A DNA stretch of 64,000 nucleotides from Candidatus Aenigmatarchaeota archaeon. Its GTDB lineage: Archaea > Thermoplasmatota > Thermoplasmata > Halarchaeoplasmatales > Halarchaeoplasmataceae. How positions within the stretch are numbered: position 1 is the first letter of the stretch; each line of letters starts with the position of its first letter. The notes under the pieces were generated by a model. The model was not told the DNA's origin. It worked only from the letters and a program-made list of their open reading frames with translations, and searched no databases. Positions 1-64,000 of the stretch are shown piece by piece. A program made the translations under genes and the position numbers. The stretch is taken from assembly GCA_046537845.1 (NCBI GenBank), contig JBKHKA010000003.1, positions 17,871 to 81,870 of the forward strand, in the 5' to 3' direction.

Positions 1-226
1 TATATCTCTCTCTCAACTCTTGAGTCCTATTTTCTCGATAGGAGTCTACTTCATCAGGGTCTCCTTGATATTCTTGTAGCTCTCCCCGAACTTGCTGCTG
101 GATCATGACTTCTAACTCTCGTTCCGCCATGGTACTGAAAGCAGCGGACAGTATGAAAACCACTATCACCAAAACCAGTATCATGTTGAATGTCCTTAGA
201 GCGAAATACTTCCAAGATGCAGGCAT
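1..226 (-). CDS. ABC peptide transporter permease (DppB/OppB-like), 5' part; runs off window edge
   Basis: Manual translation from ATG at 226: MPASWKYFALRTFNMILVLVIVVFILSAAFSTMAERELEVMIQQQVRGELQEYQGDPDEVDSYRENRTQELRERY. N-terminal TM helix typical of DppB; lies directly downstream of the solute-binding protein gene. Confidence 0.7.
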   Translation of the reverse strand, partial: MPASWKYFALRTFNMILVLVIVVFILSAAFSTMAERELEVMIQQQVRGELQEYQGDPDEVDSYRENRTQELRERY

Positions 227-350
227 ATTATCGTCTAGCTATTAGCTTAAAGGCGAATATAAAGTTTTTGATAGGGCTCAGGCAGTTGAACAAGATGAAA
301 ACGTTGGATAAGAAATGCTTTTTCAAAAATAGATGTTTAAAAATATAAGA

Positions 351-380
351 AAGATAAGGAAAGGGGTTTGGTTTTTTTGT
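351..380 (-). terminator. Putative terminator: AAAC-CCC plus pyrimidine tract downstream of the SBP gene
   Basis: Minus strand reads aaaaaaaccaaacccctttccttatctt; similar motifs follow three other minus-strand genes. Confidence 0.4.
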
Positions 381-392
381 AGCGAATTTGTC

Positions 393-3300
393 TTACCGTC
401 TTTTCTTGCTGTAGTAGATTGCCACGGCAACAACAGCGGCGAGTGCCAAGAGCGGCAGCGTGAATCCAGGGGTGCCGTCGCCGTCGTCTTCTTCTTCGAA
501 TACCGCCGTCACCGTTTTATCTTCGTCCATCGTGACCGTGATCTCTTCTTCTTCTCCGGAGGCGTCTCCTGTCCATTCTACGAATTCGTAGTCATCAGCT
601 GGCGACGCAGTGAGGGTCACTTCGGTACCTTCTTCGTACTCGTCTTGATCCGGATCTATCTGCACTTCGCCTTCTCCGTCGACGTCCACCGCCAGTGTGT
701 AATATTCCACTGCTTCCTGGAATACTGCTGTGATGTTCTTGTCTCCGTCCATCGTTATCGTGGTTTCAGCTTCTTCTGTGTCTTCTATCGTATCTACGTC
801 TCCTGTCCATTCTACGAATTCCCAGTCCTCGGCTGGTGACGCAGTGAGGGTCACTTCCGTGCCTTCTCCGTATGTATCCTCTTCAGGATCGACCTCGACG
901 TCGCCTTCTCCTTCCGTGTTGACATCCAACTCGAATAAGTCGAACACCGTTACCGTATCGGACAAGATGGCATTACCTTCTTCGTCATGGACTTCCACTT
1001 CAATCTCACCTGCTTCATCGAAGGTGTAGTCATACTCAAAGGTCACTTCACCTGTGCTTGTGATATCCTCAACGTGGACTTCTTCTCCGTCCACATAAAG
1101 GTGTGCAGTGGTCTCTTCTACCTGACTATCCACAGTGGCTGAGATAGTCCCATTGTCTCCAACTGTGACTTCCTCTGGAACGGTCAGTTCGACCGGTCTA
1201 AGGATGGCTGTTTCTACTACCTCTACCGGGGTCGTGAGTTCTCCAAACTTGACTTCGTAGCTTCCAACATCTTCGAAGGTATACTCCGCCGTCTCAAAAA
1301 TAGCCTCATCAGCGGAAACAGTGTAGGTCTCGATGACTTCATCGTCGACTAACAGCTCTATATCTCCTTCTGCGGTTCCGTAGTTCTCTGCAGACAGACC
1401 GATCGTAACGTTGAGCGGTGCTTCTCCGAATATCGGATCGACATCCAAGTTGACAGCTTCTATGTCTGGACCCAAGACGGTGATCTGTCCGAATTCCTCG
1501 ACATAACGATCTTCACCATCTCTCAGTTCTACGGTGTAGACCCCAGGTGTGTCAAAGGTGTGGTCGTAATCGATCTCTACTGTTTCACCAGCGGGGATCT
1601 CTTCGTCGTAGATCATCTCTTCGGCGCCGGTCTCCTGATCTATCAGGGTGATCTGTGCCGTGTCGTCTTCATCGCCTGTGTTCTCTACCTCAGCCCAGAT
1701 GTTGCCGTCACTGTCGACATCGACTTCTTCTGGTATCGTCCAATCGTTGGCGACCAATCCAACATCTGGATCGGCTATAACGACCGTGGTCGACATGGTC
1801 GTATACGTGGGATCCTCTATACCGCGGGCTTCGAGCTGCAATGTATAATGGCCTCCTCTATCTAGGTCTTCAGTAGGTATGCTCGCCATGAAATCAGTGA
1901 AGGTGTCTTGGGGATCGAGGTCTACATCATTTGCACCGACTTCGACTACGATTTCTCCGCCGAGTTCTGTTCGAAGTGTGAACCTGTAATCTTCCATGTT
2001 GTCTTCTGTTAGCGCCAGTTCTTCTGGTTCTGGATACAAGTTGGCTAAATGACCGCTGCCGTCAGCATCGAATTCTTCTCCTAAGTTCACAACATCGGGT
2101 GCATTTATCGAATCCAACCTCACTTCAGATATATCGAACTGTTCTGCCCAGTAACCGTATTCAAATGTCTGTCCTCCTGCTTCTTCGCCCTCGAATGGGT
2201 AACCGTAGTCGTCCCATCTTTGCAACTCCAGTTCATTGTCCGTTGTATATTCTTCTATGTAGAACGGTCCGCATCCAACGTATGAGTGGTCGTACTCATT
2301 GATGAAGTCTATGAGACTGTTCAGTTCGGTTTCGACTTCCGAAAAGTCCGCTGGTATCGGCGCATTGTTGGCTTCATCCAAATACGGTGGTAGGTATTCC
2401 TCACCGATTATCGTCTCTAAAATGGCAACCAAGTCTTCATTCTGCGCTGCAGATATCTGATGTATCCAGTTGTCAGCTCCAGGTTCGTAGTCATAGGATT
2501 CATCTATGCCCGCTGCGTCGTAAATATCTGTTTCACCGTGGAGGTGGTCCCATCCTTCATACGTCAAAGGATTCACTTCTGGGAATATCGAATAGTAATT
2601 TCCTACCTTGTCTTCAAGTGGGAACGTATAATCTCCGTACACGGTATAAGTGCCTTCTTCCGCGTTCCATTCTATCGCATGTATCGAATCCCACCAAGGA
2701 GCGTTCAGTTGCGAATGTGCCTCTAGATAGGGGTCTCCTGTCGGGTCACCTAGCTCTTTAGAGCGAGCATAACTAGCCATGAGATCCTGCAGGGAGAAAT
2801 CACTGCCGTCGTGCCAGACGTGATCTTCGTGAACGTCTATGGTGGCTTTTACCGCAGCTTTATCATCCTCTATGAGTCCCGCATCTATCAGTTCATCACG
2901 GTTATACCATTCTCTGGTCACGTTCTCGCCGTCTACGCTGGGAACGTAATCAACCGCAGTTTCGGGTATATCGATGTTCTCTATCAGTTCTCCTTCTTGA
3001 TACTCGTAATCCGTCTCGACGCTGCCGTTTCTGTCGTAAGGATCTGTTTCCCTTCCTTCGGTCCAATAGTTGTTCACTTCCATCGGCATTCCGTTCTGCG
3101 GGTTCATCCATGCACCGTATTCTCTAGCCATCCTTCTTGGATATTCGCCGTAAACATCGCTCGAACCGCCGTAAAGGTTCCAATTATCCATGAACGGTCG
3201 ATCTTCACCAGTAAGGACGGCAGAATCTAGATGACCATCGTCTGTCCTCATGGTCCTCGGACCGAAGTAGGTATCGTACCCGTTGATAGATTCAGGTACC

Positions 3301-4583
3301 GAACTGTGCATGGTATCTGGGTTGTACGGATAGAAAGCTTGCTGCGTCACTTGGAATATCCTGACAGATTCTTCAAGACCCATCTGGGTCGATCCTATCT
3401 TCATGTCCCAATATTCATCTTCGGTTTCCAACTTCCCTGTGAAAAGGTCCATCATCTGCTGGTCCATATCCGCGACCGTTTTACCTGCATGAGGATCTTC
3501 GATCCATTCGTCTCTTACTCTATCAGACGGGCCTATTTGCTGGTCGTAGCCTTCGTCGTCATACTGCCAGTGGTCTTCAGACCCATAGGTCTGCGTGAAC
3601 CCGTACCAAGGCGCGTACATCTGCGCGCAGGATGCTTCCTGGTAGTATACCGCGGTTGTCGATATCCATCCGCCAGTGTAGATATGGTAGTCCAAGTTGT
3701 CATAAGGTTCTGGACTTCCATAGAAAGCCATCGGTATCGCAGTCGCGGAATCGACCGGCTCTACCCAAGCGTCGAAGCCGAGATCGTCAAGGACACTTTC
3801 CATATGTCTTCCGAGCTCAAGTCTCCAGTCTTCGACTCTTGCGATTATCTTGACCTCGATCTGGTGTTCTTCGCCGTCTGGAGGATTGTAGTACCATCCA
3901 TCACCTATCGAACCGCTGACTTCTCCGAAAGCGACCTCGTCTTTCATCTCTTCCATCGCCTCTTCGACGATCGTTTCCATGAGGTTCCGATCGCCTTCCG
4001 ATGAGAGGCCGTAATTATCCTCTATCGGTTCGACGAATCTCTCTTGCCAGACTTCCAAGGATGTGGCCATAAAGCCATATCTCGGATCGGCGAAGCCGTC
4101 CTGGAGATCCTCTATCATCGATTCTCTGTTCATATACTGCAGGGCGAACCTGATATCATTGTGTGCAAAAGGATTGACCGTCCATCGCCCATTTTTGTCG
4201 TTAGCTAACCACTGTATATCACTGGGGTCGTCGATCCATCCTTCGGATACCGCATCTTCGACCGCTGTAGTTCCATTACCCTCGTGGGCTGGGTTCAACA
4301 ACGCATTGTTGTAGCTACCATAAACAGTCCACGTTTCTAACTGTTGACGCCATTCTTCTCGGGCACCCTGATAAACAGGGCCATCAACCGAGTGCATAAA
4401 CATGTCGTAGTCTCCGTCAGCTACAGCACCGATAGCCGATTCCTGATCTAATTCCACAGCTAGCTTTATTGAGCTTACTGGTTCACCTTCCTGTGCTTCA
4501 CTAGTTCCTGATCCTACTACTGCTAACGCACCGATCACAAGGACCGATACGATTAGCAGAGGTATTATTTTGTTCCATTTCAT
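393..4583 (-). CDS. Family 5 ABC (oligopeptide) solute-binding protein with Ig-like/CARDB and InlB B-repeat-like stalk domains and PGF-CTERM anchor
   Basis: Signal peptide; archaeal SBP5-like motifs (NPFAHNDIRFALQY, VWHDG, GCGPFYI); two repeats with WEFVEWTGD/YEFVEWTGD; C-terminal TPGF + TM + KKRR. Confidence 0.85.
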   Translation of the reverse strand: MKWNKIIPLLIVSVLVIGALAVVGSGTSEAQEGEPVSSIKLAVELDQESAIGAVADGDYDMFMHSVDGPVYQGAREEWRQQLETWTVYGSYNNALLNPAHEGNGTTAVEDAVSEGWIDDPSDIQWLANDKNGRWTVNPFAHNDIRFALQYMNRESMIEDLQDGFADPRYGFMATSLEVWQERFVEPIEDNYGLSSEGDRNLMETIVEEAMEEMKDEVAFGEVSGSIGDGWYYNPPDGEEHQIEVKIIARVEDWRLELGRHMESVLDDLGFDAWVEPVDSATAIPMAFYGSPEPYDNLDYHIYTGGWISTTAVYYQEASCAQMYAPWYGFTQTYGSEDHWQYDDEGYDQQIGPSDRVRDEWIEDPHAGKTVADMDQQMMDLFTGKLETEDEYWDMKIGSTQMGLEESVRIFQVTQQAFYPYNPDTMHSSVPESINGYDTYFGPRTMRTDDGHLDSAVLTGEDRPFMDNWNLYGGSSDVYGEYPRRMAREYGAWMNPQNGMPMEVNNYWTEGRETDPYDRNGSVETDYEYQEGELIENIDIPETAVDYVPSVDGENVTREWYNRDELIDAGLIEDDKAAVKATIDVHEDHVWHDGSDFSLQDLMASYARSKELGDPTGDPYLEAHSQLNAPWWDSIHAIEWNAEEGTYTVYGDYTFPLEDKVGNYYSIFPEVNPLTYEGWDHLHGETDIYDAAGIDESYDYEPGADNWIHQISAAQNEDLVAILETIIGEEYLPPYLDEANNAPIPADFSEVETELNSLIDFINEYDHSYVGCGPFYIEEYTTDNELELQRWDDYGYPFEGEEAGGQTFEYGYWAEQFDISEVRLDSINAPDVVNLGEEFDADGSGHLANLYPEPEELALTEDNMEDYRFTLRTELGGEIVVEVGANDVDLDPQDTFTDFMASIPTEDLDRGGHYTLQLEARGIEDPTYTTMSTTVVIADPDVGLVANDWTIPEEVDVDSDGNIWAEVENTGDEDDTAQITLIDQETGAEEMIYDEEIPAGETVEIDYDHTFDTPGVYTVELRDGEDRYVEEFGQITVLGPDIEAVNLDVDPIFGEAPLNVTIGLSAENYGTAEGDIELLVDDEVIETYTVSADEAIFETAEYTFEDVGSYEVKFGELTTPVEVVETAILRPVELTVPEEVTVGDNGTISATVDSQVEETTAHLYVDGEEVHVEDITSTGEVTFEYDYTFDEAGEIEVEVHDEEGNAILSDTVTVFDLFELDVNTEGEGDVEVDPEEDTYGEGTEVTLTASPAEDWEFVEWTGDVDTIEDTEEAETTITMDGDKNITAVFQEAVEYYTLAVDVDGEGEVQIDPDQDEYEEGTEVTLTASPADDYEFVEWTGDASGEEEEITVTMDEDKTVTAVFEEEDDGDGTPGFTLPLLALAAVVAVAIYYSKKRR
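502..824. repeat. 323-bp perfect dispersed repeat, copy 1 (copy 2 at 26758-27080), encoding B-repeat-like stalk domains
   Basis: Base-by-base comparison of 502-824 and 26758-27080 shows no mismatches. Confidence 0.95.
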
Positions 4584-4692
4584 TTTTTATTCTACCTCAC
4601 GGGTTATTACGGTATCAAGGTATTTATAATTTACTTATTTTTGGTCTTTTTTATTCAAAAAAGAAAAGATAATCTGGGTGTTTTTAATGTTT

Positions 4693-5976
4693 TCAAGCTG
4701 TATTTTTATCTCCTTTCCCTCTGGGTCTGAAAATGATCGCGAAGCTGAGCATGACAAATATTATCGGTAAGTGGGCTCTGTAGTTTAGTTCTGGTTCACC
4801 AACAGCATAAATGTCCTTATCGTATGACGCAAAATAAAGGGTCCCGTCATCGGCCAAAGCAGGGGATGAAAAAACTGTATCTCCTGTTTCTATCTTCCAT
4901 CTCTCCGTGCCGTCTGGACGAAGAGAATAGGTGTGATTATCGAAGGAACCAAAATATATCATCCCATCGGGTCCAACAGCCGGAGAAGACGCTATATTTC
5001 CATCGGTCTGAAAACGCCACTTCCTCCTCCCATTAGGTCTGACGGCATAGAAGCGGCCGTCCCTCGAACCCACATATATGGTGCCGTCTTCACCGATAGC
5101 GGGAGACGAGTATATCTCGCCGTTTGTGGTGAAGTTCCATCTCTGGGTACCATCGGGATTCAACGCATACAATTTTTTGTTGTAGGATCCAAAGTAGATA
5201 TATCCTTCTTCAGATAGAGCCGGAGAAGATAGAACTTGTCCACCTGCATCTGGTATGGTAAAATTCCACAGATTTTTTCCCTCTGTATCTAGGGCAACGA
5301 GTTCACCGAAGTTGATCCCCCCTATATCAGCATAGAACCCAAAATAGATGTTGCCTTCTCCGTCGACAGCCGGTGTGGATATTATCGATCCGGGGATCTC
5401 ATGAGAATAGTTCCACTCTATCTCACCGTCAGGCCGGATAGAATAAAGTTGGGAAGAAGCTACCAGCACCGTGCCGTCTTCCCTGATGACCGGTGATGAG
5501 AATATCGCGTTCTCAAATGGCTCTTCGAGCATCCATTTTTCAGAGCCGTCGGGATTCAAGGAATAAAACCGGCCGTCGGCCGTGCCGAAATATACTGTGC
5601 CGTCATCATCTATCGCCGGAACAGAAGATATGACAGAGGAGGTCTCAAATCTCCATCTCAGAGAACCAGTAGGAGTCACTGCGTAAAGATTTCCATCTTT
5701 CGAACCTATATAGACCGTACCGTCGGGGCCGATAGACGGAGATGAATCGATCTCGTCATCGGTCTCTAGAGTCCACTTCACATCTCCTGTAGCCTCTTGT
5801 TCTGCATCTTCGTTCCTACCCGTATTGGAGAGATCTCTCCTGTACATAGGCCACCCTGAGTGCGCGGCCCTAGCACCTGCACTAGGGATCAGAAAAGGCG
5901 AGATAGTAGATGCTAAGAGTAAAATCAAAAGTACGAGCGATAACTCGAGCCGTAGGATCTTTCTATTTTGAAACAT
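4693..5976 (-). CDS. PQQ-like beta-propeller repeat surface protein, membrane anchored
   Basis: Signal peptide, WPMYRRD motif, about 8 repeats of SSPAxxxDGTxYxGSxDxxxYAxxPDGxxxW, C-terminal TM helix. Confidence 0.9.
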   Translation of the reverse strand: MFQNRKILRLELSLVLLILLLASTISPFLIPSAGARAAHSGWPMYRRDLSNTGRNEDAEQEATGDVKWTLETDDEIDSSPSIGPDGTVYIGSKDGNLYAVTPTGSLRWRFETSSVISSVPAIDDDGTVYFGTADGRFYSLNPDGSEKWMLEEPFENAIFSSPVIREDGTVLVASSQLYSIRPDGEIEWNYSHEIPGSIISTPAVDGEGNIYFGFYADIGGINFGELVALDTEGKNLWNFTIPDAGGQVLSSPALSEEGYIYFGSYNKKLYALNPDGTQRWNFTTNGEIYSSPAIGEDGTIYVGSRDGRFYAVRPNGRRKWRFQTDGNIASSPAVGPDGMIYFGSFDNHTYSLRPDGTERWKIETGDTVFSSPALADDGTLYFASYDKDIYAVGEPELNYRAHLPIIFVMLSFAIIFRPRGKGDKNTA

Positions 5977-6020
5977 CGAGCCTTAAAAATACGGTCCGAT
6001 ATTTATACTTTGGTCATCGA

Positions 6021-6058
6021 GGAAATAAAAAAGATAATTGAAAGGGAAAGGGTTTTTT
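6021..6058 (-). terminator. Putative terminator downstream of the subtilase
   Basis: Minus strand aaaaaaccctttccctttcaattatcttttttatttcc. Confidence 0.4.
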
Positions 6059-6090
6059 GATCTTTGTAGGTCAGTATCGTATCTCTGGTT

Positions 6091-9000
6091 CTACAGTTCT
6101 TCTTCTTCGGATTCTTCCTCGAACAGCTCTTCTTCCTCAGATTCCTCCTCAAAGAGCTCCTCTTCTTCGGATTCTTCCTCGAACAGCTCTTCTTCCTCGG
6201 ACTCCTCTTCAAAAAGGTCCTCTTCTTCGGATTCTTCTCCGAAGATATCTTCTTCCTCGGACTCCTCTTCAAAAAGGTCCTCTTCTTCCGGTTCCTCTGT
6301 CTCTTCGAAGACCTCTTCTTCTGGTTCCTCTTCTGCCGGCTTGCCGCCTTTACTCATCGCAACCGCGGCGGCGATCAACGCGAGTATCGCCAGGATCAAG
6401 CCGATTATACCGAGGTTTCTAGCCATCCCTATGTCTTCATCTTGCTCTTCCTGATCATCTTCGACAGAGTTGATGTCTCTCTCTAAGCTGTTGACATCGC
6501 TTTCCATCGTCGATATGTCGCTCTCTAGGTTATCTATCTGCTCTTCGTAGGCTTCTATCTGCTCTTCTAGTTCATCTATCTTGTCCTCAAGGTCTTCTTT
6601 TACCTCTTCTAGGTCAATCTCCATCTGCTCTTCTAGTTCATCTATCCTATCCTCTAGTTCACTCTTCGCCGTTTGTAGTTCATACCGTAACTCATCCAGT
6701 TCTCCTTGGAGAGTCTCGACCTCGAATTCCAATTGCTTTAGCGAGATGTCTAGATCTCTTACCGTTCCCTGCAGCTCATCGACATCGCCTTCTAAGTCTT
6801 CCATCGTACTTTCGATGTAGTCTATCTGTGTCTCTAAGCGGTCTTCAACTCTGTTGAGTTCGTCCGAAAGGCCCATTATTTCTTGCTCAAGTTCCCACGT
6901 CTCGTTCTCTAGACCATAAATGGAATCCCATATCTCTCCTATCTCTGGCAGATAAAGGACAGAGACGACCTCTTTCGCTATGTTCCCTGCTTCGTCTTCC
7001 GCAACCACAGTGAACTCGTTATATCCTTCTGTATCTAGGATACGGGTTACACTGAATTCTCCAGTAGTTTGGTTGATTTGTTCCGTTATATCCGTCCGGT
7101 CGATGTATACCGTTTCCGCATCATCTATGTCTACAACACCTTCGATGACGATCTCTTCGCTCTGTGTGAACTCTGTGACTCCACCGTCGGGTTTGGTGAT
7201 CTCAAGTGTTGGAGCCATATTGTCTACTTCGAAAGTCACGTCTTCCCAGAGGTAAGTATTCCCGTCTTCATCTTCCACGGATACATCGTAGGTATGTGAA
7301 GTCGTGGACAGCACGAATGGGATGTCGAAGTTCACTTCTTGACTTCCTATGTCTTCTTTTTGAGCTTCGTAGAAATCGTCTAGGGTGATCTCCGCGGAGG
7401 TTAGGTTGGCAAAGGGCTCATATGTCTCGGCAGTGATATTTACTAAGTCTCCCTGTATCACATCACCATAATCAGGAGATATACTTACAGGTACTTGTCT
7501 GACTTCGCCTTCGAACTCCTGGAACGGCTCATGACCTGAGATCCGGTGGCTCTGTACAGCTACCATGTAGGTCCCAGATGTGAGACGTTCTTGGCTTCTG
7601 AGATTTAGAGAATCACCTTCGTGATACTCTACTAAAGGTTCCATCGTTTCCAGCGTGTTGAAACCGTACCTGTGCATGTAATTCCAAGAAGGATCAACGA
7701 GCTGATCTTCGACACTGAAAGGATCTTTACCGTAACCGGATATTCCCTCCTCTTCTAACAGGTCCGCTACTTCCAGTGTATCCCTGGTTGCTCCGCCCAA
7801 CAGGTAGGCTGACATGTCACTGTCTTCATCGTCCCAATCTAAGTTCACTTCTACTCTTCTTTGCGTCTTCTTCTCCAAGTGGAACGTGTAGAATCTCCAG
7901 TCGCCGGTAAGACCTCCTGCCCAGCTTCCGTACAGCCTGTCGTTCTTGTAGATACCCATATCTTCCGCTGCACTTCCGTCTCCTGCGCCGAATTTCATCG
8001 GCTCGGAAAGATCGGTGGATTTTCCTACTGTGATGGTTATCGGAACTGTTTGTGTCCTTCCGTTGGTCACGTCGTCGATCATCAGTTTACCGCCGTGGAT
8101 CCCTTTCGGAGCCTCTTCAGGCACTTCAGCAGTTACGTTATACTCTAATGTTTCTCCATCTCCAACAGTACCTGTGGGCTCTTCGATCTCTATCCAGTCC
8201 CATTCTACCTGGTTGTACTGTTCGATGTTCAGCGTGAATTCGAAGGGTTCTTCCAAACCTGGATCGAACTCCATGCTAGTCATATTAAGGTGCTGATTGT
8301 TCATCTGTACAACGATCCCGTCTTCTGCTCTTTCTAGTGCATCATGTATGGAGAAGTAATCACTAGTATGTGCTTCGTATCCGTAGAGCTCATCAGCTCG
8401 GCTATGAGCTGACGTCGATCCTATCCTGTTCCTCTCATCGAACCCATCGAAGGCGCCGTTTCCGTCGACGTCTTCCCAGTTGTAGAATTCCGTGAGGCTG
8501 TAATCTAACATACCTTGATTCTCGTATGGTGTATGCGTGCCTAATCTGAGCAGATCGGCGTTGGGCGCATCCAACTCCGCTATTGGGTCGCTGCTGATGT
8601 TCCATTGATCGTCGGTCTCATTATAAGACAATTCATAAACTCCCGTCTCGTTGATCATCACTAAAGGAACTCTTCCTGATTCATTCTCGTCATCAGGATA
8701 TGGTCCCATCGATCCGCTGTTAAGCTCGAGTTCTGTAGAGCCAACTTGTTCTTCCACCATAGCTGACATCTCGTAATCTCTATCTTCGGTTTGGTTCCAA
8801 TTGTGCAGCGTCAATTCATCGGTCGTGTTCTCACCGGGCTCCAACATGTTCACATGATGTTCGACATGGGCACCCATCTCGTGGTTCATGCCTGGTCTCC
8901 ACTCGGATTCTTCGGAATAAAGACCTTCACCTTGAGCTATCTCCACCGCTGCAAGGGCATCAGCATCGCCAGGTCCCTGCAGGTGCGGACTGTTGTTGAT

Positions 9001-11013
9001 ATCGTTTGCACCCTGCATGACGATGTTCTTCACGGTTTGAGAATCCGGATCTTCGTCCTGGGCTTCTTCGTAAGCCTGGTAAACTAATGCAGCTATCCCT
9101 GCAGCGTTCGGTGCGGAAAGGCTGGTTCCGGACCAAAGCGTATAGGATGTAGCGCCGTCGAATGTTCCGATCTCATCCAATTGTTGGTTGAGCGGACTTC
9201 CACTGTAACCGAATTGACCATTGGTCATTATGTCTGGACCGTGCGAACCCATCGAGTGTGGACCTGCACTGGTCATCCCTGTGACCTCACCGTACCACGG
9301 ATTCGGGCCGCCGTCATAATCATTCCATTCGTCAACCCTGTACATCTGATTGCCGGTGGCACCAACGGAGAGTACTCCTTTAGCACCCGAAGGTGCACTC
9401 ACAGTACCGAAACCGCTTCCTTCGTTACCTTCAGAATTCACAAACAGCGTGTTTTGAGTGTACTGGGTTCCTACATAATCGAACAACCTTTCATAGAAAT
9501 TGAATCCACCGTGGTTCTCACCGACCGTGGATCCAAAACTGCTCGATGCTACATCGGCGGTATCTGAATCTATCGCAGGATCACCGGTGTAGCCGTCGGC
9601 CGTGAAGAACAGGGACGTGTAGGAGTTAGGCAGGAACTGAAGTGGGTGTCCAGAAGGCAGATAATCGAAGAACCTGCCCATCGGGATTATCTTGGCATCT
9701 GGTGATATACCTTGTGCGAGACCGGGGTCTTCGCCAGGCGGATAACCACTTCCAGGTTCACCTGTCACGCCTTGGCCTGCGACTGCAGACGCCGTCTGGG
9801 TTCCATGGGTGCCGTAAGAACCAAATCCGTTGAAATCACCCATCAGAGCGACCATCTCTCCGTCTTCTGGTGTTGTGTGGAACTCATCACTTTCTGTAAG
9901 GGTCTGCCAGGCATCTGTCCCAACAAGTGATTCTACCGTTCCGGGTGGATATCCCAGGAAAAGGTTAAGGATCGTGTTGATACGATCTCTCATATGCTGA
10001 GAATACGGTATCGGTGTCTCACCATCTGAGAAGAAGTAAACCATACCGCCAGATATATCGGGTATCCCGTCGCCGTTTATATCCTTGTTGATCGCTTCAG
10101 ATTCAGGGTCATCGCCGTCTATCCACGCACGGGTTTCGTTTTCAAACACTCTGTCGTTCTCCAGGTCCACGTAGATATTACTCCAATCTCCTCCATCATC
10201 TTGGGTCAAGAGGACCGCAGGTCTTTCTAAATACGCAGTATACAACTTTTCATCCGGATGCAGACCGAATCTTACCTTTTCTCCAGCTTCCACACCATCT
10301 GGCATGGTATAGGTGATGTCTCCTTCCTTTTCACTGAAATCGGCGACTATATCTCCACCGTCCTCGTAGGTGGTGTTCTCATAGCTCGTATCTACGTACC
10401 AGCTGTTATCCGGATAACCGGGTTCTACCTCGTAATCCTGGCTTATGTTCCCATCCAATGCGTAGTCGATCATCGACACCGGATCAAAAGCGATCGGATG
10501 GCCGTCGTACGCTTCGTACTCTTCCGGCATCGTTTCCTCGTCATACTCGAAGACCGCATGCGTCCCGACCAGGTCGGGTTGGGCCATATCGAAACCAGTG
10601 TCCATAAGAGACACGGTCACGTTCTCTCCTGTTATACCCATATCGTGTACCGCGTCAACGTTGTGCTGGTCTTTGGTATGCGGATCCGTCAAAATCCCTT
10701 CGGAATCAATATCCATGTCATTAGGAGTTTCAGCTCCGCTCAATATCTCAGTCATCTCTTGATCTAACACATCAGGTTTTATAACTGGATCAGTGGGATC
10801 ACGGTCTCCTTTTACATCTTCTATCTGTTTAATCACTTTGTCATAAAGCTCTGGGTGTTCCTCTGCCACGGTCGATGTCTCTTCCTCGGATGTCTCTTCC
10901 TCAGTATTTTCCGCTGAGACTCCGACTGTAGCCGCTGTAAGGACGGAAAGTATCAAAAGTCCCGCCACTACTACAGACATTACTATCTTCTTCTTTTTAT
11001 CTTTTTCATTCAT
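6091..11013 (-). CDS. Large membrane-anchored S8 subtilase (pyrolysin-like) with Ig-like domains, coiled-coil stalk, TM helix and acidic repeat tail
   Basis: Catalytic motifs MDTGFD (Asp), GTHGT (His), GNEG (oxyanion Asn), GTSLSAP (Ser). ATG at 11013 follows a GGAGG RBS (ORF track starts at 11043). Heptad region of about 170 aa before the TM helix. Confidence 0.92.
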   Translation of the reverse strand: MNEKDKKKKIVMSVVVAGLLILSVLTAATVGVSAENTEEETSEEETSTVAEEHPELYDKVIKQIEDVKGDRDPTDPVIKPDVLDQEMTEILSGAETPNDMDIDSEGILTDPHTKDQHNVDAVHDMGITGENVTVSLMDTGFDMAQPDLVGTHAVFEYDEETMPEEYEAYDGHPIAFDPVSMIDYALDGNISQDYEVEPGYPDNSWYVDTSYENTTYEDGGDIVADFSEKEGDITYTMPDGVEAGEKVRFGLHPDEKLYTAYLERPAVLLTQDDGGDWSNIYVDLENDRVFENETRAWIDGDDPESEAINKDINGDGIPDISGGMVYFFSDGETPIPYSQHMRDRINTILNLFLGYPPGTVESLVGTDAWQTLTESDEFHTTPEDGEMVALMGDFNGFGSYGTHGTQTASAVAGQGVTGEPGSGYPPGEDPGLAQGISPDAKIIPMGRFFDYLPSGHPLQFLPNSYTSLFFTADGYTGDPAIDSDTADVASSSFGSTVGENHGGFNFYERLFDYVGTQYTQNTLFVNSEGNEGSGFGTVSAPSGAKGVLSVGATGNQMYRVDEWNDYDGGPNPWYGEVTGMTSAGPHSMGSHGPDIMTNGQFGYSGSPLNQQLDEIGTFDGATSYTLWSGTSLSAPNAAGIAALVYQAYEEAQDEDPDSQTVKNIVMQGANDINNSPHLQGPGDADALAAVEIAQGEGLYSEESEWRPGMNHEMGAHVEHHVNMLEPGENTTDELTLHNWNQTEDRDYEMSAMVEEQVGSTELELNSGSMGPYPDDENESGRVPLVMINETGVYELSYNETDDQWNISSDPIAELDAPNADLLRLGTHTPYENQGMLDYSLTEFYNWEDVDGNGAFDGFDERNRIGSTSAHSRADELYGYEAHTSDYFSIHDALERAEDGIVVQMNNQHLNMTSMEFDPGLEEPFEFTLNIEQYNQVEWDWIEIEEPTGTVGDGETLEYNVTAEVPEEAPKGIHGGKLMIDDVTNGRTQTVPITITVGKSTDLSEPMKFGAGDGSAAEDMGIYKNDRLYGSWAGGLTGDWRFYTFHLEKKTQRRVEVNLDWDDEDSDMSAYLLGGATRDTLEVADLLEEEGISGYGKDPFSVEDQLVDPSWNYMHRYGFNTLETMEPLVEYHEGDSLNLRSQERLTSGTYMVAVQSHRISGHEPFQEFEGEVRQVPVSISPDYGDVIQGDLVNITAETYEPFANLTSAEITLDDFYEAQKEDIGSQEVNFDIPFVLSTTSHTYDVSVEDEDGNTYLWEDVTFEVDNMAPTLEITKPDGGVTEFTQSEEIVIEGVVDIDDAETVYIDRTDITEQINQTTGEFSVTRILDTEGYNEFTVVAEDEAGNIAKEVVSVLYLPEIGEIWDSIYGLENETWELEQEIMGLSDELNRVEDRLETQIDYIESTMEDLEGDVDELQGTVRDLDISLKQLEFEVETLQGELDELRYELQTAKSELEDRIDELEEQMEIDLEEVKEDLEDKIDELEEQIEAYEEQIDNLESDISTMESDVNSLERDINSVEDDQEEQDEDIGMARNLGIIGLILAILALIAAAVAMSKGGKPAEEEPEEEVFEETEEPEEEDLFEEESEEEDIFGEESEEEDLFEEESEEEELFEEESEEEELFEEESEEEELFEEESEEEEL
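6094..6320. repeat. Intragenic tandem repeat, 30-bp unit with 60-bp higher-order period, encoding (EEESEEEELF)n
   Basis: 6101-6160, 6161-6220 and 6221-6280 are near-identical 60-mers; about 7 decapeptide units. Confidence 0.9.
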
Positions 11014-11215
11014 TTTTTTTCCTCCTTCTTCTAACAGAGCCAATAAGCTCTGCTATACTTCGCAGGACAAATTCTACTCCTAATATATATAATTTAGGAA
11101 GTTTAGTATTTTTATTGTGTTTTTTGAATTATGAGATTAGGATAGAACGGGTGGTCAGTAAAGTTGACAGCGATTAAAATAAAATGATATGTTCCTCCAC
11201 TGTCCAACGCCACCC

Positions 11216-12211
11216 TTACCTTCCCTTCATCTTTCCATATTTCTTATAGTGGTATATCAAAGCAGTTCCCAAGACGGCAAAAAGGATCGGACCGACTCCC
11301 AAGAACGGCGTCACATTATCGTTTCCATTGGTCTGAGAAGGACCTTCCTGAAGTTCATAATTGACCAAAGTTTCGGTTCCGGTTTGCTCCTCCATCGTGA
11401 CATTGTCTCCGGCGCCTACATCTTCAGGCACTCTCCTGGTCTCGTAGATATTCCTGTGGATTATATTTTTTACCTCAGGAGCATAAAATATCTCGAACCT
11501 TTTAAGCTCTAGAGGGTTTACATCCTTATCTAGATCTTCGCCCAATATGGTCAGGTTCACAACAACAGCGTCGAATATCCCTGCATCAACCTCCTTCGTG
11601 ACCCTTCTTTCCACTTCACCATAATACTCGAGGATCTTTCTTGAAGGTTCTATAGCCTCGTCTTCCTCTGGATTCGTATCTTCAAAGAACCAACCCTCGT
11701 CGGAACTCCAATTTTTGCCCACGGTCAGAGGAAAATCCATCTCTACGATAGGGGGATAATAAAAGCTCCTAGCTGCACCTTCAGGATGAGTTAAGAGGGG
11801 AGATAGGTGATCTCTGGTATAATGAAATTCTCCTTCTACCTCGCCTATCTCTTCATCATCTTCTTCGTACTCCCGATTGTGTTTTTCAGACACAACATAG
11901 CTTTTGTAAGTGTCTTCGCCGTCCTCAACGACGTTGTCGATGGTCACTTCACCTCGCTCGTCTGTAACTTCTTTCCTCACCTCGGTGAGATAGGTTATGT
12001 TCTGTGCCAACTCTTCTCTCATCTCGTATCTCCACATATCACCTTTATACCATTCGGGGAGCTCCACATCACCGCCGTCATCCGCCGACGCAGTAAAGGA
12101 TAGACTGACAACAGGAAGGATCAATATCAAAGCAACGAAAAATATGATGACTCCAGATACCCAGTTATTTTTGATTCCAGTTCTGATCTGTTTACTTTTC
12201 ATAGTGGTCAT
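11216..12211 (-). CDS. Secreted/surface hypothetical protein with PGF-CTERM-like anchor (TPF variant)
   Basis: Signal peptide; PEWYKGDMWRY and VDAGIFDA motifs; C-terminal VTPFLG + TM + basic tail. Confidence 0.7.
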   Translation of the reverse strand: MTTMKSKQIRTGIKNNWVSGVIIFFVALILILPVVSLSFTASADDGGDVELPEWYKGDMWRYEMREELAQNITYLTEVRKEVTDERGEVTIDNVVEDGEDTYKSYVVSEKHNREYEEDDEEIGEVEGEFHYTRDHLSPLLTHPEGAARSFYYPPIVEMDFPLTVGKNWSSDEGWFFEDTNPEEDEAIEPSRKILEYYGEVERRVTKEVDAGIFDAVVVNLTILGEDLDKDVNPLELKRFEIFYAPEVKNIIHRNIYETRRVPEDVGAGDNVTMEEQTGTETLVNYELQEGPSQTNGNDNVTPFLGVGPILFAVLGTALIYHYKKYGKMKGR

Positions 12212-12268
12212 CCTGAAATAGTTTTACCTCCTTGTATGATAAAAAGTTTTCGCAGCATATTCCTAGCT

Positions 12269-12721
12269 TCAAACATCCAGACCAGCGATCATCTCTTCGA
12301 CCTTCTCCATTATATCGTCCCAGTGACTCCCTTTCCAGTAATACTGGCCGCAGCCCGGGCAGAACCAGAACTCATCATGCCGTTCGTAGACTCCTTCCGG
12401 GACTTCTCCTTCAGCTTTCTCCTCGTCTATCTTCTCCACGGGCGTATTGCACTTGGCACACCGGGTCAGGGGCTCTACTTCCACTTTATATTCACTCAGA
12501 ACGTCCTTTATTATATTTTCTGGTGGTTCTTTTTCGACAAGGATGACGTCATCTTCTCTCCCGAGTTCTTTATCTCTAGTTATGATGATCCTGTTCTCAT
12601 CCTGGGCGAGCTTCAACAGTTTTTCGTCGTCACCCTCCGGTGCATACTCCGCGTCTATGCCCAAAAGCCTCAACCATTTCGCGGTCTGCCCCAGCATCCT
12701 GTCGACCAGAAATTTACTCAT
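12269..12721 (-). CDS. Mut7-C RNase domain protein (PIN-like fold with Zn ribbon)
   Basis: FLVDRMLG..AKWLRLLGID, IITRD, RCAKCN, CPGCGQYYWKGSH motifs. Confidence 0.9.
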   Translation of the reverse strand: MSKFLVDRMLGQTAKWLRLLGIDAEYAPEGDDEKLLKLAQDENRIIITRDKELGREDDVILVEKEPPENIIKDVLSEYKVEVEPLTRCAKCNTPVEKIDEEKAEGEVPEGVYERHDEFWFCPGCGQYYWKGSHWDDIMEKVEEMIAGLDV

Positions 12722-13352
12722 CTGATCTCACCTTATACTTAAGCAATATTCCTTCGTCGAGTTCTTCATGCCCGATAAATTCCAAATCTATCACACCATC
12801 CAGGTCAGCGGCGCCTTCTCCGTCTACCGGCGTTGGAGCTTCCCTCCCGCCTATCACCAAGCTTCCGACGAAAACTGTGAATTTATCGACGGCGCCGAGC
12901 TCGAAGAAAGAACTGATGACCTCCCCACCGCCTTCAACGAGTAATGTTTCTATCCCTCTTTTTTCCAGCTCATCCAACAGAAACCCTATATCGACTCTAT
13001 CCCCCCTCCCGCATCTTATCCAACCTTCTTTGTCCACATCTTCAGTCGTAGCGATCAACCAGTCTCCCTTCTCGAACAACTGAGCGTCTTCGGGAGTCCT
13101 GGCCTTGGAATCTAAAACCACTTTGAGAGGATGTTCTACCCTCTCTCCACTCACGTACTCTTCCTTTACGGTCAACTTTGGGTCGTCAGACAACACCGTT
13201 CCTATCCCGACCAAGATGGCATCGACTTCGTTCCTCAGCTCGTGCACCCTCTCGAAGTCCTCTTCTCCCGATATCTTGACTTCCGTTCTATCGGGAAGGG
13301 CTATCTTCCCGTCGGCGGACATCGCCACGTTGATCATCACTTCAGGCCTCAT
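12714..13352 (-). CDS. arfC: 2,5-diamino-6-ribosylamino-4(3H)-pyrimidinone 5'-phosphate reductase (archaeal RibD-C/ArfC)
   Basis: AMSADGKI, DAILVGIGTVLSDDPKLT, LLVEGGG motifs; ATG 13352 after a GAGGAG RBS. Confidence 0.88.
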   Translation of the reverse strand: MRPEVMINVAMSADGKIALPDRTEVKISGEEDFERVHELRNEVDAILVGIGTVLSDDPKLTVKEEYVSGERVEHPLKVVLDSKARTPEDAQLFEKGDWLIATTEDVDKEGWIRCGRGDRVDIGFLLDELEKRGIETLLVEGGGEVISSFFELGAVDKFTVFVGSLVIGGREAPTPVDGEGAADLDGVIDLEFIGHEELDEGILLKYKVRSDE

Positions 13353-13365
13353 CGTGAACAACTCC

Positions 13366-14361
13366 TCAATATTCTATCTTCACTACTCCGTCTTCTTTCA
13401 GATTCAGATCCACACCTTCAAATCGATTCACGAGCCAAACGTTCGTCTCAAGGTGGCCCGTCTTCTTCCTCGCTCTCATGACTCCATCTCCGTCCATGAC
13501 CGCTAGATAAGGTATGAGTTGGTCCGCTGCATGGATATCCACATCGACTCTAGACCCTATCTCTTTCCTCAGTCCTTCGGCCACCTCTCCCCCCACTTTT
13601 TCTGCCGGGACTCCTTTTTCTCCTAAAACTCCCTTACCAACTATCCTGGGTCCGGTGGTCCAAAGCACTATACCGGTCCCCGCACTTGGTGAATCGTACT
13701 TCTCTATCGAGATGGAAGTTTCGTCCTCCATGAACTCCTTCAAGACTTCTTTCTTCATCCTCCGGGCGATATGTTCCGGTAAGTTGGTCACGAAAGCCCT
13801 GCCGCGTATATCACCGAAGTCCTGAGAGGGCTCGTAAGGTGTGATCTCACCACCTCTGACCCTCAGCTCGATCTCTCCCCCTCCTTTGGGATAGTGGCCT
13901 CGTTTTATCAGTTTACACTCTATATCGGCGCCCATCATCTTCAAGAGTGCAAGGAAAACGTTCTTGAAATGATCGTAGGGCGGCGACCACTTCACGTCGG
14001 TACCTCCTTTCAATCTAAATGTGAATTCCTCTCCACTAAAGAGCGCCGGCGGGATCAAGGCTTGAGAGAGCAGAGTCACGCTTCCAGCGGTCCCGATGTC
14101 GAATCTGTAATATCCGCCTTCTATACGGCCGGGTTCGAATATGATCTCCGAAGAACTTTTGTGAGCGCCTTCGATCTCGGCACCACACATCTCCTCAGCG
14201 GCTCTGATGGCCATCATATGCTGGTGAGAAAGACCGGGATTCGGTCTGTTCGCCCTTATGTCAGTGACCTTTATCTCTTCCTGGGTGATCATGGACATGG
14301 CCAGAGCGGTCCTGAGGACCTGGCCTCCGCCTTCTCCGTGAGAGCCGTCTATCTTTAACAC
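13366..14361 (-). CDS. rtcA: RNA 3'-terminal phosphate cyclase
   Basis: IDGSHGEGGGQVLR, RPNPGL, GTAGS, KGGTDV, GHYPKGGG, ADQL and catalytic GHLETN motifs. Confidence 0.95.
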   Translation of the reverse strand: MLKIDGSHGEGGGQVLRTALAMSMITQEEIKVTDIRANRPNPGLSHQHMMAIRAAEEMCGAEIEGAHKSSSEIIFEPGRIEGGYYRFDIGTAGSVTLLSQALIPPALFSGEEFTFRLKGGTDVKWSPPYDHFKNVFLALLKMMGADIECKLIKRGHYPKGGGEIELRVRGGEITPYEPSQDFGDIRGRAFVTNLPEHIARRMKKEVLKEFMEDETSISIEKYDSPSAGTGIVLWTTGPRIVGKGVLGEKGVPAEKVGGEVAEGLRKEIGSRVDVDIHAADQLIPYLAVMDGDGVMRARKKTGHLETNVWLVNRFEGVDLNLKEDGVVKIEY

Positions 14362-14447
14362 GATATCGCCGTTCCTTCGTACATTTACCCGTAAAGGAGC
14401 GAATCCGATTTAGATTTTTCCACCGAGTTTGGTCTTTCAGAAACAGC

Positions 14448-14522
14448 CTAAGGGAGAAATAGAAGTTGGAAGGTGATGAAGGCCATCCCCCCCACGAACT
14501 CACCGACGATCGGCTCTACCAT
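14448..14522 (-). CDS. Putative 24-aa hydrophobic small protein/leader peptide upstream of rtcA
   Basis: ATG 14522 to TAG 14448: MVEPIVGEFVGGMAFITFQLLFLP; lies about 35 nt downstream of a TTTAAAA TATA-like element. Confidence 0.3.
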   Translation of the reverse strand: MVEPIVGEFVGGMAFITFQLLFLP

Positions 14523-14596
14523 TCAGCGAGAAAAGAGAAAAAGAAAAAACAATAGTTTTAAATAACAATTGATGTATTTTTAAATAGGTGATCAAG

Positions 14597-15418
14597 ATGG
14601 TTAGAAGACCAGCGGTCGCGGGGCAGTTCTATCCTGGGACTGAAGGAGGTTTGAAGCAGAAGATAGAAGAGTGTTTTGAACATGACTTGGGACCGGGTGA
14701 TATACCCTCTGAAGAGGGTAACAAAAGAGAGATAAAGGGACTCGTTTGTCCTCACGCGGGCTATGTTTATTCCGGTCCGGTTGCGGCTCATTCCTATAAA
14801 GCTTTGATGGAAAACGGTCTGCCGGAAACTGCGATAATATTGGGGCCAAACCACCACGGCATGGGAGCTGGTGTCGCACTAGCAGAAGATCCCTACAGCA
14901 CGCCTTTAGGGACCGCGGAGATAGACGAGGACATCGCGGAATCTCTGGCTGGAGGTGTGATCCAAAGAGACGACGTGGCTCACCAAAGGGAACATTCTCT
15001 GGAGGTTCAGATCCCGTTTTTACAGTACTTATCAAGATCCATCAAAGTGGTCCCGATATGCCTCAACAAGCAGGACCTTAAAACTTCGAAGAAACTTGGA
15101 GAACGGATAAAAAAAGCTGTAGCTACAGACCAAAAAGATGTCGTTGTCATCGCTTCTACGGACTTCTCACATTACGTTCTTAAGGAGAACGCGGAGAAAA
15201 AGGACAAGATGGCCATAGACAAAATTCTAGCCAACGACCCCGATGGGCTTTTCCAGACGGTCCAAGAGAACAATATCTCCATGTGTGGTTACGGAGCCGT
15301 GGCGGCGATGATGATAGGTTCAGGCGGCGAAAAAGGAGAACTTTTGAAGTACGCCACCAGCGGTGACGTGATGCCGCAGAAAGAAGTGGTAGGGTACGGT
15401 GCGCTCTCTTTCAAGTGA
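14597..15418 (+). CDS. AmmeMemoRadiSam system protein B (MEMO1 family)
   Basis: RRPAVAGQFYP, PHAGYVYSG, GPNHHG, EHSLEVQIPF, ASTDFSHY, SMCG, VVGY motifs. Confidence 0.93.
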   Translation: MVRRPAVAGQFYPGTEGGLKQKIEECFEHDLGPGDIPSEEGNKREIKGLVCPHAGYVYSGPVAAHSYKALMENGLPETAIILGPNHHGMGAGVALAEDPYSTPLGTAEIDEDIAESLAGGVIQRDDVAHQREHSLEVQIPFLQYLSRSIKVVPICLNKQDLKTSKKLGERIKKAVATDQKDVVVIASTDFSHYVLKENAEKKDKMAIDKILANDPDGLFQTVQENNISMCGYGAVAAMMIGSGGEKGELLKYATSGDVMPQKEVVGYGALSFK

Positions 15419-15420
15419 TC

Positions 15421-16410
15421 TCACGTTCGTCTCCGCGGACTGTAACTTTTGATAGAACAGTTCGAGCTCTTTTCACAATCTCCACAGTCTCTAGGGGATG
15501 TGACGCATCCACTCTCTCTGCTGATGGTGGACACATCTTTCTCATCAACCTCCATCTCACCGGGGATACCGGGTCTTCCGCTCCAGCTAACATCTTTGAG
15601 CCCCGCTTTTTCGGCGGTGGTCACCGCCCGGTTTAGAGCTTTTCTTCCGACTCCTGAGTAATCTTCAAGGACAAAATTCGGCCTGAAAGCGAGGAAATTC
15701 AGCGGCAGTTCCTCATCGATCTCATAAAGAAATCTTGACAGAGGTCTTACGTCCTTCTCGTTCACTTCCGGTATCAAAAGATATCGGAACTCCCACAGTT
15801 TTTCTGGCGAGTCCACGGCGACGTTCCTTGCGTTCCTCAGCACCGGTCCCACCGGAGCGCCGGTCAGCTCTCTGTGAGTCTTGTCCCTGAACGCCTTTAT
15901 ATCGAACGTGATCGAACTGGTGAAGTCGAGCACTCTCTCCAATGATCTTTCAGTCAAAAATCCGTTGGTATCGTAATTGACTTTTATCTCTCCATCTATC
16001 TTTCTAGCCTCTTCGACCACCTTCTCGATGTAAGGTAAACTTGGCGTTGGAGAACCGCCGCTGAAAAATATCCTGTCGGCGCCGATCATCCTCCCTTCCA
16101 ATGAGTTTATCTCGCTCGCCGCTTCCTCCGCCAGCTCTTCCGGCGGCGATATACCTCTAACATCAGTTCTCTGCTCGGGAAAATGCGCTATATCCCAGTT
16201 CTGGCAGCTCAAACATCTAAAATTACAGCCGGCCATAAAAACAGTATAGCTCTGCGGAGGAGCTGGATGGAGTGTGGCTGAAGCGACTCTAGGTTCTTCA
16301 AGCATGCAAACTCCTACCTCTCCTTCCAACCTGTTCACGCCGCATCTCCACTCACAGAGCTCGCAATCCTTGAGTTCCACTAGAAGATCTTTCATCTTAA
16401 CTAACTCCAT
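15421..16410 (-). CDS. Radical SAM protein, PFL-activating enzyme (PflX/AmmeMemoRadiSam-like) with N- and C-terminal Cys clusters
   Basis: CNFRCLSC radical SAM motif; N-terminal CELCEWRC..C; C-terminal C..CGDC..C. Confidence 0.85.
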   Translation of the reverse strand: MELVKMKDLLVELKDCELCEWRCGVNRLEGEVGVCMLEEPRVASATLHPAPPQSYTVFMAGCNFRCLSCQNWDIAHFPEQRTDVRGISPPEELAEEAASEINSLEGRMIGADRIFFSGGSPTPSLPYIEKVVEEARKIDGEIKVNYDTNGFLTERSLERVLDFTSSITFDIKAFRDKTHRELTGAPVGPVLRNARNVAVDSPEKLWEFRYLLIPEVNEKDVRPLSRFLYEIDEELPLNFLAFRPNFVLEDYSGVGRKALNRAVTTAEKAGLKDVSWSGRPGIPGEMEVDEKDVSTISRESGCVTSPRDCGDCEKSSNCSIKSYSPRRRT

Positions 16411-16448
16411 TATCGCTCGATGCGGCTAATATATCTGTTGCTAGAGGA

Positions 16449-17117
16449 TCAATAGTTACCCATCCCCGTTCTTACATCACCTTCAGTCTCGTAGTGACCC
16501 TCGCCTGAGCCTTCTATCTCTCTCCAGAACCTGTCATAATACTCGTTTCCCGACCAGCCGCCGACCCACCAGGAGTTGCTGCCGTATATCTCCACACTGA
16601 TATTCGTTCTCGCATCTTCACCGGCTTCGAATCGAGCGAATATCTCACCGGTGTATTCGTAACATTCGACATCGTCAGAGGTTCCAGGATAATCACATTC
16701 CACCTCCGTAGTATCTGCTTTGGGCTCCAGCATCGGCTCTTTCTCCCAAGGATCTTTTGTATCGATATCATCCTCGCTCCCCATCGAAACGTATACGGAT
16801 CTATAAGATCCTCCTTCGATCCTATCCGCGGTTATGACTAACACATTTTGGTACTCTATACCGCCCAATGAAATCGATCTATTGAATATCACATCCCAGT
16901 CCTCCGGAGCGGTTATGTTCTCTTCGGACAATTCTTCTGGAAGAGGGACCATCACGGTCACGTTGTATATGTCTCTATCAGGATGTATCTCCACCTGATA
17001 CTCGTATTCGCTAGAATAGCTGCTTTTTTTCATATCCCACATCACTATATATATTGAAGCTGCTATTATCACTACAGCTATTATGATAAGTCCCAGTATC
17101 TTGAATATCGTTCTCAT
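16449..17117 (-). CDS. Membrane-anchored hypothetical protein
   Basis: N-terminal TM helix followed by an acidic extracellular domain; 222-aa ORF. Confidence 0.7.
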   Translation of the reverse strand: MRTIFKILGLIIIAVVIIAASIYIVMWDMKKSSYSSEYEYQVEIHPDRDIYNVTVMVPLPEELSEENITAPEDWDVIFNRSISLGGIEYQNVLVITADRIEGGSYRSVYVSMGSEDDIDTKDPWEKEPMLEPKADTTEVECDYPGTSDDVECYEYTGEIFARFEAGEDARTNISVEIYGSNSWWVGGWSGNEYYDRFWREIEGSGEGHYETEGDVRTGMGNY

Positions 17118-17191
17118 ATCATCACTCCCTATACCTATAGGATGATAAGTGCGAAGAATGATATATACCTTTTTATCAGCGATAGTATATC

Positions 17192-18655
17192 TCAGTAGTT
17201 CAGGTAAACGGTCTTACTTATGGTATAAAAATCGAGTCCCGCGTCGCCCTGCTCTCTCCAAGTCTCGCTCGAAGATGCTTTGAAACCTCCAAAAGGAATG
17301 TGCAGTTCAAGACCCGTCGTTTTCTCGTTCACCTTCACCACACCAGCTTCCGAGTCTTCAATGAACCTGTGAGCTTCGGAAAGATCTTCTGTAAGGATGC
17401 TCGCGGAAAGACCGTAGTCCACATCGTTGGCTATATCCACTGCCTCCTCGTAACCTTCAGCTCTTATGACCGCCAGAACGGGCCCGAATATCTCTTCTTG
17501 GGCGATCCTCATCTCCGGTTCCACTTCCGAGAAGAGCGTCGGCTCGATGAAATGACCGTTTGAAAGATCTTCTCGTTCAACGGGCTCGCCTCCCGTCACC
17601 AGCTTCGCCCCTTCCTTCTTCCCTGCATCTATATAATCCAAGGTCGCTTCCAACTCCTCTTCGCTCACCTGCGGGCCCATGTCTGGGTCTTCGATACCGG
17701 GACCTATCTCGATGGATTCCGCCTTCGCTTTCATCTTCTCCACGAAGTCGTCATAGAGTTCTTCATGCACGATAGCTCTAGACGTGGCGGTGCAGGCTTG
17801 GCCTGTAACACCGAAGGATCCGTCCGCCGCTATCTCGACCGCTCTTTCTATGTCAGCGCTCTTCATCACCAGGACAGGGTTTTTTCCACCCATCTCCGTT
17901 TGGACCCTTTTACCCCCTTTAGAAGCCCGCTCGTAAACTCGCTCACCGACTTTCCGGCTGCCCGTGAAAGATACTGCATCTATATCTTCATGTGCGGCTA
18001 CAGCTTCGCCTACGACGCTGCCGGGACCGGTGACGAAGTTGACCACGCCGTCGGGGAACCCAGCTTCTTCCATACATTCGATCAGCATCCTGCATACGTT
18101 GGGGGCAAGAGAAGCGGGTTTTATCACCACCGTATTCCCCGCCGCTAGGGCCGGAGCTAATTTCCAAGATGGGATCGCTATAGGATAGTTCCAGGGTGTT
18201 ATCAGCCCTACAACGCCTACTGGCTCTTTTTTGGTGTACAACCTTTTCTTTTTACCGCTGGGAGAGCTTATACTCCCGCCCAGGTCTCTAGCCTTTTCTG
18301 CATAGTAGTAGAATATATCTATAGCTCTTTGAACTTCACCTCTTGCTTCGCTCAAGGTCTTTCCCTCTTCACGGGTGAGCGACTCGGCCAATTCCTCTTT
18401 ACGCCCTTTCATACATTCCCCCGTCTTTCTCAACAGCCTTCCGCGTTCCGGTCCAGGGGTCTCCGCCCATGTCATTTTCGAAGCCGCAGCGGCTTTCACC
18501 GCTTCGTTCAAATCTTCTTCGTTCGATCTCTGGAAAAATCCTATCGTCTCTTCCATATCGGCAGGGTTCTTCACCTCGAAAGTATCCTCTTCCGTTCCTG
18601 ACCATCCTCCGTCGATGAAATTAAGGTAGGTCCTGCAGGAGCTCATTATCATCAC
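17192..18655 (-). CDS. Aldehyde dehydrogenase (2,5-dioxovalerate/KGSA dehydrogenase-like)
   Basis: ITPWNYP, KPAS, FTGS, EMGGKNP, GQACTATS (catalytic Cys), EEIFGP, PFGG motifs. Confidence 0.92.
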   Translation of the reverse strand: MMIMSSCRTYLNFIDGGWSGTEEDTFEVKNPADMEETIGFFQRSNEEDLNEAVKAAAASKMTWAETPGPERGRLLRKTGECMKGRKEELAESLTREEGKTLSEARGEVQRAIDIFYYYAEKARDLGGSISSPSGKKKRLYTKKEPVGVVGLITPWNYPIAIPSWKLAPALAAGNTVVIKPASLAPNVCRMLIECMEEAGFPDGVVNFVTGPGSVVGEAVAAHEDIDAVSFTGSRKVGERVYERASKGGKRVQTEMGGKNPVLVMKSADIERAVEIAADGSFGVTGQACTATSRAIVHEELYDDFVEKMKAKAESIEIGPGIEDPDMGPQVSEEELEATLDYIDAGKKEGAKLVTGGEPVEREDLSNGHFIEPTLFSEVEPEMRIAQEEIFGPVLAVIRAEGYEEAVDIANDVDYGLSASILTEDLSEAHRFIEDSEAGVVKVNEKTTGLELHIPFGGFKASSSETWREQGDAGLDFYTISKTVYLNY

Positions 18656-18790
18656 TTCAACGCAGTTAGAAAGGAAGAGGTATAAAACTATTCATATCTC
18701 TCCTCCTAGATGGGGTAAAATATAAATCGAGGTGTTCCAAATCACCTTCAAATCCATGTATACTGAGTTGGGCCTTGGGGATAATACAAC

Positions 18791-19738
18791 ATGATAGAGA
18801 TAATATTGCTATTTGCGCTGGTAGCTTCTATTTTCATGGGGGTAGCTATAGGGGCCTCTTCCGTTCCCCCAGCCTTCGGTCCGGTCTCGTCTTCCGGAGC
18901 TTCAGGGATCTTGAAGTCCGCGCTGATAGCCGGTATCGCCGCCAGTCTGGGCGCCTTCGTGCAGGGTGAGAGCGTTACCAACACTGTGGGCTCCGGTATA
19001 ATATCAGGAGAGATACAGCTTCTACAGGCATTCACGATCCTTTTCGTCGCTGCAGTCTTGGTTATCGTCAGCGTCACCATGAAGTATCCCATGCCCACCG
19101 CCTTCACGGTCGTCGGGGCAGTAGTGGGGAGCGGGTTCAGCTTTGGAAATCCCGTTCAATGGGGTTCATTCAGCACCATACTGGGTTACTGGCTGATAAT
19201 ACCATTCTTGGGCATCGGGATAAGTTATTCCTTATCCAAATTGATCAGACACTTCATCTCTAAAGAAAAGTCAAAAAAAGCTATACGGTACATGGTCATC
19301 GTCACCGGGACTTTGGTAGCCTGGACCGCGGGTGCCAATTCAGTAGGATTGGCGGTGGGCCCCTTGAGCTCTATCGGGTTCCGTATGACCTCGCTTTTGA
19401 TCCTGGGCAGCGTCTCCATATTGATCGGTGCTTGGATGTTTTCACCGAAGATAATAGATGCGGTCTCTTTCGAATACTCCAATGTCGGGCCCAGAAGATC
19501 GGCAGTGGCCCTAGGCACCGCTGCTCTGCTCGCTGAGATAGGCATCATATTCGGGATACCCATATCTTTCGCCGAGGCGATAATAGCCTCCGTGATAGGC
19601 AGCGGGTTGGTCGTGGGGAAGGCCAACATAGGAAAAAAGAAGATACTGGTCACGGTGGGGGCCTGGATAGGCGCTTTCTTCCTCTCGGTTTTCCTCACCT
19701 ACATATTGGGTCTGAGCCTACAATATCTTCTAGCGTAA
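18791..19738 (+). CDS. PiT family inorganic phosphate transporter
   Basis: Multi-TM protein; GASSVPPAFG and GANSVG signature regions; GIPIS motif. Confidence 0.85.
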   Translation: MIEIILLFALVASIFMGVAIGASSVPPAFGPVSSSGASGILKSALIAGIAASLGAFVQGESVTNTVGSGIISGEIQLLQAFTILFVAAVLVIVSVTMKYPMPTAFTVVGAVVGSGFSFGNPVQWGSFSTILGYWLIIPFLGIGISYSLSKLIRHFISKEKSKKAIRYMVIVTGTLVAWTAGANSVGLAVGPLSSIGFRMTSLLILGSVSILIGAWMFSPKIIDAVSFEYSNVGPRRSAVALGTAALLAEIGIIFGIPISFAEAIIASVIGSGLVVGKANIGKKKILVTVGAWIGAFFLSVFLTYILGLSLQYLLA

Positions 19739-19742
19739 AAGA

Positions 19743-20063
19743 TCATCCTGACTTATCTTTGACCTCTATCTCGAAAACCAGTGTTTTACCGGCCAATGGA
19801 TGATCGCCGGATTCACCATAGGCCTTCTCGGGAGGGATCTCGATCTCTTTTTTCTCACCCACATCCATACCTTTCACACCTTCTTCAAAACCTTCAATGA
19901 CTTCGCCCTCGCCGACGGTGAACCCGAGAGGTCCATACTCTCTCCTTTCGTCATAATATTCCGATCCTTCAGCGACCTCTTCTATGGATGAATCGAAAAC
20001 CGTCCCGTCTTTAAAACGCCCGATATAATCCACTTCGACAAAATCTCCTTCTTCTACACTCAT
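19743..20063 (-). CDS. FKBP-type peptidyl-prolyl isomerase (short, SlyD-like without insertion domain)
   Basis: [44 protein letters not shown] motifs. Confidence 0.92.
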
Positions 20064-20140
20064 ATTTTTACCTCAGACCTCCTAAAAGCACAAAGGTTAA
20101 ATTATTTTTCATCACTTACCTCTCCGAGGTATAGAAAAAC

Positions 20141-20623
20141 ATGGGCACGATACAGCTTAAATTGGACGGTTGGGAAAAATCGATAACCTTTTCCGCGTCT
20201 CATATCCTGCCGGGGCACGAAAAGTGTGGGAGGATCCACGGGCACAATTATGCCATACACGTCAGGATCACTGGTGAACCGAAAAAAAGCGGCGTGGTAT
20301 ACGATTTTCTGCCGATCAAAGAAAAATTGAGGGGGATCGCAGACGACCTAGATCATCGGATGCTTATCGCCGCGGAGATGGAGGGGCTGACAGTTAAGGA
20401 AGAAGAGGTACTCATAGAGGTCGGCGAGAAAAGGTACATATTTCCTAGAGAAGATTGTTTGATCCTGGATATAGATCAAGTCACTGCAGAACAGCTCGCT
20501 CATCACCTGCTGGAAAAAGTGATAGAAGAGCTGGATTTTCCGGAAAAGGTCAACTCCGTCGAGATCGGCGTCGACGAATCCAGGGGACAGGGGGCATGGG
20601 CCAGGAGGGACCTAGATGAGTAG
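20141..20623 (+). CDS. queD: 6-carboxy-5,6,7,8-tetrahydropterin synthase
   Basis: FSASH, CGRIHGHNY, LDH, TAE motifs; overlaps queC. Confidence 0.9.
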   Translation: MGTIQLKLDGWEKSITFSASHILPGHEKCGRIHGHNYAIHVRITGEPKKSGVVYDFLPIKEKLRGIADDLDHRMLIAAEMEGLTVKEEEVLIEVGEKRYIFPREDCLILDIDQVTAEQLAHHLLEKVIEELDFPEKVNSVEIGVDESRGQGAWARRDLDE

Positions 20624-21296
20624 AGCCGTGGTGTTACTTTCAGGCGGCTTGGATTCCTCCACAACTCTAGGCATAGCTGCACAAGAGCACGATGAGCTCT
20701 GCGCGTTGACTTTCAGATACGGACAGACACATGATAGAGAGATAAAGAGCGCTGAAAGATTGGCATCACATTACTCGGTTGAAGAACACAAGATTTTGGA
20801 TATACCTTTAGCCGATATAGGAGAGTCTTCTCTCTTGGTCACGGGTGGAGATATACCCCAGCATGAGGAGGAATATATCGGAGAAAGAATACCTTCCACG
20901 TACGTGCCCGCGAGGAACATAATTATGTTGTCCTATGCTTTATGCTACGGAGAGAGCATCGACGCCGAGGCGATCTATATCGGGGCTAACGCAAGAGACT
21001 ACAGCGGCTATCCCGACTGTAGACCCGAATTTTACGATGCCTTCGAAAGGATGGCTGAGGAAGGCACCAAAAGGGGTGTGGAAGGTTCGCCGATAAACAT
21101 CGAATATCCTCTGATAGATATGACGAAGAAGGAGATAGTGGAAAAGGCGCACGAGCTCTGCGTACCTTTAGAGATGACCTGGAGCTGCTACAGAGGGGGA
21201 AAGAAGGCGTGCGGTGAGTGCGACTCCTGTAAATTGAGGTTGAAAGGTTTCAAGGAAGCGGGACTGGAAGATCCGATAGGATATGAAGAGAAGTGA
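20616..21296 (+). CDS. queC: 7-cyano-7-deazaguanine (preQ0) synthase
   Basis: SGGLDS, YGQ, TYVPARN, YPDC, TWSCY..CGECDSC motifs. Confidence 0.96.
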   Translation: MSRAVVLLSGGLDSSTTLGIAAQEHDELCALTFRYGQTHDREIKSAERLASHYSVEEHKILDIPLADIGESSLLVTGGDIPQHEEEYIGERIPSTYVPARNIIMLSYALCYGESIDAEAIYIGANARDYSGYPDCRPEFYDAFERMAEEGTKRGVEGSPINIEYPLIDMTKKEIVEKAHELCVPLEMTWSCYRGGKKACGECDSCKLRLKGFKEAGLEDPIGYEEK

Positions 21297-21315
21297 AAAT
21301 GGATTTTTGTGTGAT

Positions 21316-22869
21316 TCACTGCCTTTGGCTCTTTATCATATCTATGACTTGATCAGCTTTCCTCCGGACCCCTTTATCTGAATGAGTCCTGAGTTCTCCG
21401 AGATAGTCTAGTGAATCTTCGTCATAGATTCCCTGCTCCGCTAGAACGTAAAGAGTCATGGCAGCCCTCTCTTTGAGGTCCGCATCGTCTGCCTGCAGGC
21501 AATTTTGATTTATAGGGATGATAGAATCTTGGTCGGAAATCCCGTGTTCAGCCAGATGTTTCAAGGTCGATACCGCCGATATCCTGACGTAAGCATCAGG
21601 GTCTTCAAGAGCCTCCATCACCGGTTCCAATACTGATGATGAACAGCCGCCGTCTATCGCAAAGGCTTCGATCGTCTCCATAGCCTTCTCTCTGACTTCT
21701 TCGGAATCATCGTCGAGGAGTTCGATCATGATATCGAGTGATTCTTTTTTCCATATCCCTTTTGCCGCTAATTCTTTGAGAGTTGAAGCAGCCGCGATCT
21801 TTACGGACTCATCTGGATCCCCCAAGGTGTCATTCAAAGGTTCTATCATGTTCGAAGATAGTTCGACTCCCTTTTTAGAAAAAGCGAGAAGAGCCTCAGC
21901 TGCCTCCTTTCTCACATCTTCCTCAGAACTCTCAAGAGCTGAGGCGAGAGGCTCTAATTGGATGCTGTCTATCATATCGGTCTCTGAGAACTCTCTCAAC
22001 CAATTAGCTGCGAAAACTTGAAGATCTGTCTCTCCTTCTTCTAACATCTCATTCAACAGCGTCAAGGTTTTCTTACTGTAGGTGCCCTCTTCAGCCATGT
22101 CTTTCAATGAAGAAGCCGCAGCGTCTCTCACACCTTCATCTACATCGTTCAAAAGATCATTCAACGGCTCTAAGGCCGGGGACACATCAATACCTTGATT
22201 CCAGAGGGTCTCCATCGCATTTGCGGCATTCCATTTCACGTCGGAATCCACATCATCTAAAAGATCGATCAATTTATCCACCGATTCTTCATCGGTAATT
22301 CCCTGTTTAGCTAGAGAACGGATGGTGTAGACCGAAGCGTTCCTCACGTCTTGGTCAGAATCATCTAAAAGATCTACCAAAAGGTCCAAAGTCGAGGGTT
22401 CACAAACGCCCTGTTCCGCCAGCTCCTCTAAAGCACGGGCGCTGTTCCACCGCACATATTCGTCCTCGTCTTTCAGCAGTTCGTTCAATTTTTCGACCGA
22501 GGATGGATCGTAAACTCCGTTCTCCGCCAAAGCCCGTAGGGCTCGGGCGCTGTTCCATCGCACGTATTCGCTCTCCTCCGTCAACAGGTCTTGAAGAGGC
22601 TCCAATGAGTCTTCAGTGTAGACCCCATTCTCCGCTAATTTATATATCCCTTCAGCAGCGTTCCAGCGGATATTCTCGTTCAAGTCCTTCAACGCCTTGT
22701 TCAGAGGTTCCAAAGATGAGCTGTCATAAACACCTTTATCAGCCAGTTCACAGATCGCTTCCGTGGCCTCCTTCCTTATGTGCCTGTCTTCATGGATCAA
22801 AGCTTTATTCAATCCCGGTATATCTTCTCTTTCCTTCAACTTCTTAACCGTCGGAATATCGATCACCAT
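21316..22869 (-). CDS. HEAT/PBS-lyase-like repeat protein
   Basis: About 13 repeats of about 36 aa (LxxLLxDxxExVRWNxAxAL); 108-bp DNA periodicity visible near 22436 and 22544. Confidence 0.88.
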   Translation of the reverse strand: MVIDIPTVKKLKEREDIPGLNKALIHEDRHIRKEATEAICELADKGVYDSSSLEPLNKALKDLNENIRWNAAEGIYKLAENGVYTEDSLEPLQDLLTEESEYVRWNSARALRALAENGVYDPSSVEKLNELLKDEDEYVRWNSARALEELAEQGVCEPSTLDLLVDLLDDSDQDVRNASVYTIRSLAKQGITDEESVDKLIDLLDDVDSDVKWNAANAMETLWNQGIDVSPALEPLNDLLNDVDEGVRDAAASSLKDMAEEGTYSKKTLTLLNEMLEEGETDLQVFAANWLREFSETDMIDSIQLEPLASALESSEEDVRKEAAEALLAFSKKGVELSSNMIEPLNDTLGDPDESVKIAAASTLKELAAKGIWKKESLDIMIELLDDDSEEVREKAMETIEAFAIDGGCSSSVLEPVMEALEDPDAYVRISAVSTLKHLAEHGISDQDSIIPINQNCLQADDADLKERAAMTLYVLAEQGIYDEDSLDYLGELRTHSDKGVRRKADQVIDMIKSQRQ

Positions 22870-23220
22870 CTTAAGCTCGATTTCTTACCATCCGAAAACA
22901 TATTGTGAGTATATATGCTTTTGCAATATCCCGTATTTTTGTAAAAAACTTTCTGTGAGCTTTACTCTACATCTTTTTGATGCCTCTTTTTCGAAACAGG
23001 ATGGTTGATGCGGGAGGAGCGCCTATTTTAAACTCTCCTAATAATATTTTTACCTGTTGGAGTAACATCATCGTCAGATAACTGTCGGTTTGGTTTTGGT
23101 ATATTATTAGTAATAATTAATAAATATTAATCCCCCTCTATTTTCTCTAACTCTAGTTTACACCTTCCTGGGATGTTTAACCGTTAGTTTTTTAAATCAG
23201 GTGATAGATTATCCTATCAG

Positions 23221-23748
23221 ATGTTAGAAAATTATAACAGGTACAGGATCCTGCAGGAGTTCTTTAAGAAACCGACTAAAAAGCATCAACTGCGTGAACT
23301 CTCAAGAGCTACGGATATATCACTTCCCACGGTCAAAGAACACGTGGAGAAACTCCAAGAGGCGGGCTTCTTGGAAAAGATCGAGAAAGGAGTTTATCCG
23401 GGATACGAAGCATCAAGAAATGATGAATTCAAACTTTACAAAAAGCTGGACCTGGAAAGAAGACTACATCTTACCGGACTCGTGGATCATCTCAATGAAA
23501 AACTTTCACAGCCGGATGCCATCGTGCTCTTCGGATCCGCGGCAAACGGAGAGGACATCGAGGAGAGCGACATAGATATACTCGTGGTCTGTGGAGAGAA
23601 AGATGTAGACTTGAAAAAGTTCGAGAAAAAGTTCAACAGAAAGATCAATCTCCAGTTCATGGATGAAGATGAATTGAAGGAGAATAAGAAACTAGCGAAC
23701 AGTATCGCTAATGGAATAGTTCTAAGTGGATATCTGGTGGTTAAATGA
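23221..23748 (+). CDS. wHTH-fused minimal nucleotidyltransferase (MNT antitoxin-like)
   Basis: N-terminal HTH (LRELSRATDISLPTV); VLFGSAANGEDIEESDIDILVV = GSx10DxD. Confidence 0.88.
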   Translation: MLENYNRYRILQEFFKKPTKKHQLRELSRATDISLPTVKEHVEKLQEAGFLEKIEKGVYPGYEASRNDEFKLYKKLDLERRLHLTGLVDHLNEKLSQPDAIVLFGSAANGEDIEESDIDILVVCGEKDVDLKKFEKKFNRKINLQFMDEDELKENKKLANSIANGIVLSGYLVVK

Positions 23749-24167
23749 GATGGGAAGATTGCTTGGAAAATAAGGTCTTTGAGAGGAAGAAAGATATCTC
23801 CGCGGCCGAATCTCTTTTCAGCATCGCAAAGATAAGGATCAAAGACAACGAAAAGAGAGAAAGGACGGACGATAACGTACCTTTGATAGTAGAGGCCTAC
23901 TGGGAGATCATCAAACAGTTGATCACTGCTTCCTTGACTTTAGACGGTTACAAATCATATTCGCAGGAATGTCTCGTGAGTTATCTTGAAGAATTTTATG
24001 AATTTTCTCACGAAGAGCTGGAACTTATCGATGAATTGAGGGAGGTCAGGAATGATATCGATTATAGAGGACGATATCTACAGATGGACTATCTGAATAG
24101 AAAAGAGGATAAGATCCAAAGTATAATATCAAAGCTTGAAGAGAAGGTAGAGGAGAGGCTGGATTGA
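23745..24167 (+). CDS. HEPN domain protein (putative toxin partner of MNT)
   Basis: 4-bp overlap with the MNT gene; all-helical; RNDIDY (Rx4Y-type HEPN motif). Confidence 0.75.
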   Translation: MRWEDCLENKVFERKKDISAAESLFSIAKIRIKDNEKRERTDDNVPLIVEAYWEIIKQLITASLTLDGYKSYSQECLVSYLEEFYEFSHEELELIDELREVRNDIDYRGRYLQMDYLNRKEDKIQSIISKLEEKVEERLD

Positions 24168-24412
24168 TGCGATCGAAATAGGTGGGTCTTTTTTAGCTCT
24201 GGGCTCTACCGTATGAAAATGAATTTCTACCAAACTACTGATTAATATATTTAAATCTGATTATTTATCTCCATGTCACAAGAATTGTTTTCGAGTGAGA
24301 GCTGGAATTTTTAATTCTTACGGATTTAGAAATATTGATAAAAGAATATCTATCAAAAAGGTTTTCTACTGAACACCAACAGCCCTTAACCCCCTTTATA
24401 TACCCGAAGAAG

Positions 24413-24497
24413 TGCGGGAGGAGGGATTTGAACCCTCGGACCCCTATAGGACTAGATCTTGAGTCTAGCGCCTTTGGCCATGCTCGGCTACTCCCGC
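24413..24497 (-). tRNA. tRNA-Leu(CAA)
   Basis: GCGGGAG acceptor stem, anticodon arm CTAGA-ctCAAga-TCTAG, long variable arm, GTTCAAATC T-loop; CCA not encoded. Confidence 0.96.
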
Positions 24498-24662
24498 TTT
24501 AGGAGCGAAAGGTTTTTGAGCGTATAAAGGGGGAGTGAGGAGGAATCTGTGATTCCTCTGAAACTCCCGCAGTCATGAATGCGAATGAATGACGAGGGTA
24601 AGTCCGAAGCTTTGCTTCCGACGATTACCCGCTTTAGGAGCGAAAGGTTTTTGAGCGTATAA
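24493..24662. repeat. 35-bp direct repeat (24493-24527 and 24628-24662) flanking a 100-bp hairpin-rich insert
   Basis: CCCGCTTTAGGAGCGAAAGGTTTTTGAGCGTATAA occurs twice, identical; it includes the tRNA-Leu first 5 nt and its upstream TTATA element. Confidence 0.93.
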
Positions 24663-24766
24663 CGCCGTCTCATTTATCAAAATATGGTATAAGTAATTTC
24701 CCAATGTAGTCTATCGTATCTTTCAAGACCGTAAAAACCATATGTCTACTAACAATAGAAAGAACG

Positions 24767-24985
24767 ATGGATAAAGAAGGAAAAAGGCTCGTCGAGGAAG
24801 CACTGAGAAATCAGCGGCCCCACGAAAGATTCAACAAGGCGCTCTCGAGGACCGTGAGCGATAAGAAGCAGGGTAAAGAAGGATACAAGTTGTATGTGGA
24901 CCTCATGGAAGAGATAAGAGAGCTCGCTAGAAAGGAAGACATCGAGGTCGAAAAGGGAGCGAAAAAGATCCTGGGAAAGTTATGA
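24767..24985 (+). CDS. Small hypothetical protein (72 aa, helical)
   Basis: ATG-started ORF in an intergenic gap with host-like composition. Confidence 0.6.
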   Translation: MDKEGKRLVEEALRNQRPHERFNKALSRTVSDKKQGKEGYKLYVDLMEEIRELARKEDIEVEKGAKKILGKL

Positions 24986-25008
24986 GACGATCAGGTATTT
25001 CCTCCATT

Positions 25009-26088
25009 TCACCCTTTGTCGATCTCAATATTTATACCTCTATCTCTCAGTTCTTTCACCATGAAATCATGGTGCTCTTTTCTCCGGCCTAATCTTTCCG
25101 GAGGTATTATGCCGCTGTCTATCTTTTCTTTTTCCTGTATCAGGAGCTTCGTGAAAGCACTTGCAGCGAATCCAGTAGATCTCGCCATCGATGAAAAATT
25201 TTCGTCCGCTTCGTCGTAGAAGAAATAGTTCATTTCTGCTTTATCCCCATTCTCTTTCCCTTTCGCTTTTACGTCCATGATACAAAAGTCCTTACTGTCG
25301 AATTCCATCAGCGGCTTTATCACTTCGAGCGTACGGTCCAAATTCTTTTTTTCAAAAAATCCCAGTTCTCTGAGCACCTTCATCCTCTCAAGATGGCCTT
25401 TCCACCTCAGAGTGGTCTCTTCCATGGTCTCCGCATCTATAGTCTTCAGCAGGGTCCGGAGACCGTCGCTGTAGAACTCTTCAAATTCTTTGCCAGCGAG
25501 TTCCACTTCGTTTATCTCCTCGAACGGATCCACCTCTACGACTTCTCCGTCGCGGATGATCCTCGCTTCACGGACGTATTCTTCGATCAGGTCGTAAGGT
25601 GACCAGGTCAGCTTGTAATACAGAGGAGGTTCTGGATCTAAAGGTAGACCGCCGATGCGGATCATAACATCCTCTAGATGATCCATCTCCTCTTCTATCC
25701 TTCCCATGAAAACGTTGCTAATGCCCGGACCGAAGCCTGCGTCGACAACCACTGAAACGTCCTTCTTTTTCGCTTCCTCGTGCAGAGAAAAAGGGTCTTC
25801 AGGCATGAAGGATACATCGACCATATCGGTGCCGGCTTCTACAGCCGATTTTACAGCTTCAAAGCCCAGGTCGCCGGGTAAAACTCCCACCACCACGTCG
25901 TGCTCTTCCATCTTGGCGACAGTTTCTTCTTTGTTTTTCACATTCAACTGAAAGGTCTCAGCAAACTTTTCCACACTCTCCAGATTCTCAGTATAGATAT
26001 CTCCCGCTGAAACCTCGTGATCCTCAGCCATATCATGAATCACGGCCTGTCCTACGTGCCCTGCTCCTAATACCAATACTTTCATCAT
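25009..26088 (-). CDS. Saccharopine dehydrogenase / lysine 6-dehydrogenase family oxidoreductase
   Basis: VLGAGHVG Rossmann motif, DAGFGPGISN, GGLP, TWSP, SDGLRTL, TLRWKGH, MARSTG. Confidence 0.9.
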   Translation of the reverse strand: MMKVLVLGAGHVGQAVIHDMAEDHEVSAGDIYTENLESVEKFAETFQLNVKNKEETVAKMEEHDVVVGVLPGDLGFEAVKSAVEAGTDMVDVSFMPEDPFSLHEEAKKKDVSVVVDAGFGPGISNVFMGRIEEEMDHLEDVMIRIGGLPLDPEPPLYYKLTWSPYDLIEEYVREARIIRDGEVVEVDPFEEINEVELAGKEFEEFYSDGLRTLLKTIDAETMEETTLRWKGHLERMKVLRELGFFEKKNLDRTLEVIKPLMEFDSKDFCIMDVKAKGKENGDKAEMNYFFYDEADENFSSMARSTGFAASAFTKLLIQEKEKIDSGIIPPERLGRRKEHHDFMVKELRDRGINIEIDKG

Positions 26089-26188
26089 CTCACCGTTCGG
26101 ACTCGGAGAGAGAATAAGGTAATATAATTTTTCTGAGAAAGAGATGAAAATTTTCTATTGATAGACTCGCTTCTCTCAAAAGCACGAG

Positions 26189-26584
26189 TCAGTTTTGAGG
26201 TTCGATCTCGTCAGAATACTGTTGAGTACTGTGACCACAGTTATTGCAAACGCCGGAATTATCAAAGGCCACACTCATCTCCTTCTCGCCACACTCAGGG
26301 CATTTTTTCAATCTCAATTTCTTGGAATAGCCTATCGTTGCCCTATCCTCAGAAGACCTAACAGCTTCTTTCTCCTTTTCCTTTCTCCATATCCTATAGC
26401 CCCAATACGTGAGTCCGGTCCCAAGAAGAAACAGTGGGACAGAGCAAAAGATCGCTAATACCTCCGCTTCGTAAATCGCCAATACGAGGAAGATCATACC
26501 TCCTATTATAAAGCCGAACCCCATCCTCAGCAGTGTTATGAAGGCCCAGCCTTTCAACAGTTCTCCGAAAGCCATGTTAAACAC
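26189..26584 (-). CDS. Membrane protein with C-terminal zinc ribbon
   Basis: Two TM helices, then CPECG..CNNCG. Confidence 0.7.
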   Translation of the reverse strand: MFNMAFGELLKGWAFITLLRMGFGFIIGGMIFLVLAIYEAEVLAIFCSVPLFLLGTGLTYWGYRIWRKEKEKEAVRSSEDRATIGYSKKLRLKKCPECGEKEMSVAFDNSGVCNNCGHSTQQYSDEIEPQN

Positions 26585-26651
26585 TCTATGGGGAGTATAA
26601 TCTCATATTATTTATATTTTGTAATATGGTCCTAACGGCGGCTGTAAAGGC

Positions 26652-28733
26652 TTAGTTTTCCATCCTCCGCTTCTTCCGATATATCGTTAATGCGAAGATG
26701 GTGGTCAAGATTAATAGCGCTAACGTGAATCCCGGCGTATCCTTTTCTTCTTCAAACACCGCCGTCACCGTTTTATCTTCGTCCATCGTGACCGTGATCT
26801 CTTCTTCTTCTCCGGAGGCGTCTCCTGTCCATTCTACGAATTCGTAGTCATCAGCTGGCGACGCAGTGAGGGTCACTTCGGTACCTTCTTCGTACTCGTC
26901 TTGATCCGGATCTATCTGCACTTCGCCTTCTCCGTCGACGTCCACCGCCAGTGTGTAATATTCCACTGCTTCCTGGAATACTGCTGTGATGTTCTTGTCT
27001 CCGTCCATCGTTATCGTGGTTTCAGCTTCTTCTGTGTCTTCTATCGTATCTACGTCTCCTGTCCATTCTACGAATTCCCAACCATCCTCTGCCACAGCTG
27101 TTAGTTTTACCTCTGTACCATCTTCGTATTCCTCCTGTTCTGGATCGATATCGACTTCCCCTTCACCTTCTATGTTTACCATGAGTTCATATGGATCCGG
27201 CGACCTCACCGTGACTTCAGAACTATTATCACCCAACTTTATCAAGTAGGTACCGTCCTCTTCGAACCGGTAACTTTCATCCACCGATACGTTCTCTCCT
27301 GTATCTAAACTCCAAGTCTTAAAGGTTTCATGATCGATGTAAAGACTGATGTTCCCTTCAATATCACCTACATTTTCTAGCTCAGCAGTTATATTGACTT
27401 CAAGCGGTTCGAACCCTTCTAACGGCTCGACTTCAAAATCTTCAACTCGGATGTCAAATTCGAGATCTACAGAAAAATCCACCGTGCCTCCGACCAAGTC
27501 TGCATTCACGTTTGAAGCTCTGACTTCGAAACTGTGTGGGTCTGATCGTGAGAACTCAAGATCATACTCAGTCTCTTCACCAACGTCTATCCACTCTCCA
27601 TCATCGAGTCTAATTTCATACTCTAACCGTTCTTCATGTCTGTACCTTCCAGTCCAGTTCACCGTCAATTCTGTATCCTCTATCACGGCTCCGTCTTCAG
27701 GATGCACTATATTGATGTAGGGTATGCTCGGTTCTACCATAGGGTATTCATCGATGAAACCGTGTCCTTCATCGTTCTCATAAGGCGTATCCCAATAACC
27801 GTTCGCCTTCTCCGCATCAGGATACTTCTCTTCGTAATCAGAGTAGTAGTTTCCCATCGACTCGGTTTCGTTGAAATAGTAATTTTCTCCCCTATTGATA
27901 GCTTGTTGATCGTTTTCGATGAAATTGTTGTTGTATATCTGGTTATCTCGTGAGGTCGTAGATCCTGGTTCTACAGCTATATTGAAACCGATATCATTTT
28001 CAAATATCGTATTGTTTTTCACTACATGGTTTACAGAAGCGTAAAGTTCTATTCCTCTTTCATGTCCTGACAGTCTGTTATCGAACAAATAATTATTGTA
28101 ACACCGATGAAAACTAATTCCGGAGTTTTCGTTATTATAAGCTGTGTTTCCCTCAAAAGTATGATTTGCCGAGTTTATTACAGCAATACCTATGCTATTT
28201 TCTTCCAAAATATTGCCTCTGATAGTATTATTAAAAGATCCACTAGGTCTAATTCCATACTCTTCGTTCGATGTTACTACATTATTTTCAACGATATTGT
28301 AGTCGGAAGCCCGGAGGAATATGCCCATCTCAACCCCCTCAACTATGTTACCTTTTATAGATCCATTATAGGTCAGTATCAGATGAACACCATATTGTCC
28401 TCCCTCTAATAGATTGTCTCTGATTATAAAATAATCATCAACTTCATCAATCAATATAGCCTCATTATCCCCTCCGTCTATCCTGTAGCCTTCAATTATA
28501 TAGGGATCTTGCTCTGTTCCACTGCCCGGCCAGCCATTTTCTTCTGACTGATTTGCAAAGTCTTCGTTTCCTTCTATATGGAGCGGTTCTCGTTCCTCGT
28601 ACTCATCATTAACCGCATGTTCAGTTCTATCTAGCTGGGCATTCATATTGCCATCTAAATCTCCTACAGTTGGGCCAATCAACAATAATATAGCGAGGAG
28701 CGACAGAGTTAAACTCATTTTCTTTTTTGTCAT
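26652..28733 (-). CDS. Surface protein: NosD/CASH right-handed beta-helix + Ig-like/CARDB + B-repeat-like stalk + PGF-CTERM
   Basis: Signal peptide; GSGTEQDPYII motif; N-rich beta-helix repeats; GNYYSDY; TPGF + TM + basic tail. Confidence 0.88.
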   Translation of the reverse strand: MTKKKMSLTLSLLAILLLIGPTVGDLDGNMNAQLDRTEHAVNDEYEEREPLHIEGNEDFANQSEENGWPGSGTEQDPYIIEGYRIDGGDNEAILIDEVDDYFIIRDNLLEGGQYGVHLILTYNGSIKGNIVEGVEMGIFLRASDYNIVENNVVTSNEEYGIRPSGSFNNTIRGNILEENSIGIAVINSANHTFEGNTAYNNENSGISFHRCYNNYLFDNRLSGHERGIELYASVNHVVKNNTIFENDIGFNIAVEPGSTTSRDNQIYNNNFIENDQQAINRGENYYFNETESMGNYYSDYEEKYPDAEKANGYWDTPYENDEGHGFIDEYPMVEPSIPYINIVHPEDGAVIEDTELTVNWTGRYRHEERLEYEIRLDDGEWIDVGEETEYDLEFSRSDPHSFEVRASNVNADLVGGTVDFSVDLEFDIRVEDFEVEPLEGFEPLEVNITAELENVGDIEGNISLYIDHETFKTWSLDTGENVSVDESYRFEEDGTYLIKLGDNSSEVTVRSPDPYELMVNIEGEGEVDIDPEQEEYEDGTEVKLTAVAEDGWEFVEWTGDVDTIEDTEEAETTITMDGDKNITAVFQEAVEYYTLAVDVDGEGEVQIDPDQDEYEEGTEVTLTASPADDYEFVEWTGDASGEEEEITVTMDEDKTVTAVFEEEKDTPGFTLALLILTTIFALTIYRKKRRMEN
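26758..27080. repeat. 323-bp perfect dispersed repeat, copy 2
   Basis: Identical to 502-824. Confidence 0.95.
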
Positions 28734-28790
28734 ATTTATATACCTCTTAGGATGTTCTTTTGTTTAAAGGATTTTTCGTAAATTTCCTTC

Positions 28791-28818
28791 AAAGAAAATA
28801 AAAGAAAAATGGGTTTTG
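28791..28818 (-). terminator. Putative terminator motif downstream of the 28857-29888 gene
   Basis: Minus strand aaaacccatttttcttttattttcttt. Confidence 0.35.
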
Positions 28819-28856
28819 GATATAGTTCTTGGTTGTTTTTTTTAACCAAATCAATT

Positions 28857-29888
28857 TTACTCCCCTTCCTTCTCTTCAGATTCATAACGTTCACCAGTTG
28901 GAATGGGATCAGTTCCACCGCCGCCTCCTCCGCCACCACCAGAGGAGCCGTCCTCTAACTCATCCGTAACATCGATATCTAAAGTCCATTCGGCCTCAGT
29001 ATTATCATAATCGATGTGACAGTTATAATCCTCTGCCCATCCGTCTACCTTGATGTTTAAAAGAGATTCTTCGGGATTACCACTATCACCTTCTTCAGGT
29101 ATCAATAAATCTATTTTTTCCCAGAAAGTCATGTATCTTCCATCATACGTATCTTCATCTTCTGTATATTCGACTTTTAGTCTTTCTGCTTGATGGTCAT
29201 GTTCCGCATACCACTCCGGCGGTTCATCATCTTCAGCCCAGGTCCTTATCATATCTATTGCAAGCTGTACCTCATCATGATCGATAGTTTTGCCAACTGC
29301 ATATTCATAGATATTTTCGAAATAAGCCTCTGCTTTGGAGTCATCATTGGGTGCTTGAGCATTTGTCCCGCCTATTTCAAATTCCCAAGCATTTCCGTCC
29401 ATTTGCCGGATTTCATGGCCCAATTTGGTAGTATATTGAGCGCTAAATCCACCGAGATCATAGCCATAGGAACCATTTGGTTGGTAAACTACAAAAGTGA
29501 CTAAAATAGGCCAAACTCGCTTTCCAGTTTGTCCAGCTGGCTCTACTGGTAAATTGGCTTGAACATACGGTCTTACGTGCCCTACTATATCTCTCTCCAG
29601 TCCATATGGCTCAGCATATAAAGGATTCTCATTAAACCTTATCTCTCCCCAGTGTTCACCATCATCAACAACGCCATCACTATTTCTAATACTCCATTTA
29701 GCACTATCTTCGTGCACTTGTGTATAGACAATGGTATGGGCATTCCAATAGTATTTTCCGTCTTCATTTATCCCGTCATACGCTTGAGCTCCTGGCACTA
29801 ACACTCCAATCACTAAACAAAGCACGGCTAGAATGCCAAAGCTCTGCAGGGCCCTCCATTTAATATTTTTCTTTTTTTTGTTTTTCAT
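28857..29888 (-). CDS. Secreted hypothetical protein with poly-Gly C-terminal linker
   Basis: Basic N-terminus and hydrophobic signal from MKNKKKK (ATG 29888); AQA cleavage site; SSGGGGGGGG near the C-terminus; visibly AT-richer than neighbours. Confidence 0.7.
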   Translation of the reverse strand: MKNKKKKNIKWRALQSFGILAVLCLVIGVLVPGAQAYDGINEDGKYYWNAHTIVYTQVHEDSAKWSIRNSDGVVDDGEHWGEIRFNENPLYAEPYGLERDIVGHVRPYVQANLPVEPAGQTGKRVWPILVTFVVYQPNGSYGYDLGGFSAQYTTKLGHEIRQMDGNAWEFEIGGTNAQAPNDDSKAEAYFENIYEYAVGKTIDHDEVQLAIDMIRTWAEDDEPPEWYAEHDHQAERLKVEYTEDEDTYDGRYMTFWEKIDLLIPEEGDSGNPEESLLNIKVDGWAEDYNCHIDYDNTEAEWTLDIDVTDELEDGSSGGGGGGGGGTDPIPTGERYESEEKEGE

Positions 29889-30086
29889 TGCGTCTAAACG
29901 TCTAAACACCTCGCAACACATAATGTCAAACATATATATATATCTCGGTCCATATATGTGTATTTAATCAATTTACTATATAAACGAACGGTAATACCCC
30001 TCAATTTTTTCATTTGCCCCGAAATTAATGGACACGGGGGAAAGATTATAGACGCGGTCGATATTTCAAAAACAGGTGTTTTACCC

Positions 30087-31082
30087 ATGAATGTCCTACA
30101 TCTCGACCCTTTCAAAAGTATCTTCGACGAGGAGGAAGAAGAGAATTTAGCTGACTTGGTGCCTCCTGACATCGAAGTGGAGGAGGCCACCGCGGACGAG
30201 GAAGAAGAGATGCTCGACGAGGCTCACCGATATGACGCTGTGATAGGCTCTAGGATCTCCAGAGAATTTTTAGAGAGAGCTGAAAACCTAAAATATTTCA
30301 TCGTGCCTTTCGTCGGCATACCGTATTCGGACAAAAAGAAGCTGCGCGACTTTCCAGAGATAGAGGTGGTCAATTCCCACTTCAACTACTGGATGGTGGC
30401 GGAGCACGCCTTCACACTGCTTCTTGCGAGTGCAAAAAAGATAGTGCCTATACATCAAAGTTTAAAAGACGGAGATTGGACCCCGAGATATGAAGATGAG
30501 TGGGGGAAGGGATTGAGGGACAAGACCCTGCTTATCCTGGGCTTCGGGCACATAGGGAAAGAGATCGCGAGGATAGCTAGTTCGTTCAACATGGAGATCA
30601 AGGCGGTGAAACGCACACCCGAAGAAAGCGAGCTGGCAGACGAAATTGGCACCAGAAAGGACCTGCCTGGATTCCTGAAAGAAGCGGATTTCATCGTTAG
30701 TACGCTTCCAGAAACGGACGAGACCAGGGGTTACCTGTCAAAAGAAGAATTCGAGCAGATGAAAGAGGGGGTCCACATCGTGAACGTGGGCAGAGGCCCC
30801 GTGATCGACGAGGAGGCTCTCTACGAAGCCCTGAGATCCGGTAAGGTGGAAGGTGCGGGACTAGACGTCTGGTGGAACTATCCGCCGGATGAAGGATCCA
30901 GAACCGATACGTTCCCATCCAACTATCCTTTGGACGAATTCGACAACGTGGTCTTCAGCCCCCATAGAGCTACCCAGATACGGGAGAGAAGCAGATACAG
31001 GATAAGAGACCTCGCTGAGATATTGGAGTCGCTGTCAGAGGGAGAAAAAGTGAACGTAGTCGATATAGAGAGAGGTTATTGA
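30087..31082 (+). CDS. D-isomer-specific 2-hydroxyacid dehydrogenase
   Basis: VAEHA, ILGFGHIG, LPETDET, VNVGRG, GLDVWW, SPH motifs; likely start MNVLHL at 30087. Confidence 0.9.
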   Translation: MNVLHLDPFKSIFDEEEEENLADLVPPDIEVEEATADEEEEMLDEAHRYDAVIGSRISREFLERAENLKYFIVPFVGIPYSDKKKLRDFPEIEVVNSHFNYWMVAEHAFTLLLASAKKIVPIHQSLKDGDWTPRYEDEWGKGLRDKTLLILGFGHIGKEIARIASSFNMEIKAVKRTPEESELADEIGTRKDLPGFLKEADFIVSTLPETDETRGYLSKEEFEQMKEGVHIVNVGRGPVIDEEALYEALRSGKVEGAGLDVWWNYPPDEGSRTDTFPSNYPLDEFDNVVFSPHRATQIRERSRYRIRDLAEILESLSEGEKVNVVDIERGY

Positions 31083-31104
31083 GAAGCGGTAGAATTTCCA
31101 TCTG

Positions 31105-31746
31105 TTATGATCCCACAAACTTCACCGTGACCTCTTCCACATCCCAACGGGGTTCAAGTTTTTCCTTGATATCTTCTTTCACGGCAGAGGCGAACTGATG
31201 GTCTTCTTCTAGATCAACTTCGATCGATATATTCCCATCTTCAACCTCGATATCATGGATAAGCTCCGTCTGTATCACGTCAACGCCAGTCATAGGATTC
31301 ATCACGTGTTTCAATCGCTCTTTGACCACTTCGACAGTCGTCTCTTTTTGTTCCTCTCCAATACCGTGTCGCTCTTCATAATTCCGGATGGCTTCTCTCA
31401 AAGCGTCGACAGCTAGAACAGAACAGTGAGTCTTCAGATCAGGAAGACCTCCGAGCTCTTCAGCGGCTTCCTGCCAACTTATCTCTTTCGCTTCATCTAT
31501 AGTCTTTCCCTTCGCCATCTCAGTTATGATCGAACCAGTAGCTATGTTAGAAGCGCATCCATAGGATTTGAATTTTATGTCTGTTATCTTTTTCGTCTCG
31601 TCATCCACCTTGAGATAAAGCGAGACCATATCTCCACAAGCTGGACTGCCTTCTTTTGCGTAACCATCCGGATCTTCTATTTCTCCAACGTTCTTCGGGT
31701 TTTGAAAGTATTCTATAACCTTTTCGGTATATGGTGCATTCGCCAT
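31105..31746 (-). CDS. iscU: Fe-S scaffold IscU/NifU-N fused to a C-terminal DUF59 (SufT/MIP18-like) domain
   Basis: NPKNVG, GSPACGD, YGCAS, KTHC (three scaffold Cys); C-terminal 75 aa with a DUF59-like pattern. Confidence 0.9.
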   Translation of the reverse strand: MANAPYTEKVIEYFQNPKNVGEIEDPDGYAKEGSPACGDMVSLYLKVDDETKKITDIKFKSYGCASNIATGSIITEMAKGKTIDEAKEISWQEAAEELGGLPDLKTHCSVLAVDALREAIRNYEERHGIGEEQKETTVEVVKERLKHVMNPMTGVDVIQTELIHDIEVEDGNISIEVDLEEDHQFASAVKEDIKEKLEPRWDVEEVTVKFVGS

Positions 31747-31748
31747 TA

Positions 31749-32930
31749 TTATTCCTCCTCTTCTTCGCCCAAGGGGCTTATATCTCTCAATTTTTGTATG
31801 ATATCGGAGGTCGCTTCCACTACCTCCTCAACCTCATCTTCAGTATTGAATCTACCGAAGGTGAATCTGACCGAGCCGTGGGCTCTTTCATGGTCGCCTC
31901 CGATACCCATTATCACGTGGCTCGCCTCTAAAGATTTGCTGAAACATGCAGATCCTGTACTCACCGCGATACCTCGCATGTCTAAATGTAACGTGATAGA
32001 TTCTCCTTCCACGTAATGGAACGTGATGTTTGCATTTTGAGGTGTTCTATCCTCTTCGGGTCCGTTCAATATTATATCTGGAACCTCGTCTTTCATCCTT
32101 TCGATCAATCTATCCCTCATATCTTTTATACGCTCGTTTTCTTCTTCGCCGATGAGTTCCACGGCCTTAGCGAATCCTACCGCAGCGGGTATATTCTCAA
32201 CGCCCGCTCTCAGATTATCCTCCTGGAAACCGCCGTCCATCTGCTTTTTCAAAGGTGTGCCTTCTCTGATGTAAAGACCGCCTATGCCTCTCGGTCCGTG
32301 GATAGTGTGGGCGGAGAGCGTGATAAGATCTGCGGGAACCTCCTTCACGTCGATTGGAACTCTTCCAAAAGGGTGAGTGGCATCCATATGATACACAACA
32401 TCGTTCTCCTCGCAGATATCCGCTATCTTCTTTACATCCTGTAAAGTGCCTATCTCCTGATTTCCGTGTTGGATCGAAACCAGGATCGTCTCTTCATTTA
32501 TCGAGTCCTTCAGCTGGTCTAGGTCCACGAAACCTTTTCCGTCGACATCCAAGCGCGTCAGGTCAAAACCTTTCTTCTCTAGAGCTTTTGCGGTATTGAG
32601 AACGGGAAAGTCCTCGATATCAGATATGATGATGTGGTTACCTTGATCTTCCATTTTTTCAACTACGCCTTTCAGTGCAAGGTTGCTAGATTCGGTTGCG
32701 CAGGATGTGAAGATGAGTTCTTCTGAAGAAGCGCCGAGCTCTTCGGCTATCGTTTCTCGGGCGTCGTTCAAAGCTTCCTTGGCCTCCACGCCCATGCTGT
32801 ATGCGAAATCGGAAGTAGCTACTGCAAAGTTATCCAGCATGTAGGGCTTCATGGCCTCGAACACTTCCTCGTCCATCTTCGAACTCGCGGCGTTATCTAG
32901 ATAGATTATTTCATCCTTCATCTTTCTCAC
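31749..32930 (-). CDS. iscS: IscS/NifS-family protein lacking the PLP-binding lysine (probable non-catalytic desulfurase homolog)
   Basis: IscS fold motifs (YLDNAA, FTSCATES, NQEIGT, STGSAC, SVRF) but SAHT instead of SxHK, EDF instead of EH, DATH instead of DAxQ, RAGV instead of RxGT. Confidence 0.88.
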   Translation of the reverse strand: MRKMKDEIIYLDNAASSKMDEEVFEAMKPYMLDNFAVATSDFAYSMGVEAKEALNDARETIAEELGASSEELIFTSCATESSNLALKGVVEKMEDQGNHIIISDIEDFPVLNTAKALEKKGFDLTRLDVDGKGFVDLDQLKDSINEETILVSIQHGNQEIGTLQDVKKIADICEENDVVYHMDATHPFGRVPIDVKEVPADLITLSAHTIHGPRGIGGLYIREGTPLKKQMDGGFQEDNLRAGVENIPAAVGFAKAVELIGEEENERIKDMRDRLIERMKDEVPDIILNGPEEDRTPQNANITFHYVEGESITLHLDMRGIAVSTGSACFSKSLEASHVIMGIGGDHERAHGSVRFTFGRFNTEDEVEEVVEATSDIIQKLRDISPLGEEEEE

Positions 32931-32932
32931 CT

Positions 32933-33367
32933 CTATATGAACATGGTCACGTCGGATTCCTTAGCCTCTTTAACATAAGTTCCTACGGCGCAGTAATCCG
33001 TTATTACGTCGTCTCTTAAATCTTCTTTGTTTACCCCCATGATATCCATGGTCATGTCGCATGCCAATATCTTCCCTCCCAGCTCGTTAAAATCTTCTAT
33101 AAGATCGTCCATCTCCCTGACGTTGGACTTCTTCAGCTTTCTTTTCATCATCCACTTCCCCAACCCTAAAAAGTTCATCCTCGATAAAGGGCCTTTATCC
33201 AGTTCGTTCTTTTTCAACCGTTCCAGACCCCAAAATGTGAAGTACATGGAGACCTCCATGCCCATCGAAAGGGCTCCAGTCCCGATTATCAGCGCGCTGT
33301 AGACCTTATCGAACTCTCCGCTGTGCACGATTATAGTGGCTTTCGACGGGCCTTCATCTTCGACCAA
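32933..33367 (-). CDS. DsrE/DsrF/DrsH-like sulfur-carrier protein
   Basis: HSGEFDKVYSALII, MYFTFWGL, ACDMTMDIMG (conserved Cys), VGTYV. Confidence 0.88.
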   Translation of the reverse strand: MVEDEGPSKATIIVHSGEFDKVYSALIIGTGALSMGMEVSMYFTFWGLERLKKNELDKGPLSRMNFLGLGKWMMKRKLKKSNVREMDDLIEDFNELGGKILACDMTMDIMGVNKEDLRDDVITDYCAVGTYVKEAKESDVTMFI

Positions 33368-33368
33368 G

Positions 33369-33605
33369 TCATCCCTCCTCCGGTATCTTTATCCTTATGT
33401 TCCAATCGTCTCCTTCTTCGTCTACACCCAAAAGTTCTAAATCCAACTCCTCCACCGCCATGGGTATCTCTTTTTTGGATTCGGGATGGTTCCCTCTGAC
33501 CTCTATTATATCACCGGGGGAAGCTTTCCGTATAGCTTTCCTCGTCTCAACTAATGGAACTGGACACGTCTCTCCCATCACATCGAGTTTTTTTGTCTCC
33601 GACAT
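33369..33605 (-). CDS. tusA: TusA/SirA family sulfur carrier
   Basis: LDVMGETCPVP motif; ATG 33605 downstream of a GGAAGTGAG purine-rich stretch. Confidence 0.9.
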   Translation of the reverse strand: MSETKKLDVMGETCPVPLVETRKAIRKASPGDIIEVRGNHPESKKEIPMAVEELDLELLGVDEEGDDWNIRIKIPEEG

Positions 33606-33745
33606 CCTCTCACTTCCTTCTCCGAGGATACATGACATAATGCCGTAATAATCTTTTTGGAATGGTTCGAGCGTATAAGCATGATGAGACCAAAAAACTA
33701 TTTAGTTTCATGTGGTTACCAAATCTCACTAGAGGTGGAGTTTGG

Positions 33746-35104
33746 ATGGATGATAAGACATATAAGATATCTGCTGGGATCAAAGAAAAGATAGAGGATT
33801 TCATAGCAGGGTGGATGAGCGAAAACAAAGTACCGGGCATGAGCGTTGCGGTCGTTAAAGGAGACGAAAAGATATACGCTAGAGGTTTTGGAGCAAGAGA
33901 TCTTAAAGACAATATCCCCGCGACCCCGGACACTTTATACGGCATGGCTTCCGTGACCAAATCTTTCACCGCACTGGCGATACTCAAACTGGTGGAGAGA
34001 GGTGAAGTGGATTTGAAGGATAAAATAACCGATTACGTGCCGACGAAGTGGGACAACGACGTGACCATCTTCAACCTGTTGACGCACTCTTCCGGCATGC
34101 CTTCTTTAGGAGTGAGCGAAGCTTTGATAGACAGGTTGATAGAGATGGACGAGCGCGGCTTAGCTCTCAGCGATCTAGAAGATTTTTATACGCATCTCAA
34201 CGGCGCAAAAGATGAGATAGCTGCAAAACCCGGTGAGGAGTTCTTCTACTTCAATTCCGGTTACGCATTACTGGGGCAGATAATAGAAAAAGTGAGTGGA
34301 AAAGATTTCCCTGAATTCATCCGCAAAGAGATCTTCGAACCTCTAGAGATGGAAAGGTCGAGATTCGATTATGATGAAAACGAAGGAGACATCATGACGT
34401 CCTACTTCATGGGAGAAGAAAAACCGGAAAAGACACCTTATCCTTTACGAGAACTCGGCCATCCTGGCGGAGGCCTACTGAGTTCGGCCAAGGAACTCGC
34501 TAATTACCTGACGATGCACATGAACAAAGGAGAATTCAAAGGTGAACAGCTCATCGATCCTGAACTTTTGGATAAGGCACATCATCCACACATCACTAGA
34601 GAAGTGGGCGACTACGGCTTCGGCTGGGCCGTCAAGGATCTCGAAGGCGAAAAGTTCGTAGGCCATGGCGGTTCCATAGCCGTCTCCGGTGGCTTCATAG
34701 GCTTCGCAGGAGATATCGGTGTCGCTGTTTGCGCCAACACCATACCGGGCAGTTCCTACGAAGAAGTCGCAAAATGGATAATCAAGGAAGTGAAAGGTGA
34801 AGACGGAAACGAGTTGACCTACTTCAAAAGAAAGGAAAGGATGGACGAATTGACAGGCACCTACAGATCGTACAGAGGCATAAAAGAGATGGAGATCGAG
34901 AAAGAATGTGGATTGTTGAAGCTGACGGTAAAAGAGAGGCTGGAGAGTACGAAGGTCATACTGATACCCGAGAGTAAAAAGATAGACGATCACAAGTTCT
35001 ACTATCTAGACGGTAACGGGGAAAAGAACCCGGTTAGATTCGAAGTCGAAGACGACGGTATAGACCTCTTCATAGGTAGATGGCGTCTCCACAAGAAGAA
35101 CTGA
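33746..35104 (+). CDS. S12 serine hydrolase (beta-lactamase-like, Pab87-type peptidase)
   Basis: SVTK (SxxK), LLTHSSG, YFN (YxN), HGG motifs; C-terminal beta domain; RBS GAGGTGG before ATG 33746. Confidence 0.88.
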
Positions 35105-35113
35105 GGAAGAAAG

Positions 35114-35920
35114 ATGAAAAAGATCCCAGTCGCGTTGACCATAGCGGGTTCCGACTCCGGTGGAGGCGCAGGGATAGAGGCAGACCTCAAGACCTTCAGC
35201 GCCTTCGGAGTCTACGGTACAGTGGTTATAACTTCGGTGACTGCCCAGAATACTAGAGAGGTAAAAGCAGTTCACGACATACCCGCGGAGATAGTCGGAG
35301 AACAGATCGATGCAGTTATGGAAGACATCTCCGTGAACGCGGTAAAGACGGGCATGCTTTCCAACTCGGATATAATAGAAGTGGTTGCACAAAAGATAGA
35401 CGAATACGACCTTTCAGTTGTAGTGGATCCCGTCATGGTCACCAAGTCTGGAGATCGATTGATAAAAGATGAAGCGATAAAGCTGTATATCGATAAGATG
35501 GTTCCCCGTTCCATGATCCTCACGCCCAATATAAGGGAGGCGGAAGAGCTTACCGGCATGGAGATAAGCTCCGTAGATGATATGAAGAAAAGCGCACGGA
35601 ACCTTCACAAGATGGGAGCCAAAAACCTGGTCGTAAAAGCCGGTGAAACGGGAGAAAAAGTCGTAGATATCTTTTACGACGGAAAAAGATTTCAAGAGAT
35701 ATACGGAGAAAAGTTCACATCTCACAAACACGGTACCGGCTGCACCTTTTCTTCAGCTATAACCGCCAATCTTGCAATGGATAAATCCATAGGGATATCT
35801 GTGAAGATCGGCAAAAAGTTCATCGACGATGCTATAAAGAACGGTCTAGATATAGGAGAAGGAGAACAGCCCGTAGACCACATGGTATGGTCAAGAAAAA
35901 CTAGAGCCTACAAAAAGTGA
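35114..35920 (+). CDS. thiD: Hydroxymethylpyrimidine/phosphomethylpyrimidine kinase
   Basis: [39 protein letters not shown] motifs. Confidence 0.95.
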
Positions 35921-35976
35921 GCTCTTTCAGGGATAAATACTTATTAGGCTAAGAAGCACTCTTACGGTAGATATTT

Positions 35977-37118
35977 ATGGATTTTGAAAAGGCGCTCAGT
36001 TTCGACGACATAATGATGGTCCCTAGCAATACCGACCTTAAAGGACGATATTGAGACTTCAAGCCATATAACCGAAAACATAGAGTTACAAGTTCCTATT
36101 TTGAGCTCTCCCATGGATAAAGTTACGGGCAGCGAGATGAGCATCGTGATGGCGAGAGAAGGCGCACTCGGCGTCATCCACCGTAACCTAGATGTGAAAG
36201 GACATATCGATATGGTCAAACGTTCTGAAAAATGGATAATCCGAGAACTCTACACGGTAACTCCGAATATCAAAGTCCCTCTGCTGGATGAAGAGAACAG
36301 ACTTCAGGGCCTGATCACCGTCAGAGATATAGAGAAAAAGAAACAGCATCCGGAAGCTACGTTAGATGAGAACGGTCAGCTGATGGTGGCCGCCGCTGTA
36401 GGACCGGGGGGATCCGGAAGGATAGAACGTTTGGTCGACGCAGGGATAGACCTGATAGTCGTAGATACCGCTCACGGAAACCCCAAAGATGTGATAGATG
36501 CTACGGAAGAGATAAACGGAAGTTTCGACGTTGATATCATGGCTGGCAATATAGCGTCACAAGAAGGCGCTAGAGCATTGATAAAAGCCGGTGCGGGTTC
36601 CCTTCGGGTCGGGATAATACCGGGATCGATCTGCACCACGAGGATCGTTTCGGGTATAGGCGTACCTCAGATAACGGCGATAATGAACGTTTTTAAAGAA
36701 GCTAGAGATGAAGACGTAAGCAGCATCGCCGACGGAGGTATAATATACAGGGGCGACGCCGCCAAGGCGTTAGCTTGTGGAGCCGGCGCTATAATTATCG
36801 GTAACATGCTGGCAGGTACGGAAGAAGCCCCGGGCAGGTTCGTCTTCCGAGGTGGAAGAAAGTATAAGGAATATAGAGAGATGGCCTCTATCTCCGCATT
36901 AGAGAAGCGTGAAAAGAATAGATACGATCAGGATTTCGAAAGACGTGAAGAATATGTTCCAGAAGTGGTTGAAGGATTAGTGCCCTACAAGGATAGAAGA
37001 GATGCGAGACGCTGAGATCTACGAGATAAGCGAGGGTGGCAAACATGAAAGCCATCCTCACAACGTGGAGATAACCGAGGACACCCCTAACTATCACTGG
37101 AAAGGAGAAAGATACTGA
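35977..37118 (+). pseudogene. guaB: IMP dehydrogenase pseudogene
   Basis: N-terminus MDFEKALSFDDIMMVP (ATG 35977) is out of frame with the body (SSPMDKVT, DTAHG, PGSICTT). The CBS region is largely deleted. The C-terminus ESHPHNVEITEDTPNY lies in another frame after a deletion near 36995. Conserved glycines are substituted (GIIPG, EMAS, PEVVEG). Confidence 0.85.
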
Positions 37119-37120
37119 TA

Positions 37121-37861
37121 TCATTCGTCCTTTTTACTTTCTATACGACTGAGTGCGAATATGATACCAAAAGCAGCTATCAATGAGCCGGCAGTTATCA
37201 GCAGTATCGGATTTTTATAAAACGCGGCGTCGTTTTCATCATCTGTTTCTTCGTTTTCAGGTGTCGGTTCAGCTTCGTTTATAGTAACTTCTTCTATAAC
37301 AACGTCTTCAACAGGTACGTCGTCGTGCCCTTCAACGCTGGTGGTCTCTACCGTGGCGATCTCGTCGACCACGGACATACCGCTGGTGACTCTGCCGAAA
37401 ACACAGTAACCCCAGCCGTCCTCCGCATTGTCCCAATCCAGGTCTTCGTTATCCCTGTGATTTATGAAGAACTGACTCGTAGCTGAATGAGGTTCTGTAG
37501 TCCTTGCCATGGCGATGGTACCTCTTTCGTTTCGATGGCCGCTCTCTTCGGCCTCGTTCTGTATGGGATCATAGGTGGGCTCTTTCTCCTCCATACCGGG
37601 GTAAAATCCGCCACCCTGGATCATGAATTCCTCCATCACTCTATGAAATATCAAGCCTTCATAGAAGCCGTCCTCCGCATATCCTATGAAATTCTCGACG
37701 GTTTCTGGTGCGTCGTCTCTGTACAACTCCAGCTCGATGGTCCCTCTGTTCGTTTTTATGGAAGCTGTAGGATCGCCCTGAACAGAAGATCCAACCATGG
37801 TGACCTGCAAGATCAACATGGCAAACACACCTATACAGATCAAGCTCTTTATCAAATACAT
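37121..37861 (-). CDS. Cyclophilin-type PPIase with signal peptide and C-terminal TM anchor
   Basis: APETVENF, FHRV, MIQGGG, GTIAMART, SATSQFFIN, GYCVFG motifs; hydrophobic N- and C-termini. Confidence 0.92.
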   Translation of the reverse strand: MYLIKSLICIGVFAMLILQVTMVGSSVQGDPTASIKTNRGTIELELYRDDAPETVENFIGYAEDGFYEGLIFHRVMEEFMIQGGGFYPGMEEKEPTYDPIQNEAEESGHRNERGTIAMARTTEPHSATSQFFINHRDNEDLDWDNAEDGWGYCVFGRVTSGMSVVDEIATVETTSVEGHDDVPVEDVVIEEVTINEAEPTPENEETDDENDAAFYKNPILLITAGSLIAAFGIIFALSRIESKKDE

Positions 37862-38287
37862 GGTATAACATCGATTAGATTGTTAAAAAATGTTACTCTT
37901 TGGTTTAGATGTTAGAGATGAGAAAAATGATACATGATGATCAAAATTTTTTAAACAGATCGTTGAAGAAAAAGTTTATCAGATCCCCTGATATTTTATC
38001 CACCATGGGAGTTAAATGTTGGAACGGTAATTCAAGGAAGTATCGGGTTGGGCCTCGTGATCACATGGGCTCTCTTTCTCGTAGAAATAATCGACTTTGG
38101 ATGTATTGGGATAATAATTCTATCGGGGATCAGTTTAATCTTTTTTCTCTCCCTGATCTATCGTCCTCCTAGACGGTCTAGTGAGACTGAAGGGACTATG
38201 GGGAAAACGGTTAGTCAAGAGGATGGTCGTGGTGGATTGTTCTAGATTTTCTCCGACGACTTTATGTGGGAGTGGAAAGATGGTTTA

Positions 38288-39295
38288 ATGATGAAAGATA
38301 GTGATGAAAACACCTCAGAAAATTATTCCTTCGAGCTCGGCCCGATCAGACCACCCAACGAAGGGGGTGAGCACTCTTTACTGATCAGACCCACTAGAAA
38401 CTGTTCCTGGAATAGGTGCGCTTTTTGCCCCTATTATAACCATAAAAAATTTCAGATCAGAAACGTGAAAGAGGTCAAAGAAGACATCGACGCGGTAAAA
38501 AGGATCAGAGATATGTTGGTAGAAAATTCAAACGAGCTCGATAAGGTGCCTTTCAGGTGCTTGTCCGTGGTCTCGGGATGGGTAAAAAGCGGCGAGAAGA
38601 CAGCATTTCTTCAAGATTCCAACTCTCTGATAATGCCGAGCGAACAGTTGATCGAAGTCCTAGATCATCTGGTTAAAACTTTTCCTTCTTTGGAAAGGAT
38701 CACATCCTATGCACGGTCAGATACTATTCTGAAAAAAGACATGAAAGAACTAGAAGATATCAGGAATTCAGGTCTGAGTAGACTGCACGTCGGTTTAGAG
38801 AGCGGAGACGACTACGTGCTGAAGCTCATCAACAAAGGAACCTCGGCTGAAGAACACGTCGACGCCGGGAAAAAAGCCATCGAAGCGGGCTTTGAATTAT
38901 CTGAATACGTGATGCCGGGTTTGGGAGGAAAGGAGTACTCCGAAAAACACGCTATGAACACCGCTAAAGTTCTGAACCAGATAGATCCTGATTATATCAG
39001 GATGCGTCCCCTCTCAATCCATCCCGATACCGAGCTGCAAAAAAAAGTAGAGAGAGGTGGATTTGAGCTGAACTCTGATCTCGAAAGATTGGAAGAAGTG
39101 GGGATCATAGTGAAAAATCTTGAAGTCACTTCAAAACTATGCTTCGATCACGGTTGGAACCGCTGGAGGAACAAAGACGGGAGACCGCTGTTCAAGAGGG
39201 ACTACGAAGGTTACAAGCTGCCGGAAAAACGAGATCACCTCCTTGCCCTGGTGGAAGAAGGGTTGAAAGACCATCATCCTCGATACTCTTTATAG
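38288..39295 (+). CDS. Radical SAM protein, function unknown
   Basis: GPIRPP, CSWNRCAFC, HVGLESGDD, YVMPGLGG motifs (ORF track starts at 38264). Confidence 0.87.
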   Translation: MMKDSDENTSENYSFELGPIRPPNEGGEHSLLIRPTRNCSWNRCAFCPYYNHKKFQIRNVKEVKEDIDAVKRIRDMLVENSNELDKVPFRCLSVVSGWVKSGEKTAFLQDSNSLIMPSEQLIEVLDHLVKTFPSLERITSYARSDTILKKDMKELEDIRNSGLSRLHVGLESGDDYVLKLINKGTSAEEHVDAGKKAIEAGFELSEYVMPGLGGKEYSEKHAMNTAKVLNQIDPDYIRMRPLSIHPDTELQKKVERGGFELNSDLERLEEVGIIVKNLEVTSKLCFDHGWNRWRNKDGRPLFKRDYEGYKLPEKRDHLLALVEEGLKDHHPRYSL

Positions 39296-39305
39296 CCTTC
39301 TAGAT

Positions 39306-40454
39306 CTAGGGCTTGAACGGTACCTTCTCTCTCAGCTCTTCACTTATCGACTTTCCTTTTGGATGATATAAATGGTCTAGAGCCGTTCCTTTGGCATCTT
39401 TGATCTTAGAACCATCGACCAATCTAGAAAACTCTCCTCCAGATAAGCCTTCTGCAACCATCGCATAACCTTGAGCCGCCTCTTTCACCTCTTTTGCTCC
39501 TTTCAAACTGCCCAACGGTCTTACTGGTGCGAACTTTCCCAATCTGCGGCTCGATCCCCTTCTAACTTCCTCGATTCGCGTCAATCTACCGGAGAGCAGT
39601 ATCTCATCCGGCTCGGGAACTGAAGTCAGAATGGAAGCGACACCTTTCTCCACGCCTTCTATCATCCCTTTCCAAGCTATCTCGCTTGTTTCCTCTTCAT
39701 CCCTGCTCTTCAACAAACTTTCTAGAGATCCTTTTTCCGAGATGGTCGCGGCTCCACCTTTGAATATATCCGACTTATTCCAATCGCCCACGAGTTGAAC
39801 GAGTTCAAGGTCCATCTCTCCCGCGGTCAAGAATCCGAGGGCGTTAGTGGTGCCTCCTAAAGCATCGATCACCTTGCCGTTCTCTACCGCTAAGATCGAA
39901 TTGTATCCATAGCCCATCTCCACGAGTATGAAAGATGTCTCGGGATAAGGTATGTTCTTTTTCAAGGATTGATCATGTATGCCGAGCAAACAGCTGCAGA
40001 GCTTGTCCACGGTGCCGATATCCAGTTTGTTTATCTTTCTCCACTCCGGAACTGTAGGCAAGTTTATCACTCCAGGTATATAACAAACAGGCCAATCCCT
40101 ACGTTTCATCTCCAAAGCCATCTGGACCATGGCGGAGTAAACCATGATACCCGATTCTTCGTTGGCAAGAGAAGATTCTAGATCTCCCGTTTTAAGCAGC
40201 AGAATATATGTTAGATACCAATCCTTTAGAATTTTGCTGTCTAGATCGCTTAGATAAGTTATCTCCACACCGTAACCCGACGGACCCGCGATCAGATCCA
40301 ACGGCATCGCTTCTTCTATAGTTGTGGTCATCGTCTCCGGGTCTTCCGCTATTTTTTGGGTGCCCAAGACCCTTTCAAAAAAGACTTCGCCATCTTCGAC
40401 ACCGCACACGTCGAAAGATTTTGTCCCAGGATCTATACCGATCGCTCTGACCAT
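39306..40454 (-). CDS. DUF1464 family ASKHA (butyrate-kinase-like) protein
   Basis: GIDPGTKSFD, GPSGYG, NKLDIGTVDK, ILLSGR, EAAQG motifs. Confidence 0.85.
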   Translation of the reverse strand: MVRAIGIDPGTKSFDVCGVEDGEVFFERVLGTQKIAEDPETMTTTIEEAMPLDLIAGPSGYGVEITYLSDLDSKILKDWYLTYILLLKTGDLESSLANEESGIMVYSAMVQMALEMKRRDWPVCYIPGVINLPTVPEWRKINKLDIGTVDKLCSCLLGIHDQSLKKNIPYPETSFILVEMGYGYNSILAVENGKVIDALGGTTNALGFLTAGEMDLELVQLVGDWNKSDIFKGGAATISEKGSLESLLKSRDEEETSEIAWKGMIEGVEKGVASILTSVPEPDEILLSGRLTRIEEVRRGSSRRLGKFAPVRPLGSLKGAKEVKEAAQGYAMVAEGLSGGEFSRLVDGSKIKDAKGTALDHLYHPKGKSISEELREKVPFKP

Positions 40455-40530
40455 TTAGACTTTGATTTTAGACGATTTATATATGCTTTCTGTCTCACTG
40501 AAAGAGACTTTTTTAAAATCGGGTTCGAAA

Positions 40531-40947
40531 TCACCATCCATGTTTTTTGTATAGATGCCCTATATAATGGACTATTGCCGTGACTATGACCCATAGGATA
40601 CCCAAGAGTAGTATGGTCTCATATAAGCCCCTGCCGTCCAATCCAGGTATCAAAGTCCTTCCTTCTAAAAGTAGAACCACTGCTAATGAGCCGTAGGCTC
40701 TGGCCCCGAAAGCGGGAAAAAGAAACCTGATGTGAAACTTCATGACCAACATGCCCGTTAAAAGATAGATCACAAGAGCTATCAGTAATGTAGTTGATAT
40801 CTCGATGGAAGCCAAAAGCAGTATGAAGGAGAGTATGTTGTAAAACACTGTAGAGCGGCTGACGTAATGCTTCTCCACCACTATACCGAAGACCAATATC
40901 ACGGCTACACCGCCTAGTGCCGCCTGGTAGGAATTCAACAAGGGCAT
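40531..40947 (-). CDS. Small integral membrane protein
   Basis: The hydrophobic 138 aa from MPLLNSYQ (ATG 40947); the upstream part of the long ORF overlaps hel308 antisense and is not credible. Confidence 0.7.
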   Translation of the reverse strand: MPLLNSYQAALGGVAVILVFGIVVEKHYVSRSTVFYNILSFILLLASIEISTTLLIALVIYLLTGMLVMKFHIRFLFPAFGARAYGSLAVVLLLEGRTLIPGLDGRGLYETILLLGILWVIVTAIVHYIGHLYKKHGW

Positions 40948-41036
40948 AGTGGAAAGATATAATAACAGGTTATATTTAAAACCTTTAAACATATCTACTG
41001 GTCTGAAAGAGAAAAAAGAAGGAAGAGAAAATAGAC

Positions 41037-43241
41037 ATGAATCTAGATGAACTTGAAATACCTTCGGAAGCAAAAGACGTGTTTCTCTCGCAGGGTATAG
41101 AAGAGCTCTACCCACCTCAGCAGAAAGGGGTAGACGACGTCCTATCGGGTAAAAACTGTGTCTTCGCTTATCCCACCGCCAGCGGTAAATCTTTTTTGGC
41201 CTATCTTGGGGTGATAAAAAAGGTGTTAGAAGAAGGGGGAAAAGCTCTCTACATCGTTCCCTTGAGGGCACTCGCTTCAGAAAAGTATGACGATCTTCAA
41301 AAATTCGAGGAGATAGGCCTGAAAGTGGGCATCTCCATGGGAGATTACGATGCACCGGACCCTTCCTTGAGGAAATACGACGTGATAGTGGCCACCTCTG
41401 AAAAGGCCGATTCACTCTTGAGACACAACGTCGAGTGGCTGTCGGAGCTGAACTGTGTTATAGCCGATGAAGTCCACCTGGTGAACGACAGGGAGAGGGG
41501 CGCCACGCTGGAGGTGACCCTTTCCAAGCTGAAACAGGCCAATCCTTTCGCACAGATAATCGCTCTATCCGCCACAATCCAGAACTCCGACGTCATCGCC
41601 GATTGGCTGAACGCCGAGCATCATGAGAGCGACTGGAGACCGGTTGAATTGAAAAAGGCCGTTTTCGAGAAAGAGAACTGTAGGATAAAGTACGAGGATC
41701 TCGAGGAGAGTGAACTGGAACCGAGAGGTAATGCTGTCAAAACGCTCTGCCTACCCACGATAGAAGAGGGCGACCAGTGCCTGGTTTTCGTGAACACTAG
41801 AAAATCCACTGAAGCCGTCGGCAGGAGGTCGACTTCGGAAGTCGAAGATTACTTGACTGAAGAAGAAAAAGAAAAATTGAGTGAAGTGGCTGACGAGATC
41901 GAGGAAGAGAGCAACACTTCCGTGGGCAAAAACCTGGCCAAGATGATCAGATCCGGTACAGCTTTTCACAACGCTGGCTTGAGCAACTTTCAGAGGAAGA
42001 AGGTGGAAGGTGCGTTCCGAGACCGCTTGATCAAGCTGATCACCGCAACTCCCACTTTAGCGGCGGGGATAAACATGCCCGCTAGAAAGGTGGTGGTGAG
42101 AGACTGTCGGAGGTACGACGCTCTGTTGGGTTACAACGCCCCTATACCGGTCATGGAGGTACAGCAGATGTTGGGTAGGGCCGGAAGACCCGGGTATGAT
42201 GATGTGGGTGAGGCGGTGCTCGTGGCCAAGAACAGGAGAACCGTGGATCAACTCTTCGACGAGTACCTGATGGGTGACAGTGAAGCTATAGTCTCCAGGA
42301 TGGTGACCGAGACCGCTCTGAGGACACACCTCCTCTCGTTAGTGGCTACTGAACACTGCTCGATAGAAGAGGAGATATACGAGTTCATGGAGGAAACGTT
42401 CTACGCACAGCAGAGTGATATATGGGCCATAAAAGACAGGGTCAGGAAAGCACTGGATTTTCTCGAAGAGGAGGAACTCATACAGGTGGAAAAAGACGAG
42501 GTCTTACAGCCCACGACGTTCGGCAAAAGAGTATCCGAGCTTTACATCGACCCGGTGTCGGCGGTGAAGATGCGGCGAGCGGTGGAAAGCGGGAAGATGG
42601 GGCTGAATATTTCCTACCTCCACAATATCTGCCTCACACCCAACATGTACACCCTTTTCGCCGGGAAGAGTGAATTGAAAAAGTACATGGAGAAAGCGGA
42701 GTCTCTGCGGGCCGACCTGTTTCAAGACTTGCCCCATGAAAAAGGTGAGCTGGAGGAGTATCTGAGAGCACTGAAAACCGCACTGCTGCTTAAGGACTGG
42801 ATCAACGAAGTGTCGGAAGATGAGATCGCCGCCAAATTTGGTGTGGGGCCGGGAGACATCTACAACAAGGTTGAGACCGCCGAGTGGCTCCTGCATTCGG
42901 CCGCGGAGATTGCCAGATTGTACAACCCGCAGAAAGCTGAGATCTTGAGCGAACTGACAGAACGTGTCAAACACGGAGTCGGTAAAGAACTTTTGAAGCT
43001 CACCGAGTTGGAACAGGTGGGCAGGGTCAGAGCTAGAAGTCTTTATGAGGCGGGATTCAGGGAAAAGAGAGAGGTCCGTGAAGCGGCTCCAGAAGAGTTA
43101 GCTGAACTGCCGGGTATAGGTAGGAAAATAGCCGAAAAGTTGAGTGAGAAGGAATTCTCTGAGAAAAAGAGCTCTGTAAGTATAAAAAGAGAAGAGGAAA
43201 ACGAAGAAGGAGAAGAGCAGACCTCTTTGGCGGACTTCTAA
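41037..43241 (+). CDS. hel308: Ski2-like DNA helicase Hel308/Hjm
   Basis: PTASGKS, DEVH, SAT, TPTLAAGINMPA, QMLGRAGRP, RVRAR, HhH; C-terminal PIP-like QTSLADF. Confidence 0.95.
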   Translation: MNLDELEIPSEAKDVFLSQGIEELYPPQQKGVDDVLSGKNCVFAYPTASGKSFLAYLGVIKKVLEEGGKALYIVPLRALASEKYDDLQKFEEIGLKVGISMGDYDAPDPSLRKYDVIVATSEKADSLLRHNVEWLSELNCVIADEVHLVNDRERGATLEVTLSKLKQANPFAQIIALSATIQNSDVIADWLNAEHHESDWRPVELKKAVFEKENCRIKYEDLEESELEPRGNAVKTLCLPTIEEGDQCLVFVNTRKSTEAVGRRSTSEVEDYLTEEEKEKLSEVADEIEEESNTSVGKNLAKMIRSGTAFHNAGLSNFQRKKVEGAFRDRLIKLITATPTLAAGINMPARKVVVRDCRRYDALLGYNAPIPVMEVQQMLGRAGRPGYDDVGEAVLVAKNRRTVDQLFDEYLMGDSEAIVSRMVTETALRTHLLSLVATEHCSIEEEIYEFMEETFYAQQSDIWAIKDRVRKALDFLEEEELIQVEKDEVLQPTTFGKRVSELYIDPVSAVKMRRAVESGKMGLNISYLHNICLTPNMYTLFAGKSELKKYMEKAESLRADLFQDLPHEKGELEEYLRALKTALLLKDWINEVSEDEIAAKFGVGPGDIYNKVETAEWLLHSAAEIARLYNPQKAEILSELTERVKHGVGKELLKLTELEQVGRVRARSLYEAGFREKREVREAAPEELAELPGIGRKIAEKLSEKEFSEKKSSVSIKREEENEEGEEQTSLADF

Positions 43242-43247
43242 AGGTCT

Positions 43248-43562
43248 TCACTTCTTCAGTTCTCTACCCAGCTTTTTTTCTACCGATTCGATCTTGCCGG
43301 TTATCCGGTCCTTGGCTCCAACCCTATCGTCTATGATTATCTTAGTTTCTACTCTGTCCGAATGCTCTCTCATCTCATGGTGGCACTCCTTTATCAGAGT
43401 CATCACTTCGTCCCAATCTCCTTCTACTATGGTCCCCATGGGCGTGAGCTGATACTCTAGTCCGCTCTCGTCCACCATATCTAAAACTTTGGACACGTAA
43501 TCGCTCAAACTCACACCTTTATCCAACGGCACTATCGAGAATTCTACCAACATATCTATCAC
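43248..43562 (-). CDS. MTH1187/DUF77 thiamine-binding family protein
   Basis: EFSIVP, LTPMGTIVEG, IDDR, K..SVE motifs. Confidence 0.9.
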   Translation of the reverse strand: MIDMLVEFSIVPLDKGVSLSDYVSKVLDMVDESGLEYQLTPMGTIVEGDWDEVMTLIKECHHEMREHSDRVETKIIIDDRVGAKDRITGKIESVEKKLGRELKK

Positions 43563-43607
43563 CGTATAGAAGATACGATTTGTCCGCTAAAAAGATTAGG
43601 GTGAGGT

Positions 43608-44516
43608 CTAATAATCATCTATCCTTTGTTGGCTTTCAAACTTATCTATCCTTTCCTCGGCCAGTTTAACATACTCTTTTTTTATGTCATATCCAACGTA
43701 CTTTCTATCGGATTTCAAAGCGGCCAAAGCGGTCGTGCCCGAGCCGATGAAAGGATCGAGGATTACTTCGTCCTTAAAGGTGAATAACTTTATACAACGG
43801 GAGGGAAGTTCTTCCGGGAAGGGAGCTGGATGCCCTACTTCTTTGGCGGATTCGGGTGAGAACCCCCAAACGCTTTTGGTATAATCCAAAAACTCTTCTT
43901 TCGTGATCGTACTTTCACGGTTGTGGGGATTTTTTCTTGACAATGTATCCTTACTATAAACGAGGATGTATTCATGCTGGTCTCTTAGAACGGGATTTGA
44001 AGGCGATTTCCAACTTCCCCATGCAGTACCCCCACCGATGTTTTTATCCCATATTATCTCTCCCCTCATTATGAATCCGATCTCCGTCATAAGATCTATC
44101 ACATGAGAATGGAGAGGTATGTATGGTTTTCTTCCAAGATTTGCTATGTTCAGACAAACTCGGCCTCCAGGAACTAAGACCCTGTAGGTTTCTTCAAACA
44201 CATTTTTTAAAAGAGAAAGATACTCATCTAAAGTCAAATTTTCGTCGTACTCTTTGCAGGCATTATATGGGGGTGAGGTCACCATCAGGTGTATGGATCT
44301 GTCTGGTAATTCTCCCATATCTTCACTGCTTTTACAAAAGATCTGATTGAGATATTTATCAGGGACCTCATTTTCTGTATATTCTACATCTCGGTTTTCT
44401 ATCCTCTTACCATCGTAAAGGTTACTCTCATAGAATAAGCTGGAGTCATGATTCTTTCTAGTCGATACTCCAAAAGCGCTAGTACTGGTCCCTCCATCCT
44501 CATCTTTATTAGCTAT
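43608..44516 (-). CDS. Beta-class N4-C/N6-A DNA methyltransferase (orphan)
   Basis: TSPPY precedes DPFIGSGTT, with HPAPFP. The frame stays open upstream of ATG 44318 to an ATA at 44516 that follows a GAGGTGG RBS. Confidence 0.85.
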   Translation of the reverse strand: MANKDEDGGTSTSAFGVSTRKNHDSSLFYESNLYDGKRIENRDVEYTENEVPDKYLNQIFCKSSEDMGELPDRSIHLMVTSPPYNACKEYDENLTLDEYLSLLKNVFEETYRVLVPGGRVCLNIANLGRKPYIPLHSHVIDLMTEIGFIMRGEIIWDKNIGGGTAWGSWKSPSNPVLRDQHEYILVYSKDTLSRKNPHNRESTITKEEFLDYTKSVWGFSPESAKEVGHPAPFPEELPSRCIKLFTFKDEVILDPFIGSGTTALAALKSDRKYVGYDIKKEYVKLAEERIDKFESQQRIDDY

Positions 44517-44866
44517 TCATACCACCTCTACATCGTACAATCTTTTAAAGAAGTCCTCTCCTATTTCACTGTATTCCTTATCGAGGTCTAACGATTTGAT
44601 GAGCTTTCCTAATCTCTTCTTTTTGAGCATCGAGCCGATAAATATCCTTTCGTCATCTAATAAGTCGGAGATGAAATCGGATAATTCATCTTTTGTGTCT
44701 ATCCTGAGAAATCCTTCTCCATCACTCATCTTCGGATTTCTCTCCTTCGAGTTTGATCCATCAACGACCAAAGGGTCTGGTGTCAAAGATAAAAATCTTT
44801 GTACGATACCCGCTCTTACCGATCCGTCGATCTTATAAATTCTCTCTCTTTTTCAGGGTTCCACAT
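44517..44866 (-). pseudogene. Probable internally deleted restriction endonuclease remnant
   Basis: A short N-terminal piece MWNPEKEREF (ATG 44866) is out of frame with a C-terminal piece (..GIVQRFLSLTPDPL..). Its stop abuts the MTase start. Identity is inferred from position. Confidence 0.45.
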
Positions 44867-45009
44867 CGATATTGGAAAGGTGGCTAAGCTTTTATGTTTT
44901 ATGGTCGGAGGCACTGAAAAGAGATAGGTGAAGAAACAAAATAATCCGATGTCCTCTCTCTATTAGCATAAATTTAAAATTGCTGAATCCTTTACCTCTC
45001 TGTGATCAG

Positions 45010-45723
45010 ATGCCGGGTATAGGAGTGATCGGAGGTACTGGGTTCGCTGAATGGGATGAATTCGAAGTGGAAGAAACTGAAGAAAAACATACTCCTTGGG
45101 GGAGCCCCTCTTCACCGCTGTACCGCGGCACTTTGAAAGAAAAGAAGATCGTTCTGCTCAAAAGACACGGTCCCGACCACGACCTACCGCCGCACAGGAT
45201 AAACCACAGAGCCAACCTTTACGCCCTGCAGAAAGAGGTAGACGAGTTGATCGGGATCTGTTCCGCCGGAGCGCTGAGAGAAGATTTCAAAGTTCCCAGT
45301 ATCAGCATACCCAAAGATTACGTCAACTTTTGGAATCCGATAACCTTTTACAACGAAGAGATCAAACACGTGACACCCGAGCTGTCTTCCAGCCTGAGAG
45401 AAGAGCTTATAAAAGCCTCGGAGGAAACAGGAAAAGACGTGGATGATGATGGTATCTACGTTCAGACCCAAGGACCGAGGTTGGAGACCAAGGCCGAAGT
45501 GAAAGTCTTGGCTGATTTCGGCGATCTTGTCGGCATGACGATGGCTTCCGAAGCCACCTTGAGTAAAGAAGCCGCGGTGGATTATGCGGCGGTGGTGAGC
45601 GTCGACAATTACGCCAACGGTGTGGAAGACGAAACGGTGGATTACGAGGAGATCGTCGATACCGCCAAAGAAAATTGGGAAAACATAAAGACGATATTGG
45701 AAAGATCTTTGGAAAGAAGGTGA
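45010..45723 (+). CDS. mtnP: MTAP-family purine nucleoside phosphorylase, probably methylthioinosine-type
   Basis: GVIGGTG, TPWG, RHG..H..PPH.INHRAN, GPRLET.AE, VGMT; VDNYA suggests 6-oxopurine preference. Confidence 0.88.
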   Translation: MPGIGVIGGTGFAEWDEFEVEETEEKHTPWGSPSSPLYRGTLKEKKIVLLKRHGPDHDLPPHRINHRANLYALQKEVDELIGICSAGALREDFKVPSISIPKDYVNFWNPITFYNEEIKHVTPELSSSLREELIKASEETGKDVDDDGIYVQTQGPRLETKAEVKVLADFGDLVGMTMASEATLSKEAAVDYAAVVSVDNYANGVEDETVDYEEIVDTAKENWENIKTILERSLERR

Positions 45724-45728
45724 GCCAT

Positions 45729-46982
45729 ATGAGTTTAGCCATAAAGAACGTTAAGATCATAGATAGAGAGGGGGAGTGGGACGTGCTGGTAGAAAACGGT
45801 AAGATCGAGAGCATAGGCCAAGATGAAGAGGCCGAAAATATCATCGACGGCTCCGATAAGTACCTCTCTCCCGGTTTTTTCAACACTCATACTCACGCTG
45901 CTATGTCTTTGTTTAGAGGAGTGGCCGACGATAGAGCGATCTGGGATGCATGGCCGGAGATCGTATGGCCCCTGGAGGAGAGATTAGAACCGGAGGACGT
46001 CTACTGGGGAACCAAATTAGCCTGCCTAGAGATGATAAAAAGCGGCACCGTCGCCTTCAGCGATATGTACTTTTTCATGGAGTCCGCTGTTGACGCGGTG
46101 GAAGAGATGGGGATGAAAGGAGTGCTGAGTTATGGACTCATAGATCAGAACGAACCGGATAAGTTGGAAGAGGAGATAGAGACCACTAAGAGATTCGTCG
46201 ATTACGCTGAAAAATCCGAGCTGGTAAAGCCCGCTTTAGGTCCTCATTCGATTTACACCCTCTCCAAGGAAGGTCTGGAATGGTGTGCGGATTTTGCGGA
46301 AAAGAAAGACCTTCTGGTCAACATACATCTTGGAGAAACTGAAAAAGAAAGAGATGATTTCAAAGAGAGGTATGATGGAAGTTTTGCCGAATATCTCGAT
46401 GAAGTGGGTTTGTTGGATGAGAGGGTCATAGCGGCTCACTGCGTTTGGTTGGAAGAGAAAGATAATTCACTATTGGCGGAAAACGACGTGACCGTCAGCC
46501 ACAACCCCTCTTCGAACATGAAACTCGGCGTCGGAAAACCCATGGATTACGGCGCGATGAAAGAAAGCGGTATCGAGGTAACTCTGGGTACCGACAGCGC
46601 GGTTTCAAACAACAATTTGGACCTGCTTGAAGAGGCTAAAATTGCGGCTTTACAGCAAAAGATGCCCGGCGACGCCACCTTACTGAGCGCAGAAGAGTGC
46701 TACGAGATGCTGACCAAAAAAGGTGCCGAAGCTTTCCGGTACGAGTCCGGCGTTATCGAAGAAGGCAGACCCGCCGATATGATCTTGATCGAAAAGGGGG
46801 TTAAAGGGGTGCCAGAACACGACGTAAAGTCCAATCTGATATATTCTCTTGACGGTTCTTCAGTCACTGACGTTATCGTCGACGGAAAATTGTTGATGAA
46901 GGACCGAAAAGTTGAAGGAGAAAAAGAGATACTCCAAAAAGCGACTGAAAGAGCAGAAGACCTTGTATCTGGAGTGATATGA
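45729..46982 (+). CDS. mtaD: MTA/SAH (5'-deoxyadenosine) deaminase, amidohydrolase family
   Basis: NTHTHAAM, SGT..FSDMYF, PHSIY, HLGET, AAHCV, HNPSSNMKL, GTD..SNN motifs. Confidence 0.88.
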   Translation: MSLAIKNVKIIDREGEWDVLVENGKIESIGQDEEAENIIDGSDKYLSPGFFNTHTHAAMSLFRGVADDRAIWDAWPEIVWPLEERLEPEDVYWGTKLACLEMIKSGTVAFSDMYFFMESAVDAVEEMGMKGVLSYGLIDQNEPDKLEEEIETTKRFVDYAEKSELVKPALGPHSIYTLSKEGLEWCADFAEKKDLLVNIHLGETEKERDDFKERYDGSFAEYLDEVGLLDERVIAAHCVWLEEKDNSLLAENDVTVSHNPSSNMKLGVGKPMDYGAMKESGIEVTLGTDSAVSNNNLDLLEEAKIAALQQKMPGDATLLSAEECYEMLTKKGAEAFRYESGVIEEGRPADMILIEKGVKGVPEHDVKSNLIYSLDGSSVTDVIVDGKLLMKDRKVEGEKEILQKATERAEDLVSGVI

Positions 46983-47545
46983 TGGCTGATCTGGAAAAAC
47001 TAAAGAGTTCCGTAAAGAACGCACCCGTAGTGAAGATGAAGGATTATCATTATTTTATCCATCCTTTGTCGGACGGGCTGCCCGAAGTGAAACCCGAACT
47101 GCTTGAAGAAGTCGTCAAGAACGTGATCGAAAATTGTGATCTGGACTGCGACTACATCCTTACGGCCCAATCCATGGGATTCCCGCTGGCGGCGGCGCTC
47201 TCCATGAAAACGGGGATACCCTACAAGTTCATCCGTAAGCGAAAATACGGTCTCGACGGTGAGATCTCTATCGACCAGGTCACTGGTTACTCGAAATCCG
47301 AGATGTATCTCAATTTCGTCGAGGAAGGCGATAGAGTCTTTTTGATAGACGATGTATTGAGCACCGGGGGCACGTTGAAAGGTATAATCACCGCTCTACA
47401 AAAGATAGGAGTGGAGATCGTTGACGTTGTCGTGGTGTTCGAAAAGGTCGGTCTAAAGGAAGAACTGGTGAAGGAGTTGGGCGTCGAGGTCAAGTCACTT
47501 CTGAAGGTGAAGATGGACGGTCCAAAAGTCAAGATCGTTGAGTGA
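46979..47545 (+). CDS. hpt: Archaeal hypoxanthine/guanine phosphoribosyltransferase
   Basis: YHYFIHPLSDG, IRKRKYGL, TGYS, IDDVLSTGGT motifs. Confidence 0.9.
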   Translation: MMADLEKLKSSVKNAPVVKMKDYHYFIHPLSDGLPEVKPELLEEVVKNVIENCDLDCDYILTAQSMGFPLAAALSMKTGIPYKFIRKRKYGLDGEISIDQVTGYSKSEMYLNFVEEGDRVFLIDDVLSTGGTLKGIITALQKIGVEIVDVVVVFEKVGLKEELVKELGVEVKSLLKVKMDGPKVKIVE

Positions 47546-47774
47546 TCTTACAGCTTTTCGAGTTGGACCGCCTCTCTCCCTCCAGCAGCTCTTTACAGGT
47601 CTCTTCACATCTTTCGCTCTGCATACCTTCTTCGTACTTTTCGGCCAACTCTTCCTTAACTTCTTTTTCTTCTCTCGCCACACTTTACTGAATACGATAA
47701 AAAGGCCGATTCCACACAGTGCGACCGATATCATCATCCACAGAGTTATAACCTTTATGTGTGAAAGAAAAGAG

Positions 47775-47849
47775 TGGGCCCAGAGAGATTTGAACTCCCG
47801 ACCTCCCGGTTATCAGCCGGACGCTATAACCAACCTAAGCCATGGGCCC
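47775..47849 (-). tRNA. tRNA-Ile(GAU)
   Basis: GGGCCCA acceptor stem; CCGG-ctGATaa-CCGG anticodon arm; GTTCAAAT T-loop. Confidence 0.96.
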
Positions 47850-47920
47850 CGTGAGATTGGGTTCATCTAATGAATGGAGGGGGTAAATAAAATTTACTTA
47901 GGAGGAAAGGAGTGTCAACT

Positions 47921-48487
47921 CTACTTCAGTACTTCCATATCCTCTTCCATCACACTCTTCAAGTTCGGGTTGTATAGTGCCGCGGCGGGATGGTACATCG
48001 GAACTAATGGTATGCTTTTATACTCCAATCTTTCTCCGTGCACCTCTTTCATCCCGCTCTCGCCTGTCAGAGCTTCGGTGGCATGATTTCCCAAGGTAAC
48101 GATGATCTCGGGCTCCAACGAGCGTATCTGCTCTTCGAGATAGGGCCAACAGGTTTCTTTTTCGTTCTTCCTGGGATCACGGTTGTCGGGAGGTCTGCAC
48201 TTCACAACGTTGGTTATGTAAACTTCTTTTCTAGAGAGGTCCACGCTCTCCAGTAGTTCGTTCAAAACTTCTCCAGCTCTACCGACGAAGGGCTTCCCCT
48301 CCTCATCCTCCTGTCTTCCCGGAGCTTCTCCTATAAACATCACATCGGCGTCATGTGAGCCCGTACCCGGTACCGCGTGGGTCCTCTCTTCGTGCAGCCT
48401 GCAGAGCTCGCATCCTTTTATCTCTTCCTCCAAACGCCTAAGTTGATCCGTCGATCCATCCTGTCTATCCACGCCCAAGACCATCAC
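47921..48487 (-). CDS. udg: Family 4 uracil-DNA glycosylase (4Fe-4S)
   Basis: CELCRL, GEAPG, PFVGRAG, NVVKCRPP.NR, HPAA motifs. Confidence 0.94.
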   Translation of the reverse strand: MMVLGVDRQDGSTDQLRRLEEEIKGCELCRLHEERTHAVPGTGSHDADVMFIGEAPGRQEDEEGKPFVGRAGEVLNELLESVDLSRKEVYITNVVKCRPPDNRDPRKNEKETCWPYLEEQIRSLEPEIIVTLGNHATEALTGESGMKEVHGERLEYKSIPLVPMYHPAAALYNPNLKSVMEEDMEVLK

Positions 48488-48927
48488 ACCTCGACACTAA
48501 CATCGACATCTACGCCCTTTCTTACGCTCTGCGTTACCACACAGTAGTCCTCAAATATATCCTTGCAGCTTTCCAATCTTTTCCTGTCAGATCCATCCTC
48601 GAGTTCAGGCTTTATCTCCACACTCAATCCGGTGATCCTCAACCTTTTCTCTATCCTTTCGACTTTTCCGGTCACTTCGCCTTTCAGTGAAGCAACTTCC
48701 ACTCTTTTTTTATCCAAGCAAAATTTCAAGCTGGCCATCAGGCAGTTCAGCACGGAAGCACCTAAAAGTCGACTCGGGTTCGGCCCTTCTTCGCCTCCTC
48801 CGACCTCTTCGGTTTCATCAGTGATCAACCTCCCCATACCCTCATCGAAACTCACTTCGAACTTGTAGTTTTCCAGCTGCTCTATATTCACCGTGAAAGT
48901 CTTCGCTTCTTCATCATTCCCGCTCAT
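48484..48927 (-). CDS. OsmC/Ohr family protein
   Basis: GPNPSRLL..NC and YCVVTQS (two conserved Cys). Confidence 0.88.
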   Translation of the reverse strand: MSGNDEEAKTFTVNIEQLENYKFEVSFDEGMGRLITDETEEVGGGEEGPNPSRLLGASVLNCLMASLKFCLDKKRVEVASLKGEVTGKVERIEKRLRITGLSVEIKPELEDGSDRKRLESCKDIFEDYCVVTQSVRKGVDVDVSVEV

Positions 48928-48964
48928 ACATCCCCATATAAAAGTGGATAGATAACTTTTTGCC

Positions 48965-49966
48965 TCAGGCCCGCTCCTCGATTATCTCTTCGATCTCTTT
49001 CAGGTACTCTTCTTTGTTCTCCAGAGGATGGTAAAGGTCCGCCCCGTGTTCATACATGCATTTCAGGCACTCCCTCATATCGAATAGAGGCGTGCTGAAA
49101 TACCTTTCTCCGCCGTCCGGCAGCAACGTAACTATAAAACCCTCGTCCAGTTCCTGAGCCATCTTCAGGGAGATGTAAACCGCCGCGCCGGAGCTCATGC
49201 CGACGAAGAGCCCCTCGCGTATCGCCAGCTCTCTAGCGGTACAAAAGGCATCTTTATCCTCTATGGTCCTCACTTCGTCCAGCTTTTCCGGCTCATATAT
49301 CCCTGGGACTATATCCTCCTCCATATTTTTAAGGCCTTGGATCTCGTAATCTTCCGTCGGCTCGACACCTATCACCTTTATACTCGGATCGTACTCCTTC
49401 AACCTTTTAGAGACTCCCATCAGAGTACCGGTTGTGCCCATGCCCGCGACGAAATGGGTTAGCTCCCCGTCGGTATCGTCCAATATCTCCTTACCCGTGG
49501 TCTCATAGTGCGCCTTCACGTTGGCGGGGTTGTTGAATTGGTCCGGTCTCCAGAAATTGTCCTTATCCTCGGCCAACTCTTCAGCTCTCTTTATGGCCCC
49601 GTCGGTCCCTTCTTCCTCCGGTGTGAATTCTATCTCCGCTCCCAGGGCCGTCAGCATCCTGATCCGTTCTATGCTGACCCCTTTGGACATGGTCAGATGA
49701 AGGTGATGATCCTTCAGTGCGCACGCCATCGCCAACCCCAGCCCGGTGTTCCCGCTGGTCGCTTCCACTATCACCGTGTCCTCGTCTATCTTGCCCTTCC
49801 GTTCGGCCTCTTCCAGCATGAAGATGGCTATCCTGTCTTTCACGGAGCCCATGGGGTTGAACTTCTCGAATTTGGCGTAGATCGGGACCTCCGGCTTCGG
49901 ATTTATCTTCCCCAATTTCACAAGTGGAGTCTCGCCTACAAGATCCAGCACGTTTTCCGCCATCAT
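48965..49966 (-). CDS. cysK: Cysteine synthase (CysK/CysM family) with C-terminal CxxC extension
   Basis: NPMGSVKDR (PLP Lys), ATSGNTG, DQFNNP, GMGTTGT, GMSSG, PDGGERY motifs. Confidence 0.9.
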   Translation of the reverse strand: MMAENVLDLVGETPLVKLGKINPKPEVPIYAKFEKFNPMGSVKDRIAIFMLEEAERKGKIDEDTVIVEATSGNTGLGLAMACALKDHHLHLTMSKGVSIERIRMLTALGAEIEFTPEEEGTDGAIKRAEELAEDKDNFWRPDQFNNPANVKAHYETTGKEILDDTDGELTHFVAGMGTTGTLMGVSKRLKEYDPSIKVIGVEPTEDYEIQGLKNMEEDIVPGIYEPEKLDEVRTIEDKDAFCTARELAIREGLFVGMSSGAAVYISLKMAQELDEGFIVTLLPDGGERYFSTPLFDMRECLKCMYEHGADLYHPLENKEEYLKEIEEIIEERA

Positions 49967-50023
49967 ATTACGCCGATATATGGAACTGTAGTTAATAAGT
50001 TTTCTTCCAGGGCCCAAAAAGGT

Positions 50024-50749
50024 TCATTCCCTCTCCATCAGTATATCCATAAAATTGACCAGGTGTTTCGCAAGCGAGGGATTGTTGGTATAGCCGCAGG
50101 CTTCGAATCCGGGAGAAGCGAGCAGTGCTCTTTCCCCGTCACTTATGAGATCAGTGGCTATCAGCCCTTCTTTCCTTTTGACCTCCGCACCGCTGAAAGC
50201 CCTCTCTCTAGGTGAAGTTACAACGGTTATCTCCACACCTCTTTTCTCAGCCGACTCCAATTCTTTTTTTGAAGTGTCCAATATGCTCGAAAAGTTCGGG
50301 GACGAGATTATTATGTCCTCTTCGGTGCGATTTATCATCTCACCTATCTTGTCCAAAACCTTCTCTTTGCCGCTTATGGTATAAACTAATTGGGGTTCAC
50401 CTCTCTCCGAGAGTATCTCGTAAAGGGTGTTCAGCCTCCCGAAGACTTCGTCCAATTCTCTGGATAGGCGGCTTTTCACCTCTAAAGGTTCCGCGGGCTT
50501 GAAAACTTTAGGGCGGCCCTCGCTCACTATAACGTAGCCCTTATCGTGAAGGACGTCCAGTGCTTTATAGACGGATGTACGGGGCAGATCGGCCGTGGAC
50601 GCTATGGTCTCGGCATCGGCCACGCCGTGGGCCACCAAAGCGGCATAAGTCCTGGCTTGATAATCTGTCAGGCCGAACCTTTGGAGGCCTTCACTTATAT
50701 ACTCGTATTCCTCCTCAATTTCCTCTATACCTGGGTGGGATTCATCCAT
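50024..50749 (-). CDS. TrmB family transcriptional regulator
   Basis: FGLTDYQARTY, LPRTSVY, GRPKVF HTH motifs, plus an effector domain. Confidence 0.92.
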   Translation of the reverse strand: MDESHPGIEEIEEEYEYISEGLQRFGLTDYQARTYAALVAHGVADAETIASTADLPRTSVYKALDVLHDKGYVIVSEGRPKVFKPAEPLEVKSRLSRELDEVFGRLNTLYEILSERGEPQLVYTISGKEKVLDKIGEMINRTEEDIIISSPNFSSILDTSKKELESAEKRGVEITVVTSPRERAFSGAEVKRKEGLIATDLISDGERALLASPGFEACGYTNNPSLAKHLVNFMDILMERE

Positions 50750-50776
50750 GATGAGTAAAATAGAGATATATTTTAT

Positions 50777-51610
50777 TTAATTGTTTGCTCTTTCAGACTT
50801 TCGTTTAGGCAGTTTCACGAGATCGATTATATTTTCGAAGAGCTCCGGCATTATCTCGAACACGGTTATCATCAATATTATCAATACGATGACCGAGAGT
50901 GTTTTAGCTATCTGGTTGTGTGCCACCTCGAAAGAAGTTATCCCTTCCGCCGTGAGGTAGATCACCAAGACGTTCCGGATCAGATTTACAACGTATACCA
51001 CCGGAGCAAGAATAAGTATACTCTTAACTTTTCTGCCTGCATCGGCTTCAGTGCACCATATTAGTGTCGCTGCAGCAGCTAGAGCCTGTAGACCCGTGCA
51101 TGCGAGGATGATGTCGATGTTCGCGCCTTGGATGGGGACATGGATGAACTCGGAACTGGTCCTGTACCAGAGTGGATTTCCGGCGTAGTTTACAGCTCCC
51201 GCGGTGAAATCATACCCGATTAGGCGGGTGATCCAAGCGGTCTGTTCAGCTACGGCTTTTATCAAACCTCCTGATAATATCGGGATCCTCTGTACTCCGA
51301 AGTAAATGAGGATCGCTGTCGAAGCGGCACCGGCTAGAAACCTCAACTCCTCTGGATCTTCATCCCACTCTTTAGAGAGGTATTCGTGGTAAGCGAAGTA
51401 AAGAAAAACGGGCAAACCGCTCAACACCATCACCAGATTGAAGTAATCGTTGATGCTGAGATAGTGAGGACCTAAGGTGACCCAAAATAGGCCCAACAGA
51501 ACATACCCGAACATCCTGAGGTCGTGTTTTCTATATTCCTTGAGATATCCTATAAGGAGGAGCAGTGCTCCAGCCCAAAGGAAGATATCGAATACTAGAT
51601 ACAGCGACAA
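50777..51610 (-). CDS. artA: Archaeosortase A
   Basis: Multi-TM protein; IILACTG (catalytic Cys), NLIRN, HN..K motifs; PGF-CTERM substrates are present in the window. Confidence 0.9.
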   Translation of the reverse strand: MSLYLVFDIFLWAGALLLLIGYLKEYRKHDLRMFGYVLLGLFWVTLGPHYLSINDYFNLVMVLSGLPVFLYFAYHEYLSKEWDEDPEELRFLAGAASTAILIYFGVQRIPILSGGLIKAVAEQTAWITRLIGYDFTAGAVNYAGNPLWYRTSSEFIHVPIQGANIDIILACTGLQALAAAATLIWCTEADAGRKVKSILILAPVVYVVNLIRNVLVIYLTAEGITSFEVAHNQIAKTLSVIVLIILMITVFEIMPELFENIIDLVKLPKRKSERANN

Positions 51611-51938
51611 ACCTATCTCCTCTTTTCCATACCGGATGAAACGATGAAGATATCACATATTTATAGCTATGCATACTCATAGGGATATCTTTAATTTGTT
51701 CGGGAAAGAATGACCCTGAAGATCCATCTCTAGCTCCTTTAGATATAGACCAAAGCAGGTCAATACGGCCTGCTGCCTCTACATTTACGTCCTCTCTTTT
51801 CTTTAACTTCGGTAACTCATTCGGATCCACTTTTTCGTTTCGATATATTGTATTGAAATCCAATCTTTAGTAAAATATACTATATCGTCGGGTCCCATCC
51901 TAACCGATGATGTGTAAAAAGTCTCATCCTGGGCGGTC

Positions 51939-54900
51939 CTATCCCCCATATTTTCGAGCATATTTAGCCCAGAGCATCAGGGCGGATGGAAGTATGAAGA
52001 CCGCGGCCAGAAAACTATAGCTCAGAGCTAAAGCTGTTATGTAGCCGAACTGTGATATCGGCAGTATGTCGGAAGTCGAGAGGATGGCGAATGCTGCGAC
52101 AGTGGTCGTGGCTGATCCGAAGAGCGCCGCCCCTGTATTTTGGACGGTCTCGTGGACCGTCTCGTAAAGGTCCGAATCGGAGAGCTCCTCGGTGAATCGA
52201 TGAGTGATATGGATACTGTAATCCACGCCCATACCCACCGTCAGAGCGGTTATGCTGACCGTCATCACGTTGAGAGAGACACCCACGGCGTACATGGTTC
52301 CGATGATCCACAGAGTGATCACCGCTACGGGGGCCGTGGTTATGACCCCCAGGAGAAGGGACCTGTGGAGGAAGTAAAATACCACGGTTAGCGAGGCGGC
52401 CACGATCAATATGGTCGCGATCAACGACCTGATCTGTGTTGCCGTCAGCTCCGAAGTGGTCTCCTGCCCGATCATCGAGCTGCTGGTTATCTTCGCCGTG
52501 AAACCCGTTTCTCTTAATGGTATGACGTCCTCTTCCAGCTCCTCTTCCAGCACCGCTGCGTTATCTAGATCTGATGTGATCTTGTCCTCATCTTCAGTCA
52601 GACGTATTATCCCCATAGTGTAATCGCCTTCAGGGGTCCTGTAAAGCACCCCGTCTATTGAATCCCGACTCTGGTCGAACTCGATCAGCATATCGTATAG
52701 TTCCGTAACGTTCTCATTCGGTATCCCGTCATCGGTGTGGTCGCTTTCAGAAAATCTCTGGACTATGGTCCGATTGTATTCGGGACTGCCGAGGGGTGCG
52801 GTGCCGTAATTCTGAAGGACGGTGAGCGGAGACCTCACGTCTCCTCCGTTCTCTCCGACCATCTCATCATCACGTATGTTTTCTCTCGTTTCGTTGAGGG
52901 CGTATAAGTACTCGGGTGAATCGAGTTCCCCCTCGGTCAGAACGTAAGCGTAGGAAGTGGTGACGTTAAAATTCTCAGAGATGAACTTTATATTCTGACT
53001 CTGGGGCTGATCTTCGGGCAGGAAGTCCTCTATATTGAAGGTAGAATCGATATTGAGAGTGCCGTATATAGAGGCTAGAGTGAAGAGTACAACGACGATC
53101 AAAACCACTGGAGGATACCTGTCGGCGGCATCCGCCGAGGTGGATAAGAACCTGCTTATAGTGCTCCTCTCTTGGATCGTTTTCTTGTCAGCTCTTTTCC
53201 TCTTGGACTCGCTATCTTTGCTCTTTTTTTCTCTCCTCTCGTCGAAGAGCTGTAGGACCGCGGGGAGAAAACCCGTCATGAGGAAGAAACTAGATATTAT
53301 CCCCACAGCAGCCAGGATACCGAACTGCTGCATCGCACCTATATCGCTGAGAGTATTGGAGAGGAAACCCACGGCGGTGGTGAAAGTGGTCAAAACCAGA
53401 GCTCCGCCCACCGTGCCTATAGCTATCCTCGTCGAGGCTTTGGGGCCGTAGCCTTCACCTTTCTCCTCCCTATATCTCATGATCATATGGATGCCGTAAT
53501 CGATGACCAGACCCGTTATGAGTATGGGTACGGCGATTATCATCGGGTTGAATTTGTAATCCAATATAACGCCGAAACCGAAGGTCCACACTATCGCTAT
53601 GGCCAAAGAACCCAAGCTCAACACCGTTTCGAGAACGGAGCGGAAGACGATGAAAAGGATCACGATGACCAAGACCAATGCTATGGGTAAGAGGGTCTGG
53701 AGGCTCCTATCTGCGCTCTCGTTTATCTCCTCCATCATCACCTGGGTCGCGGACACCCGTGTTTCAGAGTGTTCGGTCACCTCGTCCCCTATCTCTATTA
53801 TCCTTTTTTGTGCCTCCAACCTCTTCTCTCTATCCAACTCTGGATCCATGAAAGCCATACCGAGAGTGGTTTCAGCTCGGATGGAATGAAGTTCATCGGT
53901 GGGAGAAAAATCCCTGCTCACCATGGGTTCTATCATGCTCCCCATCTGCTCCAACATCGGGCCGAGTCTCAAGGAGGCTTCGAACATAGCCTCCGCTTCT
54001 GCATACTTCTCTTCGGAGCTAGTGACCGTGCTCTGGTTATTTATAACTGAAGCCAGGTAACCTTTCTCCAGGTTTTTGGCCTCCCAATCCAGCCCGAACT
54101 CTTCGTACTGCTCGATGGTATCGTTGAGTACGACTTCCATCTGGTTCAGGTGTCCGAGCCCTTCCTCGGCCTGTTCCGTCAGGTTCGTTCCTTTCTTCAC
54201 AGATCGGTTCAGATCGGACATATCGTGATCGATCACGTCGTGCACTGTTCTTTTCACGTCTTCATCTGTCATGTTGGCCAGTTCCTCTTCCTTCTCATCC
54301 TGAGAGAGCTGGAGTGAAGGAGGTTCCTGTATCAGATTTTCCATATCCATGTCCTGGAGGTGTTCCATCGGTTCCGGGATACCAAAAAAAGTCAGAAGCA
54401 TGGTCCTAGCCAGATTCATCTCTTCGCTGTAATCCTCTTCCGCCTCCAACATGTAGTCAAGCATGTATCTGGTCCCGTCCACCAACACCAGGAAGGGGTC
54501 GAGGGCGGGAGCCTCTTCGGCTTCCATATCCTCCAGCCATCCTTCCAGGTAAGCCACGAGTTCTTCATGAGATAAGTTCGAATCGGGAGGAACCCGTTGT
54601 AGTAGGTCGTTGAATCCTTCTTCATACTGCTGCATGACCATCCAAGAGGTGGGCTGAGAGACTATATCGGACATTGATATCAAGGTCTGGTTCGCCCCTA
54701 ACAAACCCGGCTCGATGGTTTCGTTATCCATGAAGGCCTCCATCAAGGCCATGTTGAGTAAAAGTGAGCTGTTCATGTACCTGTACATCCTTCTCTGGCT
54801 CTGGGCAGAGCTGTGAGTTGCCTCGGCCTGCTGGATGACGAATCTTTCGATCTCCAGCGATCTATTGGCCAACAGAACATTGCTGGACAGGGTGGTGACT

Positions 54901-55292
54901 CCCGTCGGCACCTCGCTCGTGCTCGCCAAAGTTCGGTTCACCTTCTCATCTTCCTGCAGGGCCCTCTCCATCCTGAGCATGTCCTCCATGACTTCGACGG
55001 TGAAGACGTCTCCGTCGTCCGCTGTGAACGCTATCTGGACGCTCTCTTCGACCCTTCCGAACCTCTCCCTAACAGTTGACATATACTCCTGCTTCGGTGA
55101 ATCCGGTTGGAAAGATTCCTCTTCCGTTTCCATATCCATCCCTGAGGCAAAAAATCCCATCATCAGAGTGATGACTATGATGACGCTGATCACCTTTTTG
55201 GGCTGTCCGCTGACAACAGCTGGATACCAACTGAAAAGGGGGCTTTTCTTTGCCTTCTTCTTTATCTTACCCATGTTTTCGGTATCAAACAT
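51939..55292 (-). CDS. MMPL/RND (HAE3-like) transporter
   Basis: Two 6-TM halves with GLVIDYGIH and GMGVDYSIH motifs; large extracellular loops. Confidence 0.92.
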   Translation of the reverse strand: MFDTENMGKIKKKAKKSPLFSWYPAVVSGQPKKVISVIIVITLMMGFFASGMDMETEEESFQPDSPKQEYMSTVRERFGRVEESVQIAFTADDGDVFTVEVMEDMLRMERALQEDEKVNRTLASTSEVPTGVTTLSSNVLLANRSLEIERFVIQQAEATHSSAQSQRRMYRYMNSSLLLNMALMEAFMDNETIEPGLLGANQTLISMSDIVSQPTSWMVMQQYEEGFNDLLQRVPPDSNLSHEELVAYLEGWLEDMEAEEAPALDPFLVLVDGTRYMLDYMLEAEEDYSEEMNLARTMLLTFFGIPEPMEHLQDMDMENLIQEPPSLQLSQDEKEEELANMTDEDVKRTVHDVIDHDMSDLNRSVKKGTNLTEQAEEGLGHLNQMEVVLNDTIEQYEEFGLDWEAKNLEKGYLASVINNQSTVTSSEEKYAEAEAMFEASLRLGPMLEQMGSMIEPMVSRDFSPTDELHSIRAETTLGMAFMDPELDREKRLEAQKRIIEIGDEVTEHSETRVSATQVMMEEINESADRSLQTLLPIALVLVIVILFIVFRSVLETVLSLGSLAIAIVWTFGFGVILDYKFNPMIIAVPILITGLVIDYGIHMIMRYREEKGEGYGPKASTRIAIGTVGGALVLTTFTTAVGFLSNTLSDIGAMQQFGILAAVGIISSFFLMTGFLPAVLQLFDERREKKSKDSESKRKRADKKTIQERSTISRFLSTSADAADRYPPVVLIVVVLFTLASIYGTLNIDSTFNIEDFLPEDQPQSQNIKFISENFNVTTSYAYVLTEGELDSPEYLYALNETRENIRDDEMVGENGGDVRSPLTVLQNYGTAPLGSPEYNRTIVQRFSESDHTDDGIPNENVTELYDMLIEFDQSRDSIDGVLYRTPEGDYTMGIIRLTEDEDKITSDLDNAAVLEEELEEDVIPLRETGFTAKITSSSMIGQETTSELTATQIRSLIATILIVAASLTVVFYFLHRSLLLGVITTAPVAVITLWIIGTMYAVGVSLNVMTVSITALTVGMGVDYSIHITHRFTEELSDSDLYETVHETVQNTGAALFGSATTTVAAFAILSTSDILPISQFGYITALALSYSFLAAVFILPSALMLWAKYARKYGG

Positions 55293-55403
55293 CCGTATTT
55301 AAAATATATGGATTTCTTAGTGCGTTTAGGGAACTTTGCAGGTTTTTAGCGATCATCGCTACAAAATCTTTAATAAAACCTACTTTTCTTCCCAATCGAG
55401 ATC

Positions 55404-56987
55404 ATGGTCATAGAAGAGTCATCTTTAGAGAAGGGTCTGCCCAAAAAGACCGTTTCACTCTGCCCCGAGTGCAAAGAGAAGATCCCTGCGGAGATCAAGG
55501 AAAAGGACGGCAAAGTGGTGATGGAGAAAGATTGTGACGAGCACGGGCACTTCGAGAGTCTGGTGTGGTCCGACGTGGACCTTTACTTGAAGGCGGAGGT
55601 GTTCGCGTACGACGGCAAAGGAGTGGACAACCCGTACTACGAAGACGCTACGAGCTGTCCGGAGAACTGCGGACTCTGCAACCTCCACAAGAGCCACACC
55701 TGCCTCGCCAACATCGACCTGACCAACAGGTGCAACATGAACTGTCCGATCTGCTTCGCCAATGCGAACAAGCAGGGCTACGTTTACCAGCCGAGCTACG
55801 AAGAAGTGGTGGATATGCTCAAGACGTTGAGAGCTGAAGAGCCGGTTCCGACCCCGGCGGTACAGTTCTCCGGCGGGGAACCCACGGTGTATCCAAACTT
55901 TTTCGAAGTAATAGAGAAAGCTTCGGAACTGGGCTTTTCACAGATCCAGGTCGCCACCAACGGCATCAAATTAGCGAACGACGAGGACTTCGCAAGGAAG
56001 TGTGAAGAGGCTGGCCTCCACACCGTGTATCTCCAGTTCGACGGATTGAAGGAAGAGATTTATATAAAGGCGAGAGGAAGGAAGATGTTGGATGTCAAGA
56101 AAAAGGCCATAGAGAACACACGAAAGACCAAGCCGAATCCTCTCTCTACCGTTTTGGTGCCGACCATCGTCAAGACGGTGAACGACGATCAGGTAGGACC
56201 CATATTGGATTTCGCCATAAAGAACAGGGACGTGGTGAGAGGTGTGAACTACCAGCCCGTTGCTTTCACCGGCCGTATCGAAAAAGAGGAACGGGTGAAG
56301 CAGAGGTACACCCTGCCGGACCTGGCAAAGGGCCTGGAAGAACAAACTGGATATCTCAGCAAGGACGACTTCTATCCCGTTCCTTTTGTGACGCCCATCT
56401 CACAAATGGTCTCAGTGATAAAGGACGAGCCGCAGGTCGCTTTCACCTCACATCCTCACTGCGGATTGGCCTCTTACCTGGTCATCGCAGACAACGGCGA
56501 AGTCAGACCCATAACGGATTTCGTGGACGTCGAGGGCCTGATGGCGGAGATGAAGAAGAAAGCGGACGAGTGGGACACGTTCCTGAAAAAGACCGCCGTC
56601 AAGATCGGTAGGAAATTGAAGACGGAGAAGGGCAAAGATAAGAGCATGGTCAAAAATTTCAAGAAGTATTTCGGAGATTATCTGAAAGAAGAAGAACTGC
56701 CCGGCGGGCTCACCCTTACCGAGATAATGAAGAGCATATTGACGGAAGGAGACAAAGACTCGGTAGGAAAGTTCGCCTGGAGGACCTTGTTCGTCGGAGG
56801 TATGCACTTCCAAGACGACTACAATTACGATATAGAGAGGGTCAAAAGATGCGTGATACACTACGCTACGCCGGACGGCAGGATAATCCCCTTCTGCGCG
56901 TACAACGGCGGTCCCACCTACAGGGAAGAGGTGGAGAAGAAATTCTCGGTGCCGTTGGATGAATGGAGGGATAAAGATGGCCGTTGA
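55404..56987 (+). CDS. tes: Tetraether lipid synthase (Tes / GDGT-MAS) radical SAM enzyme
   Basis: SLCPEC..CDEHG, CPENCGLC..H, DLTNRCNMNCPICFA, HPHCG, MHFQD.YNYD..R..RC, IPFCAYN motifs. Confidence 0.9.
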   Translation: MVIEESSLEKGLPKKTVSLCPECKEKIPAEIKEKDGKVVMEKDCDEHGHFESLVWSDVDLYLKAEVFAYDGKGVDNPYYEDATSCPENCGLCNLHKSHTCLANIDLTNRCNMNCPICFANANKQGYVYQPSYEEVVDMLKTLRAEEPVPTPAVQFSGGEPTVYPNFFEVIEKASELGFSQIQVATNGIKLANDEDFARKCEEAGLHTVYLQFDGLKEEIYIKARGRKMLDVKKKAIENTRKTKPNPLSTVLVPTIVKTVNDDQVGPILDFAIKNRDVVRGVNYQPVAFTGRIEKEERVKQRYTLPDLAKGLEEQTGYLSKDDFYPVPFVTPISQMVSVIKDEPQVAFTSHPHCGLASYLVIADNGEVRPITDFVDVEGLMAEMKKKADEWDTFLKKTAVKIGRKLKTEKGKDKSMVKNFKKYFGDYLKEEELPGGLTLTEIMKSILTEGDKDSVGKFAWRTLFVGGMHFQDDYNYDIERVKRCVIHYATPDGRIIPFCAYNGGPTYREEVEKKFSVPLDEWRDKDGR

Positions 56988-57153
56988 AGTGGATCTCGAG
57001 AAGTGCATGCACTGCGGCGCCTGCGTGGGGACCTGCCCAGTGAACGTGATATTTCTCAACGATCTGATCCCGGAAGTGGGTGAGGGCTGCACGGAGTGCG
57101 GGCTCTGCGTGAAGGTCTGCCCCGTCAGCGCTCTATCGCTCGGAGGTGATTGA
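56977..57153 (+). CDS. 2x[4Fe-4S] ferredoxin
   Basis: CMHCGACVGTCP and CTECGLCVKVCP; ATG 56977 after GGAGG. Confidence 0.93.
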   Translation: MAVEVDLEKCMHCGACVGTCPVNVIFLNDLIPEVGEGCTECGLCVKVCPVSALSLGGD

Positions 57154-58378
57154 TCTGGTCGACCAGCACGATAGAGCAGCGCCCTCGGTACTGGATAGAT
57201 ACGATCTTCTAGTGGTAGGTGCTGGCCCTATAGGGTCCATGACAGCACGTTTTGCGGCCAAAAACGGTCTAGAAAAAATATTGGTCATAGAGAAGCGGCA
57301 GGAGATCGGCTCACCGGTAAGGTGCGCCGAGGGGATCTCGCTGGACTGGTTGGACGAACTCGAGATCGAAGAATCCGACGACTTCATAAAAAGGAAGGTC
57401 AAGGGGGCGAAGCTCTATTCTCCTTCGGGTAACGAGGCCACCATAGGCAAGGAAGTGGCCGGTGACGAAGTCGGTGCTGTCCTCGAGCGGGACGTCTTCG
57501 ACAAGGAGATGGCTGTCTTAGCTGCCGAAGAGGGCGCCGATTTCATGCTGAAAACGCAGGCCGTAGACGTCATAAAGGAAGATGGAAAAGTGGTGGGTGT
57601 GAAAGCCCAAAGGATGGGTGAAGAATTCGAGATATATGCGGACCTCGTCGTAGGTGCGGACGGTTTCGAGTCTCAGGTGGGCAGGTGGGCAGGTATTTAC
57701 GATGCGATAGAACCGAAGAACATCATGACCTGCTTCCAATACCGATTGTCGAACATAGATTTCGATCCCGATTACACGCACTTCTATCTCGGGAGGGTCG
57801 CCCCGGGAGGTTACCTCTGGATATTCCCGAAAGGAGAGGACAAAGCGAACGTCGGCCTCGGTATCCAGCTCACCAGGTTGGACGGGAACAAGACACCGAA
57901 AGATTACCTCGACGAATTCATAGAGGATCATGAATTTTTGAAAAAGGGCAGGGCGGTAGACATGGTGGCCGGTGCCGTCTCTGTCGATCATCCTCTGGAT
58001 TCGGCGATAACCGACGGTTTGTTACTTGTTGGTGACGCTGCCCGCGTCGTTGACCCTATCACCGGAGGCGGCATCTCGAACGGCATGAAGCAGGCGAAGA
58101 TAGCCGGTGAAGTCGCGGCGGAAGCCGTCAAGGAAGGGAAGACGGATGAAGAATTCCTGAGCAAGTACGAGGAAAGATGGAGAGAAAGATTGGAGGACAA
58201 GCTGTGGCGCAATTACATGGCGAAAGAGAAAGCCATGCAGCTGGAAGACGAACATTTCGATAAGATCATAGATGCGCTCTCCGAGTTCGAACTGGAGGAG
58301 TTGAGCACTGAAGCTCTTCTCACGAGTATAAAGAAAAAATATCCCGAGATGGTGGAATCATTCAAGGAGATGCTGTGA
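57146..58378 (+). CDS. ggr: Digeranylgeranylglycerophospholipid reductase (GGR)
   Basis: VVGAGPIG, EIGSPVRCAEG, GADG, PGGYLWIFP (PxxYxWxFP), GDAA..P.TGGGI motifs. Confidence 0.93.
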   Translation: MIDLVDQHDRAAPSVLDRYDLLVVGAGPIGSMTARFAAKNGLEKILVIEKRQEIGSPVRCAEGISLDWLDELEIEESDDFIKRKVKGAKLYSPSGNEATIGKEVAGDEVGAVLERDVFDKEMAVLAAEEGADFMLKTQAVDVIKEDGKVVGVKAQRMGEEFEIYADLVVGADGFESQVGRWAGIYDAIEPKNIMTCFQYRLSNIDFDPDYTHFYLGRVAPGGYLWIFPKGEDKANVGLGIQLTRLDGNKTPKDYLDEFIEDHEFLKKGRAVDMVAGAVSVDHPLDSAITDGLLLVGDAARVVDPITGGGISNGMKQAKIAGEVAAEAVKEGKTDEEFLSKYEERWRERLEDKLWRNYMAKEKAMQLEDEHFDKIIDALSEFELEELSTEALLTSIKKKYPEMVESFKEML

Positions 58379-58387
58379 TCTACTACC

Positions 58388-59671
58388 ATGCGGGCTAAAA
58401 ATCAGATTTTGAAGGACATCGAAGAGGTCCTGAGACAGGAACTCGGCTCCTGGGGAAAAGACCTTTTAGACGGATTTTTGGAAGAACTCGAGCTGGACGG
58501 GGTGAGGAAGGACGATCTTCCGGACCTCGAAGACTTCTGCTACCAGGAGATGTTGAAGAGAGGTCACGATGTGGAGAAGGCAGAAACAGTCGTTGACAGG
58601 CTGAAAAAGCTCCGCCTGTCGGACGAGTTGGAAGAGATCGGGGAGAAAAGGGAGAGCCGCATCCTGTTGAGGAAGAAATTCGAGATATTGAAGGAACTGG
58701 GAGACGTTTGTTTGAATCTGAACGATCTAGAGGGGGCTGAAAAGTGTTACGGCGAGATGTACGAGTTGAGCGAGGGATCGGAAGAGATGGCCCTAGATGC
58801 TCTAGAATCTTTGGCTGATCTCTATCTCGTGGAGGACAGGATCGATGAGGTGGAGAAAGAAGCGAAGGAGATTATCAAGCGGGCTAAAGAGTCGGGCGAT
58901 AAAGAAGGCGAAGCTAGAGGCGTCAGGTTCGCGGGTGTAGCGGCCTGGAGAAAAGGTGACAGGACCGAAGCCTTGAACTACCTGAAGAGCTCTCTCGAAA
59001 CGTTGAAAGAAGCTGGTTCCACGGAAGAAGTGGCGAAAGTCCAGCGCGATCTGGGTGATATCTACATCGATGGAGATGACCACGAACAGGGAATTAATTT
59101 TTACATGGATGCGGCGGAAAATTTCGGAGGGTGCGGACGGAACTACGAAAAAGTCAACCTCCTGATGGAGATCGGGATGGTTCTCTCCGATGGAGACGAG
59201 ATAGATGAAGCGGTAGAGTACTTCGAAAAGGCGAGGTCGGAGAGTGAAGAACATTCATTCGAGAATTACAGGGCCTGGTGTTCGTTCAACCTGGGCGAAT
59301 TATACCTCGAGGTCGGAAGGTCCGAAGAGGCTGAAGAGGCACTGAAAGAGGCTGTAGAACTGTTCGAGACGCAGGGAGATAAACACGGCGAGGGAGGCGC
59401 CAAGATGGCTTACGGACAGATGCTGGCTAAGAAAGGGGAGTCGGAGGACGCGGAAAAGATGTTGAGTGACGCTGTGAGGTGTTTCCGCGAAACTGGATCT
59501 TTTGATTCACAGGCCGTAGCACATTACCAGCTTTACCGAGTGCAAGAACGAGCTGGAAGTTACGACAGAGCGAGGGAAAATCTAGAGGAAGCCCTCAAAC
59601 TCTCCGACAGCCTGGATATGACTGGATTGAAAGAAAAGATCGAGAGGGGATTGGAAGACCTGCCGGACTGA
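58388..59671 (+). CDS. TPR repeat protein
   Basis: Multiple TPR-like helical repeats of about 40 aa (LGxxY...A...). Confidence 0.85.
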   Translation: MRAKNQILKDIEEVLRQELGSWGKDLLDGFLEELELDGVRKDDLPDLEDFCYQEMLKRGHDVEKAETVVDRLKKLRLSDELEEIGEKRESRILLRKKFEILKELGDVCLNLNDLEGAEKCYGEMYELSEGSEEMALDALESLADLYLVEDRIDEVEKEAKEIIKRAKESGDKEGEARGVRFAGVAAWRKGDRTEALNYLKSSLETLKEAGSTEEVAKVQRDLGDIYIDGDDHEQGINFYMDAAENFGGCGRNYEKVNLLMEIGMVLSDGDEIDEAVEYFEKARSESEEHSFENYRAWCSFNLGELYLEVGRSEEAEEALKEAVELFETQGDKHGEGGAKMAYGQMLAKKGESEDAEKMLSDAVRCFRETGSFDSQAVAHYQLYRVQERAGSYDRARENLEEALKLSDSLDMTGLKEKIERGLEDLPD

Positions 59672-59732
59672 AGGGAGACTCTTCAATAAAGTTAAAATAG
59701 TAAAAGAAAAATCCCGTTGTGGTAATGGTACG

Positions 59733-59948
59733 ATGGTAAAGCCAACGGGTTTCCTTAACGAACATTTGGACAAGAAGGTTGAACTGCTCTTGAAGGACGG
59801 CAGTGTACTGAAAGGTAAATTGATCGGTTACGACGACCACATGAATCTGGTTTTAGAGGATACTGAGGAGGAAAAAGAGAACAAACACAGGAGGCTCGGG
59901 ACCATCGTCTTGAGAGGGAACAACGTCGTTACTTTGAACCCTGGATGA
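59733..59948 (+). CDS. Sm-like archaeal protein (SmAP/Lsm)
   Basis: Sm1 motif G.L.GYD.HMNLVL and Sm2 motif VLRGNNV. Confidence 0.95.
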   Translation: MVKPTGFLNEHLDKKVELLLKDGSVLKGKLIGYDDHMNLVLEDTEEEKENKHRRLGTIVLRGNNVVTLNPG

Positions 59949-59981
59949 GGATCGTAAAAAAAGTAAAAAACGAAGATTGTT

Positions 59982-60674
59982 CTAAGAGTCGTCGATATCT
60001 TTTTCTTCCTTGAGCTCCTCTACCTCTTCTTCGGTCGGCTGTTTTTCACTCAACGAGAGATATTCTGGTTCTACTTCCTCGGCCAGATAGACTCCTTTAC
60101 CGGCCCTCATTATCTCGTTTCCGTCCTCGATCATACTCTCCGCATCGACTTCCAGGATCATCGGGTTATCGGTCCGGTAAACTCCAGCCTCCATTGCGGA
60201 CTCGTAGGTGCCGCTCAGGTGAACGTAGGTCCGATCGGAAGGTCTTATACCTCCTTCCAGAAGGAGTTCGCCCTCCTTTTCGGTGGTCGGCGCATAGAGC
60301 GTGTCAGGGATATCGTCAGTGGGAAGGTCCAAGTCCACGTCCACTGAGTGTCCGTATGTGGCTCGGATGTAGCCGTCCTCGTACTGATACCTGTTCTTCT
60401 CATCGGTGGCAGCCAGCGCTTTAACGTGGTACTTCCTCAGCCAGTGGAACCTCTTCTGTCTGTTCCGCAGAACTTTCACGAAGTGTTCAAGGTCTATCCA
60501 GCCTCTGTCGTCCATCTCCAGACTGTATTTGTCGTGAAAATGACGGAGTACCCCCGCTGTCGTCTTACCAAGGTTGACGCTCTCTTCGTCACTCATTATG
60601 AACTTTCCTCTCTCACCACATTCAGGACATTCCTCGTCCCGATAATACCCATGCTCCTCGCATTCCCGTATCAT
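59982..60674 (-). CDS. kptA: RNA 2'-phosphotransferase KptA/Tpt1 with N-terminal Zn ribbon
   Basis: CEEHG..CPECG, LRH, KNRY, IRATYGHS, YVHLS motifs. Confidence 0.92.
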   Translation of the reverse strand: MIRECEEHGYYRDEECPECGERGKFIMSDEESVNLGKTTAGVLRHFHDKYSLEMDDRGWIDLEHFVKVLRNRQKRFHWLRKYHVKALAATDEKNRYQYEDGYIRATYGHSVDVDLDLPTDDIPDTLYAPTTEKEGELLLEGGIRPSDRTYVHLSGTYESAMEAGVYRTDNPMILEVDAESMIEDGNEIMRAGKGVYLAEEVEPEYLSLSEKQPTEEEVEELKEEKDIDDS

Positions 60675-60785
60675 TGTTCTCACGCTCCTCACAAAGACCA
60701 TGTCATAATAAATCTTTTGTTGGTCCGTAGGTCGATATGCTCCAAAGTTTCTTATACATTTTATACAATCAGGTCATGAGAAGAC

Positions 60786-62045
60786 ATGTCATCGAAGAAT
60801 TCACGTATCTCGGGATTTCATAAGAAGAGCCTTGAGGAAAGGGTCGAACTTTTGAAGGAGAATTCGGGGATAGATGAAGATATGATAGAGAAGTTGGTGG
60901 ATGAAGGATTATCCAACGATGACGCGGATATGATGATAGAGAACGTCGTTGGGACCTATGAACTGCCGGTGGGGATGGCCACCAATTTCATGATCAACGG
61001 TGAGGATTATCTGATCCCGATGGTGATCGAAGAGTCGTCAGTCGTTGCGGCCGCTTCCTATGCGGCGAAGCTGGCTAGAGGAACAGGAGGATTCAAAGCC
61101 ACTTCGACCAAGCCGGTGATGATAAGTCAGATCCAAGTCACGGGATTGACCGATCCCTACTCGGCGAAGATCAAGGTGATGGAAAAGAAAGAGGATTTGA
61201 TGGAGCTGGCCGATGAGCAGGATCCAGTCCTGGTGAAGCACGGTGGAGGGGTCGAGGACATCAGGTGCAGAGTGTTGCAGAGCAGGTTCGGACCTTATCT
61301 AGTGGTGCACCTGCTGGTGGACTGCAGGGATGCCATGGGGGCCAACGCCGTCAACACCATGGCGGAAGCCGTGGCGCCGAAGATAGAGGATTTGACCGGA
61401 GGAAAAGTCTACCTGAGGATACTCTCGAATCTGGCAGAGAACAGGCTGGCCAGGGCGAGAGCCGTTTGGAGTAAAAAAGATATAGGCGAGGACGTGGTCG
61501 AAGGGATCTTGAACGCCTATGAATTCGCAAGGGTGGACCCCTACAGATGTGCGACTCACAACAAAGGAGTGATGAACGGCGTGACCGCGGTGGTGACCGC
61601 TACAGGGAACGACACGAGAGCCGTCGAATCTGGAGCCCATTCCTATGCCGCAGCTTCCGGAGGTTACTCTCCTTTGACGACCTGGGAGAAAACGAAGGAC
61701 GGCGATCTTGCCGGGAGTATAGAGATACCGGTGCCGGTTGGTGTGATCGGTGGCGCCACCTCGTCACATCCCGGTGCCCAGGCGAACCTGAAGATATTGG
61801 GTGTAGAAGACGCTCAGGAGTTGGGCGAGGTGATAGCCTCGGTGGGGCTGGCGCAGAACTTTGCCGCACTACGGGCGTTAGCTTCCGAAGGCATACAGAA
61901 AGGACACATGAAACTCCACGCTAAGAACGTAGCGGTACAGGCGGGAGCCAGTGGGGACCAGATCGAGCGTGTAGCTCAAAAGATGATAGAAGAAGAGAAT
62001 ATAAGGGCGGATCGAGCCGAAGAGATCCTTGAAGAGGGTCCGTGA
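60786..62045 (+). CDS. mvaA: Class II hydroxymethylglutaryl-CoA reductase
   Basis: ENVVG, EESSVVAAAS, DAMGAN, ILSNL, THNKG, GNDTRA, GLAQN, GIQKGHM.LH motifs. Confidence 0.95.
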   Translation: MSSKNSRISGFHKKSLEERVELLKENSGIDEDMIEKLVDEGLSNDDADMMIENVVGTYELPVGMATNFMINGEDYLIPMVIEESSVVAAASYAAKLARGTGGFKATSTKPVMISQIQVTGLTDPYSAKIKVMEKKEDLMELADEQDPVLVKHGGGVEDIRCRVLQSRFGPYLVVHLLVDCRDAMGANAVNTMAEAVAPKIEDLTGGKVYLRILSNLAENRLARARAVWSKKDIGEDVVEGILNAYEFARVDPYRCATHNKGVMNGVTAVVTATGNDTRAVESGAHSYAAASGGYSPLTTWEKTKDGDLAGSIEIPVPVGVIGGATSSHPGAQANLKILGVEDAQELGEVIASVGLAQNFAALRALASEGIQKGHMKLHAKNVAVQAGASGDQIERVAQKMIEEENIRADRAEEILEEGP

Positions 62046-62061
62046 GCTTGGGAAGACCCTT

Positions 62062-62301
62062 TCACATCTTTCTTTGAGCTTGTTTGACTTTCTTTTTATA
62101 CTCCTTCTCTTTCTTCCTAGCGCTTTTTATCTTCTTTTGGTATTTTTTGATCTTCTCTTGGTATTTTTTGATCTTTTCCTCGTACCCGGCGATCTTCTTT
62201 TCCTGTTTGGCTATTTTCTTGTCATATTTCGCCTTCTTTTTCATCTGCTTGGCTCTAGATTTACGAGCCTTCCCTTTACCGCCTTTAGATTTTGCAACCA
62301 T
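62062..62301 (-). CDS. Lysine-rich basic heptad-repeat small protein
   Basis: 32 K + 4 R in 79 aa; KYxxKIx heptads; own TTTATAT promoter element about 35 nt upstream. Confidence 0.7.
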   Translation of the reverse strand: MVAKSKGGKGKARKSRAKQMKKKAKYDKKIAKQEKKIAGYEEKIKKYQEKIKKYQKKIKSARKKEKEYKKKVKQAQRKM

Positions 62302-62401
62302 ATCTTATCACGCTTATAGTTAAGGGGATAAGGATATAAAGCTTTTATTGAAATATATAGATTATCTCTATTTAAATAGGCTTTGAAGTGCTAGGTCCTT
62401 T

Positions 62402-63643
62402 TTAAGCAGATCGTTTGAGGGTTCCGTAGAAGCCCGCCAAGCCTGCGAAAGAGATGGCGGAAAGAGTGAGAAGGCCGTAATCGTAAGACCCCGTCAATGC
62501 CAGAACGCCTCCTACAGCCAGCGGACCGCATATACCTATGAAGTTGGCCGTGCCGTTCATCAGGCCGGTGGCGGAACCCAATTCGGTCGCGGAGACGGTG
62601 TTCTGGATCTTGGCGAAAAAGAGAGGCGGCGCCAACTGCCCGAAAAGGAAGACCAGGAAGAGGAGTGACACCGCCGTTTTAAGGCCGGGGATTGGGAAAA
62701 AGGTCAGTGCAGCGATCAGGACACCCGCCATGAAGAGAGAGAACATTATCACTTGGTCAGTTCTGCCGGTGCGGTCGCTCAGCCAAGCGCCGGTGTACAA
62801 GCCGAGTATAGCTCCCGCGTACGGGACGGCGGCCACATAGGCCATCTCGGCTATGGCTACACCGTGCACCTGCGCCAGGTACTTCGGTATCCACAGAGAG
62901 GTGCCCCACCATACCGTCGTCGTTGCGGTGAAGCCCACTATTATCAACGTGACTTCGGGTTTTTTGAGCAGTGATCGGATGGAATTTTTGGATCCGAGCT
63001 CCTTTTCTTCCTGCTCTTCTAGATCTGCAGGAGTATCGTCGATGAAGAGGAGTATGGGTATCGAGAGTATGAAGCCGAAGGCCGCCACCAGATAGAAAGA
63101 TGCTTCCCAGCTCACGGCGTGGATCACGGGGCCCATGATGATCGGAGCGGCGGCGACGCCTATGGGGCCTCCTATCATGAAGATCGAATTGGCCCGGCCT
63201 CTTTTTTCCTCCCTATACCAGCCTCCGATGACCTTGGAGGCTACGGGGAACATGACTCCCTGGGTCAGGCCGAGGAGTAGGCGGGAGAGTAGGAAGAGCC
63301 AGTAGATGTTACCGAAGAACGCCCCCAAGAAAACGGAAAAAGAACAGCCGATCATGGAAACTGTCAGAACGGCTTTGGAGCCGTATCTATCTATGTTCGG
63401 ACTGAGGAAAACGTTGGAGAAGCCGTAGCTTATAAGAAATATCCCCATCAAAAGACCGCCCAGGTAGCCCTGCTCGGCCTCCGACCAAACGAGATCTCCA
63501 CCTATTTCTTCCAGAGCTACCGAAGTGGTGAGCCTCCCTATGAAGGCGATCAACACCGTCAGAAACAAGAGTAAAAGGATCATCCTCCTTGAGTCGGACG
63601 AGAGAGGTATCCCGATCTTCTTCCACTTGGATCTTGAAGTCAT
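62402..63643 (-). CDS. MFS transporter
   Basis: About 12 TMs; DRYGSK and SDRTGR motif A; RLLLG motif. Confidence 0.92.
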   Translation of the reverse strand: MTSRSKWKKIGIPLSSDSRRMILLLLFLTVLIAFIGRLTTSVALEEIGGDLVWSEAEQGYLGGLLMGIFLISYGFSNVFLSPNIDRYGSKAVLTVSMIGCSFSVFLGAFFGNIYWLFLLSRLLLGLTQGVMFPVASKVIGGWYREEKRGRANSIFMIGGPIGVAAAPIIMGPVIHAVSWEASFYLVAAFGFILSIPILLFIDDTPADLEEQEEKELGSKNSIRSLLKKPEVTLIIVGFTATTTVWWGTSLWIPKYLAQVHGVAIAEMAYVAAVPYAGAILGLYTGAWLSDRTGRTDQVIMFSLFMAGVLIAALTFFPIPGLKTAVSLLFLVFLFGQLAPPLFFAKIQNTVSATELGSATGLMNGTANFIGICGPLAVGGVLALTGSYDYGLLTLSAISFAGLAGFYGTLKRSA

Positions 63644-63696
63644 CTTCGTCGGGCGAAGTAATGAGTCGTTTAAATAATTAGTGAACGGATAGCGAC

Positions 63697-63720
63697 GGAA
63701 AAAGGAAAGAAAGGGTTTTT
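63697..63720 (-). terminator. Putative terminator motif downstream of the partial gene at the window end
   Basis: Minus strand aaaaaccctttctttcctttttcc. Confidence 0.35.
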
Positions 63721-63743
63721 GAGGAGACTCTCCTCGGGCCTTT

Positions 63744-64000
63744 CTACATCTCCTTGTTTATCATGCCGTCGTAGCCGTCTATACGGACGACGATCTCGTC
63801 TATGTCCTCTACGCTGTCGACGCTGTCGAAGCCACTTATGTTGAATCTACTTCCGGCTACGACTTCACCGTCGCTGTCGAGTACAGACCATTCTACTCTA
63901 CTACTGTCATCTCCGGGCCAGCTTTCTTCATCACCATCGGTGTCGATCACCGTTATCTGTACGTCTCTCAGTGGTGCACTACTGGGCTGTTCGAGAGATA
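63744..64000 (-). CDS. C-terminal part of an acidic, probably secreted protein; continues beyond the window
   Basis: Frame open to the window edge (SLEQPSSAPLRDVQITVIDTDG...). Confidence 0.55.
   Translation of the reverse strand, partial: SLEQPSSAPLRDVQITVIDTDGDEESWPGDDSSRVEWSVLDSDGEVVAGSRFNISGFDSVDSVEDIDEIVVRIDGYDGMINKEM

Follow-up and report, generated by a model that had tools for sequence, protein, structure and literature searches.

A conserved tusA–dsrE2–iscS–iscU::DUF59 cassette is a widespread variant of the minimal ISC/MIS system with a putative carrier-fed sulfur route

Gene content of the cassette and the active site of its IscS homologue

The stretch of DNA analysed here (the window) comprises 64,000 nucleotides of contig JBKHKA010000003.1 from an archaeon of the Thermoplasmatota. 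Its minus strand carries four co-oriented, tightly packed genes that, according to the list of open reading frames and Pfam matches, encode TusA, a DsrE2-like protein of the DrsE_2 family, a homologue of IscS (hereafter IscS*) and a fusion of IscU with DUF59. The tusA gene (33369–33605) encodes a TusA-family sulfur carrier of 78 aa, with the Cys of its CPxP motif (Cys14) at 33564–33566. Its open reading frame reaches 33638, where an in-frame upstream ATG would give 89 aa, but the most likely start is the ATG at 33605, which is preceded by GAGAGG. It is followed by the dsrE2-like gene (32933–33367; 144 aa, TTG start, Cys103 codon at 33059–33061), by iscS* (31749–32930), which encodes 393 aa from a GTG at 32930 or 390 aa from an ATG at 32921, and by the fusion open reading frame (31105–31746), whose scaffold domain (residues 1–130) lies at 31357–31746 and whose linker and DUF59 domain (residues 131–213, then a stop codon) lie at 31105–31356. 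An earlier note on this DNA had described gaps of 1–2 nt between the genes, and the codons, read base for base, bear this out: the first junction reads TGA-C-TTG (1 nt), the second TAG-AG-GTG (2 nt, or 11 nt if ATG 32921 is the start of iscS*) and the third, between iscS* and iscU, TAA-TA-ATG (2 nt). A gene for a Pab87-type beta-lactamase-fold protein (33662–35104, plus strand) diverges from tusA, and the 56 bp between the two (33606–33661) are likely to be the promoter region of the cassette.

IscS* is a class-V (IscS/NifS-type) protein that matches Aminotran_5 (PF00266) with 237.5 bits over profile positions 1–370 of 371. Its top match in the PDB is IscS2 of Archaeoglobus fulgidus (4eb5; E 6e-99, over 379 residues), E. 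coli IscS (1p3w) is matched at E 5e-89, and the protein lies under every NCBIfam desulfurase cut-off (FeS_nifS, 442 bits vs 531; TIGR02006 (IscS), 379 vs 643; PRK14012, 393 vs 548). In the E. coli structure, PLP is contacted by a stacking His, by a Gln at O3′ and by a Thr of the partner subunit. At these three positions and at the Schiff-base Lys, the canonical desulfurase 9wep reads EH, DAVQ, SAHK and RAGT, and A. fulgidus IscS2 reads EH, DATA, SSND and RSGS. In IscS*, as the earlier note had correctly read, the Lys is replaced by Thr209 (codon ACT, 32304–32306, within SAHT), the stacking His by Asp107 (GAC, 32610–32612, within EDF), the Gln by His186 (32373–32375, within DATH, 32373–32384) and the partner-subunit Thr by Val244 (32199–32201, within RAGV, 32199–32210). 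The open reading frame is intact and the mobile-loop Cys is retained (Cys329, TGT, 31944–31946, in the motif STGSAC).

These substitutions are fixed across the subfamily. Among 121 sequences (the window and its 120 best homologues, 66–100% identical), Thr stands in place of the Lys in 120 and Pro in one, none of the 120 homologues having Lys; the stacking His is replaced by Asp in 118 and by Asn in three, the Gln by His in 120 and by Tyr in one, the Thr243 position is always Val, Leu or Ile, and the loop Cys is invariant. By comparison, of the 129 Lys-bearing sequences among 150 class-V representatives (at 50% identity), 127 have the His, 124 the Gln, all 129 the Lys and 125 the Thr at the same four positions. 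Judged by its sequence, IscS* has the fold and loop Cys of a class I cysteine desulfurase (IscS/NifS, EC 2.8.1.7), but not its Lys or its other PLP contacts. Having lost residues that hold and use PLP, it would not desulfurate cysteine, and we infer that it works free of PLP. The residues by which canonical enzymes hold the PLP phosphate and ring nitrogen are kept (Thr79 in 118 of 121, Ser206 in 108, and Asn157, Asp183 and His208 in all), and this near-invariance leaves a non-covalent cofactor conceivable.

Both carriers have well-conserved cysteines. TusA matches PF01206 with 74.9 bits (cut-off 28.6), and all 74 aligned sequences (the window and 73 orthologues) have the Cys of its TCPVP motif and a His. 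It lies below the cut-off of both the TusA and the YedF equivalogs of NCBIfam, its best match there being the selenium-metabolism protein YedF (40.8 bits vs 79). The DsrE2-like protein matches DrsE_2 (PF13686) with 128.4 bits (cut-off 25) and the NCBIfam DsrE2 equivalog NF047629 with 71.2 bits, below the cut-off of 210; its relatives in the PDB, 2qs7 and 3pnx, are annotated as 'putative sulfurtransferase DsrE'. Of 73 sequences, 72 have Cys103 and just 39 have Cys126. The cassette copies are the only TusA and the only DrsE_2 gene found in the window's own genome. Modelling of the complexes, which the earlier note had suggested as a check, gave a qualified result. Predicted docking of TusA on IscS* passed with a score of 0.43 (0.00 for the best of three controls). 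The pass mark admitted 58 of 80 solved complexes along with 2 of 110 mismatched pairs; scores of 0.60 or lower accounted for just 7 of those 80 complexes and for both of the mismatches. The runs agreed in at least 87% of contacts, with a partner pLDDT of at least 87. The structure of the E. coli IscS–TusA complex has reportedly been solved, so the pass may reflect the predictor having memorised it, and the prediction hints that TusA might dock on IscS*.

The scaffold domain is a NifU_N domain (PF01592; 151.8 bits, residues 6–127) with Cys37, Asp39 (in GDM), Cys64, His107 and Cys108, matching the E. coli ligands Cys37, Asp39, Cys63, His105 and Cys106; each of the three Cys and the His is conserved in 75 or more of the 77 sequences. 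At the position of the chaperone-binding motif LPPVK, the window copy reads LPDLK and Methanosarcina copies LPPIK. IscU and DUF59 share a single open reading frame at 74 of 80 loci. The DUF59 family is linked to Fe–S protein maturation, and the fused domain (residues 140–208) resembles SufT and stand-alone DUF59 maturation factors in matching PF01883 (FeS_assembly_P) above the cut-off (44.5 bits vs 23.5). Unlike SufT, it is fused to IscU and lacks the Cys of the T-x-x-C-P motif familiar from that family: where the stand-alone DUF59 of the same genome has TSPFCP the fused copy has EEDHQF, the BLAST alignment of the two ending just before this motif. The fused domain of the window is devoid of Cys altogether, and His183 and His147 are conserved in 75 and 70 of 77 sequences, respectively.

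Conservation and ancestry

The four-gene set is conserved across hundreds of anaerobes. Of 80 genome loci from archaea and bacteria, 66 carry all four genes, 64 of them arranged as tusA-dsrE2-iscS*-iscU and two as iscS*-iscU-tusA-dsrE2, and 8 of the 14 incomplete loci are cut by contig ends. IscU follows IscS* at 74 of the 80. Where the flank is sufficient, TusA and DsrE2 are both present at 66 of 72 loci; one or both are missing at the other six (L017, L019, L027, L029, L032 and L040), and the Thermotogae locus L029 has iscS* and iscU only. Hosts include Thermoplasmatota, Hadarchaeota, Heimdallarchaeota, Methanosarcinales, a Methanobacteriaceae genome, Halanaerobiales, Chloroflexota and Syntrophaceae. 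Lys-less homologues in conserved synteny with tusA, dsrE and iscU-DUF59, for which the earlier note had proposed to search, do thus exist. Beyond the four genes, no neighbour conserved across lineages was found; in particular, neither TusE/DsrC, MnmA nor another downstream acceptor is conserved beside the cassette.

All four genes are under purifying selection, the other evolutionary pattern that the note had proposed to look for. An estimate of dS was possible in 13 of 24 gene-by-locus comparisons, and in these dN/dS is 0.014–0.136 (0.035–0.054 for iscS*); synonymous sites are saturated in the remaining 11. These results bear on whether iscS* is a decaying pseudogene, or its sequence an error in a former iscS, an explanation for which the loss of the catalytic Lys is the sole support and which we reject as having next to no likelihood. 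The reading frame is intact, dN/dS is far below 1, the loss is common to 120 of 120 homologues, and the subfamily is 65–70% identical between archaea and bacteria. Two other DNA runs from the same study also gave contigs that span the whole cassette, and these show no difference at 32304–32306.

The loss of Lys has a history. Every IscS found beside IscU::DUF59 falls in a single clade (31 of 96 tree tips, support 0.95), whose members consistently come with this fusion and within which the Lys has been lost at least four times and the Cys never changes. L106, at the base of the clade, has the complete set of PLP residues and already occurs together with TusA and DsrE2. On this phylogenetic evidence the Lys is dispensable in the IscU::DUF59-linked system, and the linkage to TusA, DsrE2 and DUF59 predates its loss; the carriers were not brought in to make up for an inactive enzyme.

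The clade also informs a different view of IscS*, namely that it is still an enzyme, in which a remodelled pocket of Asp107, His186, His208 and Thr209 would hold either a metal ion or a PLP-like ligand bound non-covalently, for some other sulfur-mobilising reaction. Its four substitutions are fixed rather than random, the phosphate and ring-nitrogen residues are kept, and the pockets of other Lys-less lineages differ and vary, and that of IscS* looks selected. We nevertheless regard an enzymatic IscS* as very improbable: in sister lineages the Lys has become Leu amid very different neighbouring residues while the gene partners stay the same, which argues that the pocket is simply dispensable, and the A. 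fulgidus protein is without cysteine desulfurase activity.

That protein is the best solved relative of IscS*. As in the window, IscS of the A. fulgidus IscS–IscU complex (4eb5, 4eb7, 4hvk) has lost the Lys, kept the loop Cys and is paired with IscU; it is described as having no desulfurase activity and as supplying a Cys ligand to the [2Fe–2S] cluster on IscU (excerpts of PMC7585200 and bioRxiv 10.1101/2024.03.20.586028). It differs in having Asp rather than Thr at the Lys position, in keeping the stacking His, and in its changes of Gln to Ala and His205 to Asn. A representative with this signature (P0128) lies outside the IscU::DUF59-linked clade, so the A. fulgidus-type loss of Lys is independent. 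According to part of the bioRxiv report, A. fulgidus iscS2U2 supplied with sulfide still failed to complement an E. coli mutant.

The closest counterpart of the window cassette is IscS1/IscU1 of Methanosarcina acetivorans (MA0808/MA0807, 'isc1', one of three MIS copies). At Methanosarcina loci, tusA and dsrE2 come before an IscS* of 66–68% identity with SAHT and STGSACFS, and after it comes an IscU that has LPPIK and is extended by DUF59. That IscS1 lacks the Lys has been published, as has its deposition in inclusion bodies when produced on its own (PMC7585200, in excerpt); neither TusA nor DsrE is named in the excerpted text of that paper on isc1. More broadly, an IscS-type gene followed 2 nt later by an IscU-type scaffold whose ligands are Cys, Asp, Cys, His and Cys, in a cluster that has no chaperones, ferredoxin or IscA, is the arrangement of MIS (MisS–MisU) and of the ISC core. 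The cassette departs from MIS in that it has lost the desulfurase site, has two sulfur carriers as fixed partners and bears DUF59 on its scaffold; MIS is characterised as a two-component system without carrier proteins (PMC13066941, in excerpt), which the window cassette is not. The earlier note had thought the route distinct from canonical ISC, SUF and NIF. On sequence grounds it is instead a derived branch of the IscS–IscU (MIS/ISC) family that matches isc1, and so a real and widespread variant of the minimal system.

Scaffolds and desulfurases elsewhere in the host genomes

A search for the core of SufB/D, which gave a match in 14 of 14 control genomes, found none in the 18 genomes available for this Thermoplasmatota genus, including the window's own (80.6% complete) and 10 that are at least 92% complete. 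Nor was SufB/D found in any of 9 Thermoplasmata or 2 Heimdallarchaeota host genomes. With the cassette IscU as the only NifU_N match in its own genome, the cassette appears to be the sole Fe–S scaffold in this lineage. The Methanosarcina counterpart differs in this respect, as isc1 shares the genome with two pairs each of canonical IscSU and of SufBC.

The earlier note had asked whether a canonical IscS or SufS lies outside the cassette, and a canonical SufS-like enzyme does: a SufS/CsdA-like gene of 398 aa with SVHK and the Cys loop RGGMQC is found on another contig (C22). It scores 394 bits against TIGR01979, below the subfamily cut-off of 475, and has orthologues of at least 77% identity in 16 of 17 relatives in the genus. 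At least one further strong class-V enzyme occurs in 35 of 37 cassette-bearing genomes. Given these findings, to call the route independent of a desulfurase says more than the sequences show, and cysteine may still be the ultimate source of sulfur. One could envisage a hybrid, cysteine-fed route in which this class II enzyme makes persulfide, and TusA and/or DsrE2 replace SufE or SufU and carry the sulfur to IscS*–IscU::DUF59, which would make the cassette desulfurase-dependent in trans. SufE, SufU (or a second NifU_N) and SufB/D were not found in the genome, so the SufS-like enzyme would be short of its usual acceptors, as such a route would have it. However, the gene is unlinked to the cassette (neighbours at L001 are an HTH protein, a fumarase subunit and MCM), enzymes of this kind also serve thio-cofactor and selenium metabolism, and the type of partner desulfurase varies, being class II in this genus and class I in Methanosarcina (IscS2 and IscS3; PMC7585200, in excerpt). 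Moreover, in two hosts (G051 and G076), whose genomes may be incomplete, IscS* is the only class-V match found at E 1e-30. The hybrid route strikes us as a serious but rather unlikely account.

Source and direction of sulfur

The reading that we favour, with somewhat more belief than doubt, is that the cassette is a self-contained Fe–S assembly module of the IscS–IscU (minimal ISC/MIS) lineage, with a PLP-free IscS* as docking partner and with TusA and DsrE2 feeding sulfur to Cys329. IscU::DUF59 would be the scaffold, and across its anaerobic hosts the cassette may build Fe–S clusters without drawing on cysteine for sulfur. IscS*, which appears to have shed the residues that hold and use PLP while keeping the IscS fold and Cys329, probably docks on this scaffold, takes sulfane sulfur on Cys329 and hands it on; the same Cys is perhaps also a ligand of the nascent cluster. 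The persulfide carriers TusA (through Cys14) and the DsrE2-like protein (through Cys103) would supply Cys329, with sulfur drawn either from the sulfide, polysulfide or thiosulfate of a sulfidic, anoxic habitat or from cysteine persulfide made by a separate SufS-like enzyme. The earlier note had proposed just such a PLP-free adaptor with the two proteins as carriers, and this remains the best reading after tests of homologues, synteny and selection, none of which refuted it.

The proposed direction is the reverse of that in a familiar relay. In E. coli the same three families are at work (IscS, TusA with its CPxP Cys, and a DsrE-family protein), but IscS is PLP-active and is the donor, with sulfur flowing from IscS to TusA to the DsrE-like TusBCD, in line with an excerpt of PMC11097638. 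Given this order, and given that Lys-bearing members of the clade already have TusA and DsrE2, the carriers could be acceptors rather than donors. On such an account, IscS* would be only a structural partner or cluster ligand of IscU, in the way suggested for A. fulgidus, free sulfide would be used directly on the scaffold, and TusA and DsrE2 would export sulfur to tRNA thiolation, molybdenum cofactor or selenium handling. The YedF match of TusA, albeit below cut-off, fits such an export, and the SMS system is a documented case of sulfide-fed Fe–S assembly (part of PMC13066941). Against it, a PLP-less IscS* cannot generate persulfide to pass on, and the E. coli relay ends in tRNA 2-thiolation via TusE and MnmA, neither of which is linked to the cassette. 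Repeated loss of Lys alongside strict retention of Cys329 and of the TusA and DsrE2 cysteines is also easier to explain if the carriers are an inlet, and export by the carriers seems improbable to us. TusA paired with a DsrE-family carrier that has a conserved Cys is known from the cascades of sulfur oxidisers (DsrE3–TusA and sHdr sets; PMC11094781, in excerpt), but these feed dissimilatory sulfur oxidation (sHdr, Dsr) and not an Fe–S scaffold.

A bolder version of the favoured inlet reading is that the cassette forms a complete Fe–S pathway that runs on sulfane or sulfide sulfur and not on cysteine, with DsrE2 and TusA loading the Cys of a PLP-free IscS; we put it forward tentatively, as something that is probably too far-reaching. 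Were it true, the former PLP pocket, in which Asp107, His186, His208 and Thr209 are all fixed, would have been put to new use, for instance in holding Fe(II) or persulfide destined for IscU. The cassette would then be a housekeeping system, the only one for de novo Fe–S assembly in halophilic Thermoplasmatota and some Heimdallarchaeota, and would stand at the end of a trend for TusA-linked IscS enzymes to abandon PLP chemistry repeatedly.

A four-gene cassette built around a remodelled IscS

The cassette consists of four open reading frames (ORFs) arranged head to tail at 31105–33638 on the minus strand, in the order tusA-dsrE2-iscS*-iscU::DUF59, where IscS* is an IscS homologue with Thr in place of the Schiff-base Lys; the intergenic gaps are 1, 2 and 2 nt. 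TusA (Pfam, 74.9 bits) most likely starts at the ATG at 33605, which has GAGAGG ahead of it. The second product, a DsrE2-like protein, matches the Pfam family DrsE_2 (128.4 bits) and, at 71 versus 210 bits, does not reach the NCBIfam DsrE2 equivalog cut-off. IscS* has the class-V aminotransferase fold (237.5 bits), and the fourth gene encodes a NifU_N/IscU domain (151.8 bits) with a C-terminal DUF59 domain (44.5 bits). The codons singled out in an earlier note lie where it placed them: ACT for Thr209 (32304–32306), GAC for Asp107 (32610–32612) and TGT for the loop Cys329 (31944–31946). A Pab87-type beta-lactamase-fold protein and ThiD form one flank and a 2-hydroxyacid dehydrogenase the other, and no link between these flanking genes and the cassette was seen. 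Elsewhere in the window, two very acidic, apparently secreted proteins are encoded on the minus strand: one of 693 aa (26652–28733) combines NosD/beta-helix repeats with two InlB B-repeat domains and a hydrophobic anchor at its C-terminus, and one of 358 aa (28857–29933) matched no Pfam family. An IMP dehydrogenase ORF (36101–37015, plus strand, 304 aa) spans only positions 38–296 of the 345 in the profile; with both profile ends missing, the gene may have suffered a frameshift or a truncation.

Among solved structures, Archaeoglobus fulgidus IscS2 comes closest to IscS* (E 6e-99). Where a canonical desulfurase among these structures reads EH, DAVQ, SAHK and RAGT, the window protein reads ED, DATH, SAHT and RAGV. 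Its 120 best homologues in a collection of 5.8 billion proteins (66–100% identity) come from Thermoplasmatota, MSBL1, Heimdallarchaeota, Korarchaeota, Methanosarcina, Halanaerobiales and further bacteria, and together with it make up a subfamily of 121 sequences. The Lys position (209) is occupied by Thr in 120 of these and by Pro in one, the stacking His position (107) by Asp in 118 and Asn in three, the Gln position (186) by His in 120 and Tyr in one, and the Thr243 position (244) by Val in 76, Leu in 30 and Ile in 15; the loop Cys (329) is present in all 121. Among 129 Lys-bearing representatives at 50% identity, the same positions hold Lys (129), His (127), Gln (124), Thr (125) and Cys (128). 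The subfamily contributes just two representatives to the 50%-identity library, after which scores fall from 538 to 419, 413 and 388 bits, and it forms a single clade (support 0.994) in a tree of 157 sequences, two fragments having been removed beforehand.

Purifying selection is evident from dN/dS values of 0.014–0.136 against six close loci, obtained in the 13 of 24 comparisons with estimable dS; synonymous sites were saturated in the other 11. Beyond the window itself, contigs from two further DNA runs have identical bases at the Thr codon. Four DNA runs contain the stretch; all come from the one study to which those two belong, one may be the source sample, and the labels are hypersaline lake and microbial mat. 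The runs listed as containing the cassette include no RNA run. A pseudogene or a sequencing error is ruled out by the lack of the Lys in 120 of 120 homologues, the low dN/dS and the identical bases in other runs. The signature of IscS* is a selected state, and the observation made in the earlier note is correct, far beyond what chance would give.

The gene order is also maintained. A scan of 185,579 species genomes, one per species, with the patterns AVSTGSACF and [KR]SLEASHVI found at least 579 stretches encoding a relative, and synteny was counted in the best 80 of these loci. All four genes are present in 66 of the 80, as tusA-dsrE2-iscS*-iscU in 64 and as iscS*-iscU-tusA-dsrE2 in two, and IscU and DUF59 share a single ORF in 74; the synteny for which the earlier note proposed to test is complete in most of the best 80. 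Contig ends cut eight of the 14 other loci, and six truly lack some part: L017 and L019 are without DsrE2, L032 has only a DsrE-like gene (33% identical), L029 is without either carrier, and IscS* stands by itself in L027 and L040. A further cassette member was sought among the neighbours of the 80 loci and rejected, as none is kept across lineages or beyond single ones; a HIT-family gene occurs in 23 of the 80, loci apparently of Methanosarcina type (L048, from Methanosarcina, is an example), and 13–22 loci have small membrane proteins. IscS* is found in both archaea and bacteria at 65–70% identity, and the named hosts all fall in groups known as anaerobes. The residues expected of carriers and scaffold are conserved: the TusA Cys in 74 of 74 sequences, DsrE2 Cys103 in 72 of 73 (a second DsrE2 Cys in 39 of 73), and IscU Cys37, Cys64, His107 and Cys108 each in at least 75 of 77. 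The window copy of the fused DUF59 domain is devoid of Cys, and the stand-alone DUF59 of the genome has TSPFCP at the corresponding place.

Loss of the Lys within one gene context

Linkage to TusA, DsrE2 and DUF59 predates the loss of the Lys. This emerges from scanning metagenomes with P0125, a sister representative in which Leu replaces the Lys. Of the 80 loci obtained, those aligned over at least 330 residues were joined by the window protein, 10 representatives and 11 subfamily loci in a tree of 96 IscS sequences. Every IscS seen to adjoin IscU::DUF59 falls in one clade (31 of 96 tips, support 0.95). At its base is a pair in which the PLP set is intact (His, Gln, His, Lys, Thr, Cys); one of the two, L106, has IscU::DUF59, TusA and DsrE2 after its IscS. 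Elsewhere in the clade are members that retain the Lys and have the Gln replaced by Leu, Tyr or Met. As many of the metagenome contigs are short, the absence of carriers from them says little. The Lys has gone at four separate places in the clade, namely in the window group (Asp-His-His-Thr) and, replaced by Leu, in L101–L103, in L110 and in P0125/L096/L097; because branching between groups is weak (0.49–0.61), a count of at least four losses rests on the distinct residue patterns together with the tree. The loop Cys has been lost nowhere. Across the wider family, the Lys is missing in 21 of 150 representatives, with eight changes by parsimony, and a representative bearing the A. fulgidus signature does not belong to the IscU::DUF59-linked clade. 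Another Lys-less group in the metagenome loci (L132, L134, L136, L138–L141, L143, L144, L152, L155 and L161) is marked by His-Ala-Asp-Gln-Thr/Ala-Cys, with Gln for the Lys and Asp for His205; here IscS precedes IscU, and a weak TusA-like ORF (27–30% identity) comes next in L134, L136 and L139.

Scaffolds and desulfurases of the hosts

The window organism is, going by its closest hits, a Thermoplasmatota archaeon near Candidatus Natronoplasma. Its own genome (1.70 Mb in 36 contigs) is 80.6% complete, and at that completeness neither the SufB/D core nor SufE was found. It has a single TusA gene, a single DrsE_2 gene, one NifU_N match, which is the one in the cassette, and a marginal match only to rhodanese. 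Across the genus, SufB/D is found in none of 18 genomes, of which 10 are at least 92% complete; the search matched 14 of 14 control genomes. Of 17 genus relatives, 16 have an IscS* that is at least 74% identical. The fused IscU is present in 13 of the 17, its misses falling in incomplete genomes or at contig ends. SufB/D is present in 24 of 37 other host genomes and turned up in none of the nine Thermoplasmata, in neither of the two Heimdallarchaeota and in neither of the single genomes G069 and G077. No de novo scaffold system other than the cassette is recognisable in these SufB/D-less lineages, which argues that the cassette is functional there and probably essential.

A canonical desulfurase was sought elsewhere in the genome, and a SufS/CsdA-like class II enzyme that has both SVHK and a Cys loop was found on another contig (C22, locus L001, 1471–2667, minus strand); 16 of 17 genus relatives keep it, though the searches found neither SufE, SufU nor SufB/D, and it is a putative orphan desulfurase. 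At least one extra class-V enzyme (E 1e-30 or better) occurs in 35 of the 37 host genomes. At that threshold IscS* is the sole class-V enzyme in G051 and G076 only (loci L028 and L087), and these two are candidate hosts without any canonical desulfurase. Three family members (G019, G020 and G023) have a second IscS, 43–46% identical, alongside the cassette; that of G020 contains three in-frame stops, as if a canonical pair were being lost.

A proposed PLP-free adaptor and its possible sulfur sources

We propose that the module is an IscU-based assembly system in which IscS* would serve as a PLP-free partner, retaining its IscU-facing surface and loop Cys, and in which TusA and the DsrE2-like protein would deliver sulfane sulfur to that Cys. 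We lean slightly towards this mechanism as a whole, with the direction of transfer inferred. The occurrence of carriers beside Lys-bearing relatives already counts against certainty, as does the reported failure of A. fulgidus iscS2U2 to complement Escherichia coli, sulfide included (bioRxiv 10.1101/2024.03.20.586028).

A predicted complex of TusA on IscS* lends weak support to docking. It scored 0.43 (best of three controls, 0.00), its runs agreeing in at least 87% of contacts with a partner pLDDT of at least 87. Of 80 solved complexes, 58 pass the mark for such scores, as do two of 110 mismatched pairs; passes at or below 0.60 comprise only seven of the 80 solved complexes plus both mismatches. 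The E. coli IscS-TusA complex has a solved structure, and the model therefore shows likeness more than binding.

The earlier note's interpretation is partly supported. Its candidate desulfurase-independent route goes too far given the SufS/CsdA-like enzyme and the class-V extras; a PLP-free adaptor with TusA and DsrE2 as carriers is still the preferred reading. With such enzymes in the genus and most hosts, cysteine may still be the ultimate source of sulfur, and TusA and DsrE2 may link another desulfurase to the cassette. The extra desulfurase varies in type between hosts and shows no linkage to the cassette, so that inorganic sulfur, as sulfide, polysulfide or thiosulfate, is an equally possible source. 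The remodelled pocket is a further reason for caution: as the positions contacting the phosphate and the ring nitrogen of PLP have stayed unchanged, or nearly so, it could conceivably accommodate a non-covalent ligand or a metal. A selenium-related role, with a YedF-like TusA, was considered as part of a less likely rival reading; the YedF match falls below cut-off. A TusA/TusD pair is described in Methanococcus maripaludis under selenium depletion (PMC11097638).

The Methanosarcina loci (SAHT, STGSACFS, and IscU with LPPIK and a DUF59 tail) match IscS1 (MA0808) and the 24.2-kDa IscU1 (MA0807) of M. acetivorans. According to Deere et al. 2020 (PMC7585200), IscS1 is without the PLP residues, the essential Lys included, may act like A. 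fulgidus IscS, and ended up in inclusion bodies when produced by itself. A 2026 review counts IscS1/IscU1 as one of three MIS copies and describes MIS as being without a carrier protein (PMC13066941). The core IscS1-IscU1 pair has thus already been noticed in print. Within the searchable literature nothing joins TusA, DsrE2 and IscU, an earlier mention of the carriers being possible, and wider searches returned nothing on the cassette; as far as these searches reach, the make-up and spread of the cassette, its evolutionary trend and its standing as sole scaffold are not in print. The earlier note took the route to be seemingly distinct from canonical ISC, SUF and NIF; the cassette is a branch of the IscS-IscU family, one that is carrier-equipped and PLP-less.

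How sulfur enters Fe-S clusters without cysteine desulfurases in anaerobes has so far been addressed only for SMS of the SufBC type. The cassette is a candidate second route, IscU-based, with an IscS whose non-PLP residues are fixed and with two persulfide carriers as constant partners. Because M. acetivorans is genetically tractable and has a matching cluster, the idea is directly testable there. The 31-tip clade, running from PLP-competent to PLP-less IscS within one gene context, offers a natural experiment on the change from enzyme to adaptor, and the cassette may be essential in some lineages, where it is apparently the only scaffold system.
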